A stretch of DNA of 64,000 bases, from assembly GCF_963921235.1 (NCBI RefSeq), contig NC_086097.1:59894001-59958000 (forward strand), given 5' to 3'. The stretch is from Mobula hypostoma. Its lineage: Eukaryota. Both the position numbers and the translations under genes were made by a program. The notes below the pieces were generated by a model. It worked only from the letters and a program-made list of their open reading frames with translations. It searched no databases and had not been told where the DNA came from. Positions 1-64,000 of this stretch are shown piece after piece (position 1 is the stretch's first letter; every line of letters begins with the position of its first letter).

Positions 1-84
1 AGATCCTCACACTGTTGACGAAGTAGCTGTCAAATTCCTGAACACACATCCAGCACAAAATAGCCCCTCACATCCTACTCAGAA

Positions 85-660
85 ACACAAGATGCCAGAA
101 ATCCAGAGCACATACACAAGACATTGTAAGAACTCAGCAGGTCAGGCAGCGTCTATGGAAGTAAATACACAGTCGATGTTTCGGGCTGAGTCCCTTCATC
201 AGGGCTGGAAAGGAAGGAGAAAGATGCCCGAACAAGAAGGTGAGGGAGGAGGACAAGCTAGAAGGTGATAGGTGATGTCATGTGGGTGGGGGGAACGAAG
301 TAAAAGTTGGGAGGTGATAAGTGGAAAAGCTAAAGAGCTGGAGAAAAAGCATTCTGATCGGAGAGGAGAATGGATCATGGGAGAAGGGAAAGAAGAAGAG
401 GAAACAGGTGGACGTGATAGGTGAGCAGAAGAGGTAAGAGGCCAGAATGAAGAATTGAAGAAGAGGGAAGGGGGAGCGTGTAAAAAATTACCAGAAATTG
501 GAGAGGTCGGTGTTCATGTCATCAGGTTGGAGGCTACCTGGATGAAATATGATGTGTTGCTCCTCCAAACTAAGAGAGGCCTTATTGTGACAGAAGAGGA
601 GACCATCATGTCCAAATAGGAATAGGGATAGGAATTAAAATAGTTGGCCATCAGTGAATC
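85..660 (-). mobile_element. Penelope-like element 3' fragment: C-terminus of GIY-YIG endonuclease plus pseudo-LTR
   Basis: Minus strand 598-488 reads LFCHNKASLSLEEQHIIFHPGSLQPDDMNTDLSNFW*, matching the LEEQHLIFRLGxLQPxGxN end of PLE endonucleases. It is followed by a pyrimidine-rich UTR and a decayed hammerhead (ctgatga agggactcagccc gaaacatc, 171-205). Confidence 0.85.
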
Positions 661-1646
661 TCATTTTTTGTGGCTGGAATAATGTGATTCCTCAGCTATA
701 AATCACATGAGAATATCTTAGAGTGAAAAATATAACTGCTGTTTCACCCTGGAAGACAAAGTTTATGTATGTAGATAGCATTGTTTAAATACTACAAAGA
801 ACCGAGCTGTCTTTTTTTGAAACATCCTTTCATAGCCAAGAGAGAAGTAAGCATTTTATTCAGCTGGTCAAGTCTGGCTTTGAACAGAGGTATCAGAGAT
901 TTAAAAATTTGCTCTATTATATATTTTACTGTCGAATCATACATAATGATGAACCTTTCCCTTCTGTGAAACAGCAGTCTCAGGATCTGACAGAAGAACA
1001 GATCAAAATTGTGATAGAATTCACGTACTCAATTACAAGGTCTTAAGTACGTGGAAAGTCATTGTGTTTTATTCTAATTTTGCACATGTTCAATAAATCA
1101 CACATTATTAAGTCAGTACCTATGAAGGTTTATTACTGTCACATGTACCAAGATATAGCCAAAAGCTGGATTCAGTGACATTATTGGAATATTGTTTAAA
1201 AACATGCAAGTAATAACTTGGGAAGATTTTGTAACAATACAAAGCATGATGTTAAACAGGTAATCCAGTGATCATAAACAAGTACAGTAAAAATGCAACC
1301 TCTCTCATGGGTTTTGATAAATCATCAGGAGAAATGATTTGAACTGTAGACCTGCCTGAACAAGTCTAGAATTAAATTGATTTTACTACAGAGAATCTGA
1401 ATAAGCATATTGGATGAATCCATTCTTCCTGGAGAAAAGAATGAGAACATTTTAGTACTTTATTCCTCAATTATTCTGAAAGCTGAAAGACAAATGACTT
1501 GCATAGTGTTCAATAGGTAATTAGATTTAAATTAATTTTGTATTGGGAAGCTGAAATTTTATGAGGTTGTTTATGACTGGAAGAACTTCAATAAAATGAC
1601 TTGCTTTTACAGTAAATAAAAAAATAACATTAATTTGAATAATATT

Positions 1647-1785
1647 AGACCATAAGACCATAAGATGTTGGAGCAGAAATAGGGCACTTGGCCCATCAAG
1701 TCTGATTCACTATTCCATCATGGCTGATTTATTATCCCTCTCAACCCCATTCTCCAGCCTTGCCCTGTAATCTTTGACACCCTGG
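1647..1785 (-). mobile_element. CR1 LINE 3' tail fragment
   Basis: agaccata x2 tail plus 3'UTR similar to the CR1 copies at 8573 and 43402. Confidence 0.65.
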
Positions 1786-2513
1786 TGCTGATATTTAGAT
1801 ACTTTTATGTTGACAGAAGATAGTTATATTAAATGGATATTTCTTCAGTCTACAATGGAAATGCACAACATCTGTGTACTACTAAAACTCTCATGTTCTG
1901 CTTGTCTGTTTGTGATCTCCAATTAGCGCAAACTGTGCATTACAAGGGCACTATTTTTGGCTAAATTGACTTAAAATGCGCTAACTTACAGAATGCAGGC
2001 AAAGTTCAGGGTTATATATTCATTAAAAATTGCTCACTCGCCTAAATCGACAGCCCCGCTTTCACCCAAGAGTCGATGTCAGCCATGATGTAAACCTCAA
2101 CATGACACCACGACACATGCGCATGGCCAGCCTCAGAAGCAACTCACGATGCTCACAGCAGTGACACCAACTGGAGCAAAAGGGCAGGGCAGCTCTATTT
2201 CAAGTGGTCACATTCTGCTAATCACCATCAGCATGTGCAGGATTGAGACAGATCTAACTGCCACCCATCAATAAGAGATAATTAAATATTATTGTAATGA
2301 TGTATTTGAAGATGCCCATCAAACCCTTTGCTTCAGTCAAAGGGCAACAGTAACTATATCACATCCATTTAGGAGAGTGCCAACCACATCATCAAGAATA
2401 ATCCGCATCCTGGAGGGTTTGGTGTTACTGCTTCGTATCTTCTGTCCAGCATTAGGGTAAAAAAAATATGGTCAGCCTAATTAAGCCACGTGGAAAGAGA
2501 AGGTGGACATTAT

Positions 2514-4197
2514 AGAAACATAGAAACATAGAAAATAGGTGCAGGAGTAGGCCATTCGGCCCTTCGAGCCTGCACCGCCATTTATTATTATCATGGCTGA
2601 TCATCCAACTCAGAACCCTCCCCCAGCCTTCCCTCCATTCCCCCTGACCCCCGTAGCCACAAGGGCCATATCTAACTCCCTCTTAAATATAGCCAATGAA
2701 CTGGCCTCAACTGTTTCCTGTGGCAGAGAATTCCACAGATTCACCACTCTCTGTGTGAAGAAGTTTTTCCTAATCTCGGTCCTAAAAGGCTTCCCCTTTA
2801 TCCTCAAACTGTGACCCCTCGTTCTGGACTTCCCCAACATCGGGAACAATCTTCCTGCATCTAGCCTGTCCAATCCCTTTAGGATTTTATACGTTTCAAT
2901 CAGATCCCCCCTCAATCTTCTAAATTCCAACGAGTACAAGCCCAGTTCATCCAGTCTTTCTTCATATGAAAGTCCTGCCATCCCAGGAATCAATCTGGTG
3001 AACCTTCTTTGTACTCCCTCTATGGCAAGGATGTCTTTCCTCAGATTAGGGGACCAAAACTGCACACAATACTCCAGGTGTGGTCTCACCAAGGCCTTGT
3101 ACAACTGCAGTAGTACCTCCCTGCTCCTGAACTCGAATCCTCTTGCTATAAATGCCAGCATACCATTCGCCTTTTTCACCGCCTGCTGTACCTGCATGCC
3201 TACTTTCAATGACTGGTGTATAATGACACCGAGGTCTCGTTGCACCTCCCCTTTTCCGAATCGGCCACCATTCAGATAATAATCTGTTTTCCTATTTTTG
3301 CCACCAAAGTGGATAAATTCACATTTATCCACATTAAATTGCATCTGCCATGAATTTGCCCACTCACCCAACCTATCCAAGTCACTCTGCATCCTCTTAG
3401 CATCCTCCTCACAGCTAACACTGCCACCCAGCTTCGTGTCATCCGCAAACTTGGAGATGCTGCATTTAATTCCCTCATCCAAGTCATTAATATATATTGT
3501 AAACAACTGGGGTCCCAGCACTGAGCCTTGCGGTACCCCACTAGTCACAGCCTGCCATTCTGAAAAGGTCCCGTTTATTCCCACTCTTTGCTTCCTGTCT
3601 GCTAACCAATTCTCTATCCACATCAATACCTTACCCCCAATACTGTGTGCTTTAAGTTTGCACACTAATCTCCTGTGTGGGACCTTGTCAAAAGCCTTTT
3701 GAAAATCCAAATATGCCACATCCACTGGTTCTCCCCTATCCACTCTACTAGTTACATCCTCAAACAATTCTATGAGATTCGTCAGACATGATTTTCCTTT
3801 CACAAATCCATGCTGACTTTGTCCGATGATTTCACCGCTTTCCAAATCTGTTGCTATCACATCTTTGATAACTGACTCCAGCAGTTTCTCCACCACCGAC
3901 GTTAGGCTAACCGGTCTATAATTCCCCGGTTTCTCTCTCCCTCCTTTTTTAAAAAGTGGGGTTACATTAGCCACCCTCCAATCCTCAGAAACTAGTCCAG
4001 AATCTAACGAGTTTTGAAAAATTATCACTAATGCATCCACTATTTCTTGGGCTACTTCCTTAAGCACTCTGGGATGCAGACCATCTGGCCCTGGGGATTT
4101 ACCTGCCTTCAATCCCTTCAATTTACCTAACACCACTCCCCTACTAACATGTATTTCGCTCAGTTCCTCCATCTCACTGGACCCTCTGTCCCCTACT
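2514..4197 (-). mobile_element. Young 5'-truncated CR1 LINE inserted in the Helitron
   Basis: (tttctatg)n tail; TSD attat at 2509-2513 and 4198-4202; open RT frame. Confidence 0.95.
2610..4197 (-). CDS. CR1 ORF2 partial: reverse transcriptase and C-terminus, 5'-truncated
   Basis: KSPGPDG, NYRPVSLTS, YLDFQKAFDKVPH, GVPQGSVLGP and KFADDTK motifs, uninterrupted over about 530 codons. The ORF-track N-terminus (4198-4283) is flanking Helitron sequence. Confidence 0.9.
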
Positions 4198-5219
4198 ATT
4201 ATGGTCAAGAGGTGGTGCCAAACGTCATCAGGAAGCAGCAAGGAGAGGGAGAGAACAAGGATTGGATGTGGCCAGGGCCGCATGACTCCAGGATAAAAGA
4301 GTCAGGACAAAAAAGATGAGATAAGAAGAGACAGAGGAGCTGAGAAATGCATGTCTCCAGGATCAGAGACAAAAACAAACAGCAGAAGAGATGAAGAGAT
4401 GGCGGATGAAAGGGCTGCACATCTCCAGAATGACAAAAACAGGCGCAGAAGGAGGAGAGAGGAAGAGACAAAGGAGCAGAGAAATTTATGTCTGCAAGAT
4501 CAGAGACAAAGAATAAACAGCAGAAGAGATGAAGAGACAGCGGATGAAAGGACTGCACATCTCCAGATAATATTGATAATAATGACAACAAGAGGCACAA
4601 GGGTGGCAGATCAACCAGAAATGATGCCATCAAAAGTGTCCTTCGTTAAATGAGGAGAAGCTATATTTGCCTTGCTATGCGTCGTTCTTCTTTAATAAAC
4701 TGAAGGTTTCTTCTTCAATTTTCAAAACAAAGCAATACCAATAGCATTCAGGAAAATTTAATGTTCATTCTGTTCACATCAGACTGCACTACCCTTATCT
4801 CAAAGAGTGCCTTAATGGGTCACCCTGTTGTCTAGTTAAATATGTTTTCATATAAATTAATAGTCTCTGAAAGGACTTTGAAGAGTCTACACAACCTTAG
4901 CACAAGTTTATTTGCCTTATGTGAGTATAAACATATCTAGCATAAGCCAAATAAGGAGTAGCTATAGATATGTTTCCCTCGATGTGTAATTTGTTGGCTA
5001 AGCTTTGTCATACCAATGCCACAGTAGTATCACTCCAGTGTTATCTGACAGGACTTCAGTTGCTGAAATGCTAGACAATTTCTAGTTTGCATTTTGTTCA
5101 TCAAATGATAATAGCATATGTGACATCCTTTTACAACTTACAAAGACAGGTGACTTCTCAATTATTTTCTTGATTAATTTGAAAATATACTGACACAATT
5201 AAAACCTCTGAAATTTAGA

Positions 5220-5515
5220 AAGGGCTTTGTAAAGGGTTCTCCCATTGTAATCTGCAGACCACCTCCTTACTACTGTTTGAGGTTCTGTATATAACCCCCA
5301 GGGTCTTTTTACCCTTGCAGTTGCTTGGCTCTACCCACAACGATTCAACACCTTCTGACCCAATGTCATCTCTTTCTAATGATTTGATTTAATTTTTTGC
5401 CAACAAAGCCACGCCACCCCCTTTGCCTACCTGCCTGTCCTTTCATTACAATGTGTATCCTTGAACATTAAGCTCCCAGCTATAACCTGCTTTCAGCCTT
5501 GATTCTGTGATGCCG
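5220..5515 (-). mobile_element. Degraded CR1 endonuclease-region fragment
   Basis: Similar to the APE-coding part of the CR1 at 17700-17930. Confidence 0.55.
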
Positions 5516-5529
5516 ACATGCCAAAGTCA

Positions 5530-5840
5530 TGGAGAAATATAATGTGGAAGCAAGCTCTTTGACCCATTCATACTGACCATCAACTATCCATTTACACTAA
5601 TCATACATCAGTCTCCACATCCTCATCAACTCAACCAGATTCTAAAACTTACCTATATACTAAAGGAAATCTACAGAATCCTATTAAGCTGCAAACCCTT
5701 ATGTCTTTGGCACATGTTAGGAACTGGAGAGCCCAGAAGAAATTATATGATTACAGAGAAAACAAGCAAACTCCACACAGAGAGCATTCGATGTCTCTGG
5801 ATTTAAGAGGCAGCAGCTCTACTGGCTGATCCACTGTGGT
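5530..5840 (-). mobile_element. V-SINE (HE1-like tRNA-derived SINE), degraded
   Basis: Minus strand has the V-domain-like gtgtggagtttgcttgttttctctgt...ttcttctgggctctccagttcct...ccaaagacat and a CR1-like 3' tail. Confidence 0.65.
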
Positions 5841-5990
5841 ACTAAGTTGTTCAGTAGCCCTTCAAACATATTTGAGTAAATAGGTTAAGGTTTATACAAT
5901 CTCTGTTGATGTCCTTGAAATTCCTGGCTTTTATTTTCAACACACATAGTTCTGTTCAGATGTTGGAACAGAAATTTTAATGCATGTTAT

Positions 5991-6968
5991 TTAGATTAGA
6001 TTAGATTCAACTTTATTGCCATTATGCCAAGTACAGATACAAAGCCAATGAAATGCAATTAGCATCTGACCAGAAATGCAAAAGAATAGTATTACAAAAT
6101 AACAGCAAATAAAAAGTAAGTGCTACAGCATACAAATATAAAAGTACTGAGACAGTCCAATATGGGTGCAATACTGCTTAGCGCTCTGACGTGAGGTTCA
6201 GCAGAGTCACAGGCTCAGGGAAGAAGCTCCTCCTGCGCCTTCTGGTGTGGGAGCAGAGGCTCCTGTAGTGCCTAGAGGATGGGAGGAGAGTAAAAAAGTC
6301 CATGGTTAGGGTGAGATGCATCCTTGATAATGCCTTTCGCACTGCTCAGGCAGTGTTTATGGTAGATGTTCTCAATGGTGGACAAGTGGGTGCCAATAAT
6401 CTGCTGGGCAGTTTTCACCACCTGCTGGAGTGTTTTGTGGTCCAATACAGTGGTAAAAGTCCGTCAATATCCTGGGACAGAGGTGAGCTTTCTTGATGCT
6501 CCGCAGGAAATAAAGACGCTGTTGCGCCTTTTTGATCAGGATGGAGGAGTTCAGGGACCAGGTGAGATAATCAGAAATGTGGACACCAAGGAATTTGAAG
6601 CTTGATACACGCTCCACTTCAGCTCCGTTGATGTAGATGGGGATATGAGTGTGCCTCCTAGCATGCCTGAAGTTCACAATGATCTCCTTGGTCTTCTAGG
6701 TGTTAAGGGCCACGTTGTTAACGGCACACCACGCAGCCAGGTGCTGGACCTCATCCCTGTAGGCCATCTCGTCATCCCCTCTGATCAGGCCAGCCACTGT
6801 GGTGTCATCTGCGAACTTGATTATGGAGTTAGAACCATGTACAGGGACACAGTCACAGGTGAAAAGGGAGTATAGAAGAGGGCTCAGCACACAGCCTTGA
6901 GGCACGCCGGTATTCAGGGTGAGAATGGAGGAGAAGAGGTTGTCTAACTTAACAGATTGGGGTCTGTT
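5991..6968 (-). mobile_element. Rex1/Babar LINE 3' fragment
   Basis: GVPQGCVLSPLLYSLFT, IIKFADDTTV and FKFLGVHIS motifs; (tctaa)n tail at 5991-6007; internal deletions. Confidence 0.9.
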
Positions 6969-7029
6969 ACATTGTATCACAGAGATAAATTGATGAAATC
7001 CTTCACATAAAACTTTTGACTCAAGTTGA

Positions 7030-7915
7030 AACTCATGGAATTGTCCTGAACTGTAAGATGGCAGAGTCATAGGAAACAGAATTAAGATAACAGACAAGCA
7101 CAATAGCAGATTGTGATTAATGAGTCCTTCAAGGATCTGTATTGGGATTGCACCTATTCATTATGTCTCGTGATGAGATGGAATGTCACCTTTAGAATGA
7201 TGTTAGGAAATGTGGAGTATGGGGTAAAGGTGGGACGCTTGGCAGTATGGAGGAACAGAGTCTATTGATACCTCAAAATTGATACACAAGTTGATAGAGT
7301 AGTTAAGAAGGCCTATAGCTGGACATTGAGTTCAAGAGCTATAAAATTCTGATTAGACCACAATGAAGTATTGTGTTCAGGTTGGTTTTCCTCAATGTAG
7401 GAAGATGTGGAAGCTTTAGAGAAGGTATAGAGGCGATGTACCTAGATGCTGTCTGGATTAGAGAGTATGTTTTATGAGGAAAGGTTGATGAGTTAGGACC
7501 TTCTACTTTGGAGTGAAGGAAGTTGAAAGGTGACTTGCTGGAGGTGTATTTGATTATGAGAGGCATAGACAGAATGGACAGCCAGAACCCTTTACCAGGG
7601 TGGTATGGCCAATACTAGAAGATATCAGTTTCAGGTGAGTAGAGGAAAGATTAAAGATGTCTGAGGTAGGTTTATTACACAGAGAGTTATAAGTGCCTGG
7701 AAGGCACTGGAACACCTGGAGTGCCTGGTGGTGGTAGAGGCTGATACATTCGGGATAGCTAAGAGACTCTTAGATAGACACATTGATGTAAGCAAATTAT
7801 AGGGTTATGGACTGTGTGCAAAATAAAAGTTAGTTTGATCATGGAGTAGGTTTATATAGATCAGAACAACATTATGATTTGAAGGGCCCATACTGTATTT
7901 CAGACTATGTTCTAT
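7030..7915 (+). mobile_element. Degraded CR1 3' fragment
   Basis: Decayed EYCVQFW / RRFTRMLPGL coding sequence, ending in a ctatgttctat tail. Confidence 0.8.
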
Positions 7916-8572
7916 AGTTAAGTGTGTGATGTAGATGGAAGCACTGAATTGGAGACTAATAAACTGAAGAAATGAGCAAATACTGTACAAAAGTACATCG
8001 GAATGGGCTTATCTGCTTTATAATCCAAGGAAAGATAGAACAAGCTATACTATTAATGGAGGCAGTCTTGTTTCTTTGAATAGACTGGTGCAGAAGATAA
8101 TTTAAAAACCAACAAAATAATAGCTTTTATGTCTTAAAGTTGTCTTTAAGAGGATAATATTTTGAAGCTCCAACATAGAAACAAGGTCAAGCAAGGTCTC
8201 AAGAAATTTGGTATTCCAAGTTGCATCCTGAGAGAGTTCTAATTACATCTGCTCAGTCTGATGAGTGCAGGTCAATGTTGATACAGTCACAAAAGTGCCC
8301 AAGATGGCACTTGTATCATTGTCTGATACAAGGAAAATGCCAGAAGCATTCAACAAATCAGACAGCAGGAAAGAGTTGGATCAATGTTTCTTGTTAATGA
8401 TCTTTCATTGGAGTTGGAAAATTGAGAAAACAGGCACTGTAAGGAAAAGAGCTGTAAAAGGAATGTTAACATAAGAGTCTGCAAATGCTAGAACCTGGAG
8501 CAATGCTCAAGGCAATGGAGGAATTCAATAGGTCAGGGAGCATCAACGCACCAAAGTGGACAGTAGACAGTT

Positions 8573-10440
8573 AGACCATAAGACCATAAGGCATAGCAGC
8601 GGAATTAAGCCATTCAGCCCACTGAGTCTCTCTGCCATTCCATCATGGCTGATCCCAGATCCCACTTAACTGCATACACCTGCCTTCTTGCCATATCCTT
8701 TGATGCCCTGACTGATCAGGAAGCTATCAACTTCCAGCTTAAATATACCCACAGACTTGGCCTCCACTGCAATCTGTGGCAGAGCATTTCACAGATTCAC
8801 TACTGTCTGGCTAAAAAACACCTCCTTACCTCTGTTCTAAAAGGTCGCCCCTCAATTTTGAGGTCGTGCCCTCTAGTCCTGGATCCCCACGCATTCTTCT
8901 AAATTCTGGTGAGTACAGGCCCAAAGCTGCGAAATGTTCCTCATATGTTAACCCTTTCATTTCTTGAATCATCCTCGTGAACCTCCTCTGAACTTTCTCC
9001 AATGACAACACATCCCTTCTAAGATATTGGGCCCAAAACTGTTGGCAGTACTCCAAGTGTGGCCTGGCTAGTGTCTTAAAAAGCTTCAGTGTTTTCTCCT
9101 TGCTTTTATATTCTATTCCCCTTGACATAAATGTCAACATTGCATTTGCCTTTTTTTCAACCACAGACTCAACCTATAAATTAAGTTCTGGGAGTCGTGC
9201 ATGAGGGCTCCGAAATCCCTCCGTACCTCTGATGTTTGAACTTTCTTGCCATTTAGATAATAGTCTACACAATTGTTCCTTTTACCAAAATGCATTTTCA
9301 TACATTTCCAAGCACTGCATTCCATCTGCCACCTTTTTGCCCATTCTTCTAATCTGTCTAAGTCTTGCTGCAATCACAATGCTTCCTCAGCGTGACTTAG
9401 CCCTCCACCTATCTTCATATCTTTCACTAACGGTGCCACAAAGTCATCAATTCCATTATCTAAATAATTAAAAAAGCTGAGATTAGATTAACTGGCCTAT
9501 ATTTTCTTTCTTTTGCATTCTTCCCTTCTTAAAGAATGGAGTGACATTTGCAATATTCCAGTCTTCTGGGACCATGCCACAATCAAGTGATTTTTGAAAG
9601 ATCATGACCATGCAACCTATCTCAGGACTCGGGGATATAGTCTGTTTGCTCCAGGTGACTTATTCACCTTAAAACATCGGAGTTTGCCTAACACTTTTTC
9701 CTTTGCAATAGCAATTACACTCACTCTTGCTCCCTGACACTCACGGACCTCTGGCACTCTGCTAGTGTCTTCCACAGTGAGGACTGATACAAAGTACCCA
9801 ATAAGTTCAACTGCCACTTCTTTGTCCCCATTACTACTTCTCCAGCATCATTTTCTGGTGGTTCAATATCAACTCTCACCTCCCTTTTACTGTTTATATA
9901 ACTGAAAATAACTTTTAGTACCCTACTTTATATTATTGGCTAGTTTTCCCTCATATTTCATCTTCTCCATTCTTAGTTTTTTTAGTTGCCTTTTGTTGGA
10001 TTTTAAAAGCCCAATCATCCAACTTCCAACAAACAAGAGAAAATTAGCAGTTGCTGGACATCCAAGCAACACAAGCACAAAGCTCTGAAGGAACTCACCA
10101 GGCGAGGCTGCATCAATGGAAAAGAGTATTGATGATGTTTGGGGCCAAAACCCTTCAGCAGGACTGGAGAAAAAAAGCTGAGGAGTAGATTTAAAAGGTG
10201 GGGGGGTGGAGGGGAGAGAGAAATACAAGATGATAGGTGAAAACTGAAGAGGGAGGGATGAAGTAAAGACCTTGGAAGTTGATAGTTGAAAGAGGCAGAA
10301 GGCCATCACTCACTTTTGCTACCTTATATGGCCTTTCCTTGGCTTTTATACAATCCTTAACTTCCCTTGTTAGCCACAAATGCTTTAACCTCCCATCTGA
10401 GAATTTCTTCTTCTGTGGGACATATCTATCTTGTGCCTTG
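8573..10440 (-). mobile_element. Degraded CR1 LINE with internal deletions
   Basis: ORF2 fragments RPHLEYCQQFW, QQDLDRLEEWA and KSPGANRLYPRVL; agaccata tail. Confidence 0.9.
10028..10304 (-). mobile_element. Penelope pseudo-LTR inserted in CR1, hammerhead degenerate
   Basis: Same family as 85-480; minus strand agtcctgctgaagggttttggccccaaacatc has a mutated core. Confidence 0.8.
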
Positions 10441-10951
10441 TGAACAAAGCACAAGTTACTAGAGGAACTCCAGCTGATCAGGAAGCATCTGTGGAGTAAA
10501 AGCATGGTAAAATCCCATTGCACCCCTTCCCCTCCAACTAATCATGCTGACCTTTCTTACACACCTCTCTTTTCTTTAACCATTTACTCTCAGTCCTCAT
10601 GCAGGATCTCGACATGCCTTTGTCTCTGCAGATGCTGTTGCCTGTGTTCCTCCACAGCGTTTTTTTTTTGCCTCATGTTATAAATATTTTGCAGAAATTG
10701 CCATTGACTGATTTAGTCTTTTCAGCTGTCAAATCTTGGATTGCATTTTGCCAGAGAAAAGTGAAGAGGTCAACAGAGCGGATAAAGAAAATGAGAAGAT
10801 TATGAGCCATGGTTGTGGAAGTAGTTGAAAGAAGTGAAGGGGTGGGAATGGGTAATGCAAAGGGCAGACATAAACAATGAAGAGATATATAACGAAATGA
10901 AGAGGTTGGAGGTCAAATTTAGGAGAAGGACACAGCTGAAATCTAAAATCA

Positions 10952-11360
10952 TACTGAGAAAAATGGTTTCACTTTATTAGGTACAACTGTACACCTCGTT
11001 AATACAAATATATAATTAGCTAATCATGTAGTTGCAATTCCATCCAAAAAAGCATGCAGACATCGTGAAGAGTTTCAGTTGTTGTTCAAATCAAATATCA
11101 GAATGGAGAGGAAATGTGATCTATGTGACATTGACTGTGGAATGATTGTTGGTGCCAGGCGGGGTGGATTGAGCATTTCAGAAACTGCTGATCTCCTGGG
11201 ATTTTCATGCACAATAGTGTTTAGAGTTTACAGAGAATGGTATGATAAACAAAAATCATCCATTGAGTGGCATTTCTGTGGGCAAAAATATCTTGCTAAT
11301 GAGAGGTTAGAGGAGAATGGCCAGACTGGTTCAAGATGCAGGAAGGGGACAATAAGTGGG
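10952..11360 (+). mobile_element. Tc1-like transposon 5' remnant
   Basis: TIR-like cactttattaggtaca; transposase HTH N-terminus MERKCDLCDIDCGMIVGARRGGLSISETADLLGFS...VYREW. Confidence 0.85.
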
Positions 11361-11892
11361 ATGTCCTCAGCAGCAAAAGGCCACGGACACTACATTCAGT
11401 GCACAGTTAAAGGTAATTTATTAATTCAATATTGTCCTTTCATGGTGATTTAACCAAATTTTAAAAAGTTGATAATAGTGGTATAAATGAATGAAATAAA
11501 TTAGAAATTTGGCAAAATTAACCAAGTAAAGACGTGGAGTTAACAAATTCAATGGGCTTTACATGAAAGCAAAAACAGTTAGACAAGGTATCAGACAACA
11601 AATTTGATTATTTTTAAAAATGGACTTTAAAGAATATAAGTTTTTAAAAGATGAAGTCTATTCCTCAGAAGATTATTTAATTGAAGTATGACTAAGGGTA
11701 CTATCAGCCTCTTCAGTGAAGAAGGAATGATGCGGCAGCCATTTTCCTTGCTTAAGCTGGGTGATGGGGAGAGGAGCTGCATGGTTGAGTATGATCACTA
11801 TGAAAAAAAGATTGATAGGGCCAAAATATTGTAAGACCAGGTCCCTGCATCAACTAAGGAAGTGAGTTAGTGAGCGAGCCAGACAAATTAGT

Positions 11893-12220
11893 GACACAAG
11901 AGATCTCTGCAGATGCTGGAAATATTCATCAACAAACACACAAAGCTGGAGGAACTCAGCACGTCAGGCAGCATCCATGGAGGGAAATAAACAGTTAACA
12001 CTCTGAGCTGAGGCTTTTCACCAGGACAATAGACAATAGGTGCAGGAGTAGGCCATTCGGCCCTTCGAGCCAGCACCACCATTCACTGTGATCATGGCTG
12101 ATCATCCACTATCAGTATCCAGTTCCTGCCTCAGTTCCTGACTGGAAAGGAAGGGGGCAGAAGGAAGAATAAGCAGGTGGGAGAAGGGGGAGGAGCACAA
12201 CTGGCAGGTGATAGGTAACT
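11893..12220 (-). mobile_element. Penelope pseudo-LTR interrupted by a ~105-bp CR1 3' tail (12026-12131)
   Basis: pLTR sequence breaks at ...caccaggac and resumes at gactggaaagg. The insert matches the CR1 3' end at 61030-61135. Confidence 0.8.
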
Positions 12221-12274
12221 GAGCTAGAATAGCCAAATGGCCAAGACTATCTTTTTAATAAGGAGCAAAGATAT

Positions 12275-13770
12275 GTGTTCATGAATATCTCCAACCTCTC
12301 GCTTCAGCTGCTTGTGTACCCAGCTGCTTCGAGCAGGCTTTAATCATACCAGTGCTCAAGAAGAATGTGGTAACCTGCCTCAGTTACTATTGCCCATTGG
12401 CACTTACACTCCCAAGTGTTTGAGAGGCTGGTGTTAAAACATAACAGCAGCTTCTGTCTGAGTGGCAGCTTGGATTTGCACCAATTTGCCTACCAGAACA
12501 TTAGGTTCATAGCAGATGCCATCTCGTTGGGTTTTCACACAGTCCTGGTACATCTGAACAGCAAAGATGCATACACTGGGATGCTTTTTATCGATTACAG
12601 CTCAGCATTTGATACCATCATGCCATCCAAACTAATCAGTAAACTCCAAACTCTGTGCCTCAACATCCGCTTGTGCAATTAGATTCTGGATTTCCTCACT
12701 TGCAGACCCCAGTCAATTCAAATTGGCAAAAACATCTCCTCCACAATCTCTATTACCACAGGTGCTTAGTCCCCTGCTTTAGTCGCTTTACCCCTCTGAC
12801 GGTGTGGCTAAGTACAGCTCCAACATCATATTCAAGTTTGCTCATGACACCACTGCTGTGGGCCTTATCAAAGTTGGTGATGAATCGGCATACAGGAGGG
12901 AGATTGAAAATTTGGCTGAGTGGTGTTTCACTCAATGTCACCAAGACCAAGGAACTGATTATAGACTTCAGGAGAGGGAAACCAGAGGTCCATGAGCCTG
13001 TCCTCATTGGAGGATCAGAGGTGGAAAGGACCAGTAACTTTAAATTCTTGGGCTTCACTATCTCAGAGGACCTGTCCTGGACCCAGCATAAGAATGTAAT
13101 TGCAAAAAAAGCACCACAGTGCTTCTATTTTCTTAGGAGCTTGTGGAGATTCAGCATGACATCAAAAACTTCGATAGCTGTGCAGTGGAAAGTGTATTGG
13201 CTGGCTGCATTACGGGCTGGTAAGGGAACACCAATGACTTTGAACTGAAAATCCAACAAAGGATAATGGATTCGGCCCATGCTTCATGGGAAAAGCCCTC
13301 CCAATCATTGAGCACATCTGCATGAAACAATGTCGTGCAAAAGTAGCATCCATCATCAAAGATCCTCACCACCCAGGCCATGGTCTTTTCTCACTGCCGC
13401 CTGTGGAAGGTACAAGTGCCTCAGGACTTGCACTACCAGGTTCAAGAACAATTACTACCCCTCAACCATCAGGCTTTTGAACAAAAGAGGATAACTACAT
13501 TCACCTATTGAGATGTTCCCACAACCAATGATCTCACTTTAAGAACTCTTTATCTTGTTATTTCATGCTCTCATTATTTATTGCTATTTATTTATATTTG
13601 CATTTGCACAGTTTGCTGTCTTCTATGCTCCACTTGCTCTTTCATTGATCCTGTTTACAATTACTATTGTATAGATTTGTTGAATATGCCTGCAGGAAAA
13701 ATAATCTCAGGGATGTATGTGGTGACATGTATGTACTGTGATAAGTTTTACTTTGAACTTTTAACTTTGA
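12275..13770 (+). mobile_element. Rex1/Babar LINE, degraded RT and 3'UTR
   Basis: FERLVLKH, QFAY, LFIDYSSAFDTI, FKFAHDTTAVG, KTKELIIDFRR; tttgaac-type tail. Confidence 0.9.
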
Positions 13771-14648
13771 AAGACATGCAGAGTGAGTAACATTCTGGTT
13801 AGGAAAACCTGGAGTGGAGGAGCATTTCAGTCAGATTTCTACCAGCACCATCCTATTGTGAGTGTTAAATACAAAAGGGAACAAGGGATTTGAGTTTGTT
13901 ATTAGTGATATACCACTAAAGCAGACTGCATTACATTCACAGAATCAGCCCCCAGATAAAAAGAATCAATAAAATTAAATTATACACACTCCTTCTAAAA
14001 TACTTGTTAAGAAAACCCTAAATGTCATGAAATTAAAAGTTTAATTCTTTGTTCAGGTACATAATTTAGTCGGTTTAAAAATATGCAAAATGTGTGCAAC
14101 GTGAAATAACAATTTCTATTGTAAAATAATTTATTGTTCTAGCCACTGAGAGCGAGAGGAGAGATTTTTAGCACTATATTTACAGACCATTAACCCTGAT
14201 CCACCTGTGTCTTCCATCTGAAAGTGACAATTACAAATGGCTCTCAAAGGCCTGAAAAACTATAATGTATTTAAATCCAGGAATGATGCTAATTTCACTT
14301 TATGGAATTCACGTAATCCCACCAATGCTTCTAAGTGCCAATTTGCTAAGTGTCAAGTGCAAAACGGTATCGGAGCAAATTTAAGGTACACCAACTAATA
14401 AAATATAAATCAAAATATACTTCAGGTTTTATGAGAACATGCCCCTATTGTTCACAGCTTGTAGCATGCTATCGACTCATTCTAATGAATACAGTAGTCT
14501 ACCAGGTGTTAACTGTGCTAATGATTAGCTAGCCATATTACCTTCAGCCGGTATTGTTCATGACAAAGCCTACCTGTAATGCTCAAAGTCAGCTGGCAAC
14601 TTGAAAATGACCTTTGTCATTAGAGCCGAAATTGTATTCATTCTGTAG

Positions 14649-17600
14649 AAACATAGAAACAGAAAAACCTCCTGCACAATACAGGCCCTTCAGCCCATAA
14701 AGCTCTGCCGAAAATGTCCCTGACTTAGAACTACCTAGGCTTTACACATAGCCCTCTATTTTTCTAAGCTCCATGTAGCCATCCAGGAGCCTCTTAAAAG
14801 ACCTGATATTTTCTGAGTCCACCAACACCGCAGGCAGCCCATTCCATGCGGTCACCACTCTCTGTGTAAAAAACTTGCCCCTGACATTTCCTCTGTACCT
14901 CCTTCTAAGCACCTTAAAACTCTGCCCTCTCGTGCTAGCCATTTCAGCCCTGGGGAAAAGCCTCTGACTATCCACACAATCAATGCCTCTCATTGTCTTG
15001 TACACCTCTATCAGGTCATCCCTCATTCTCCGTCGCTCCAAGGAGAAAAGTTCGAGTTCACTCAACCTATTCTCATAAGGCATGCTCCCAAAACCAGGCA
15101 ACATCCTATGGTTTCCACGTCCTTCCTGTAGTGAGGCGAACAGAATTGAGCACATTACTCCAAGTGGGGTCTGACTAGGGTCCTCTATAGCTGCAACATT
15201 ACCTCTCAGCTCTTAAACTCAATCCCACGACTGATATGCACCATATGCCTTCTTAACCAGAGTTAACCTGCGTAGCAGCTTTGAGTGTCCTATGGACTCG
15301 GACCCCAAGATCCCTCTGATCCTCCACACTACCAAGAGTCTTACCATTAATGCTATATTCTGCCATCATATTTGACCTACCAAAATGAACCACCTCACAC
15401 TTAGCTGGGTTGAACTCCATCTGCTACTTCTCAGCCCAGTTTTGCACCCTATCAATGTCCCATTGTAACCTCTGACAGCCCTCCACACTATCCACAACAC
15501 CCCCAATCTTTGTGTCATCAGCAAATTTACTAACCCATCCCTCCACTTCCTCATCCAGGTCATTTATAAAAATCACAAAGAGTAGGTGTCTCAGAACAGA
15601 TCCTTGAGGCACACCACAGGTCACTGGCCTCCATGCAGAGTATGACCCGTCTACAACCACTCTTTGCCTTCTGTGGGCAAGCCATTTCTGGATCCACAAA
15701 GCAATGTCCCCTTGGATACCATGCCTCCTTACTTTCTCAATAAGCCATGCATGGGGTACCTTATAAAATGCCTTGCTGAAATCCATATACACTACATCTA
15801 TGACTGTACCTTCATCAATGTGTTTAATCACATCCTCAAAAAATTCAATCAGGCTCATAAGGTATGACCTGCCTTTGACAAAGCTATGCTCACTATTCCT
15901 AATCATATTATGCCTCTCCAAATGTTCATAAATCCTACCTCTCTGGATCTTCTCCATCAACTTACCAACCACTGAAGTAAGACTCACTGGCCTATAATTT
16001 CTTGGGCTATCTCTACTCCCTTTCGTGAATAATGGAACAACATCTGCAACCCTTCAATCCTCCGGAACCTCTCCCATCTTCATTGATGATGCAAATATCA
16101 TTGCCAGAGGCTCAGCAATCTCCTCCCTCACTTCCCATAGTAGCCTGGGGTACATCCCATCCGGTCCTGGTGACTTATCCAACTTGATGCTTTCCAAAAG
16201 CTCTAGCACATCCTTTTCCTTTATATCAACATGCTCAAGCTTCTCAGTCCACTGCAAGTCATCCCTACAATTGCCAAGATCCTCATCCGTCGTGAATACT
16301 GAAGCAAAGTATTCATTAAGTACATCCGCTATTTCCTCCAGTTCCATGCACACTTTTCCATTGTCTTAATTGAGGCACTTGATTCTCATTTCGGGCTGGC
16401 AAGTTAAATAGCTCTGGGGTCCAGTGATGCCTTGCTGGACCGTCCTTGGCAGTAACCTTATCAGAATCCCCGTCAAGTTAACCCACCGGAGTGAGACTAG
16501 AGCCGCTGTCTGTAGTTCCTGGGCTTGCCGTTACTTGGAGCCATTTCACGTCAATAAAGGTCAGTCTATCATTGTGTGGTTTTGTCTCTCTGTGTTCTCT
16601 CCTCCACTGGGTAGGTCCAGCCATTTGCTGCAACCCTGAGGGCGGAAACGGTCTCAGTGTTTTTTGACCTGCATCCAAGAAGGGTTCCGTGTCCTATGTC
16701 TAAGAAGAGTCCCGGCTGTATGTCCTGTGTCCAAGGAGGAGCCCGGATCAGTGTTCTGTGTCTTGTGTCTAAGTCAAATCTGAGCCTACTCCAAGTCGAG
16801 AGTTAAGTCCAAGCCAAGTCCAAGCCAGGAGCCAAGCCCAGACCCTGGTGCCGAGTCCCAGCCAAGACCTGAGTTCTGAGTCATGACCCGAGTTCCCTGT
16901 CGAGTTCTAGTCCCAAGTCCAAGTCCAGGTTTTCTGGTTTGTCGCTCTTCATCTTCCTTCGTGTTATCATTTTGTCCTCACTCCTTGGCTTCCCTAGCAA
17001 TCTTAATAAACATAGTCCAGTTCCTAGTACTTCAGTGTCTGTGTCTGGCATTTGGGTCTGCTTCCATTGCCCCCTTATGACAGTAAGCTATTCTTTTCCT
17101 CTTGAATAGATTTACAACAGCCTTTGTACACCATGGATCTTGGACCCTACCATCCGTTCCATGTCTCATCGGAACCTACCTACTCAGAACTCCACACAAA
17201 TATCCCCTGAACATTTGCCACTTTCTTCCGTACGCTTCCATGAGAACATCTGTTTCCAATTTATGCTTCCAAGTTCCTGCCTGATAGCCTCATATTTCCC
17301 CTTACTCCAATTAAACGTTTCCCTAACTTGTCTGTTCCCCTCCCTCTCCAATACTATGGTAAAGGAGATAGAATTGTGATCACTATCTCCAAAATGCTCT
17401 CCCGCTGAGAGACCTGACAATGACCAGGTTCATTTCTCAATACCAGATCAAGTACAGCCTCTCCTCTTGTAGGTTTATCTACATATTGTGTCAAGAAACC
17501 TTCCTGAACACACCTAACAAACTCCATCCCATCTAAACTCCTCACTCCAGGGATGTGCCTATCAATATTTGGGAAATTAAAATCTCCCATGACAACAACC

Positions 17601-19250
17601 CTGTTATTATTATTCCTTTCCAGAATCTGTCTCCCTATCTGCTCCTCGATGTCCCTGTTACTATTGGGTGGTCCATAAAAAACACCCAGTAGAGTTATTG
17701 ACCCCTTCCTATTCCTAACTTCAACCCACAGAGAATCCATAGACAACCCCTCCATGACTTCCTCCTTTTCTGCAGCTGTGACACTATCTCTGATCAACAG
17801 TACCACGCCCCCACATCTTTTGCCTCCCTCCCTATCCTTTCTGAAACATCTAATGCCTGACTCTTGAAGTAGCCATTCCTGCCCCTGCACCATACAAGTC
17901 TCTGTAATGGCCACAACATCATAGCTCCAAGTGCTGATCCACACTCTAAGCTCATGCGCTTTATTCATAATACTCCTCGCATTAAAATAGACACATCTCA
18001 AACCTTCGGTCTGAGTGCGTCTCTTCCCTATCACCTGCCTATCTTCTCTTTCGCACCATTTCCAAGCTTTCTCCATTTGTGAGCCAACCTTCCTTTCCTC
18101 TGTTACTTCAATTCAGTTCCCAACCCCAGCAACTCTAGTTTAAACTCTCCCCAATAACCTTAGCTAACTTTCCTGCTGGAATATTAGTCCCCCTTGGATT
18201 CAAGTGTAACCCATCCTTTTTGTACAGGTCACACCTGTCCCAGAAGAGGTCCCAATGATCCAGAAATCTGAATCCCTGCCCCCTGCTCCAATCCCTCAGC
18301 CACGCATTTATTCTCCACCTCATTCTATTCCTATACTCACCGTCACATGGCACAGGCAGTAATCCTGAGATTATTACCTTTGAGGTCTTGCTTCTCAACT
18401 TCTTTCCTAACTCCCTGTAGCCTGTTTTCAGGACCTCCCCCGGTTCCTACCTATGTCGTTGGTACCAATATGTACCACAACCTCTGGTTGTTCTCCTTCC
18501 CACTTCAAGATATCATGGACGCGATCAGAAATATCCTGGACCCTGGCACCTGGGAGGCAAACTACCACTCATGTTTCTTTCCTGCGTCCACAGAATCGCC
18601 TATCTGACCCCCTAACTATAGAGTCCCCTATCACTGCTGCCATCCTCTTCCTTTCCCTACCCTTCTGAGCCACAGGGCCAGACTCTGTGCCAGAGGCACG
18701 GCCACTGTTGCTTCCCCCAGGTAGGCTATCCCCCCCAACAGTACTCAAGCAGGAGTACTTATTGTTAAGGAGGACAGCCACTGGGGTACTCTCTAGTACC
18801 TGCTTCTTGCCCTTTCCTCTCCTGACTCTTCTCCTGTGGTCCCGGAGTGATGACCTGCCTATAGCTCTTCTCTATCACCTTCTCACTCTCCCTGACCAGA
18901 TGAAGGTCATCAAACTGCAGCTCCAGTCCCTAACATGGTCTCTAAGGAGCTGCAGCTCAACACACCTGGTGCAGATGTGGTTGTCTGGGAGGCCGGGAGT
19001 CTCCAGGACCTCCCACATCTGACACCGAGCACAGAAAACCGGCCTCACACACATACTTCCTGTCTTTATTTTAAACAGATAACCTACCTGGCCTCGACCC
19101 CTTATTTCCTGAGCCCGTTGAGACAAAGCCTTCTACTCTGTCATCTGCTCCTCCGACGCCCGCTTTCTAAATCTGTCTTCTTTTTAAACTCTTCCCGCTG
19201 TTCTCACTGGCCGACCTCCATGTGCTTGCGCAGTCGTGTCACGTTCAAAC
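14649..19250 (-). mobile_element. Near full-length CR1 LINE (ORF1 zinc finger + SGNH esterase; ORF2 APE + RT), frameshifted
   Basis: ORF1 CARCQMWE...CTRC, VIGDSIVRG, DGLHLN; ORF2 YFNARSI, MGDFNFPNI, DFSKAF, KFADDTK; tail at 14649-14665. Confidence 0.95.
16366..17082 (+). mobile_element. LTR-like (Gypsy-type) insert within CR1, probably 5'-clipped
   Basis: Non-CR1 sequence with ccaagt/ccaagc microrepeats, AATAAA at ~17005, gcatttgggtc and a ...TGACA end. No TSD; adjacent CR1 sequence is missing. Confidence 0.6.
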
Positions 19251-19639
19251 AGCTGAAGAAATCACAATAAAGAACCGTTTAGTGTGAAGAAATTTTATGA
19301 GTGAATCTTACCCAGGAAATAGGGAAGAATTGCATGCAAAGGTAGTAGGAAGGCTATGACGCTTTGAAAGAGGAAGCAGTAAACAGGAGTATCGAGGGAA
19401 TGGGGTGGATAAATTGGGATGGAGGATCTCCTAGCTCAAGAATGCAGATAACCCTGAAAGATGATAACAAATATCAAATTAAAGGAAAGAGCACCACAAC
19501 AATAAAAAACCTTGCAATTCACTTTATTTCCATCATTCACTTCACAATAAAGTGGTTATTGCAAGGGGAGTGATAGAGCTGAAGTGAATTTCAAAGTTAT
19601 TACAATACTGGCCAACTGAAATATGGCCACCTAATCAAC

Positions 19640-20500
19640 GGCATAGTTAACATGTTCAGAATTTATTTGGAATATTCATGTATTACACTGCAGTCAGACA
19701 TAGGCCTTCTCCTTGTGAATCTTTCCTGTGAACCATCTGAATACCATTCTGGCTCTGCTGTTGAGCAGAGTTTGCACGTGATAACCACAAAAGAATTTGC
19801 ATGCTAGCTGCAGAATGGGTAGCGGGAAATGCTATCAAAACCTCCTATTCACCTGCTGAAGAGAAGAATATAGATGGATATTTTTCAATATGGAGTCTCA
19901 GAGGCACACCATCCACCTACCCACACATCTTGTCACAACTTGGATGGCCAACCGTCAAATGCTGAAGGTATGTCCTTAATGTTTGTCACATTTGACTTAC
20001 ACTATTATTTTTGAATGATCCTTCAGTGTGGTTCAGAAGTAAAGCCTTCTGGGTGCCAGGGAGTTGTATTTGTGTTAGAGTGGACAGTATCACCTGCAGG
20101 CCACTTCTGCAGAACCAATGTTCCTTTGTCCCTGTGAAACCTGGGTGGGTGTAACTCAAAGCAGATTTCCAAGGGATGCACTGGTAATCCAACTCGCGTA
20201 ATTTACTAAATGGTTACCCACAGGCCCATCGCAATGAACTTGGTTTTACACTGTGGTCTTCTGCTTCAACATCTGCAGCCTTCCGTACAGTCTTCTCCCA
20301 TCTCACCCATTCAGTGGCAGCCAACACTCACCCTGCATCCTCTTCCATATTCAATTTTCCCTACTTGCAGGATACTTTGCCCCACTGCATCATCAGTCTT
20401 GCTGTAGCTCTGGGCTTTCTTGAAGGTAAAGCATTCCTTTGATTCTAGTGCCAATACCCTTACCATTTGAGGCTGCTGAACTTCCGAGCGACAAACCACG
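19640..20500 (-). mobile_element. Possible ancient non-LTR retroelement remnant (Hero/R2-like C-terminal region)
   Basis: Only scattered weak motif echoes (DAVGQ, IPWKS, LPGTQK, LRLHI resembling LRPDI) across broken frames. Confidence 0.3.
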
Positions 20501-20533
20501 ACAAAACTAGTTCCTGCGTTATAGCAGTTAGCA

Positions 20534-20581
20534 TAGAATTTCAATAGCACAATTCCTTAGAATTTCAATAGCACAATTCTT
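20534..20581. repeat. 24-bp tandem duplication
   Basis: tagaatttcaatagcacaattc(c/t)t x2. Confidence 0.95.
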
Positions 20582-21781
20582 TAGTGTCCACTTTGTATCC
20601 TCAACAAGGTGCCACATCCTTTGGATGTCAGGATGACAACAATTTACTGTGAATAAGCCATGGAATGTCAATTGACAAGATAACCTAGCTTATCATACCA
20701 CCACAGTTTTATATTCTGTCTGTCAATGTGTTCATTAGTCCAATATTCCTCATTCATTGTCATCACAGCAAGAAACAGAAGTAAACAACTTCTTTCCAGT
20801 TTGTAACAAGCGATTATTTCTATTCACATTAAAGAATCATTTTAGCGTGAAAGAAATAAAAATCAGAACAGTTAAATGGCCTGGAGAGAGAAGAGCTAAG
20901 CTTCTGATGAAAGATCCCCAACCTGAAACACTATTATTCCATGGAGTCTATCTGACCTGAACATTTTCTCTCTCTCTCTCGAGGCTGCCAGCGGAAGAGA
21001 TGAGCTCAGCTTTATATCTTCATCTTTTTTTCACTCTCACCTTTGAAAATGAATTTCCTTGATTTACCTCAGCAGCTGCAAATGCCTTTTCGCTTCCTTA
21101 TCTCTCCATTGCACATTACATAAAACAATAAATTCCCACTATGTATCTTCTTTTGAAGCAAAAGTTAAAGAAGCGGGCCAATATTGTTTTCAAGCTATTC
21201 AAAGCTATTAGGTTGTGAAACATAATTTAGAGTGAAGGGCACAGGGCATCCACATCACTCTGTCCTTTCTTAACTGCACAGACACTGAAACTACATTTTC
21301 AATTAATTCACAGACAATTGCGCTGTTATTAAACTGAGAAGTCTTTGAAGAAGGAAATACCTTACAGTACACTGTTACATTGATTTTTATCAAAAAATGA
21401 CTTGAAAAAGCCATCTTATTAAAAAGACATCTGTCTAAAAACGTATCAATATTTTTCTTCAGAAAGAAAATTGCTCTATGGGCATGTGCTTGCAAAATTG
21501 AACTGAAAATTCGAAATAAATTCATTGTTTCATACATGAGGGCCTTAGAAATAATCAAGGAGGGTTTCAACATGTTCAAAATACCTTACACACCTGTGTT
21601 GTATGGAGGTCACATGAGATGTTCTAAGCTCTTGTACACATTCACTAAAATGTCCTCTTATCTGCAAACACATTACTAGGCTTTTTGTTTTGCTTTGACT
21701 TATAAGTGAATGGAGGGTTTCATATCTGACGAGGAAGATTGGGAGGACACACAAATGGAGCACCAAAGTTAGCATGGACTG

Positions 21782-21977
21782 TGTTATGTTTTGTAACTCC
21801 AGAAGTGATTGAAAGACAAACATGGGAGCCTGGAGAAACATGTCTACTTAGTTTTTACATTCACATATGATATTGTGGCGTAATGACATAAGGCATTCAC
21901 GTACTTATTACATATAACCTGTAATGAATTAATCAAACAATATATTTACAATACTACCCAATAATTGAATACACAAC
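21782..21977 (-). repeat. 3' LTR of the Gypsy element
   Basis: Homologous to 34271-34483 (ttatgttttgtaactc...gagaaacatg.ctacttag...tcaaacaatatatttacaata...atacacaac); adjacent to the PPT. Confidence 0.85.
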
Positions 21978-22060
21978 TCCCCTCCCTGCTTAGCTATAAA
22001 CTCCAAATCAATATAGAAGGCATCTCAACTCAAATTTGTATCATATTGTTCTCTAATCAT

Positions 22061-22067
<7 letters not shown>

Positions 22068-22093
<26 letters not shown>
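22068..22093. repeat. (CA)n microsatellite
   Basis: Directly visible. Confidence 0.95.
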
Positions 22094-22100
<7 letters not shown>

Positions 22101-22169
22101 ACAATTTATTATAATTACAATATGGTAATCCACACCATAGTAAATTTTAAATTGTCTCCTCTCAGACTT

Positions 22170-22606
22170 AAAGATGTCTTCACTGTGGAGGATTTGTAGT
22201 CTTGTGGGATAATGTCTTTCCTCACAGGAGGGCGTCACTCTGCTTGGCTCTAAAACAATCTCAGCTTTTGGAGCCTTGTCTGTGGTGGTGGTTGTAGAAG
22301 TTGACTCTGAGACTGCAGGAAGTGGTTCTGATGTTCTGAACTCCTTTCTTCTCTAACAATTGACTCTGCTCTCCTCAGCTGATTGATGTGCTGTCTCCAG
22401 ATGACATCAGGCATAATCTCCACTGTGTAGGAGGGTAAACCAGTTCCGTCCTTCATCATTTCAAATACCTGCTTTTGATCAGCTCTGATGTTGCTTACCA
22501 GGATTGTTTGTCCAGCAATAAAACATTGATCTTCCTTGTTTGCAGAGCCCTCAGTATTTGTCCTACGTACTTCTGAGATTAGGTTTGAGGAGATCCAAGC
22601 GTGAGC
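22170..22606 (-). pseudogene. Gypsy integrase C-terminal remnant
   Basis: GTGLPSYTVEIMPDVIWRQHINQLRR and ERHYPTR motifs. Confidence 0.8.
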
Positions 22607-25600
22607 CCAAAGGTTCATTTATTATCAAAGTATGCAACTCTGAATAATAAGTTTACCATCCTGGATACTGTTGGCGGGAATGACCGACCAGGTGTGAGCC
22701 ACGGTGGCAGGGCTTCTGGCACTGAGTCAGACCCTGTGGTGCACAAGGGTGGGACGGAGAAGAGGAGAGTTTTCATCATTGGAGACTCTATAGTCAGGGG
22801 AGTAGACAGGAGATTTTGTAGACGTGAGAAGGACACCCGCATAGTTTGTTGTCTCCTGCGTGCCAGGGTCCGGGATGTCTCCGACCGGGTGCACGACATC
22901 CTAGTATGAGAGGGAAAGCAACCAGGAGTCGTGATACATGTTGGCATCAACGACATAGGCAGGAAGAGGGATGAGGTCCTGAAGTGTGAGTTTCGGGAAC
23001 TAGGCAGAAGGCTGAAGAACAGGACCTCAAGGGTGACGTTCTCAGGATTGCTGCCAGTGCTACGTGACAGTGATGGTAAGAATTGGAGGAGATGGCAGTT
23101 GAATGCGTGGCTGAGGAGTTTGTGCATGGAGCAGGGTTTTAGATTTTTAGATCATTGGGATCTCTTCTGGGGAAGGTGGGACCTGTACAGATTGGATGGG
23201 TTGCACCTGAACTCGAGGGGGAGTGATATCCTTGCAGGTAAGTTTGCTAGCATGGTTAGGGAGGGTTTAAACTAATTTGCAAGGGGGATGGGACCTGGAG
23301 TGATAGAGCAGTGAAAGAAGTGCATGGAGTAAAGCCAGATCTAACATACAGAGAGGCTTTGAGGAAAGAGAAGTAGAATAAACAGTGTAAAGGTAGAAAG
23401 GTAGTAAGGCAGAAGGGCTGAAGTGTGTGTACTTCAATGCAAGAAGCATCAGGAGCAAAGGTGATGAACTGAGAGTTTGGATACATACATGGAATTATGA
23501 TGTAGTGGTCATTACAGAGACTTGCCTGGCACTAGGGCAGGAATGGATTCTCAATATTCCTGGATTTCAGTGCTTTAAAAGAGATAGAGAGGGCGGAAAA
23601 AGGGGAGGAGGGATGGCATTACTGGTCAGGGATACTATTACAGCTACAGCAAGGGTGGGTAATGTAGCAGGATCCTCTTTTGAGTCAATATGGGTGGAAG
23701 TCAGGAACAGGAAGGGAGCAGTTACTCTACTGGGGGTATTCTATCGGCCCCCTGGTAGCGGCAGAGATACAGAGGAGCAGATTGGGAGGCAGATTTTGGA
23801 AAGGTGCAAAAATAACAGGGTTGTTATCATGGGTGACTTTAACTTCCCTAATATTGATTGGCACCTGATTAGTTCCAAGGGTTTAGATGGGGCAGAATTT
23901 GTTAAGAGTGTCCAGGATGGATTCCTGTCACAGTATGTGGACAGGCCGACCAGGGGGAAAGCCATACTAGATCTAGTACTAGGTAATGAACCGGGTCAGG
24001 TCACAGATCTCTCAGTGGGTGAGCATCTGGGGGACAATGACCACTCCCTGGCCTTTATATTTATCACTGAAAAGGATAGAATCAAAGAAGACAGGAAAAT
24101 TTTTAATTGGGGAAGGGCAAATTATGAGGCTATAAGGCTAGAACTTGCAGGTGTGAATTGGGATGATGTTTAGCTGAGAAATGTAAGATGGACGTGTGGT
24201 CGATGTTTAGGGATCTTTAGCAGGATGTTAGGGATAAATTTGTCCCAGTGAGGAAGATAAAGAATGGTAGGGTGAAGGAACCATGACTGACAAGTGAGGT
24301 GGAAAATCTAGTCAGGAGGAAGAAGGCAGCATATATGAGGTTGAGGAAGCAAAGATCAGATGGGTCTGTTGAGGAATATAGGGTAGCAAGAAAGGAGCTT
24401 AAGAAGGGGCTGAGAAGAGCAAGAAGGGGCTGAGAAGAGCAAGAAGGGGGCATGAGAAGGCCTTGGCAAGTAGGGCAAAGGAAAATCCCAAGGCATTCTT
24501 CAATTATGCAAAGAATAAAAGGATGAAAGGAGTGAAGGTAGGACTGATTAGAGATAAAGGTAGGAAGATGTGCCTGGAGGCTGTGGAAGTGAACGAGGTC
24601 CTCAATGAATACCTCTCTTCGGTATTCACCAATGAGAGGGAACTTGATGACGGTGGGGACAATATGAGTGAGGTTGATGTTCTGGAGCATGTTGATATTA
24701 AGAGAGAGGAGGTGTTGGAGTTGTTAAAATACATTAGGGTGGGTAAGTCCCCGGGGCCTGATGGAATATTCCCCAGGCTGCTCCACGAGGCGAGGAAAGA
24801 GATTGCTGAGCCTCTGGCTAGGATCTTTATGTCCTCGTTGTCCACATGAATGGTACCGGAGGATTGGAGGGAGGCAAATGTTGTCCCCTTTTTCAAAAAA
24901 GGTAGTAGGGATAGTCCAGGTAATTACAGACAAGTGAGCCTTACGTCTGTGGTGGGAAAACTGTTGGAAAAGATTCTTAGAGATAGGATCTATGGGCATT
25001 TAGAGAATCATGGTCTGATCAAGGACAGTCAGCATGGATTTGTGAAGGGCAGATCGTGTCTAACAAGCCTGATAGAGTTCTTTGAGGAGGTGACCAGGCA
25101 TATAGATGAGGGTAGTGCAGTGGATGTGATCTATATGGATTTTAGTAAGGCATTTGACAAGGTTCCACAAGGTAGGCTTATTCAGAAAGTTAGAAGGTAT
25201 GGGATCCAGGGAAGTTTGGCCAGGTGGATTCAGAATTGGCTTGCCTGCAGAAGGCAGAGGGTGGTGGTGCAGGAAGTACATTCGGATTGGAGGATTGTGA
25301 CTAGTGGTGTCCCACAAGGATCGGTTCTGGGACCTCTACTTTTTGTGATTTTCATTAACGACCTGGATGTGGGGGTAGAAGGGTGGGTTGGCAAGTTTGC
25401 AGACGACACAAAGGTTGATGGTGTTGTAGATAGTGTAGAGGATTGTCAAAGATTACTGAGAGACATTGATAGGATGCAGAAGTGGGCTGAGAAGTGGCAG
25501 ATGGAGTTCAACCCGGAGAAGTGTGAGGTGGTACACTTTGGAAGGACAAACTCCAAGGCAGAGTGCAAAGTAAATGGCAGGATACTTGGTAGTGTGGAGG

Positions 25601-25841
25601 AGCAGAGGGATCTGAGGGTACATATCCACAGATCCCTGAATGTTGCCTCACAGGTAGGTAGGGTAGTTAGGAAAGCTTATGGGGTGTTAGCTTTCATAAG
25701 TCGAGGGATAGAGTTTAAGAGTCGCGAAGTAATGATGCAGCTCTATAAAACTCTGGTTAGGCCACACTTGGAATACTGTCAACACACATAAAAGTTGCTG
25801 GTGAACGCAGCAGGCCAGGCAGCATCTCTAGGAAGAGGTGC

Positions 25842-25877
25842 AGTCGACGTTTCAGGCCGAGACCCTTCGTCAGGACT
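25842..25877 (-). ncRNA. Minimal type I hammerhead ribozyme (inverted arm)
   Basis: Minus strand agtc-CUGACGA-agg(gtctcgg)cct-GAAACGUC-gact. Confidence 0.75.
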
Positions 25878-25921
25878 AACTGAAGGAAGAGTCTTCCTTT
25901 TCTCTCACTCTTCCTTCAGTT

Positions 25922-25957
25922 AGTCCTGACGAAGGATCTTGGCCTGAAACGTCGACT
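25922..25957 (+). ncRNA. Minimal type I hammerhead ribozyme
   Basis: agtc-CUGACGA-agg(atcttgg)cct-GAAACGUC-gact; stem I agtc/gact. Confidence 0.75.
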
Positions 25958-26707
25958 GCACCTCTTCCTAGAGATGCTGCCTGGCCTGCTGCGTTCACCA
26001 GCAACTTTTACGTGTGTTTTTTGAATTTCCAGCACCTGCAGAATTCCTGTTGTTTGCTTGGAATACTGTGTCCAGTTCTGGTCGCCTCACTATAGGAAGG
26101 ATGTGGAAACATTGGAAAGGGTACAGAAGAGATTTACCAGGATGCTGCCTGGTTTAGAGAGTATGCATTGTGATCAGAGATTAAGGGAGCTAGGGCTTTA
26201 CTCTTTGGAAAGAAGGAGGATGAGAGGAGACATGATAGAGGTGTATAAGATAATAAGAGAAATAGATAGAGTGGGTAGCCAGCACCTCTTCCCCAGGGTA
26301 CCACTGCTCAATACAAGAGGACATGGCTTTAAGGTAAGGGGTGGGAAGTTCAAGGGGGATATTAGAGGAAGGTTTTTTACTCAGAGAGTGGTTGGTGCGT
26401 GGAATGCACTGCCTGAGTCAGTGGTGCAGGCAGATACACTAGTGAAACTTAAGAGACTACTAGACAGGTATATGGAGGAAGTTAAAGAAAGGGGTTTATA
26501 TGGGAGGCAGGGTTTGAGGGTCGGCACAACATTGTGGGCCAAAGGGCCCGTAATATGCTGTACTGTTCTATGTTCCATGTTCTATATGAGATTCTTATTC
26601 TCCAGATCGCCACAAAACCAAGAAAATAATGAATGACAGCACAATCATCAATGCCCCTGAAATTCCTGCTCCCCACACAAATAAAGACAAAAACGGAATA
26701 GGCACAT

Positions 26708-27036
26708 TGATCCAGGAACAGCATAACTGGTGAGTTGTTGGTTATGGAGTGTGCTGTATTGTGATATTCAAGGAAGAACTTGGCCAGCTTCTGATTCAGT
26801 GCTGGCATAATGTGTTCCACTGACTTTGCTCGCAGTGTGTTCTTTAGGCACTGGACAAACCCTTCCACCAAGCCATTTGTTGCTGGGTGATACAGTGCAG
26901 ATGTAAATTGTCACTAACTAAGTATACTGGAACACCAGTCCTTGAGAAGAGGCTTTTCAACATATCAACAGTGTGCAAGGCTGTAGTGGAGGCAATTGTA
27001 AACACTTCTGGCTACTTTGTAGCTTCATCCACTAGT
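26708..27036 (-). pseudogene. Gypsy integrase core remnant
   Basis: HPATNGLVEGFVQCLKN...YHNTAHSITNNSPVMLFL; continues RIHVDFAGAFMG from 31911-31980 across the RTE insertion. Confidence 0.85.
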
Positions 27037-28123
27037 GGTTGTCCTTCGGATTTGAAGAAGACAGGCTGTTGTGCAGTTCATTTGTGGACACGGAGTTGAC
27101 TCTGCAGTCCCAGTCTAGAAGCGCAGAGTCTAGCACAATGGGGGCACTGGAGGTCCGTTGTTGTAATAATTGTGGCTGCTGTTCTGTGACGCCGCTCACG
27201 GTTTTCCATCAGTTCTTGGCAGCGCCTGTCTTCAAAACTGGTGTAGGGTTCATAACACAGGGCCCACCAGCGGGTTCTGTCAGCAGCCGCAGCTTCTAGT
27301 TTCCTTGGCTGGATGTCACAGTAGCATAGGGTTTCCTTCACAGCGTCATTGTAGTGCTTGCGTGGATGACCTGGAGGTCTCTTTCCGGTCTCCAGTTCAC
27401 CATAGGGCAGCTGGCGAGGCATACGGCGGTCATCCATTCTAATGATGGATGATAATAATCCACCCACCGCATCTGGGCTCTGATGATCAGGGACTCAATG
27501 CTGGTGGACTCTGCGCGATCCAAGACCTCCAGGCTGGAGACACGGTCTTGCCAACGAATGCCAAGGATGGAGCGGAAGGTGCGCATGTGAAATTTCTCCA
27601 GTTGTTTGATGTGTCGTTGGTACAGAGTCCATGTCTCACATTCATATAGGAGAGAAGGGATGAACACAGCTCTGTAGACTTTCAGTTTTGTGGAGATGCG
27701 GATGTTGTGTTGATTGAGCACTCTGCTACACAGCCTCCCCAGAGCCTGGCAGGCCTTGCTGATCCTGGAGTCAATTTCTTTGTCCAAAGATCCATCACTC
27801 GAGATGATGCTTCCCAAGTAATTGAAGCTGTTTACGTTTGTCAGCTGGGTGTGTCAACAGTGATTTTTGTTTCTATGGGGTTGGTGTTTGGCATGGGCTG
27901 GTGAAGTACTTCAGTCTTGTTCAGGCTGATAGTCAGGTCAAAGGGTGTAGCAGCGTCTGAGAATTTGTTGAACGCCAACTGTATGTCTCTGTCTTTGTGT
28001 GCCAGGAGCGCACAGTCATCAGCAAAGAGGGTTTCTTGAATGACTGTATGGAGGCACTTCGTCCGTGCGATCAAGCGGCGAAGGTCAAAGAGAGAGCCGT
28101 CCAATTGGTACCTGATGTACACT

Positions 28124-28551
28124 GTGCGCTTCTCCGTGGATTGTCACCTTGTCGTGGTGGAGAAGCTTGTGTGGTCCTGTGATCCCGAGAGCAATGCCGT
28201 CTGGAGCTACGCTCCTGGTAGTGTCACCCATGGCGGTAAGGTCGAGGGTGAGGTCCCTGACGAAGAACAATCCAACCAAGACCTCAACGGTGGAACAGGC
28301 GGACAAAGTTACTTCGAACTCAACAGCTGTGAAGGCGGATGAAGGCTGCAACAAATCCGTCAGCTCCAATCGTCGTGGTTTCCATGCCATTGGAATCAGT
28401 TGGTTGATTTGTGAAGTATCGTGTGCTTCTTGGAGTGCAACATCAAGTACACGTTAAACAAATACACGCACAGGCGTCTTCACTCTGTGGGCCACTTCTT
28501 CAGAGCGAAGACCATCATCCTCGATCTCGAGGGATAGCCACGACGACGACG
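28124..28551 (+). mobile_element. Short non-autonomous RTE-related element (SINE-like), copy 1
   Basis: 14-bp TSD acctgatgtacact (28110-28123 / 28552-28565); RTE-like 5'UTR start and 3' hairpin cctcga-tc-tcgagg with a (cga)n tail. Confidence 0.88.
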
Positions 28552-28778
28552 ACCTGATGTACACTCCCTCCTTCAGAGCTTGGACAGCACATGACAACAT
28601 GCAGGTGAAGAACAGAGTAAACAGGACTGGGGCTAATACACAGCCCTGCTTCACCCCATTGGAAATGGCAAATGCAGCTAACATATCACCACTGCAAAGG
28701 ACCTGTCCTTTCATTCTGTCATGGAGCAGCTGAATCATCTTCACGAATTTCCTTAGGCATCCATAACGTCTCAGAATA

Positions 28779-29214
28779 GACACATAGAAAATAGGTGCAG
28801 GAGTAGGCCATTCAGCCCTTCGAGCCTGCACCGCCATTCAGTACGATCATGGCTGATCATCCAACTCAGAACCCTGTACCAGCCTTCCCTCCATACCCCC
28901 TGATCCCTTTAGCCACAAGGGCCATATCTAACTCCCTCTTAAATATAGCCAATGAACTGGCCTCAACTGTTTCCTGTGGCAGAGAATTCCACAGATTCAC
29001 CACTCTCCGTGTGAAGAAGTTTTTCCTCATCTCGGTCCTAAAAGGCTTCCCTTTTATCCTGAAACTGTGACCCCTCGTTCTGGACTTTCCCAACATCGGG
29101 AACAACCTTCCTGCATCTAGACTGTCCAATCCCTTTAGAATTTTATACATTTCAATAAGATTCCCCCCTCAATCTTCTAAATTCCAGAGAGTATAAGCCT
29201 AGTCGATCCAGTCT
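28779..29214 (-). mobile_element. CR1 3' fragment inserted in the RTE
   Basis: Near-identical to 2517-2958. Confidence 0.95.
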
Positions 29215-31720
29215 GGTCCATAGAGCCTCCCCGTTTACAGTGTCAAATGGCTTTGTCAATGAAGACAGAGTAAAGAGGCTTGTTCTGCTCGATGCACTTC
29301 TCCCGGACTTGCCGCACGGTAAATATCATGTCTAAAGCCACACTGCGCCTCGAGGAGGTTCCTTTCCGAGACAGTGACAAGTCTGTTCAGGAGAATGCAG
29401 GCAAAAATCTTGTCTGCGATGGACAGCAGTCAGATACCCCTGTAGTTTCCGCAGTCTAATTTGCCTCCCTTGTTTTTGTTGAGAGCCACGATGAGGGCAT
29501 CGCAGAAGTCGTCAGGCATCTCCTCTGTGATCCAGGTGTCTTGGAATGCCTGTAAAGCGTTTGGGCCTAATGCTTTTTAGATCTCGGCAGGAATGCCATC
29601 CTGCCCTGTTGCTTTAGAGGATGGCATGTCTAGGTCATCCAGGACTGGCTGCTGAAGGATCTGCTGTAAGACATCAGAATCAACTGTAGACGGCCTATTG
29701 AGTAGGTTGGAAAAGTGTTCAGCCCAGCGATTTTTCAGTCCTTCCTGGTCTTTGATGAGGCTTGACAGGTCAGATGACAGCAAGGGGGAGCATCCTGATT
29801 TAGAAAGACCTTAAACTGACTTTATGGCGCTGAAGAACTCTCTGGTGGCAGGCATGTCTGCATAGCGTTCCACCTGCTCAGCCTTTCTCTGCCACCACTC
29901 GTCCTGCATTTCTCGCAGTTCCACCTGTACTTTGGACTGCAGGTGTTTAAACTTGTTTTTCTTTGAGACAGATGACGGATCATTCTGCCAGTCTGCATAG
30001 GCCTTGTTCTTGGCCTGAAGGGCTGCTGAAATGGTCTTGTGGTTTTCATCAAACCAGTCTTGGTGCACTCGGGTTTTCAGTCCGAGTACAATTGTTGCAG
30101 TCTGCGTGATGACATCTTTGAACTGCGTCTACTTTTCAGAACAGGTTCCCACAAGCGGTGAACTGCCGGAGAGCTTTTCATTTAGTACATCTTGAAAACG
30201 TTGGACTTGACCTGGGTCTTGCAGTCTGCCGATGTTGAATGACACTCTGACAGTCTTTGGTTGCTTACAATGCAAAGCAGCTATGTGCAGGTTGAGGACC
30301 GACCGAACCATCCTGTGATCTGTCCAACACTCAGCACCTCGCACGGCCCGGGTGACGGTGATGTCTTGAAGGTCACACTGGTGTACTATGACATAGTCAA
30401 GTAGGTGCCATTGTTTGGACCTGGGATGCATCCAGGTTGTTTTATACTTGTTTGCAAGTTTGAACATAGTGCTAGTGATGCACAGGTTGTGCTCGGCACA
30501 CTTGCTCAGAAGCAGCAGGCCGTTACTGTTTAGTTTTCCCACCCTATGTCTCCCAAGGACTCCGTCCCAGTTGTCACTGTCTGTCCCCACCCTAACGTTG
30601 AAGTCGCCCAAGATGACAAGTTTGTCGCTGGTGGAGTTTGTCCAAATAGTCTGGTCCAGGTCCTCGTAGAAACTTCCCTTATCTTCGTCTGGACTCACGA
30701 GAGTAGGTGCATAGACACTGACAATGGTGATATGCTGGGACTTGCTGACAGGGAAGTGGAGCTTCATGATGCATTCATTTATTCCAGTGGGTAGAGTAGG
30801 GATGTTCTTCAATAGAGCAGTTTTGATTGTAAAACGTACTCTGTGGATCCTGTTGTCAGTCTGTGGTTTCCCTTTCCAAAAGAACGTCTATCCACTTACT
30901 GCTTCCTGTAATGAACCCTCGTCTGCAGCCTGGTCTCACTGAGTGCAGCGATGTCAATGCGATAACGGCGAAGTTCGGCCTCTATGAGTGCTGTTCATCT
31001 CTCAGGCCTTGCCACCTTGTCTCTGTCCAGCGAAGTGCGGACGTTCCAGGCTCCAAAGATGAGTTTTCTTTGATTTGTTTTTCTTGATACATGTCCACCA
31101 CTAAAGAGATGATCCACCAGCCGCGGTTAGCTAGCCAGAGGTTGTTGTGGGGCAGGCAATGTTTCTAACCCCCTCCCTCATGCGAGGGTGGGCAGCGCTG
31201 TCCTAAAAGGGGCTGCCCAGTCACCCTGGATGCTGCCAGACATCTCTGCTGCCCTGGATACAGAGACGAATGATCACTGGTTCAAAGGCCGCCTACGTGC
31301 AGATTTGTGACGACAACTGCCAGTGGTCACCTCCACTTGTTGTTTCACCACTCCCCCACCGCTGCAGGGCTTGACGAGTTGAGTTTGGACTGAGATGAAT
31401 CGCACAACAGACACCTGTGCGTGATGGAGTTTTAAGTGGAACAATCATTGCACAGGGGCAATCTAACTCTCGGCAGAAGAGACTTTGATCCAGTGGCACG
31501 GACAACTATTACGGCTGGAGACCTCTCCTGCTGCAGTGGATGACCAGGACATCTAAATGTCTTGTTGTGCTCTTAGTGCTCCACAACGCCTGCTGGGCCT
31601 GACTTCTTGACCGTTGGACCATTAATCAGTCTCCTCTGCTCAATCTGCCATGGCCAGACTTCACACGCTGGGACAGGCAGATCCCCTACCTCACCAAGGG
31701 TCGAAGACCCGTCGGCTACC

Positions 31721-31902
31721 CTCACCTGGTTTGGCCCGTCTGCCAAGACGGTTTACCGGCGTGTGGCCGCTGTGCGTGTTACAGCTACTTGGAGCCACAG
31801 GTGCGAGCCAAGCACCAAGTGGGGACGAAGGGTGGATGAGCTGCCTGAAAAAGGGCACGGCAGGCCCCCTCACCAGAGGTGCTACTCCTTCCTAGACACC
31901 CC
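31721..31902 (-). ncRNA. Predicted HDV-like self-cleaving ribozyme at the RTE 5' end
   Basis: P1 GGGGUGU/ACACGCC; P2 CACCUG/CAGGUG; P3 GGC/GCC; L3 starts UCC and pairs with GG (P1.1); P4 CCGUCU-uggc-AGACGG; J4/2 GCCAAAC. Confidence 0.7.
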
Positions 31903-31910
31903 ATACACCT

Positions 31911-32162
31911 CAGTAGTACCAAGAAATTTATGCCCATGAATGCTCCAGCAAAATCTACATGAATCCTCTGCAGGGCAATGCAGGGCATTCCTAAGGATGG
32001 GAAGGTGTTGCTCTTGGCATCATTTGGATGTGTTAACATCGCCAACAGTGCATGGCAAGCTGCTCAATCCGCTGATCTATCCCAGGCCACCAGACAATGT
32101 TTTGTGCCAATGCCTTCATTCTTATCATGCCTAGATGTCCAGCACGTAGTTCCTCCAAAACC
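31911..32162 (-). pseudogene. Gypsy integrase N-terminal / zinc-finger remnant
   Basis: LQRIHVDFAGAFMGINFLV and a VWWPGID-like segment. Confidence 0.8.
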
Positions 32163-32164
32163 TA

Positions 32165-33021
32165 CAGTGGTAGGCAAAAGTTTGGGCACCCCTGGTCAAA
32201 ATTTCTGTTACTGTGAATAGCTAAGCGAGTAAAAAATGAACTGATGTCCAAAAGGCATAAAGTTAAAGATGACACATTTCTTTAATATTTTAAGCAAGAG
32301 AACTTTTTTTTATTTCCATCTTTTACAGTTTCAAAATAACAAAAAAGGAAAAGGGCCCGAAGCAGAAGTTTAGGCACCCTGCATGGCAGTACTTAGTAAC
32401 ACCCCCTTTGGCAAGTATCACAGCTTGTAAATGCTTTTTGTAGCCAGCCAAGAGACTTTCAATTCTTGCTTGGGGGATTTTCACCCATTCTTCCTTGCAA
32501 AAGGCTTCTAGTTCTGTGAGATTCTTGGGCCGTCTTGCATGCACTGCTCTTTTGAGGTCTATCTACAGATTCTTGATGATGTTTAGGTCAGGGTACTGTG
32601 AGGGCCATGGCAAAACCTTTAGCTTGCGCTTCCTGAGGTAGTCCATTGTAGATTTTGAGGTGTGTTTCGGTTCTCTGTCCTGTTTGAGAAGCCATCCTTT
32701 TTTCATCTTCGTCTTTTTTACAGACAGTGTGATGTTTGCTTCCAGAATTTGCTGGTATTTAATTGAATGAATTCTTCCCTCTGCCAGTAAATGTTCCCCG
32801 TGCCACTGGCTGCAACACAAGCCCAAAGCATGATCTATCCACCCTCGTGCTTAATAGTTGGAGAGGTGTTCTTTTCATGAAATTCTGCATCCTTTTTTCT
32901 CCAAACATACCTTTGCTCATTGCGGCCAGTAGGTTCTATTCAAAAGGTTCAAAGAAGCATCTAAACAAGCCTGATGCATCTTGGAAACAAGTCCTGTGGA
33001 CTGATGAAGTTAAAATAGAAC
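32165..33021 (-). mobile_element. Tc1 transposon 3' half with IR/DR-type TIR
   Basis: TA|CAGTGG terminus; aagtttgggcaccc repeated at ~32366; transposase QD..PKHTS, WPSQYPDLNII, AKGGVTKY; the VLWTDEVKIE segment is inverted. Confidence 0.92.
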
Positions 33022-33024
33022 AAT

Positions 33025-33190
33025 TGTGAGGAGCACAGTAGCCAGGTTTGGCAGGAAGCTGATATAATACTGAGAAATCCTAAAAAGGATCGCAACTGTG
33101 GCATGACCTTTGGCCCTGGGGTTTCTAGCATTGCTTGAATTTGATCAGTACACTTGTGTAAATCTTGTGCACCAGTGTAGCAAGCCACTT
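33025..33190 (-). pseudogene. Gypsy RT-RNaseH linker remnant
   Basis: LHKCTDQIQAMLETPGPKVMPQLRSFLGF. Confidence 0.8.
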
Positions 33191-33206
33191 CTACATTTTA
33201 AAAGTG

Positions 33207-33207
<1 letters not shown>

Positions 33208-33250
<43 letters not shown>
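33208..33250. repeat. (TTA)n microsatellite
   Basis: Directly visible. Confidence 0.95.
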
Positions 33251-33409
33251 CGTCATCATCACCCAGTACTCATTGTTTAGGAATCTATGAATTTTGTCCA
33301 TTTTCGGCAGGTTTTTTTTACTTGAACATCTCTCTCCACTTGCGAAGAAATTAAATGTGTTGTGCTTCAGTGGGTATGTAGTCATCGCTGGTTCATTTTA
33401 AAACTACCT

Positions 33410-34256
33410 TGTTACGTACCCCGTAACTGGGTTGCCAAACCAGCAGAAATGGATCACTCAGTTGGAGTTTGGAGTACTAGAACTAAGAAAGTTTTATTAA
33501 AGAAACAAGCAACACAGTAATCGAAAGGATAAGAAATGCAACAGTTCAGCGCTGATAAACACACATGTGCACAGAATTAAGATAACAGCATCAATCAAGC
33601 TCTATCGTTGTCTAGGGGTAAATGACCAAATTTCAAAGTGACTCAAAGTTTAGTCCAGTTTAGTAGTTCAGTTCGCAGTAATCGTTGCCATGGCGATGGA
33701 CAACGTGGGGGGAGAGAGAGAGAGAACAGGAACAACTGATCATTCAGACACGGCTTCACTCACAGACCGGCGATTTTGGGCGGGTCCTTGGTGATGTCAC
33801 CTGAGGTCACCGACTGTGACCCCTCCTCCAGATGCGGCCGATCCTCTGCAGTGAACCCGGCACCCAGGCAAGGGCGGACACACACCGGGTTCCTGCTGAT
33901 CGTACCTTTCCACCCTGGCCGTTGTCTGATACTTCCCACCGACTCGTGAGAAGTGTACCGCTTCCAGGGTCTCGTTACCTCGGGTGGCGTGTGTGTCCTG
34001 CCTCAGCAAACCGGTCCCTTTTTATCCCCCTGCTGGGGCATCGCCTGTCCATCACTTCAAACAGTTCAAGGTTCAAAAGGGGGGAGCCGCTCCAGACAGC
34101 TCTCTCTCCCCCGTTCCTTCATTACACATCTCCAGACGCTGCTCCATTGTTCTTTATCTCTCCTTCCCCTGAGGGCAGGTGGCAGACCACTTGCTGATGT
34201 CACTGATGCTAACATAGGCCAGCAAACATCTTAATTTTATGTGTATTCTCGTCACA
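33410..34256 (-). mobile_element. Solo LTR (847 bp)
   Basis: TGT...ACA ends; 4-bp TSD acct (33406-33409 / 34257-34260); AATAAA on the minus strand near 33495; CpG-rich, suggesting it is young. Confidence 0.92.
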
Positions 34257-34270
34257 ACCTCAATACCACC

Positions 34271-34483
34271 TTTATGTTTTGTAACTCTCAGGCCTAATCG
34301 AAAAAAAAGCAGGGGAACCCAGAGAAACATGACTACTTAGCTTTTACTTTAGTGAGGCACGTGTAATGACGAATGGTATGCACATGCTTTTACATAGAGC
34401 CCAGATTGAATTATGTCAACAAACAAAGAATGTTTTATCAAACAATATATTTACAATATTACTGAAATATTAAATACACAACA
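34271..34483 (-). repeat. 5' LTR of the Gypsy element
   Basis: Homologous to 21782-21977; flanked by TSD gactg. Confidence 0.85.
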
Positions 34484-35089
34484 GACTGAACAGGCCAAAC
34501 ACCTGTCTTCTGCTGAATATTCAATGAATTACAATTGAACTGAACTAAAGAAACTCTAAAGAAAATTAAGAAACAGTTATTATGTAAATCAATATAGAAA
34601 GTAATCATAAATATAGTCAGAATTTGACATAAAGGCTGATATTTGATTAAATTATGACAGATCTGTTTGCTTCTCATTTTCTTCCCATTCCTATGTCTCT
34701 TATTTCCTTTAACAGACAAAAAAAGAGCATTTTACTGTGTCACCATTCAATTGTCAACATATGATATCATATTTTGTTTTAAAGACTGACCTCGCAGTGT
34801 GTGCATCCAGTCAACTGCTGATAGAGAGTAATTTTACCAAGTTATACACTGAGAAGAACTTCTTTGTTATGACTGCCTCATTAAGAGTGCCCTGTGGAAG
34901 ACACTGACCATTCTAACATGAATAAAACTCCCATGGCATCCCAAAGACATATTGTCTGTTGTCACTGTACATCATCTTGGTCCTTGGTGAATTAAGAAAG
35001 GAAAAACAAATTGGAAAACATCTGGCATACTTTGGTTTGTTGCTTCATTTGAGGTTTCTGGATTTTGCAGATGTTTGAGAGTTGTCCTG

Positions 35090-35685
35090 TCATTTACCAG
35101 GATGCTGCTTGGAATTGAGAATATGCACTGTGAGGAAAGGGGTGCAAGTTGGGACTGTTCTCTTTGGAGCAAAGGAGGATGAGCTGAGACTTGATAGAGG
35201 TGTATAAGATAATAACAGACAAAGAAAGAGATCAAAGCTAATTTATTGTCAAAGTACATATGTGTCACTATATATTACCCTGAGATTCTTTTTCTTGCAG
35301 ACATTCACAGTAAATACAAAGAAACACAATAAATCAATGATAAACTGCACACAAAGACACATAACCAATATGCAAAAGATAAGAAATTGTCCAAATACAA
35401 AAAGAGAAAATAAAATAATAATAAATAAAGACATAATAGATTTTGAGAACATGAGTTGCATTGTCCTTGAAAGCGAGTCCATAGGTTATGGAATGAGTTC
35501 AGTGTTAGGTTGAGTGAAGTTACCCACTCTGGTTCCAGAGCTTGATGGATGAGGGGTAACAACTGTTCCTCAACCTGGTGGTCTGGGTTCTTGTACCTCC
35601 TTCTTGAGAGAAAGGTTAAATTGATTTTAGAGCAGGTTAAGAGATTGGTACAAGGGGCCTTCTGGACGGTACTGTTCTATTGCGT
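35090..35685. mobile_element. CR1 3' remnant (+) interrupted by a Rex1-type 3'UTR (-, ~35228-35605)
   Basis: tttaccaggatgctg...gatagaggtgtataag, then a tttattgtcaaagtacat tail; CR1 resumes near 35610. Confidence 0.65.
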
Positions 35686-35864
35686 TGTCCATTGTGACTT
35701 TGGTGGAAGAACCTATGTTTCTTCAGATCATAAAGACAATCAAAATACTGCATTTGTCTTTTCTCTGCTCACTGAGGAATGAATCCTGCTCTGTTTAAGG
35801 CAAAGAACATTTTATCTCTTTTAACAAAATGTGACAATTGTTTTTCTCCTAGTATTTTCCAACT

Positions 35865-36460
35865 AGAGTCACAGAAACACAAAACCACACAGTGCAGAAA
35901 CAAGCCCTCCTGCTAAGCATCCATCCAGACCCAGGTGCCTGTCTGAGTTAGTCCTATCTGCCTGTTTCATCCCATTACCTTTCCTATCAAGGCTGTACAG
36001 TTCCTCTGACTGCTTGTATCATAGGCCCTCCAGCCTCAGTCTGCAGCCTCTGAACTTCTGTCAATCTTTCTCCTTACCTTCAATCTGTTTCCTTTGGTTT
36101 TAGACACCCCTACTTGGGAAAAATATTTGTGACCATCCACCTCATCCAAGCCCTTGATGATTTTTATAAACCTCTATATCATCCCTTAACATCCTTTACT
36201 CTAGGGAAAATAGGTCCAGCTTATCTCGTTCCTCTTTGTAACTCAAGCCCTCCAGTTTCAGCTGCGTTCTTGTGAATCATCACTGCACCCTCTCAAGCTT
36301 AATCACATCGTTTCTACAGCATGCCAATCAGAACGACATAGAATAACCTAAATAAGATCTCTTCAACAACTTTCACATCCGTGTTATGATTTCCCAACTC
36401 TTGTACTCAGTGCCCTGACCATTGAAGCCTTCTTTACCATCCTGTTTACCTGCCTCACCA
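35865..36460 (-). mobile_element. Degraded CR1 3' fragment
   Basis: Colinear similarity to the CR1 3' ends elsewhere in the window. Confidence 0.65.
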
Positions 36461-36813
36461 TCAGTCTCAACTTTAGCAAAAGAACCAAGTTAAGCGTGGC
36501 TCAGTGTTTCTTCAACAATTAATGGCTCTTTATTGATCAGATGATTACATCAGTTCTGGAAAAGGTGCTTGCGATTTTCTGTCATATCTATATATAAAAT
36601 AGCATCGCTTAGAGTGAATTTAGAATCATTAATTCTGCTGTGGGAGTAATCAGATAATTATATACAGAAAGACCTCAGGGAACCAAAGACAGTTACCTGT
36701 GAGGACTATGAAAACTGAGGTTATAATTAAATACAACATCTTGTATCTGGAGAAAATAACTAACCTGTTTTTATCCCTTGGTCACGACATTATAATAAAG
36801 GATGGTTGAATGT

Positions 36814-36910
36814 TAGTCCTGACGAAGGGTCTCGGCCTGAAACGTCGACTGCACCTCTTCCTATAGATGCTGCCTGGCCTGCTGCGTTCACCAGCAACTT
36901 TGATGTATGT
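36814..36910 (+). mobile_element. 97-bp Penelope-derived mini-insertion starting at a hammerhead
   Basis: 11-bp TSD tggttgaatgt (36803-36813 / 36911-36921). Confidence 0.92.
36815..36850 (+). ncRNA. Minimal type I hammerhead ribozyme
   Basis: agtc CUGACGA agg-gtctcgg-cct GAAACGUC^gact; predicted cleavage after 36846. Confidence 0.78.
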
Positions 36911-37501
36911 TGGTTGAATGTGTGACACCTTTGAGCATTTATGGGAATGGCCTGCTTAAGGTGCAGGAAAAGTAATTACCTATCAAACAGCACCTGATTC
37001 TGCTACATTCACTGTGCCCTTGATTTCAAATAAGTACAAAAAAAAGCAAAGTTACATTTTATCTAATCATCAGAACACTGATTCTTGAGACCGGCGAAAA
37101 CATGACCCACTAAAAAAAGTGCTAATTCCATTGAAAATGAATGACATTTTCTTATTTAAAATAATCAAGGTTGATCATCTGAGTGTCTTTTTGCACAATT
37201 TTTTTCATATGTTTGTTTTTAATTTTATAAATTATATGATTATATGATAGCCCAGTACCCACAAAATCAGTTGTCCTCAGACAAGAGATTATCATTTCAA
37301 TCTGATTAAAAAAGTGTGAAAGAATTATTTAAAATGCATACTATATATGCCAGATGAAAAAGTAGATTGAAAAACCTCTTTAAAACTAAAAGCAGTGAAT
37401 TTTCAACAATATTTACTCTTATTTTGTGGTTGCTCAAAATGCGTCCCAAGTTTTTGTCAACACCATCAGATATTTATAAAAAAAAAGCAATAAAATCAGG
37501 C

Positions 37502-37733
37502 GTAAACAACAGGAATTCTGCAGATGCTGGAAATTCAAGCAACATACATCAAAGTTGCTGGTGAATGCAGCAGGCCAAGCAGCATCTATAGGAAGAGGCG
37601 CAGTCGACGTTTCAGGCCGAGACCCTTCGTCAGGACCGACGAAGGGTCTCGGCCTGAAACGTCGACTGCGCCTCTTCCTATAGATGCTGCTTGGCCTGCT
37701 GCGTTCACCAGCAACTTTGATGTATGTTGCTTT
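37502..37733 (-). mobile_element. Palindromic Penelope pseudo-LTR mini-insertion
   Basis: 13-bp TSD aataaaatcaggc (37489-37501 / 37734-37746); 95-bp arms 37537-37631 / 37638-37732 with one mismatch; 6-nt loop. Confidence 0.95.
37602..37637 (-). ncRNA. Minimal type I hammerhead ribozyme
   Basis: Minus strand ggtc CUGACGA agggtctcggcct GAAACGUC gact. The plus-strand arm lacks the CU of the core. Confidence 0.72.
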
Positions 37734-38436
37734 AATAAAATCAGGCAACCACATGGTCAACTATATTCCTGAGGACCCCATTTCCACCCTCCACATCTGC
37801 TAAATGCAACAAGATCAAACAAGCTCCTATAAGTTTGCTATTTTTCAATAATTTTTACATATTTATTGATGTTGCTACTGTCACAACCATGATGTGTCAG
37901 CACTGTCTCTTTTGTATAGAAAAAATTATTTTAAATTATGACATAAATTTAGGCATTTTAAGTAGAGGCCAGAGGCAGCTAGTAACAGAGGGAAAACAAG
38001 ATGGCTCCTATATACAACTCATGCATGTCATGTAAAAAAGTGTGTTTTCATCACCAATGTCAGACATCGACTCCATCAGGTTTTCTGTCTGACGGTGGTG
38101 ACACATAATTTGACGGTGTTGACAAAAATATCCAAATCATCCTCCATGGAGGCTTGAATATAATATGATCACAATAAATAGTAATATGGCTTGTAGTGTT
38201 TCATTAACCTCTCTATTTATAATATACATAATTTCCCCTTTATTTCTTCCACACAGCCTACAATATTTCCTTACTATATGTATCCCCAATGACTAAAACC
38301 ATAAATGAATTTAGTTGCACCATTTCATAACCATTTTATAAAAACTCACCAAATTAAACATAATTAAAGTCATAGTAATTATGCATAATTTCATAGTAAT
38401 TCCATTAAATTCTGACCTTCCTTTTATGTATTTTAG

Positions 38437-39660
38437 AACGTTATCGCTAGGCAGCAGCTTTCAGTGGAGGAGTGAAGGAGAAGAAACAGGGAATACCAAC
38501 AAAAGCAGAGAGAGAAAATGTATAGTGATCCAGAGTTAAAGGAGAAGCAAAGATGGAAGAAGAGAGTAGAGGGTGGGAAGATAAAAACTATCAGTGACTT
38601 GAATGAAAGGGAAAAGAGGAGTAAGAGAAAGGCATGAAAACGTAGACAGCAAGAGTCAAGAGAGCGTAAGAGAAAGGGCCCAGAACACCCAGAAACTCCC
38701 CCAAATAGTCTATTGGATCAGACCATACAGGAGCCAGCTCGCAGTAGGCAATCTATAGCAGGGGAAAGGGAAAGAAAGAAAACAAGAGCAAGAGACTTGA
38801 GAGAGATGAAATCTTTGAAAAATAAACTTCAAGAGATAATGAAAGATAGGAACAAACTGAAAAAGCGTTGGTGACGAGAGCAAACTAGAAATTAAAAAAC
38901 CACAAGAATCACCAAGAAAAAAAAACAGAGCAGATGCTATAGAAAAGCAACATCTTCCATGAGATGGTTGGGAGAAGCCTTTGCAGTACTCAGCTCTATC
39001 ATATTGCTGAAGGTGACTTTCAGACATATGATGCACTCCTTTCTCAACCACTAAAACCTATACCAGAAATGAGGAAAATCCATCAGGTCATACCTTATGG
39101 AAACAGCATCCATTGCAGATCAATGTCATGTTTCTGCAGTAAGCCACAGATATGCCAGTGTTTCAGCCCAACAACATTTCAGTTGACTGAAAATACACAT
39201 GCCAGGGTACAGGCTGAGGAGAACAATGGCCCTACCACAATGGGAAAGAACAGAGGGCCTATGGCAATACTGATGGAGGAAATGGAGCAGGAACCGCAGA
39301 GTAGTCCTGATGGGACTACAACAGATATATCTGCTAGTTTCATTAATTGTGAAGATTGGCTTTCAGTCATTTATGACCAAAATTAGTGGTTAGCAAAGGC
39401 TGTCACTGTGGATGTTCATCATCAAGATGTTCAAGTGGAGTTTTTCCACCCTCATGGGCCCAACACGTGCTTCTATTTAAAACCAGGGGTAGAAAGGATA
39501 TGTGCCTCATACCAGTTGAAGATATTCTGGTCAAACTGATGGAGCCATCATCACCGGGTCGTGCAAGCAGGACGTGGGAGATCTAACACCTGTCTGCTGA
39601 AGTCATGGACTTCATAGAGGAAGAGCATATTAATCGTCTACTTCCTGATAAAGCTGACTG
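38437..39660 (+). pseudogene. Transposase-like remnant: N- and C-terminal parts fused, catalytic core absent
   Basis: RWKKRVEGGKIKTISDLNEREKRSKRK...ETPP; LKPIPEMRKIHQV...RSMSCFCSKPQICQC; WLSVIYDQN*WLAK...VQVEFFHPHGP; preceded by ctgac...tattttag acceptor (AG 38435-38436). Confidence 0.65.
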
Positions 39661-40035
39661 AACATTTTCGAAGATTTTCAAGCCCAGAAATGGATGGATT
39701 TTTTTTTAGTTGCTGGTGTGTTTTCTGATGTTTATGCTTAAACGTTGCAGTTGTACTGTAGTTTTTATTTTCTGTTTACCGTTGTTGTTAATACTTACAG
39801 AAGGATAAAATGTACATGACAAATTGTTATTTGTTGTACCAAATTATTAAATAAAGTTATTAAGCAAGGAAGCATTGTCGAGTGATGAAAAGGTTGGAAT
39901 TGTTTGTTGTAATTAGGCCACTGCCACCACTGTCAGGTCTCAGTCACCACCGTAAGAAGGAACTTTCTTTGTTTTAAATTAATATGCTTACAATCTGTTC
40001 CTCCAAAACAGTTGATTTACTAAAGTAATTGTCTC

Positions 40036-40335
40036 TTTAAAATTAAAAATGTATTTTTATGTCCAAAATTGTTATTTTGTATATTTAATGCTAATGATAA
40101 AAGTTGCATGATGTAAGAGTTTTTAAAGGAGTACTCATGAAATAGTGTAAAAAATGAACAAAAGTGAATATTCAACATTAAAAATTCAATATTTAAAATT
40201 AAAAATGTATTTTTATGTCCAAAATTGTTATTTTGTATATTTAATGCTAATGATAAAAGTTGCATGATGTAAGAGTTTTCAAATGAGTACTCATGAAATA
40301 GTGTAAAAAATGAACAAAAGTGAATATTCAGCATT
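40036..40335. repeat. 156-bp tandem duplication (about 1.9 copies)
   Basis: tttaaaattaaaaatgtattt... starts at 40036 and 40192; few mismatches. Confidence 0.95.
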
Positions 40336-41220
40336 TAACAGCATATATGTGTACCTATGGTGCAGACACAATGATTTAAAAGCTCTAAGTCTATATAGGA
40401 CTAAATAAATAGGAAGAATTAGCTTTTTATTGTGTCTGACTGTGTTGACAAAAACTAAGTAATGACAGAAAAAACACATATTTAATGAAAAAATTACAAA
40501 ATTAGGAGGTTGCACCGAAATATTGCTTGATTGCTGAGACCTTGTTCTATAAACATATAAGTTTAGATTTCTCAACATTTAATTTTTTTTCTTTTCAAAA
40601 TTAAAACCTGTTTTACCCAAATTCTCAAGAATCAGTAGGAAGTTATTCAACAGGTATACTTCCAAATATTCATTTTATCACTTTAAGCCTGACATCTCAA
40701 AAGACTTATAATTATAAAAAGACAAATCTGACATCAACACTAAATCTTTTCTTCAGTCAGTCATTGTCCACACAATTGAAAGCACAATTTCTGTTCCTTT
40801 CAGAACATTTGTTCAAATGAATGTGATCCTAAAAATAATAAAATAAAGAGCTTCACATTTCCATCCACCTACCAAACAAGATAAAGGAATGGAAAAATAA
40901 TATCAGTCTAAATGGTTGTAAAGCAAAGATTGTGCTGATCCAAGTCTGATAAATACCACAGAAAATATTTAAAACAATGAATTTTGATCTGGATACAGAA
41001 CAAAATTTTCCCTTAGCTGTGCAACACCAAGATTAAGTGTTTGTTTACTGGGAATAGCTTTGATTTGACGGTGGATTAAGGAGATATTAAATGGACTAGT
41101 AAACACCATCAGATCTGCACATGTGCAAACCATTTTAGTGGGAATAGTTTGCAGTTGCAGTCCTTTAATTTGAAACTACAGGTGACTACCGGAAGCTGTG
41201 GAATTTTTATTGAAATATGT

Positions 41221-43070
41221 GGTAATGATAGAGATCTAGAAGCTTATTAGGCTAGCAGGAAGGAGCTTAAGAAAGAAATTAGGAAAGCCAGAAGGGGCCA
41301 TGATAAGGTCTTGGCGGACAGAATTAAGGAACACCCCAAGGCATTCTACACGTATGTGAAGAGCAAGAGGATAAGGCTTAATGAGTAATTTGCTTCAGCA
41401 TTCACTACGGAAAAGAAACTTGGTAATTGTAGGGATGACTTACAGTGAACTCAAAAGCTTGAGTATGTAGATATTAAGAAAGAGGATGTGCTGGAGCTTT
41501 TGGAAATCATCAAGTTGGATAACTCACCAGGACCAAATGAGATGTGGAAGGCAAGGGAAGAGATTGCTGAGCCTCTGGTGATGATCTTTGCATCATCAAT
41601 GGGGAAGGGAATATTTCTGGAGGATTGGAGGGTTGCAGACGTTGTTCCCCTATTCAAGAAAGGGAGTAGAGATAGCCCAGGAAACTATAGCCGGTGAGCC
41701 TTACTTCAGTGCTTGGTAAGTTGATGGAGAAGATCCTGAGGGGATATATGAACATTTGGAGAGGCATAATATGATTAGGAATAGTCAACATGGCTTTGTC
41801 AAAGGCAGGCCGTGCTTTACGAGCCTGACTGAATTTTTTGAGGATGTGACTAAACACATTGATAAAGGTAGAGCAGTAGATGTAGGGTATATGGATTTCA
41901 GCAAGGCATTTGACCAGGTACCCCATGCAAGGCTTATTGAGAAAGTAAGGAGGCATGGGATCCAAGGGGACATTGCTCTGTGGATCCAGAACTGACTTGC
42001 CCACAGAAGGCTGTAGTTGTAGTGGTTGTAGACGGGTCATATTCTGCATGGAGGTTGGTCACCAGTGGTGTGCCTCAAGGATCTGTTCTGGGACCGTTAC
42101 TCATTGTGATTTTTATAAATGACCTGGATGAGGAAGTGGAGGGATCGGTTAGTAAGTTTGCTGATGACGCAAAGGTTGGGGGTGTTGTGGATAGTGTGGA
42201 GGGCCATCAGAGGTTACAGCAGGACATCGATAGGATGCAAAACTGGGCTGAGAAGTGGCAGATGGAATTCAACCCAGATAAATGAGGTGGTTCATTTCGG
42301 TAGGTCAAATATGATGGCAGAATATAGTATTATTGGTAAGACTCTTGGCAGTGTGGAGGATCAGAGGGATCTTGTGGTCTGAGTCCATAGGACACTCAAA
42401 GCAGCTGCGCAGGTTGACTCTGTGGTTAAAAGGGCATACGGTGCAATGGCCTTCATCAATCGTGTGATTGAGTTTAGGAGCCGAGAGGTAATATTACAGC
42501 TATATAGGATGCTGATCAGACCCCACTTGGAGTACTGTGCTCAGTTTTGGTTGCCTCACTTTAAGAAGGATGTGGAAATCATAGAAAGGGTGCAGAGGAG
42601 ATTTACAAGGATGTTGGCTGGATTGGGGAGCATGCCTTATGAGAATAATTTGAGTGAACTGGGCCTTTTCTCCTTGGAGCTGCAGAGGATGAGAGGTGAC
42701 CTGATAGAGGTGTATAAGATGATGAGAGGCATTGATCATGTGGATAGTCAGAGGCTTTTTCCCAGGTCTGAAATGGCTAGCATGGGAGGGCACAGTTTTA
42801 AGGTGCTTGGAAGTAGGTACAGGGGTACCTACTTCAGCGGTAAGTTTTTTACGCAGAATGGTGAGTGCGTGGAATGGGCTGCTGGCGACGGTGGTGGAGG
42901 CGGATATGATAAGATCTTTTAAGAGACACTTGGATAGGTACATGGAGCTCAGAAAAATAGGGGGCTATGGATAACCTTAGGTAATTTCTAGGGTAAGGAC
43001 ATGTTCAGCACAGCTTTGTGGGCCGAATGGCCTGTATTGTGCTGTAGGTTTTCTATGTTTCTATGTTTCC
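41221..43070 (+). mobile_element. 5'-truncated CR1 LINE, same subfamily as 14649-19250
   Basis: QHGFVKGR, DFSKAF, KFADDAK, RPHLEYCAQFW; (tttctatg)n tail. Confidence 0.95.
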
Positions 43071-43401
43071 ATGTATTCCATTCAGGGTCCAACATGAGCA
43101 CTTTACCATCTTACTTTACCCAGAAAGGGTAAAGGTCAAGTGGAAGTAGTTCAGACTGCTGTTCCCACTCAGTATTACTCGGGAGTGGAAGCAGCAGGCA
43201 GTTTTTGAAAGAATTATTCAAAGAAACACTCTCTCACTGAAGTAATATCAATGGAATCAATTTGCTCTTCAAGCTCTTTAGTGAGGACCCTTATTGTGAC
43301 TGCAGCAAATGACATTGTCCTGCCAACTGGACAGCAGCCCACATCCACTTCAAACAGGTCCGCTCTTTGGGAGTCCAGTCAATTTCTATTATTCAGTGTA
43401 A

Positions 43402-44095
43402 GACCATAATATAGAAGGGCAGTATTCAGCTATTTGACTCATTGTGTCTGCTCTGCCAAACCATTATGCCTGATTTATTATCCCTCTCAACTCCATTCTC
43501 CTCTCTTCTCCCTGTAACTTTTGATGCCCTTACTAATCAAGAACCTATCAATCTCCACTTTAAATAAACCCAATAATTTGGCCTCCATAGCCTTCCAATG
43601 AATATGTCCTTGCAAGACTGAACTATAATAGTCTGCATACAGGTAATCAATAGTTTCCAACTCAATGAAGCAGATAGATTAATTCACTTCTTTTCACTCC
43701 TTCTCATTTATTTTGATCTGACACATTAACTCTTTTTTTCTACAGATGCTCCCTGAGCCGTGACTTCTACAGATTCACCACCCTCAGGCTTCAGAAATTG
43801 CTCCTCATCTCTGTTTTTCTATTCTGAGGATCTTCCCTCTGGTCCTAAACTCCTCCACTATAGATGGCATCCCCTCCACGTCCACTCTATCTTGGCCTTC
43901 CAATATTCAATGGGAAACCCCTCATTCTTTGATACTTCAGCAAGTACAGGCCTGGAGCTATCAAACGCTTATCCTTTTCATTCCCGTGATTATTCCTGTG
44001 AACCTCCTTTGGATCCTCTCCTATGCCAGCATTCTTAGATGGGGGGCCCAAAACAGCTCACAATACTCCAAGAGGAGTCTGACTAAAGTGTTCGT
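43402..44095 (-). mobile_element. Degraded CR1 3' fragment containing a ~160-bp non-CR1 insert
   Basis: agaccata tail and CR1 3' similarity; insert at ~43597-43757. Confidence 0.75.
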
Positions 44096-46482
44096 AAGCG
44101 TCAGCTTTCACCTTTACCTTTCACAGGCAATAGGAATGGTGTACCTTCCAAAACAGGACTCTAAGCGTCTGTAGACATGTAATCAATAGTTTCCAACTCA
44201 ATGAACCAGAAAGCTTCATTCACTTATTTTCACTCCTTCTCATTTCTTTAAAAGGATCTTTGACTTGACACATTAACTCTCTGTAATGGCCTGTGTGGAT
44301 CAGTCCCAAAAGACCCAAACTATTTCCATTGTTCAGGAGATGTAGTAATAAGTGTACAAGCACAATAAAGTAACTTAAGCCTAATTATTACCATACAATA
44401 GAAAGCACAAATAGGCCACACAAAATGCTATGTAGCAAGTTATAAAGGTTTCCATAAAATTTCAGAATTTACGATTCTCAGCTGCCACTTGATTGCCGCC
44501 AATGCCGGAGGGATTGTACTGCCACTGTTGTCATGGGAACCCTGAATTCTGACTTGTGAAGTCACCGTGGGTCCATCCTAGTCCCCTATCGATCGTGATT
44601 CTTTGGTCTAGGTGAAGTCCCAGGAACTGAGAGAAAGGTGCCTCAATAAATAGGGCTCAATCCACAAGCACTGAGAGACACACAAAATCAGAGTAGCTCT
44701 TTGGTCTTTTGTTCTCATGCCACTAACTTAGCATAAATACACACAACTGAGTACTGGTGTGTACATCTACTAGGTTTCCCTGAATCTCTATGAACAAAGA
44801 GAGTCAAAGAAGAGAAAAGGTAATAACTGAGAAAAAGCATCCACACTGGCCAAATATTCCTTGTGGTCCTGGTGTGATCTCAATGTGTCCGATGTGGTGT
44901 CCTCCACATCCGCAATGTTTGGTCTCCAGAAAGTTGTTGCTGCCTGTGCTGCCAATATTCTCATTCTTATCCTTTTCCTTAACAGATCAATCTATGAAAA
45001 TTCAGTATACCTGGCTCATGGACATCTGATAGGCCTGTGTCAGTTCTCATTGGATGTAGCCCAAGTCTACAAGTAGTGTTGTTTTTATGGCCTTCGCCTT
45101 CAACTTAGTTTCTTAGGTTACTTCTTTTCTCCTATTCAACTCTAATTGTTCAAATCAGTCAAACTAGGTCACCCAGAAACTGGGCCCAGATGATGAGATT
45201 ACTTCTGCAAACCTGCCACTTACACAACAAACAGCTCCTTATCTGAGAATGTAGTGTGACGATATCCTGAATTATCCCTTATGGACTGTACCTTTATAAA
45301 GAAAGAGAGGGTGCAACTGATTCAGAGAGAGAGAACAACGAGTAGCTCGGGAGTCATCATGGTGACTGAGGGTGGAGTTATTTGATGGACAATTGATGTT
45401 ATGGTTTCTCTGAGGTGCGTTTACTTTTTACAAGGACAGTTACAGACACAGAGAAACACATGCTCAGAGTCAAGATCGATTCGGTCAATGGAAGACACCA
45501 GTGAGTCGGTTGCTGGTTTAAACTTTCAGTAGTCCAAAAGGGGTGAGTTGAGTTCGATCCTGAGTATTAATAAATGACTCTCAAAAGTTTTCCGCATCTA
45601 GAACAAGTTTGCAGGAAGAGACGAGAGGAGAGATAGGTTTGAAATAGAAGAAACCTAGTGACAAAGATGTCACTCTCTCCTGAGTAGCCCGTAAGGGTGA
45701 GTTTGAGTTCCATTCGAATAGGAAGTGTGATTGTCACTTAGTTAATCCACAGGAGTGGGTCTCTAGTGAGGGGAAAACCTTTGTGAATACCACGTGTGAA
45801 TTTACCCTTCGTCTGGGTGTGGTAGTTCACTGAAGAAAGGTAACCCTGTGGCAAATCACTGTTGGAGTTATTTCATATATCGTGGTCTGGATAAGTGGCT
45901 ATCACTGTTGTGTGTTTGGAGTAACCTTGTGTGGAAACTACCTGTGTGTGATAATCCTTGCCTGGGTCGGTAGCTTTACTGCTTGAAGACTGTACCTCAG
46001 TGATAGACTACTGTTGGTGATAATTTATACGTGGATTCTGTTTGAGTATCCTGTGGCCACCACTTTGAGATGTCCTGTAGCTGAACTCGGGTGTGGTACC
46101 ACCAGTGTTGAAAGGATATTCGTTGAAAATCACTGTCGGTGATATTTCGTGTGTGGAGTGGAACAATTTCGGAGATAAAAACTACAGCCCTTGTTATCTG
46201 AATTGCTGTCATGGAATCTGTGGATTATCGACGTAATTGCCTTCTCACAACATTCGCCTTTTGAATTACAAATATCTCTCATTAATTAACCTGAGCATTG
46301 AACTGAACTATCTTACATTCCATCGTAAGACTGTATCCCTTACAGCCTAAAGTTGAAGAAGTTTGAGTTTTATATTTACACACCTGTATATGCATAATTT
46401 CTGCTAACCTGTTTGATTTATTTGGTTTTATATTACTGTATTGCGTAGTTACTAATAAAAATAGCATTAGTTAAAAGCAACA

Positions 46483-48594
46483 TGAAGAGGATATTGATGG
46501 GCTCACAGAGTGCATCACTGATTACATCAACTTCTGTGTGGACTGCAATGTTCCGACAAGAACTGTCCTTTGTTATTCAAATAACAAGCCATGGGTGACA
46601 AAGGATATTAAGGACATCCTGAATGCTAAAAAGAGGGTGTTTAGAGATGGAAACAGGGAGGAGCTGAGGTCAATACAGAGGGACCTGAAAGCCAGGATCA
46701 GGGATGCTAAAGACAGGTACAGGAGGAAGCTGGAGTGGAAACTCCAGCAGAACAACATGAGAGAGGTCTGGAGGGGGATGAGGACCATCACTGAGTTCCG
46801 GCAAACTAGCAACAGAGGAGCTGGAGGCAGTGTGGACAGGGCCAATGAACTTAACCTGTTCGTTAACAGATTTGATATTTTGACCCCTGCCCATCCCCCA
46901 CATGAGCCATCTGTTCTCGGACCCCCAATCAACACATTTTCCACTCTCCCCTGCTACCCCTCCTCACAGTCCCCCACCCTGCTCTCATGACTATACCCCT
47001 CCCTCACACAAAACCACCACGGTGGGCTTCACAGCTGAACAGGTGAGAAGACAGCTGAAACGTCTCAACCCAAGCAAGGCTGCAGGACTGGATGGTATCA
47101 GTACCAGGGTGCTCAAAGCCTGTGCCCCTCAGCTATGTGGAGTACTTCGTCATGTATTCAACCTGAGCCTGAGGCTCCGGAGGGTTCCTGTACTGTGGAA
47201 AACATCCTGCCTTGTCCCTGTGCCGAAGGCTCCGCGCCCCAGCAGCCTCAATGACTACAGACCGGTGGCATTGACCTCCCACATCATGAAGACCCTGGAG
47301 AGACTTCTTCTGGAACTGCTCTGGCTTATGGTCAGGCCACACTTAGATCCCCTCCAGTTCGCCTACCAGCCCCGACTAGGAGTTGAGGATGCCATCGTCT
47401 ACCTGCTGAACTGCATCTACGCCCACCTGGACAAGCCAGCGAGCACTGTGAGGGTCATGTTTTTTGACTTCTCCAGTGCGTTCAACACCATCTGCCCTGC
47501 TCTGCTGGGGGAGAAGCTGACAGTGATGCAGGTGGATGCTTTCCTGGTGTCATGGATTCTCGATTACCTGACTGGCAGACCACAGTACGTGCACTTGCAA
47601 CACTGTGTGTCTGACAGAGTGGTCAGCAGCACTGGGGCTCCACAGGGGACTGTCTTGTCTCCCTTTCTCTTCACCATTTACACCTCGGACTTCAGCTATT
47701 GCACAGAGTCTTGTCATCTTCAGAAGTTTTCGGATGACTCTGTCATAGTTGGATACATCAGCAAAGGAGATGAGGTTGAGTACAGGACTACGGTAGGAAA
47801 CTTTGTCAAATGGTGTGAGCAGAATTATCTGCAGCTTAATGTGAAAAAGACTAAAGAGCTGGTGGCAGACCTGAGGAGAGCGAAGGTACCCGTGACCCCC
47901 GTTTCCATCCAGGGGGTCAGTGTGGACATGGTGGAGGATTACAAATACCTGGGGATATGAATTTACAATAAACTGGACTGGTCAAAGAACACTAAGGCTG
48001 TCTACAAGAAGAGTCAGAGCCGTCTCTACTTCCTGAGGAGACAGGTCCTTTAACATCTGCCGGACGATGCTGAGGATGTTCTACGAGTCTGTGGTGGCCA
48101 GTGCTATCATACTTGCTGTTGTGTGCTGGGGCAGCAGGCTGAGGGTAGCAGACACCAACAGAATCAACAAACTTATTCGTAAGGCCAGTGATGTTGTGGG
48201 GATGGAACTGGACTCTCTCACGGTGGTGTCAGAAAAGAGGATGCTGTCTAAGTTGCATGCCATCTTGGTCAATGTCTCCCATCCACTACATAATGTACTG
48301 GGTGGGCACAGGAGTTCATTCAGTCAGAGACTCATTCCTCCAAGATGCAACACAGAGCGTCATAGGAAGTCATTCCTGCCTGTGGCCATCAAACTTTACA
48401 ACTCCTCCCTTGGAGGGTCAGACACCATGTGCCGATAGGCTGGTCCTGGATTTATTTCATAATTTACTGGCATAATTTACATATTACTATTTAACTATTT
48501 ATGGTTCTAAGACTATTTATTATTTATGGTGCAACTGTAATGAAAACCAATTTCCCCCTGGGATCAATAAAGTATGGCTATGACTATGACTATG
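46483..48594 (+). mobile_element. 5'-truncated Rex1/Babar LINE
   Basis: NNKPWVT, DYRPVALTS, QFAYQP, FFDFSSAFNTI, GAPQGTVLSP, KFSDDS; (ctatga)n tail; probable short TSD aaca. Confidence 0.95.
46902..47960 (+). pseudogene. Rex1/Babar reverse transcriptase, frameshifted and with a premature stop
   Basis: 352-aa open segment carrying the RT motifs. Confidence 0.9.
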
Positions 48595-48864
48595 AACACC
48601 AGACTCCAGGTGTGTTCCATTTCTGCTGGTTCTTTTAACCCGTTATGGGGTATGTAACAGTAGCAGATCATTGGCAAAAACTATTTCTGCCCATGTTCAA
48701 TTGCTCTGATTAAATTACCCCAGAGCAAGAATCAGTTCATCAAACAGTTCATAAAATAGTGGCTGCAAAGGGAGCCTCACAAATTGGCTGCACCCATTCC
48801 TGTTCATTGATTGTAGTTTTTTTCTGGTCATCACCTTAATTTCCCTGCAATACAAAAATCTATC

Positions 48865-50525
48865 AACAGATGACATCATTTTTTAATCAGTGGCGTGATA
48901 TTCACTGTATTCCAGTCTGCCAGAATCCACCCAGAGTGCAGAATAATTTGGTAAATTCTCACAAATGTGTCAACTATATCTTCCGCCATTTCTTTCAGTA
49001 CTCTGGTATACATCCTTTCAGGATGAGGGAACTTTTCTTCCTTTAGGCTCACTGGTTTGCTCATCACTACCTCTTTAGTGAGCAATTGTATTGAGGTCCT
49101 CTCATCCACTTTGCATTCATAACATCTCTCTTTGGCACATTAGTTGGGTTCTCCACCATGAAGACTGGCACCAAATAGTCATTCAAGGGCTCAGCAATTT
49201 CCAATATTATCTCCCCTTTCTTATCTTCCAAGGGACCTACATTACTTTAGCTGTCCTTTACAAATTTTTAAATTATAAAAAGAACTTTTACAATCTGTTT
49301 TTATATATTGCACTAATTTACTTGCATAATCTATCCTCCTTTATTGCTTGCTTAGTAGTTCTTTGTTGCTTTTTAAAATTATCCTTATCTTCCAGATTCT
49401 CATAACTCTCAGTAAATTTGTATACATGAGCTTTTAATTTGATGCTTTCTTTTATTTCCTTACTGTTTTTCTGTTGAGCATTGTTAAAAAATTCTTCAAA
49501 TGTCTTCTAATGTTCCTCAATCAATCCACCATATAGTCTATGTTTCCAGTCCGCACTAGCTAGCTCCTCCCTCATCCCATTACAGTCTCCCTTGCTGAGG
49601 CACAATACACTGACGTTAGATCGAACTACTACACCCTCCACTTGTATGAAAAATTCAATCATACACGATGATCACTTTTTCTAAGAGGATCTCTAAATAT
49701 AATACCATTAATTTTGCCTGTCTCCTTGCACAGGACGACATTTTCTCTTGTACCTAAGATAGCATTTTCCCTTTTAGGTTCACTCACATGCTGTTCATGG
49801 ATGCACGCTACGAAGTCCTCCGCAAGACCCCCTCAACTAACCCCAGTCTCTGTGCAAGTTATAGTCCCCAACTATCTCTCCATTCTTACATCATTGGATT
49901 TTACTTGGTTTATTGCTTGTGCCTCTGCAGTGTTATTATTCAGTTGCCTATTGACACTCCCACCAGTGATTGTTTCTCTTGAATATTACTAATCTATCTC
50001 CAGAGTGACTCAAGTTCTGTTCCTACATCATCTCTCACTATCGACCTGATTTCATCCATAATTAACAGTGCTACTCCAGCTCCCTTTTCTTCCTTATTAG
50101 CAAATATGCTTGGATATTTAATTCCCAATCATCTCCACCTTGAAACCACATTTCTGTAATGACCACTAAATCATACCCCTTTGTATTGATTTGTGTCGTA
50201 AGCTCACTGACCTTGTTTCAATACTATGGGTATTCAGATAAAATTAATTTACACTAATTGTCCTTTTGGAATCTAGTAAGCTTTGTTCCCTTCACATTTT
50301 TGGAGGGAGGTGGCCACAGGGATCTCCTGTATTACCTTCCTGCTGCTCTGCCTGTGGGTCACCCATTCCCAGTCTTTCCCTCAGCCCTTAAACCATGTAC
50401 GACCAACTTAGCAGATACGTTATCCGGAACATCCTCAGCATTACGGAAACTCCAAAGTGAATCAATGCATAACTCCAGGACCATCCTGTATTCTGTCAGG
50501 AGCTGCAGCTGGACCCACTGCTGGA
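48865..50525 (-). mobile_element. Heavily degraded CR1 (ORF1 and ORF2 remnants)
   Basis: KFPHPERMYTRVLKE...DWNTVNITPLIKK; ORF1-like VQLQLLT segment at ~50500. Confidence 0.7.
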
Positions 50526-52639
50526 TAGGGAAATACAGAACTATCAGCTCAGATCTATCTAATTATATAACATGATAGGTGAGGTTGCCCGAGAATAGCT
50601 GATGTCCAACTCCTTCCATTTAATAATTGTGTAATGCTGATGTGGTTGAACATACTGGCCAAGGATCTCATTTTGGTTATGCAGCTTTCCATCATAATTT
50701 CACAGGGGAAGTTGTGGAAAGTGTGTTTACATGCCTAAAGCAGCAGCAATAACATTTCCCTCTATTTACAATGCTCAAAATTCCTTTGGAATGCTTATCA
50801 ACCCTTCTCAAGTATGGATTAATCCACTGACTTTGCTGTAATAGTCAGCATGCCAGAGTATCAGATGCTAATTGCAGGCTATTACACGCATTTAATATAC
50901 ACTACTCTTATTATGAACTAAGCCACCTGAAATATATCAAGTGTGTAAAAATATTATTTATGGCAGTGGCTGCCAATTTGTGTGGGATTTTAATACTTTA
51001 ATACATTTTCATTTCTGCATACTCTAATGGAATTATTACCGCTCTCCCATTTCTAAGAGTTCTTCATGAAAGTGTTGAACACCTTTAATCCAAGGGAAGT
51101 GCGAGCCAGAGCAAAAAAAATGTATGTGACTCAATAGCAATCATACCTAAAATGGAAATTCAGAAAGCAAGATAAAATTCCATGCTGCTGTAGTTGGAGT
51201 TGTTTTAATGAGACCATGTAGACTTGCTTTGATCTACAGAAGATAGAGTCTCACTTGACCTGATAATTTTGCTGAGTCTGACCCTCAGGTGCAAGAAGCT
51301 GATGTTGTAGCAATGAAATGGAAATTGTTCCCACTTGCAGTACTATCCACATTTACTAGGTTGAGCTCAAAAAGTCGTAAATGCATTGCAGATGGAATAA
51401 CCTGCAACTTTTTGAACTCGCTCCACCATTTCTTATTTCCTTTCCTCTGTTTCTCTTTTAAAATCAAAAACCCCCATTGGGATAGGATTCTCTTGGCAAT
51501 AGTTCTTTCCAATAGTTTTTTTCCCTGACGTCTTATGGGGAACATTGAACAGGTAGGGGTTATGCCCTTGGAGGTGTATAGAACGAATACTAGAAGTTTA
51601 AAAGGCTCATAATGAAATATGCTGTGTAATATTCTGAAGTGGTTTGACAGGGTAGGTCGGGAAAGGAGTTTTTGGTCTACTTGGAATTTAAGGGCTATGG
51701 TAAATAGGCAGGCATATGGGGTCAAGGTCAAGTTCAATCAGCCATGATTTTATTGAGTGGTGGAGGTGGCTGGAAAGTAACTCTGTTACTGTCTGCTCTT
51801 ATTTCTCATGCTCTTAAATGCAGGTTGCTTATGAATGTGAACATGACAGTACAACATACTCCTTAAACCTCCATATAAAATTTATATCTACATGGTTAGC
51901 ATTAACTTCAAACACCAACAATGTTCTTTCTTTTTGTATAGATGAGTGTCTAACATATGCAGAAACCAAAGTGTTAGGAATTTCTCCCAGGTAGTGAATC
52001 AGCTTGCCAATGTAGAGCCCATCCTTTCCCTCAAGAGACAAAGCTAGCTTACAGAAACCTTAACCACAGAAACAAGGGATGTTGCAGGAATTAAACAAAC
52101 TAAAGTCATGCAGCTTATCAGAACAGAGAATGGGAAAGACTCCTAAATTTTGTCCAATCCAAAATTTTATTTCTAACATATGATGGTCTGGCCATACCTA
52201 ATGATAAATAAGATTTTGGTCCATCAAACGTCAGCAAACATAGATATATATAACCAGACACTTTGTTCTGATTGAACAGATACTCATTCATCCCTGGATT
52301 GAAAGTGGTTAGGATAACATTCTTTAAGACACTTACTTAAATTGATAATGACATGGTAGAATTTAACATAAAGCTTGAAAATAATTAATTTCAATCCAAA
52401 CCCTGAGTCCTAAGTCCAAACAAAATACGTCATACAGATACGAGACATAAGTGGGTGATAAGGGAAAATGTCAAGTTGCTTGTGAATGGTAAAAGTGTGG
52501 CTGTTGATGGGGAATATTTAAACCTTCAAAAGTTAATACATTGTTCACAACAATATATATCTGTTTAAGGCACAAAAAAACAACTTGGGAAACATTCCCA
52601 CTGAAGTTAATTTCGGTGTATTAAAGCAAAGGAAAAGGC

Positions 52640-53255
52640 TAATAATATAGCAACAGGACAGGGGACTGGGATACTTTCAGATTTCAACAAAGAAGAACTA
52701 AGACCAAATGATTTATATCGGTCATTATGGAAAACACAGTACTCCTCCCAGAAGTTGAGCAAATGGTCAATAAAATCTGACATATTTGTTATTTATTTTC
52801 AGGGTGTAACGAACAGAACAGTTCAGAAGCATCCTGGATATGGTATACTTTGATTTTCAGAAAGCATTCAATAAGTTACCACATATAAACAAAATTAGCA
52901 GGTATGGGATTATGATAATATAATGGTGAAATGACAGAGGACAAAGGAGAAATAAGCAGATCATTTTCAGGCTAAATGACATCAAATTGGGCAACATCAC
53001 GGAGGTCAGTTTTGGGCCCCCCGCCCTGTTTTTCATATTCTAAATCAAAGATAAGTGGACAAATTGCAATGTTCCTGTTTTCCTGTGATGCAACAAAGTG
53101 ATTTGTGAGGAAAAGTGCTGAATTTCAGGAAGATTGAGCAAGCTGTGAATTGGCAAGGACATAGAAGATGGAATATGATGGACAAAATAAGTGTTGATTC
53201 TCTTTGGCACATAAAATAGGAAAATACAGCATTTTTAAATATTGAGAGATTGGGT
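52640..53255 (+). mobile_element. Heavily degraded CR1 RT remnant
   Basis: DMVYFDFQKAFNKLPH at ~52835-52885. Confidence 0.65.
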
Positions 53256-53264
53256 GTACAAAAT

Positions 53265-55170
53265 TTTGAAGTAAATTTATTATCAAAATACATACGCATC
53301 ACCATGTACAACCTTGAGATTCTTTTTCTTGTGTGTAACTGTAAGAAACAATAGAATTAATGAAAGGTTGCACCCTACAGGATGGACAAACAACTGATGT
53401 GCAAAAGACAACCAACTGTACAAACAAACAAACAAACAAACAAACAAACAAACAAATAAATAAATAAATAAATACACAATAAATATCAAGAACATCAAGA
53501 GTGCTTGAAAGTGAGTCCATAGGTTGCGGATACAGTTCAGTGACAGTGTGAGTTAAGTTATCCCCTCTGATTCAAGAGCCTGATGGTTGAGGCATAATAA
53601 CTGTTCCTGAACCTGATGATGTGGGTCCTATACATTCTTCCTGATGCAGCAGTGAGAAGAGTGCATGGGGCCTGGATGGTGCTAGTGGGGGCGGGTGGGG
53701 GATGTCCTTGATGATGGATGCTACTTGCCTGCAACAGCGCTCTGTATAGATGTGTTCAATGCTGGGGAGGGCTTTACCCTTGCAGCTCGAACCACATCAT
53801 CAAGTTTGCCGATGACACGACTGTGGTGGGTCTCATCAGTAAGAACGATGAGTCAGCATACAGAGAGGAGGTGCAGCGGCTAAAGGACGGGTGCAGAGCC
53901 AACAACCCGTCTCTGAATGTGAACAAAACAAAAGAGATTGTTGTTGACTTCAGGAGGACATGGAGCGATCACTCTCTGCTGAACATCGGTGACTCCTCCG
54001 TAGAGATTGTTAAGAGCACCAAATTTCTTTGTGTTCACCTGGTGGAGAATCTCACCAGTTTTGTGTCCCTCAACACCAGCTCCATAGTAAAGAAAACCCA
54101 GCAGCATCTCTACTTTCTGCGAAGGCTGAAAAAAGTCCATCTCCCACCCGCCATCTCACCACATTCTACAGAGGTTGTATTGAGAGCATCCTGATCAGCT
54201 GCATCACTGCCTGGTTTGGAAATTGCACCATCTCGGATTGCAAGACCCTGCAGTGGATGGTGAGGTCAGCTGAGAACATCATCGGGGTTTCTCTTCACAA
54301 CATTAGGGATATTTACACCACACGCTGCATTTGTAAAGCAAACAGCATCATGAAGGACCCCATGCAGCCCTCATACAAACCCTTCTCCCTCCTGCCATCT
54401 GGCAAAAGGCACCGAAGTATTCGGACTCTCACGACCAGACTATGTAACAGTTTCTTCCCCAAAGTCATCAGACTCCTCAATACCCAGAGCCTGGATACCT
54501 GACACCAACCTACTGCCCTCTACTGTGCATATTCTCTTGTTTATTATTTATTGTAATGCCTGCACTGTTTTGTGCACTTTATGCAGTTGGTCTAGTGTAG
54601 TTTTGTGTTGTTTTTCACATAGTTCAGTGTAGTTTTTGTATTGTTCATGTAGCACCATGTTCCTGAAAAATGTTATTTCGTTTTTACTGTGTACTGTACC
54701 AGCAGTTATGGTCAAAATGACAATAAAAAGTGACTTGACTTGACTGGGCTGTATCCATTACTTTATGTAGGTTTCTCCATTCAAAACATTGGTGTTTCCA
54801 TACTAGGCCATTATGCAACCACTTATTTATCGTGTTTGTCAAAATTTTAGATGACATGCTGAAACTTGGCAAACATTGAAGAAAGTAAAGGTACTTGCTG
54901 TGCTTTCTTCATAATGGCACCTACATGCTGGATGCAAGACTAGCCTCTCCACCTCTGATCCTCCAAAGAGGACTGGCTCCTGGATCTCTGGTTTCTTCCT
55001 AATGAACTCAATAATCAGCTCCTAGGTGTTACTGACGTTGAGGGATATGTTGTTGTCGTGGTACCACTTAGCCAAATTTTCATTCTCCCTAGTATATGCT
55101 GATTTGTCCCCACCTTTGATTCAGCCAAAAACAGTGGTGTCATCAGCAAACTTAAATATGACATTGGAGC
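53265..55170 (-). mobile_element. Rex1-type LINE fragment interrupted by another Rex1 copy
   Basis: Tail at 53265; FKFADDTTV at ~55130-55155; contains an (AAAC)n(AAAT)n microsatellite at 53420-53473. Confidence 0.8.
53781..54744 (+). mobile_element. Rex1/Babar 3' fragment nested antisense in an older Rex1
   Basis: SSNHIIKFADDTTVVGLIS, KTKEIVVDFRR; (tgact)n tail. Confidence 0.9.
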
Positions 55171-57131
55171 TGGTCAGTGGGCCTTGCATTTCCTTGTACA
55201 GAAATCAGCAAATATTATTATTGAAGTTAAATAGGGCCCTGGTGAAATCAACAACTGATAATTTTGTACATGTTTGGTCTACCTACCTAGGGAAGGATGA
55301 AATTGAAAAGAAGAAGTAGATTGAATGTTCAGCCGGCTGAATCCTAGATCAAGATGGGGGCGGTGGTGCTTAAATAGACTGGGCCTACCTTTTTGAGTTT
55401 AAGAGAATGAGAGATGATCTTTAGAAATATACAAAATTCTTACACGGCTTAACAGGATAGATGCCAAGATGTTGATCCTGTGACTGGGGTTTGGATTACT
55501 CGTGCTTTCAGTTTGTTCTTATGCTTTGACTGACACAGAGGATTAATTCACTTAGCTCTTGGAGAATTATATATTAAAGATATGGATGTTCGATGCTTCT
55601 AGACAAAATGGGAACTCGTTAGCCGTGACAATGACAATCATCATAGCTCATAGTTTTCCAGCTGACACCTAAAATATTGGGAGAGACAGTCCAAGGCGTA
55701 ATAAATAGGCAGAATGCTCTGATTTTCTGCTCTGCTTCTGACTACAATTTATACTGAAATTTGCATTTCACACAATAAAACAGAAAATTTTTGCTCTATT
55801 TTCAGTACTTTTAGTGCTTCTAATACACACTTGATCTTCAATAATGCATCTATCATTTAGGATTCCTGATGTGTTTTTATTGCTTTTACTTTTATGAAAA
55901 TGATGAAAAAAGACAACATAAATTATTTAATATAAAGTCAAAGTACAAAGTAAATTTATTATCAAGGTACATACAGTAGATCTTACTATATACTATCTTC
56001 AGATTAGCGTTTACAGAAATACAATAGTACTTATGAAAACAATACATGAATAGACAAAGACTGACGAACAACCAATGTTCAAAAGACAATCCGTACAAAT
56101 AAAATAATACGAAGAACGTGGGTTGTAAAGACTCCTTGAAAGTGAGTCTGAGGTGTTAGAATTAGTTCAGAGTAGTGGTTATTGAAGTTATCCATGTTGT
56201 TCAGGAGCCTGATGGCTTGTGTGGTGATAACAACTCGCGAATGCATTGGCGTGGGAGCTATGATCTCTGTAGTTCCTGCCTGATGGTGGTAGTGAGATGC
56301 TGGATGTCTTTGATGATGGATGCTGCTTTCTTGTAGCAGCACTTGCTGTAAATGCACTCAGAGGTGGGGAGGGCTTTGCTTGCGATGGACTGTGCTGTAT
56401 CCAACACTTTCTGCAGCCTTTTCCATTCCTGGACATTGATGCTTCCATACCAGGCGCATAATGAAATGACTCAGGATATTCACCACTGTGCACCTATGGA
56501 AATTTGTCAGTGCCTTTGGTGACATGCTGAATCTATACAAACATCTAAGAAAGTAGGGCAATGTCATGTCTTATTTATAATGCTATTTATGTGCTGGTCC
56601 CAGGACAGATCCTCTCACATGTTAATGCCAAGGAATTTAAAGCTACTGACCCTGTGCTTTTCTGATCTCCAGATGTGGCTTGGTTCATGGACTTCCAGCT
56701 TCTTTCTCATAAGGTTGGTTTGCAGGGCGGTTATGTTGCAACTGTACAGGGTACTGGTGAGGCCGTACCTGGAATATTGTATGCAGTTCTATCTCCTGAC
56801 TTGAGGAAGGATATACTGGCTTTGGAGACGGAGCAGAGGAGGTTCACCAAGTCGGTTCCAGAGATGAGGGGGGGTAGACTATGAGGAGAGATTGAGTCAC
56901 CTGGGAATGTACTCGCTAGAATTCAGAAGAATGCGAGGAGATCTTATAGAAATATATAAAATTATGAAAGGGGTAGATAAGATAGAGGTAGGAACATTGT
57001 TTCCACTTGTAGGTGAGACTAGAACCAGATGACTTAGCGTCAAGATTCAGCCAGCAACAGCAGTGTTGTCAACAAACTTAAATCCGGCATTGGTGCTGTA
57101 CTTAGCCACACAATACATAGTCATGGGTATC

Positions 57132-57552
57132 GTTATCGTCGTGGCTATCCCTCGAGGTCGATGATGATGGACTTCATTCTGAAGAAGTGGCCCACAGAGT
57201 GAAGACGCCTGTGCGTGTATTTGTTTAACGTGTACTTGATGTTGCACTCCAAGAAGCACACGATACTTCACAAATCAACCAACTGATTCCAATGGCATGG
57301 AAACCACGATGATTGGAGCTGATGGATTTGTTGCAGCCTTCATCCGCCTTCACAGCCGTTGAGTTCGAAGTAACTTTGTCCGCCTGTTCCACTGTTGAGG
57401 TCTTGGTTGGGTTGTTCTTCGTCAGGGACCTCACCCTCGACCTTACCGCCATGGGTGACCTTACCAGGAGCATAACTCCAGACGGCATCGCTCTCAGGAT
57501 CTCAGGACCACACAAGCTTCTCCACCACGACAAGGTGACAATCCACGGAGAA
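57132..57552 (-). mobile_element. Short non-autonomous RTE-related element, copy 2
   Basis: Highly similar over its full length to 28129-28551; TSD gtcatgggtatc / gtcataggtatc (57120-57131 / 57562-57573). Confidence 0.88.
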
Positions 57553-57614
57553 TTCATGGGTGTCATAGGTATCATGTATGCACCTTCATTGTCCAGAGCT
57601 GAGTGAAGAGCATC

Positions 57615-58084
57615 TGTTGTTGACTTGTTGTGATGGTAGGCAAATCTGAGTGGATCCTGGTTTCTCCTCAGGCAGGAGTAGATATGCTTTATAACCAACC
57701 TCTCAAAGTGCTTCATCTCAATGGATGTAAGTGCTACTAGATGATAGTTATTGAAGGAAGTTACCACATTCTTCTCAGGCATTGGAAGGATTAATGCCTG
57801 CTTAAAGCAGATGTGTATCTCAGACTGTTGAAGTGAGAAATCGGGTATATGTTGTTGACTTGTTGTGATGGTAGGCAAATCTGAGTGGATCCTGGTTTCT
57901 CCTCAGGCAGGAGTAGATATGCTTTATAACCAACCTCTCAAAGTGCTTCATCTCAATGGATGTAAGTGCTACTAGAAGATAGTTATTGAAGGAAGTTACC
58001 ACATTCTTCTCAGGCATTGGAAGGATTAATGCCTGCTTAAAGCAGATGTGTATCTCAGACTGTTGAAGTGAGAAATCGGGTATA
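57615..58084. repeat. 235-bp near-perfect tandem duplication
   Basis: Units start at 57615 and 57850; one difference seen (tagatgatag / tagaagatag). Confidence 0.95.
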
Positions 58085-60844
58085 AATGCAAGCTCAGTAG
58101 ATAATGTAAAGAGATATGGACAAGCAAAAAGATGAAAGCTGGCAGTTGTTGCGTAATGTGCTAAAATGTAAGCTTATTCATTCCAGAAGAAGAATAATGA
58201 AACAGATTTCTTCAAAATGATAGAAACTATTGAATGTTGCGGTATGGAAAGATCTTGGTTGACTGGTTAATGAGATAGAAGATTTTAATGTACATGTACA
58301 TCAGCACTTCTCCTTAGGAAGTACCTCAGGATTGAGATCAGATTGCTTCCACTCTAATTTTGTTATGAGTTCTGAGATAGCTAATGAAGCTAATATGGAA
58401 ACCACAGTGTCCGATACAAATGGAGGAAAGTAGTACAACACCCTAAATTGGAAAGGAGTTAATGTTGTCCTGTTCTTGCTATGTGCAGACATAGACTGTT
58501 TTATTTGCTCAGGAAGCATGATTGGTGTTAAATATTGTGAAATCCTTAAGGAACATCGCCGTTCCTGACTAATCCTGACCAATTTAAAAATGGAAGATGA
58601 ATTTGCCCGTGGCTGCCTTGATAAAAGTGATGGACCACACAGTCCTCATAGAGATAAAGTTGCATCTTTATACTGCGGCCACCACTCATTGTGTTGTATG
58701 GCATTACTCAGGGAATTACTCAGAATAGATCCAGCAGCAAAGCTAGGTCTGCATGAGGAGGCACGGACTATCATCATCAGCAGAAGAAAAGTTCACAACC
58801 ACAATCTGTAACCTCAGAGCTTGCCCTATCCTTCAGTCATTTTTAATTAACATTCAAGGCAGGGGTCACCCTGGTTCAGTGAAGAGTGCCGAAGGGCATT
58901 CTGGAAGTGTGGCTAAGAATGTGACACAATACTGCACTATATGAATGCTAAACAACTAAAACATGTAATAGATCTTACAGCTGATGGATCGAATTGAAGC
59001 TCTGTAGTGATGAGGTGAGTGAAATGATTTCTCTTGACATCAAGACCCCCACCAAGTGTCATCATTAACAGAAGCTCATCTAGGCTATCGCATAAATACT
59101 GTAGCTACTGGAATAGGTCAGAAGATGGGTATGTTGTGGCAAATGATTCACTACCTGACAACTCTCAGCACAAGCCAAGTATGTGATGGACCGAATACTC
59201 TCCACTTGATCAAGTAAACGGGTCTACAACAACAGTCAATACCATTCAAGATAAAGAAGCCTACTTGATTCAGATAGTATACATTGATAATAAATATACT
59301 TTGAACATTGAACTTTGAAGCAATATGTAAGAACATTATCACTAATTCACAATGGCTTCAGAATCTACTGTATAGTTTCATTGTTCTGGGAGCTTTTTGG
59401 CCAGCAGTATTGTGAAGCCTTCATCCCAACAAGCACAGTGGTTCAATGAGGAGTTTAGCATTACCTTAACAGGAGCAAGCTGGAATGGACAACAAAAGTT
59501 GACTTTGTAACCATTGTCCAAATCCTGAAATATGAATAGAGAGAAAAGTATGGATAAAGAATGGAAATTAAAGGAGATGACTTCAATGTTACATCAAGCA
59601 TATTTCTGAAAATGAGGGGGAAGACTGAGACAAAAAGTTCAAAATAAAGTTTAAGGTTTTAAAAGAAGTGGCATTCCATACAAGTATTTTAGCTTTCAGT
59701 GCTGAAGAGGTTAAATAATAGCCATTAACATTTCCCACATTCTGAAAAGTGAGCCAGTGCCTGTGATGATGAGGTTTTTCACTGAGTTGAGTTAATTGGG
59801 TAATTTACTGTATAGGAACATTCAACAAATTCATAAACATAGGAATGGGAGCCAAAATGGTGCTGTTATGAAATTGGCAATACAGACGAAGAATTCTGAA
59901 GACTCATATTTAACTCCTCATCTATTTCCCTCCTGTGCCAATAACCCATAAATAAGTGTGTGTCATTAGCTTTGCTGTCGTTTTGACTGCACGTTCTGAG
60001 CAGAAAGTCATTGACAGCAAATCAAACAAAATACAGCAAGTCAACAAGTCAAGAAGTCAATTTGATAGTACTGCCACTATCTCCCAATATATTTCTAATT
60101 TAGCTATTAAAATGTTTTGCAATATGTAATTGGAAACAAGTTATGATATGTTTCTTAAACAGCTATCAGAAAGAAGGGCCACTCAATCAGCACTGCACTT
60201 TTGTGTATATAGTTTACATAATTAGTATTTTTTTAAAAGGACACCCCAAGCTGAATATCCAAGATGGTTGAAGTTTGCAATCCAGTCTGTGTTCAATCTG
60301 CTCTTAGTTCAGCAATATATGGAGACAATCTACTTCTTAGATACTATATATAATCCATGTTTTTTTTGTGTTGAAAGATCAATGGTTAACATTTCTCTGC
60401 CAGGCGGTTTTAATGTCGATATTCTGTCATATGTTACACATCACAGCAATTTAAAATGAGAGCTATCATCAACCACAAAGGTGAATGAGATTTCCTACAA
60501 TTATACTGGAAGATACAATCAATCTCAACCAGGCTGCCTAATTTACTGTGGGGTGGGAGACTTTTCATTTCCCAAAAAAATTAATAGCTCATCATTTCTC
60601 ATTTCTTGGAGGTGCTTGATAGTTTTACTGTTATGGGGAAATCTCTGGGTTAACATTACGTTTTGATAAGATGTATGCTAAGTAAGTTCTTAACCTCTAA
60701 CAAGTCTATTCCAGCATATACAGGCTTTCTCACGTGAAACAAAAGGACTTTAAACAAGCCACATGTAGTTTGTTTTGAGGTCTTGACAATATTTATTGAG
60801 AACTTTCCATATTCACTTTTGTAAACCTGACAGCAATTAATCAA

Positions 60845-61018
60845 GTTGTCTTTTGCACATTGGTTGTTTCTCAGTCTTTGTGTATATTTTTTTTCATCAA
60901 TTCTACTGTATTTCTTTATTTTCCTGTAAATGCGTGTAAGAAAATAAATCTCATGGTAGTATATGGTAACGAATATATATTTTGATAATAAGTTTTACCT
61001 TGACTTTACTTTGACTTT
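60845..61018 (+). mobile_element. Rex1-type 3'UTR/tail fragment
   Basis: ttgcacattggttg...ttgataataa...(tgacttt)n. Confidence 0.65.
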
Positions 61019-62066
61019 ATAGACAATAGATAATAGACAATAGGTGCAGGAGTAGGCCATTCGGCCCTTCAAGCTAGCACCATTATTCACTGTGATCATG
61101 ACTGATCATCCACAATCAGTACCCTGTTCCTGCCTTCTCACCATATCCCTTGACTCCACTATCTTTAAGAGCTCTATCTAACTCTTTCTTGAAAGCATCC
61201 AGAGAATTGGCCTTCACTGCTTTCTGAGGCAGAGCATTCCACAGATCCACAACTCTCTGGGTGAAAAAGTTTTTCCTCAACTCCGTTCTAAATGGCCTAC
61301 CCCTTATTCTTAAACTATGGCCTCTGGCTCTGGACTCCCCCAACATCGGGAACATGTTTCCTGCCTCTAACGTGTCCAATCCCTTAATAATCTTATATGT
61401 TTCAATCAGATCCCCTCTCATCCTTCTAAATTCCAGTGTATACAAGCCCAGTTACCCCAATCTTTCAACATATGACAGTCCCACCATCCCGGGAATTAAC
61501 CTCGTGAACCTATGCTGCACTCCCTCAATAGCAAGAATGTCCTTCCTCAAATTTGGAGAACAAAACTGCACAAGATACTCCAGGTGTGGTCTCACCAGGG
61601 CCCTGTATAACTGCAGAAGGACCTCTTTGCTCCTACACTCAACTCCCCTTGTTATGAAGCCCAACATGCCATTAGCTTTCTTCACTGCCTGCTGTACCTG
61701 CATGCTTACTTTAATTGCCTGATGAACAAGGACACCAATATCCCGTTGTACTTCCCCTTTTCCTAACTTGACACCATTCAGATGGTAATCTGCCTTCCTG
61801 TTCTTGCCACCAAAGTGGACAACCTCACATTTATCCGCATTAAACTGTATCTGCCATGCATCTGCCCACTCACCCAACCTGTCCAAGTCACCCTGCATTC
61901 TCATAACATCCTCCTTACATTTCACACTGTCAACCAGCTTTGTGACATCTGCAAATTTGCTAATGTTACTTTTAATCCCTTCATCTAAATCATTAATGTA
62001 TATTGTAAATAGCTGCGGCCCCAACGCCAAGCATTGCGGTACCCTACTAGTCACTGCCTGCCATTC
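61019..62066 (-). mobile_element. 5'-truncated CR1 inserted in the Rex1 tail
   Basis: RT C-terminal half (KFADVTK, RPHLEY); (tctattg)n tail; probable TSD tgacttt (61012-61018 / 62067-62073). Confidence 0.93.
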
Positions 62067-63041
62067 TGACTTTGACATGACACAATCCTGAAAGGGATGA
62101 CAGCTTCAAATTACAATGATTGTTCATAGCAAATATCACTTATACCATACTTCTTATTCAACATTGATTTTTATTATAAAAAACAACATTTTCTGTATGA
62201 TGCATGCTGTGTTGAAAGTAGCCTTTGCAAGAGTATGTCAGCAATGCATTTTTAATCCTTTCCATTGAAGTTAGGGGAATAGAATATCAGATACGGTGGA
62301 AAATTAACAGCTAATTCATGAATTTTGTAACGTGGGAAAAATACACACTCAGGACAACCAATACACTTTTGGGTCTTTAATTCCTTTATCTGTTTCAGAT
62401 GTTTTAATTCAGAAAGAGGGTATCAAAATGAAAACAACAAAATGAATTTCAAAAAAACAGTTTTTGCTGTTACAATCTCAGCTTAATTTTAGTCCACACA
62501 CTTGTGTATCAACTAGTTACATATGCAGTATGAAAATAAATAAAATAAAATATATAAAACCAATACTGTAGTGGCAATTCTAAAAATATAAAATACAAAT
62601 GATATTAGAATCCCACCAACTCCGTACCATATACACAACATCAAAAATATGATTAAATACATCTCATCTTAACTAAGAGGTATACTCACTTACACACACA
62701 CATGCTTAACTTCCAAACACGTATAGGCTAGACCCTATAACGAATTCTCCTCGCTCACACTACGTGAATAGAGATAAACATATTCACATTACTCTGTTAC
62801 ATTCACATTCCATCATAAAACAATAAAGAAAAAACAAAAATAAACTTTTACGAAAAATTTTCAATATATTGCCTTGTAGTTAAATTACTAGAAAGACTAA
62901 CCTACTAGGCCAATAAGGAACTTTGCACAGCCACACTATCCAGCGCCAATACCTTACTCGTGAAAATCTAAAGCACCCACATGTAAAACATGTCAAATTA
63001 CCAATATTCTAGATTTACAAACAAATATAAATGAATTTATT

Positions 63042-63178
63042 CACAAACAAGAGAAAATCTGCAGATGCTAGAAATCCAAGCCACACACGCAAAATTTTAG
63101 AAGAACTCAACAGGCCAGGCAGCATCTATGGAAAAGAGTACAGTCGCCATTTTGGGCTGAGACCCTTCAGCAGAACTC
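63042..63178 (-). mobile_element. Penelope pseudo-LTR remnant, hammerhead degenerate
   Basis: Similar to 37504-37636 and 10029-10165. Confidence 0.8.
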
Positions 63179-64000
63179 ACCAAATATCATTCAGCTTTCC
63201 TCACCATATGACCAGTAGTCAACGTTCATTCTAGAACATTGTAACTCTTCTTTCTATTCCAGTTGTGCATAATGAAGACACAGGCAGCTATTTTAGCATT
63301 GCCAGGGTGAACACACAAGTCCACTTTAACAATAATATAATATTTAACAGTCACTTGGTGACCTTAATGTTAAAAGAAATGGTTAACTGTTCCTTATTCT
63401 ATCCTTATTCCCGGTCACAAACATATGATCTTGCATATCTTCATGCTTTCCACAGGTTAGGTATAGCTTCCGTCCATTCTAGTTCTGTATGCTCTGATGT
63501 TGTCAATGAGTGGTGTGCATCATTTGCACACCCTATCACAGGTGAGGCAGGTGAGAGGCCTCGACTTGGCCCCCACATGTTCACATTGTAGACAGTTGAG
63601 GTCTATTAAGGATTCAGGGCTGTGTGTTCTGTCTCCATCCTGAGCAACCACTAGCAAAATATTTGCATTGGGTGGTGGGGATATTACATATTTTATTTAG
63701 AAAGCCATTGAGAACATCCTTGAAGTGTTCCTCTCTTATTCTGGAAATCTCTTTAAGTAACAAAATGAAAGTAGTGCTTTTGTTTTGGGTGTCTGCTATC
63801 AGGAAAAAGGATAATATAGATTACCCAATGAAATCGGTTAAAAACTTTCAACTAATATGATAAGGTAGACTGTTACTTAAGTGATAATTTTCAGCCACTG
63901 GGAATATTTCTCAAGAATAGGGAAACCTGGTGAAGTTTATTCTTTATTCTCTTTCAGTTGATTGCATAGCTAATCCTCTATTTTCCTACCACTAAGTTGA

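Follow-up and report, generated by a model that had tools for sequence, protein, structure and literature searches.

The insertion layout treated here, inverted 5′-truncated copies with a tail at one end, is already published for Penelope-like elements (PLEs): an adjacent, inverted, 5′-truncated copy and a 30–40 bp tail have been described in endonuclease-bearing (EN+) PLEs (Craig et al., 2021, PMC8557442; Arkhipova et al., 2013, PMC3846280; Schostak et al., 2008, PMC2377424). How PLEs form these inverted structures is still undefined according to Craig et al. (2021); self-priming by an antisense RNA has been proposed (Arkhipova et al., 2013). [quoted passage not shown] A CX2-5CxxC motif in the RT-EN linker, together with two cysteines between GIY and YIG, is given as characteristic of the Neptune and Nematis clades (Craig et al., 2021), and the linker motif is likewise shared. 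The locus differs from the published units in being a minimal case: with both copies cut to ~110–150 nt, the repeats enclose no ORF. The TSDs measure 13–15 bp, as against 8–10 bp in the rotifer PLEs described in these accounts.

Biochemical work on PAc, a Poseidon element of the lizard Anolis carolinensis, established in vitro that both target strands are cleaved and extended, and that two RT start sites, alike on both strands, bracket the tail (Frangieh et al., 2024, PMC11167929). Cutting and extension of both strands and a tail bracketed by two start sites are points of likeness to the mode of insertion proposed for the present family, as is a hammerhead that is dispensable for insertion. 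PAc belongs to another clade, however, since Penelope/Poseidon elements are described as lacking the linker Zn-finger; its hammerhead is cleaved with the help of protein; and the main text of that study ties the start sites neither to inverted copies nor to a coupling of one site to each nick.

Twin or dual priming of L1 offers a second precedent, in which a second nick primes a second cDNA and leaves inverted pieces within one TSD, joined at a microhomology junction (Meyer et al., 2010, PMC2837659). The locus likewise has a pair of inverted pieces enclosed by a single TSD, but the L1 site is variable and accompanied by an internal deletion, whereas the second site here is fixed near the pLTR boundary; neither an internal deletion nor a variable second site was found at the locus, and its arms overlap by 112 nt, which makes it a true palindrome. 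Non-LTR retrozymes (bioRxiv 10.64898/2026.07.22.740005) are also non-coding, derived from PLE pLTRs and equipped with type I hammerheads; they are described as direct tandem repeats with two same-strand ribozymes, whereas the pair here is inverted with one ribozyme motif per strand, and a direct tandem array bearing two or more hammerheads on the same strand was not found at the locus. Neither a strict one-tail rule nor coupled priming of PLEs was found in the literature searched (on twin priming and on palindromes with small RNA, with the main subscription reviews outside its scope), and a search on shark Neptune elements yielded no paper.

Architecture and parentage of the insertion

The original prediction was of a 277-bp insert with a 13-bp TSD and inverted arms of ~112 bp around a 14-nt spacer, and these coordinates were verified in the sequence (Table 1). 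The 38-nt tail, borne by the right arm alone, had not been part of it. The insert splits the RT frame of a host non-LTR retrotransposon (Pfam RVT_1, E 3e-33), which by resemblance we take to be CR1/L2-like. Among the LINE copies in the retrieved loci, 14 matches run gap-free across the insertion site and 4 have larger spacings. All three mismatches between the arms are changes on the tailed arm, and the locus is one decaying copy, a dead end that has accumulated private changes since insertion.

Table 1. Features of the insertion and its host site, in window coordinates.
Feature	Position	Strand	Remarks
Host non-LTR retrotransposon (LINE)	23397..26560	+	approximate extent; RVT_1
TSD, left copy	25767..25779		CTTGGAATACTGT, 13 bp; codons of host LINE motif LEYC
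Insert	25780-26056		277 bp
Tail-less arm, 5′-truncated pLTR end	25780..25892	-	stops at pLTR boundary; 113/113 identity with natural copy L003
Inverted arms	25781-25892 and 25907-26018		112 nt each, 3 mismatches
Minimal type I hammerhead	25841..25878	-	5-bp stem I, stem II of 3-4 bp, helix III loop absent; nominal cleavage after 25846
Central junction/spacer	25893..25906		14 nt; genome-unique
Tailed arm, 5′-truncated pLTR end	25907..26018	+	family homology from 25903
Minimal type I hammerhead	25921..25958	+	stem I 5 bp, stem II 2-3 bp; nominal cut after 25953
PLE tail, 38 nt	26019..26056	+	after 5′ pLTR, leading into ORF in long copies (L165, L233)
TSD, right copy	26057..26069		13/13 identity to left copy

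At the center, the 8 nt at 25892-25899 (TCTTCCTT) are the reverse complement of 25883-25890 and also repeat the start of the right arm; to judge from its letters, this repeat is a templated insertion. The junction can form a 7-bp DNA hairpin (−4.9 kcal/mol), with a snap-back of 7–8 bp. A further stretch spanning spacer and arm, TTTCTCTCACTCT (25899-25911), recurs by eye ~200 nt upstream in the 3′ UTR of the element, so part of the spacer may be the product of a template jump.

By homology, the arms are identified as the pLTR ends of a canonical endonuclease-bearing PLE (RT + GIY-YIG), placed head to head. When the genome was queried with the right arm plus its tail, 1,432 candidates emerged; 40 of these were scored, and 30 retrieved. 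Many retrieved copies run upstream into an ORF with the RT motif YIDD, a CKRNKCYTC linker and a cysteine-bearing GIY-YIG domain, and the motif VIYC..C..C..LYIGET occurs in translations of copies continuous with the arm, every frame seen being broken. Two of four parent frames matched Pfam (RVT_1, E 3e-5; GIY-YIG, E 1.6e-4) with bit scores under the curated cut-offs (24.3 vs. 29.6 and 22.3 vs. 22.6), and the other two had no Pfam match. The translated linker (CKRNKCYTC) has the CX2-5CxxC form and the GIY-YIG domain has internal cysteines (CVRCSRC); the linker motif would mark the parent as a member of Neptune or Nematis. The hammerhead motif is located in the pLTR, as expected of an EN+ PLE. 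In L165 the tail continues into the ORF, and L233 is a partial tandem with a pLTR and tail at 7389-6951, a second pLTR at 3707-3292 on the same strand, and the ORF between them. As a whole, L233 (3292-7389, minus strand) is a near full-length pLTR+tail-ORF-pLTR arrangement with a unit of ~3.7 kb, frameshifts and an internal duplication.

Abundance of inverted pairs and the one-tail rule

Such a palindrome is no rarity: it is a routine form of insertion in this family. Genome-wide, exact copies of the 28-nt ribozyme core number 42,891, and across the whole genome head-to-head cores no more than 12 nt apart are found at 1,027 loci. A blind sample of 14 blocks of 100 kb (1.4 Mb), scored for clusters with at least 84% identity and a 3′ end, contained 42 clusters, one of them with two insertions, and thus 43 insertions after three fragments without a 3′ end had been excluded. 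Inverted pairs made up 16 of these 43 (37%; Wilson interval 24–52%), comprising 15 pairs and one more with a 79% arm, with two ambiguous cases uncounted; nine pairs are 360 bp or shorter. Scaled to the genome, this corresponds to ~107,000 insertions, ~40,000 pairs (23,000–65,000) and ~22,000 short pairs (10,000–42,000). The locus alone therefore matters little, being one among an estimated 23,000–65,000 inverted pairs, while the family constitutes a large natural data set on how PLEs build inverted structures.

Exactly one arm bears the tail in all 55 non-redundant pairs, which were collected with a tail-bearing query (11), with a tail-free one (35), from the blind sample (7) and from the window (2) after removal of one internal duplicate. 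The same holds for 30/30 pairs picked by a tail-free pattern, with no two-tail and no no-tail pair, and for all 16 pairs of the blind sample (7 of them also among the 55). If each nick chose between the two sites with equal probability, a one-tail outcome in all 30 pairs would have a probability of ~1e-9. Tail-less arms end no more than 8 nt from the pLTR boundary in 45 of 55 cases, and the ends of tailed arms fall within 5 nt; 54 of 55 pairs received a TSD call, with a median of 14 bp, from a caller whose chance level is uncalibrated. Of the single copies for which a TSD was called, 6 terminate at the tail and 7 at the pLTR boundary, so both end sites are also used alone. The idea that insertion is obligately two-ended, with apparent single copies hiding a short inverted remnant, was unsupported, as most short single copies directly adjoin their TSD. 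An apparent C-right/T-left bias between arms near the pLTR end was dropped because it came from loci found with a C-bearing query.

Arm length varies in both directions. Among the nine clearly unequal pairs of the blind sample, the tail-less arm is longer in six and the tailed arm in three; unequal pairs among the 55 split 5 vs. 4, and the arms of L010 do not overlap at all. In sequence, the two arms of a pair resemble each other more than arms of different loci do: non-CpG mismatches number 1.26 within vs. 2.72 between loci (47 pairs; equalled in 0 of 10,000 permutations) and 0.69 vs. 1.98 in a second set of 26 more pairs, and subfamily variants are concordant between arms in 28 of 30 pairs. 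Later gene conversion, or few source elements active at once, could also produce this likeness. The arms of L054, L153 and L263 are discordant at subfamily-marking sites (6–8 mismatches), and these loci are candidates for an origin from two templates.

Inner arm ends are clustered as well: 25 of 57, a count that includes three alignments crossing a junction, start in a 22-nt interval just upstream of the ribozyme core, and none lies within 5 nt of the cut site. The arms of the locus itself start 19–23 nt upstream of the core, off this peak. Both at 25903-25926 of the window and family-wide, the cluster sits at TCAGTT/TTAGTC words, which we take to be initiator-like, the preceding stretch presumably resembling a branch point followed by a 3′ splice site. 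The cluster may represent the 5′ end of the RNA, and short arms would then be run-off products akin to strong-stop cDNA.

Origin of the pairs

Two 5′-truncated pLTR ends within one TSD probably arose here in what was likely one event, with both nicks priming reverse transcription and the hammerheads, predicted to be inactive, carried as passengers. The GIY-YIG endonuclease would nick both strands ~13–15 bp apart; one 3′-OH would serve as primer at the tail end, the second one 37 nt further in, at the pLTR boundary; both cDNAs would run toward the 5′ side of the RNA, each ending independently of the other and in many cases immediately upstream of the hammerhead core; and their ends would be joined through a few matching or templated bases, to which the 8-nt repeat at the locus would correspond. 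With the one-tail rule and the free length of the arms, the start sites of Frangieh et al. (2024) become a testable model of coupled priming vs. self-priming. It is a point against coupled priming that the start sites in that in vitro study did not differ between strands.

Self-priming has a cDNA or antisense RNA snap back and be copied into a hairpin, which the endonuclease resolves at the tail boundary, and it explains near-identical arms and a single tail without any coupling. Short palindromes at the junction are the published argument for it (Arkhipova et al., 2013), the 7–8 bp snap-back at the locus junction, with its −4.9 kcal/mol hairpin, is what that model expects and counts against coupled priming, and the D. 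virilis endonuclease requires the tail for recognition (as cited in Frangieh et al., 2024). Such a fold-back would, however, fix which arm is the longer, and both directions occur among the unequal pairs; nor does it fit the non-overlapping arms of L010, tail-less single copies with TSDs of their own, or the finding that a single junction can have its tail on either arm (18 vs. 12). The one-tail rule and the free arm length fit coupled priming better than a simple fold-back, which we regard as unlikely. Dual priming by two RNAs, one per nick, from a dimeric RNP or from two RNPs, would make the 112-nt overlap easier to obtain than strand displacement on one template; it would account for the three pairs with arms from different subfamilies, and it has parallels in the dual priming proposed for L1 (Meyer et al., 2010) and in the predicted dimer of the PLE protein (Frangieh et al., 2024). 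Yet arms nearly always share their subfamily variants, and two RNAs, barring an asymmetric dimer, give no reason for the absence of two-tail and no-tail pairs among 30. The three mismatches at the locus are private and fit independent CpG decay. An origin of the locus from two templates through a linked A+T variant was rejected, as genome copies with A alone number 514 and those with A plus T 48; the A+T variant had looked enriched because the query carried it. Priming from two RNAs is rather improbable.

The impression in the original prediction of a MITE in look and a retroelement in origin stands, as arms and tail belong to a Penelope-like pLTR. Like MITEs, these insertions are short, non-coding, TSD-flanked and hairpin-forming, with thousands of copies; unlike them, they have asymmetric ends, a retroelement parent, and centers that vary by copy and are remade at each insertion. 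At the locus, the inverted repeat is terminal on the left and stops 38 nt short of the right end, within a TSD; the ends are a retroelement pLTR and a tail, and DNA-transposon ends were not found. A non-autonomous, MITE-like family that propagates itself, or a regulatory hairpin maintained by selection as a supply for Dicer or ADAR, would be in keeping with the strong hairpin, with one complex junction common to exactly two loci on one contig, and with the estimated number of short pairs. Against this, the junction of the locus occurs once in 3.48 Gb, the locus is decaying within a repeat, and the commonest tight junction, present at 224 loci, is found on several subfamily haplotypes among the first 30 loci listed, where the tail sits 18 times on one arm and 12 times on the opposite one; this junction was therefore remade at microhomology rather than inherited. 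A homogeneous family copied as a unit was not found in the comparison of these two junctions, MITE-like copying was rejected, and either form of this explanation is very unlikely. An assembly or library artefact, such as a chimeric fold-back read, is hardly credible: among the pieces listed from public runs, all of them contigs of short reads, none crossed the central junction (four runs) or covered the wider stretch around the insert, but the 13-bp TSD without a mismatch, ends typical of the family, the three differences between the arms, and the existence of 1,027 similar tight double cores whose junctions vary all speak against it. Artefactual fold-backs have identical arms and no TSD.

The complex junction just mentioned is 29 nt long and occurs exactly twice in the genome, in L039 and L040 (G000:C22:39879624 and 37486949), which are separated by 2.39 Mb of one contig, lie on opposite strands and are flanked by separate TSDs; in L039, inner and outer subfamily variants are mixed on both arms. 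Ectopic conversion of the palindrome center or local re-copying is possible for this pair. L045 and L046 (G000:C18, 69 kb apart) also have a junction in common, with tails on opposite arms and TSDs that differ. Segmental duplication was rejected for both sets because their flanks are non-collinear.

Coupled priming by both nicks admits a bolder version, which we put forward tentatively and consider doubtful, in which PLEs undergo programmed twin priming: one dimer would use one RNA with a different start site for each nick, never twice the same, and the resulting ~20,000 self-masking hairpins would be a source of dsRNA and break-and-convert sites. If so, the long-unexplained inverted structures of PLEs would be accounted for, and the ~20,000 short hairpins in this genome would supply dsRNA against their own family as well as sites for breakage and conversion.

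Fifteen of 101 tail-end flanks map to the LINE of the window, and three positions in it were struck more than once: 26057 of the window together with L048 and L142, ~25020 by L248 and L151, and ~26146 by L247 and L036. The first of these is the site of the locus itself, and the hits are independent, in paralogous LINE copies. This repeated use of homologous LINE positions suggests a sharp target preference of the endonuclease.

Hammerhead motifs and hairpin transcripts

Minimal hammerheads of metazoan PLEs (Cervera and de la Peña, 2014, PMC4209133) resemble those at the locus in having no loop 3, a palindromic 15.2–16.2 stretch, a short helix I (5 bp) and an extra base before stem II. Those at the locus differ in a stem II of only 3–4 bp, closed by a G-U (or A-U) pair instead of the conserved G10.1-C11.1. 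The original prediction of a complete hammerhead core in each arm was borne out for the conserved residues, since C3-A9, G12-A14, A15.1-U16.1 and H17 are present on both strands and the core letters (CTGACGA ... GAAAC GTC) are complete at 25873-25846 (minus) and 25926-25953 (plus). It did not extend to helix III, which is absent: GAAAC is directly followed by GUC, with nothing beyond a palindromic ACGU and no closing loop, and Rfam gave no match in the window at its gathering score. On the plus strand, stem II is further shortened by a private G>A change. Minimal hammerheads are reported not to cleave as single copies (“data not shown”) and to cleave weakly as same-strand dimers (Cervera and de la Peña, 2014; for a review on minimal hammerhead cleavage, see PMC6765202); no dimer in cis is available here, because the partner copy is antisense.

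The insert folds at −240 kcal/mol (z −27.9), a stability equalled by none of 100 shuffles. As had been anticipated, a read-through transcript from either strand contains one ribozyme motif and its antisense, with cores on both arms; because the arms are head to head, the antisense arm would be transcribed first on either strand, so the minimal hammerhead would by computation be paired as it emerges and its cleavage is predicted to be blocked. On both strands, folding put the unpaired probability of the core at 0.0 for all the transcript lengths tested; the probability that the first stem I pair forms was 0.0 in the palindrome and 0.0 and 0.004 in single arms, values that describe equilibrium on transcript prefixes rather than kinetics; a populated active fold was thus not found by computation in the palindrome or in single arms. 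The expectation that the hairpin masks the ribozyme is therefore upheld for masking as computed, with little activity to hide, given a motif without helix III and a broken stem II pair on the plus strand. Both motifs are predicted to be unable to cut. Protein-assisted cleavage is possible for active elements, by analogy with PAc, and is not evident for the stub at this locus.

Were it transcribed by read-through, a hairpin of this length would be a plausible substrate for Dicer or ADAR. The same can be said of thousands of loci of this kind, with no need to invoke selection. One public run guessed to be RNA (short-read contigs) gave no cover on most of the unique flank. In annotation, such stubs will be taken wrongly for MITEs, miRNA hairpins or active ribozymes.

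The window holds further members of the family: a second head-to-head pair at 37504-37736, with the tail on the minus side, a 13-bp TSD and a junction of the hotspot type; a tail-less single copy at 36812-36919; and older relatives at 130-218, 10030-10165, 11906-11975 and 63044-63180.
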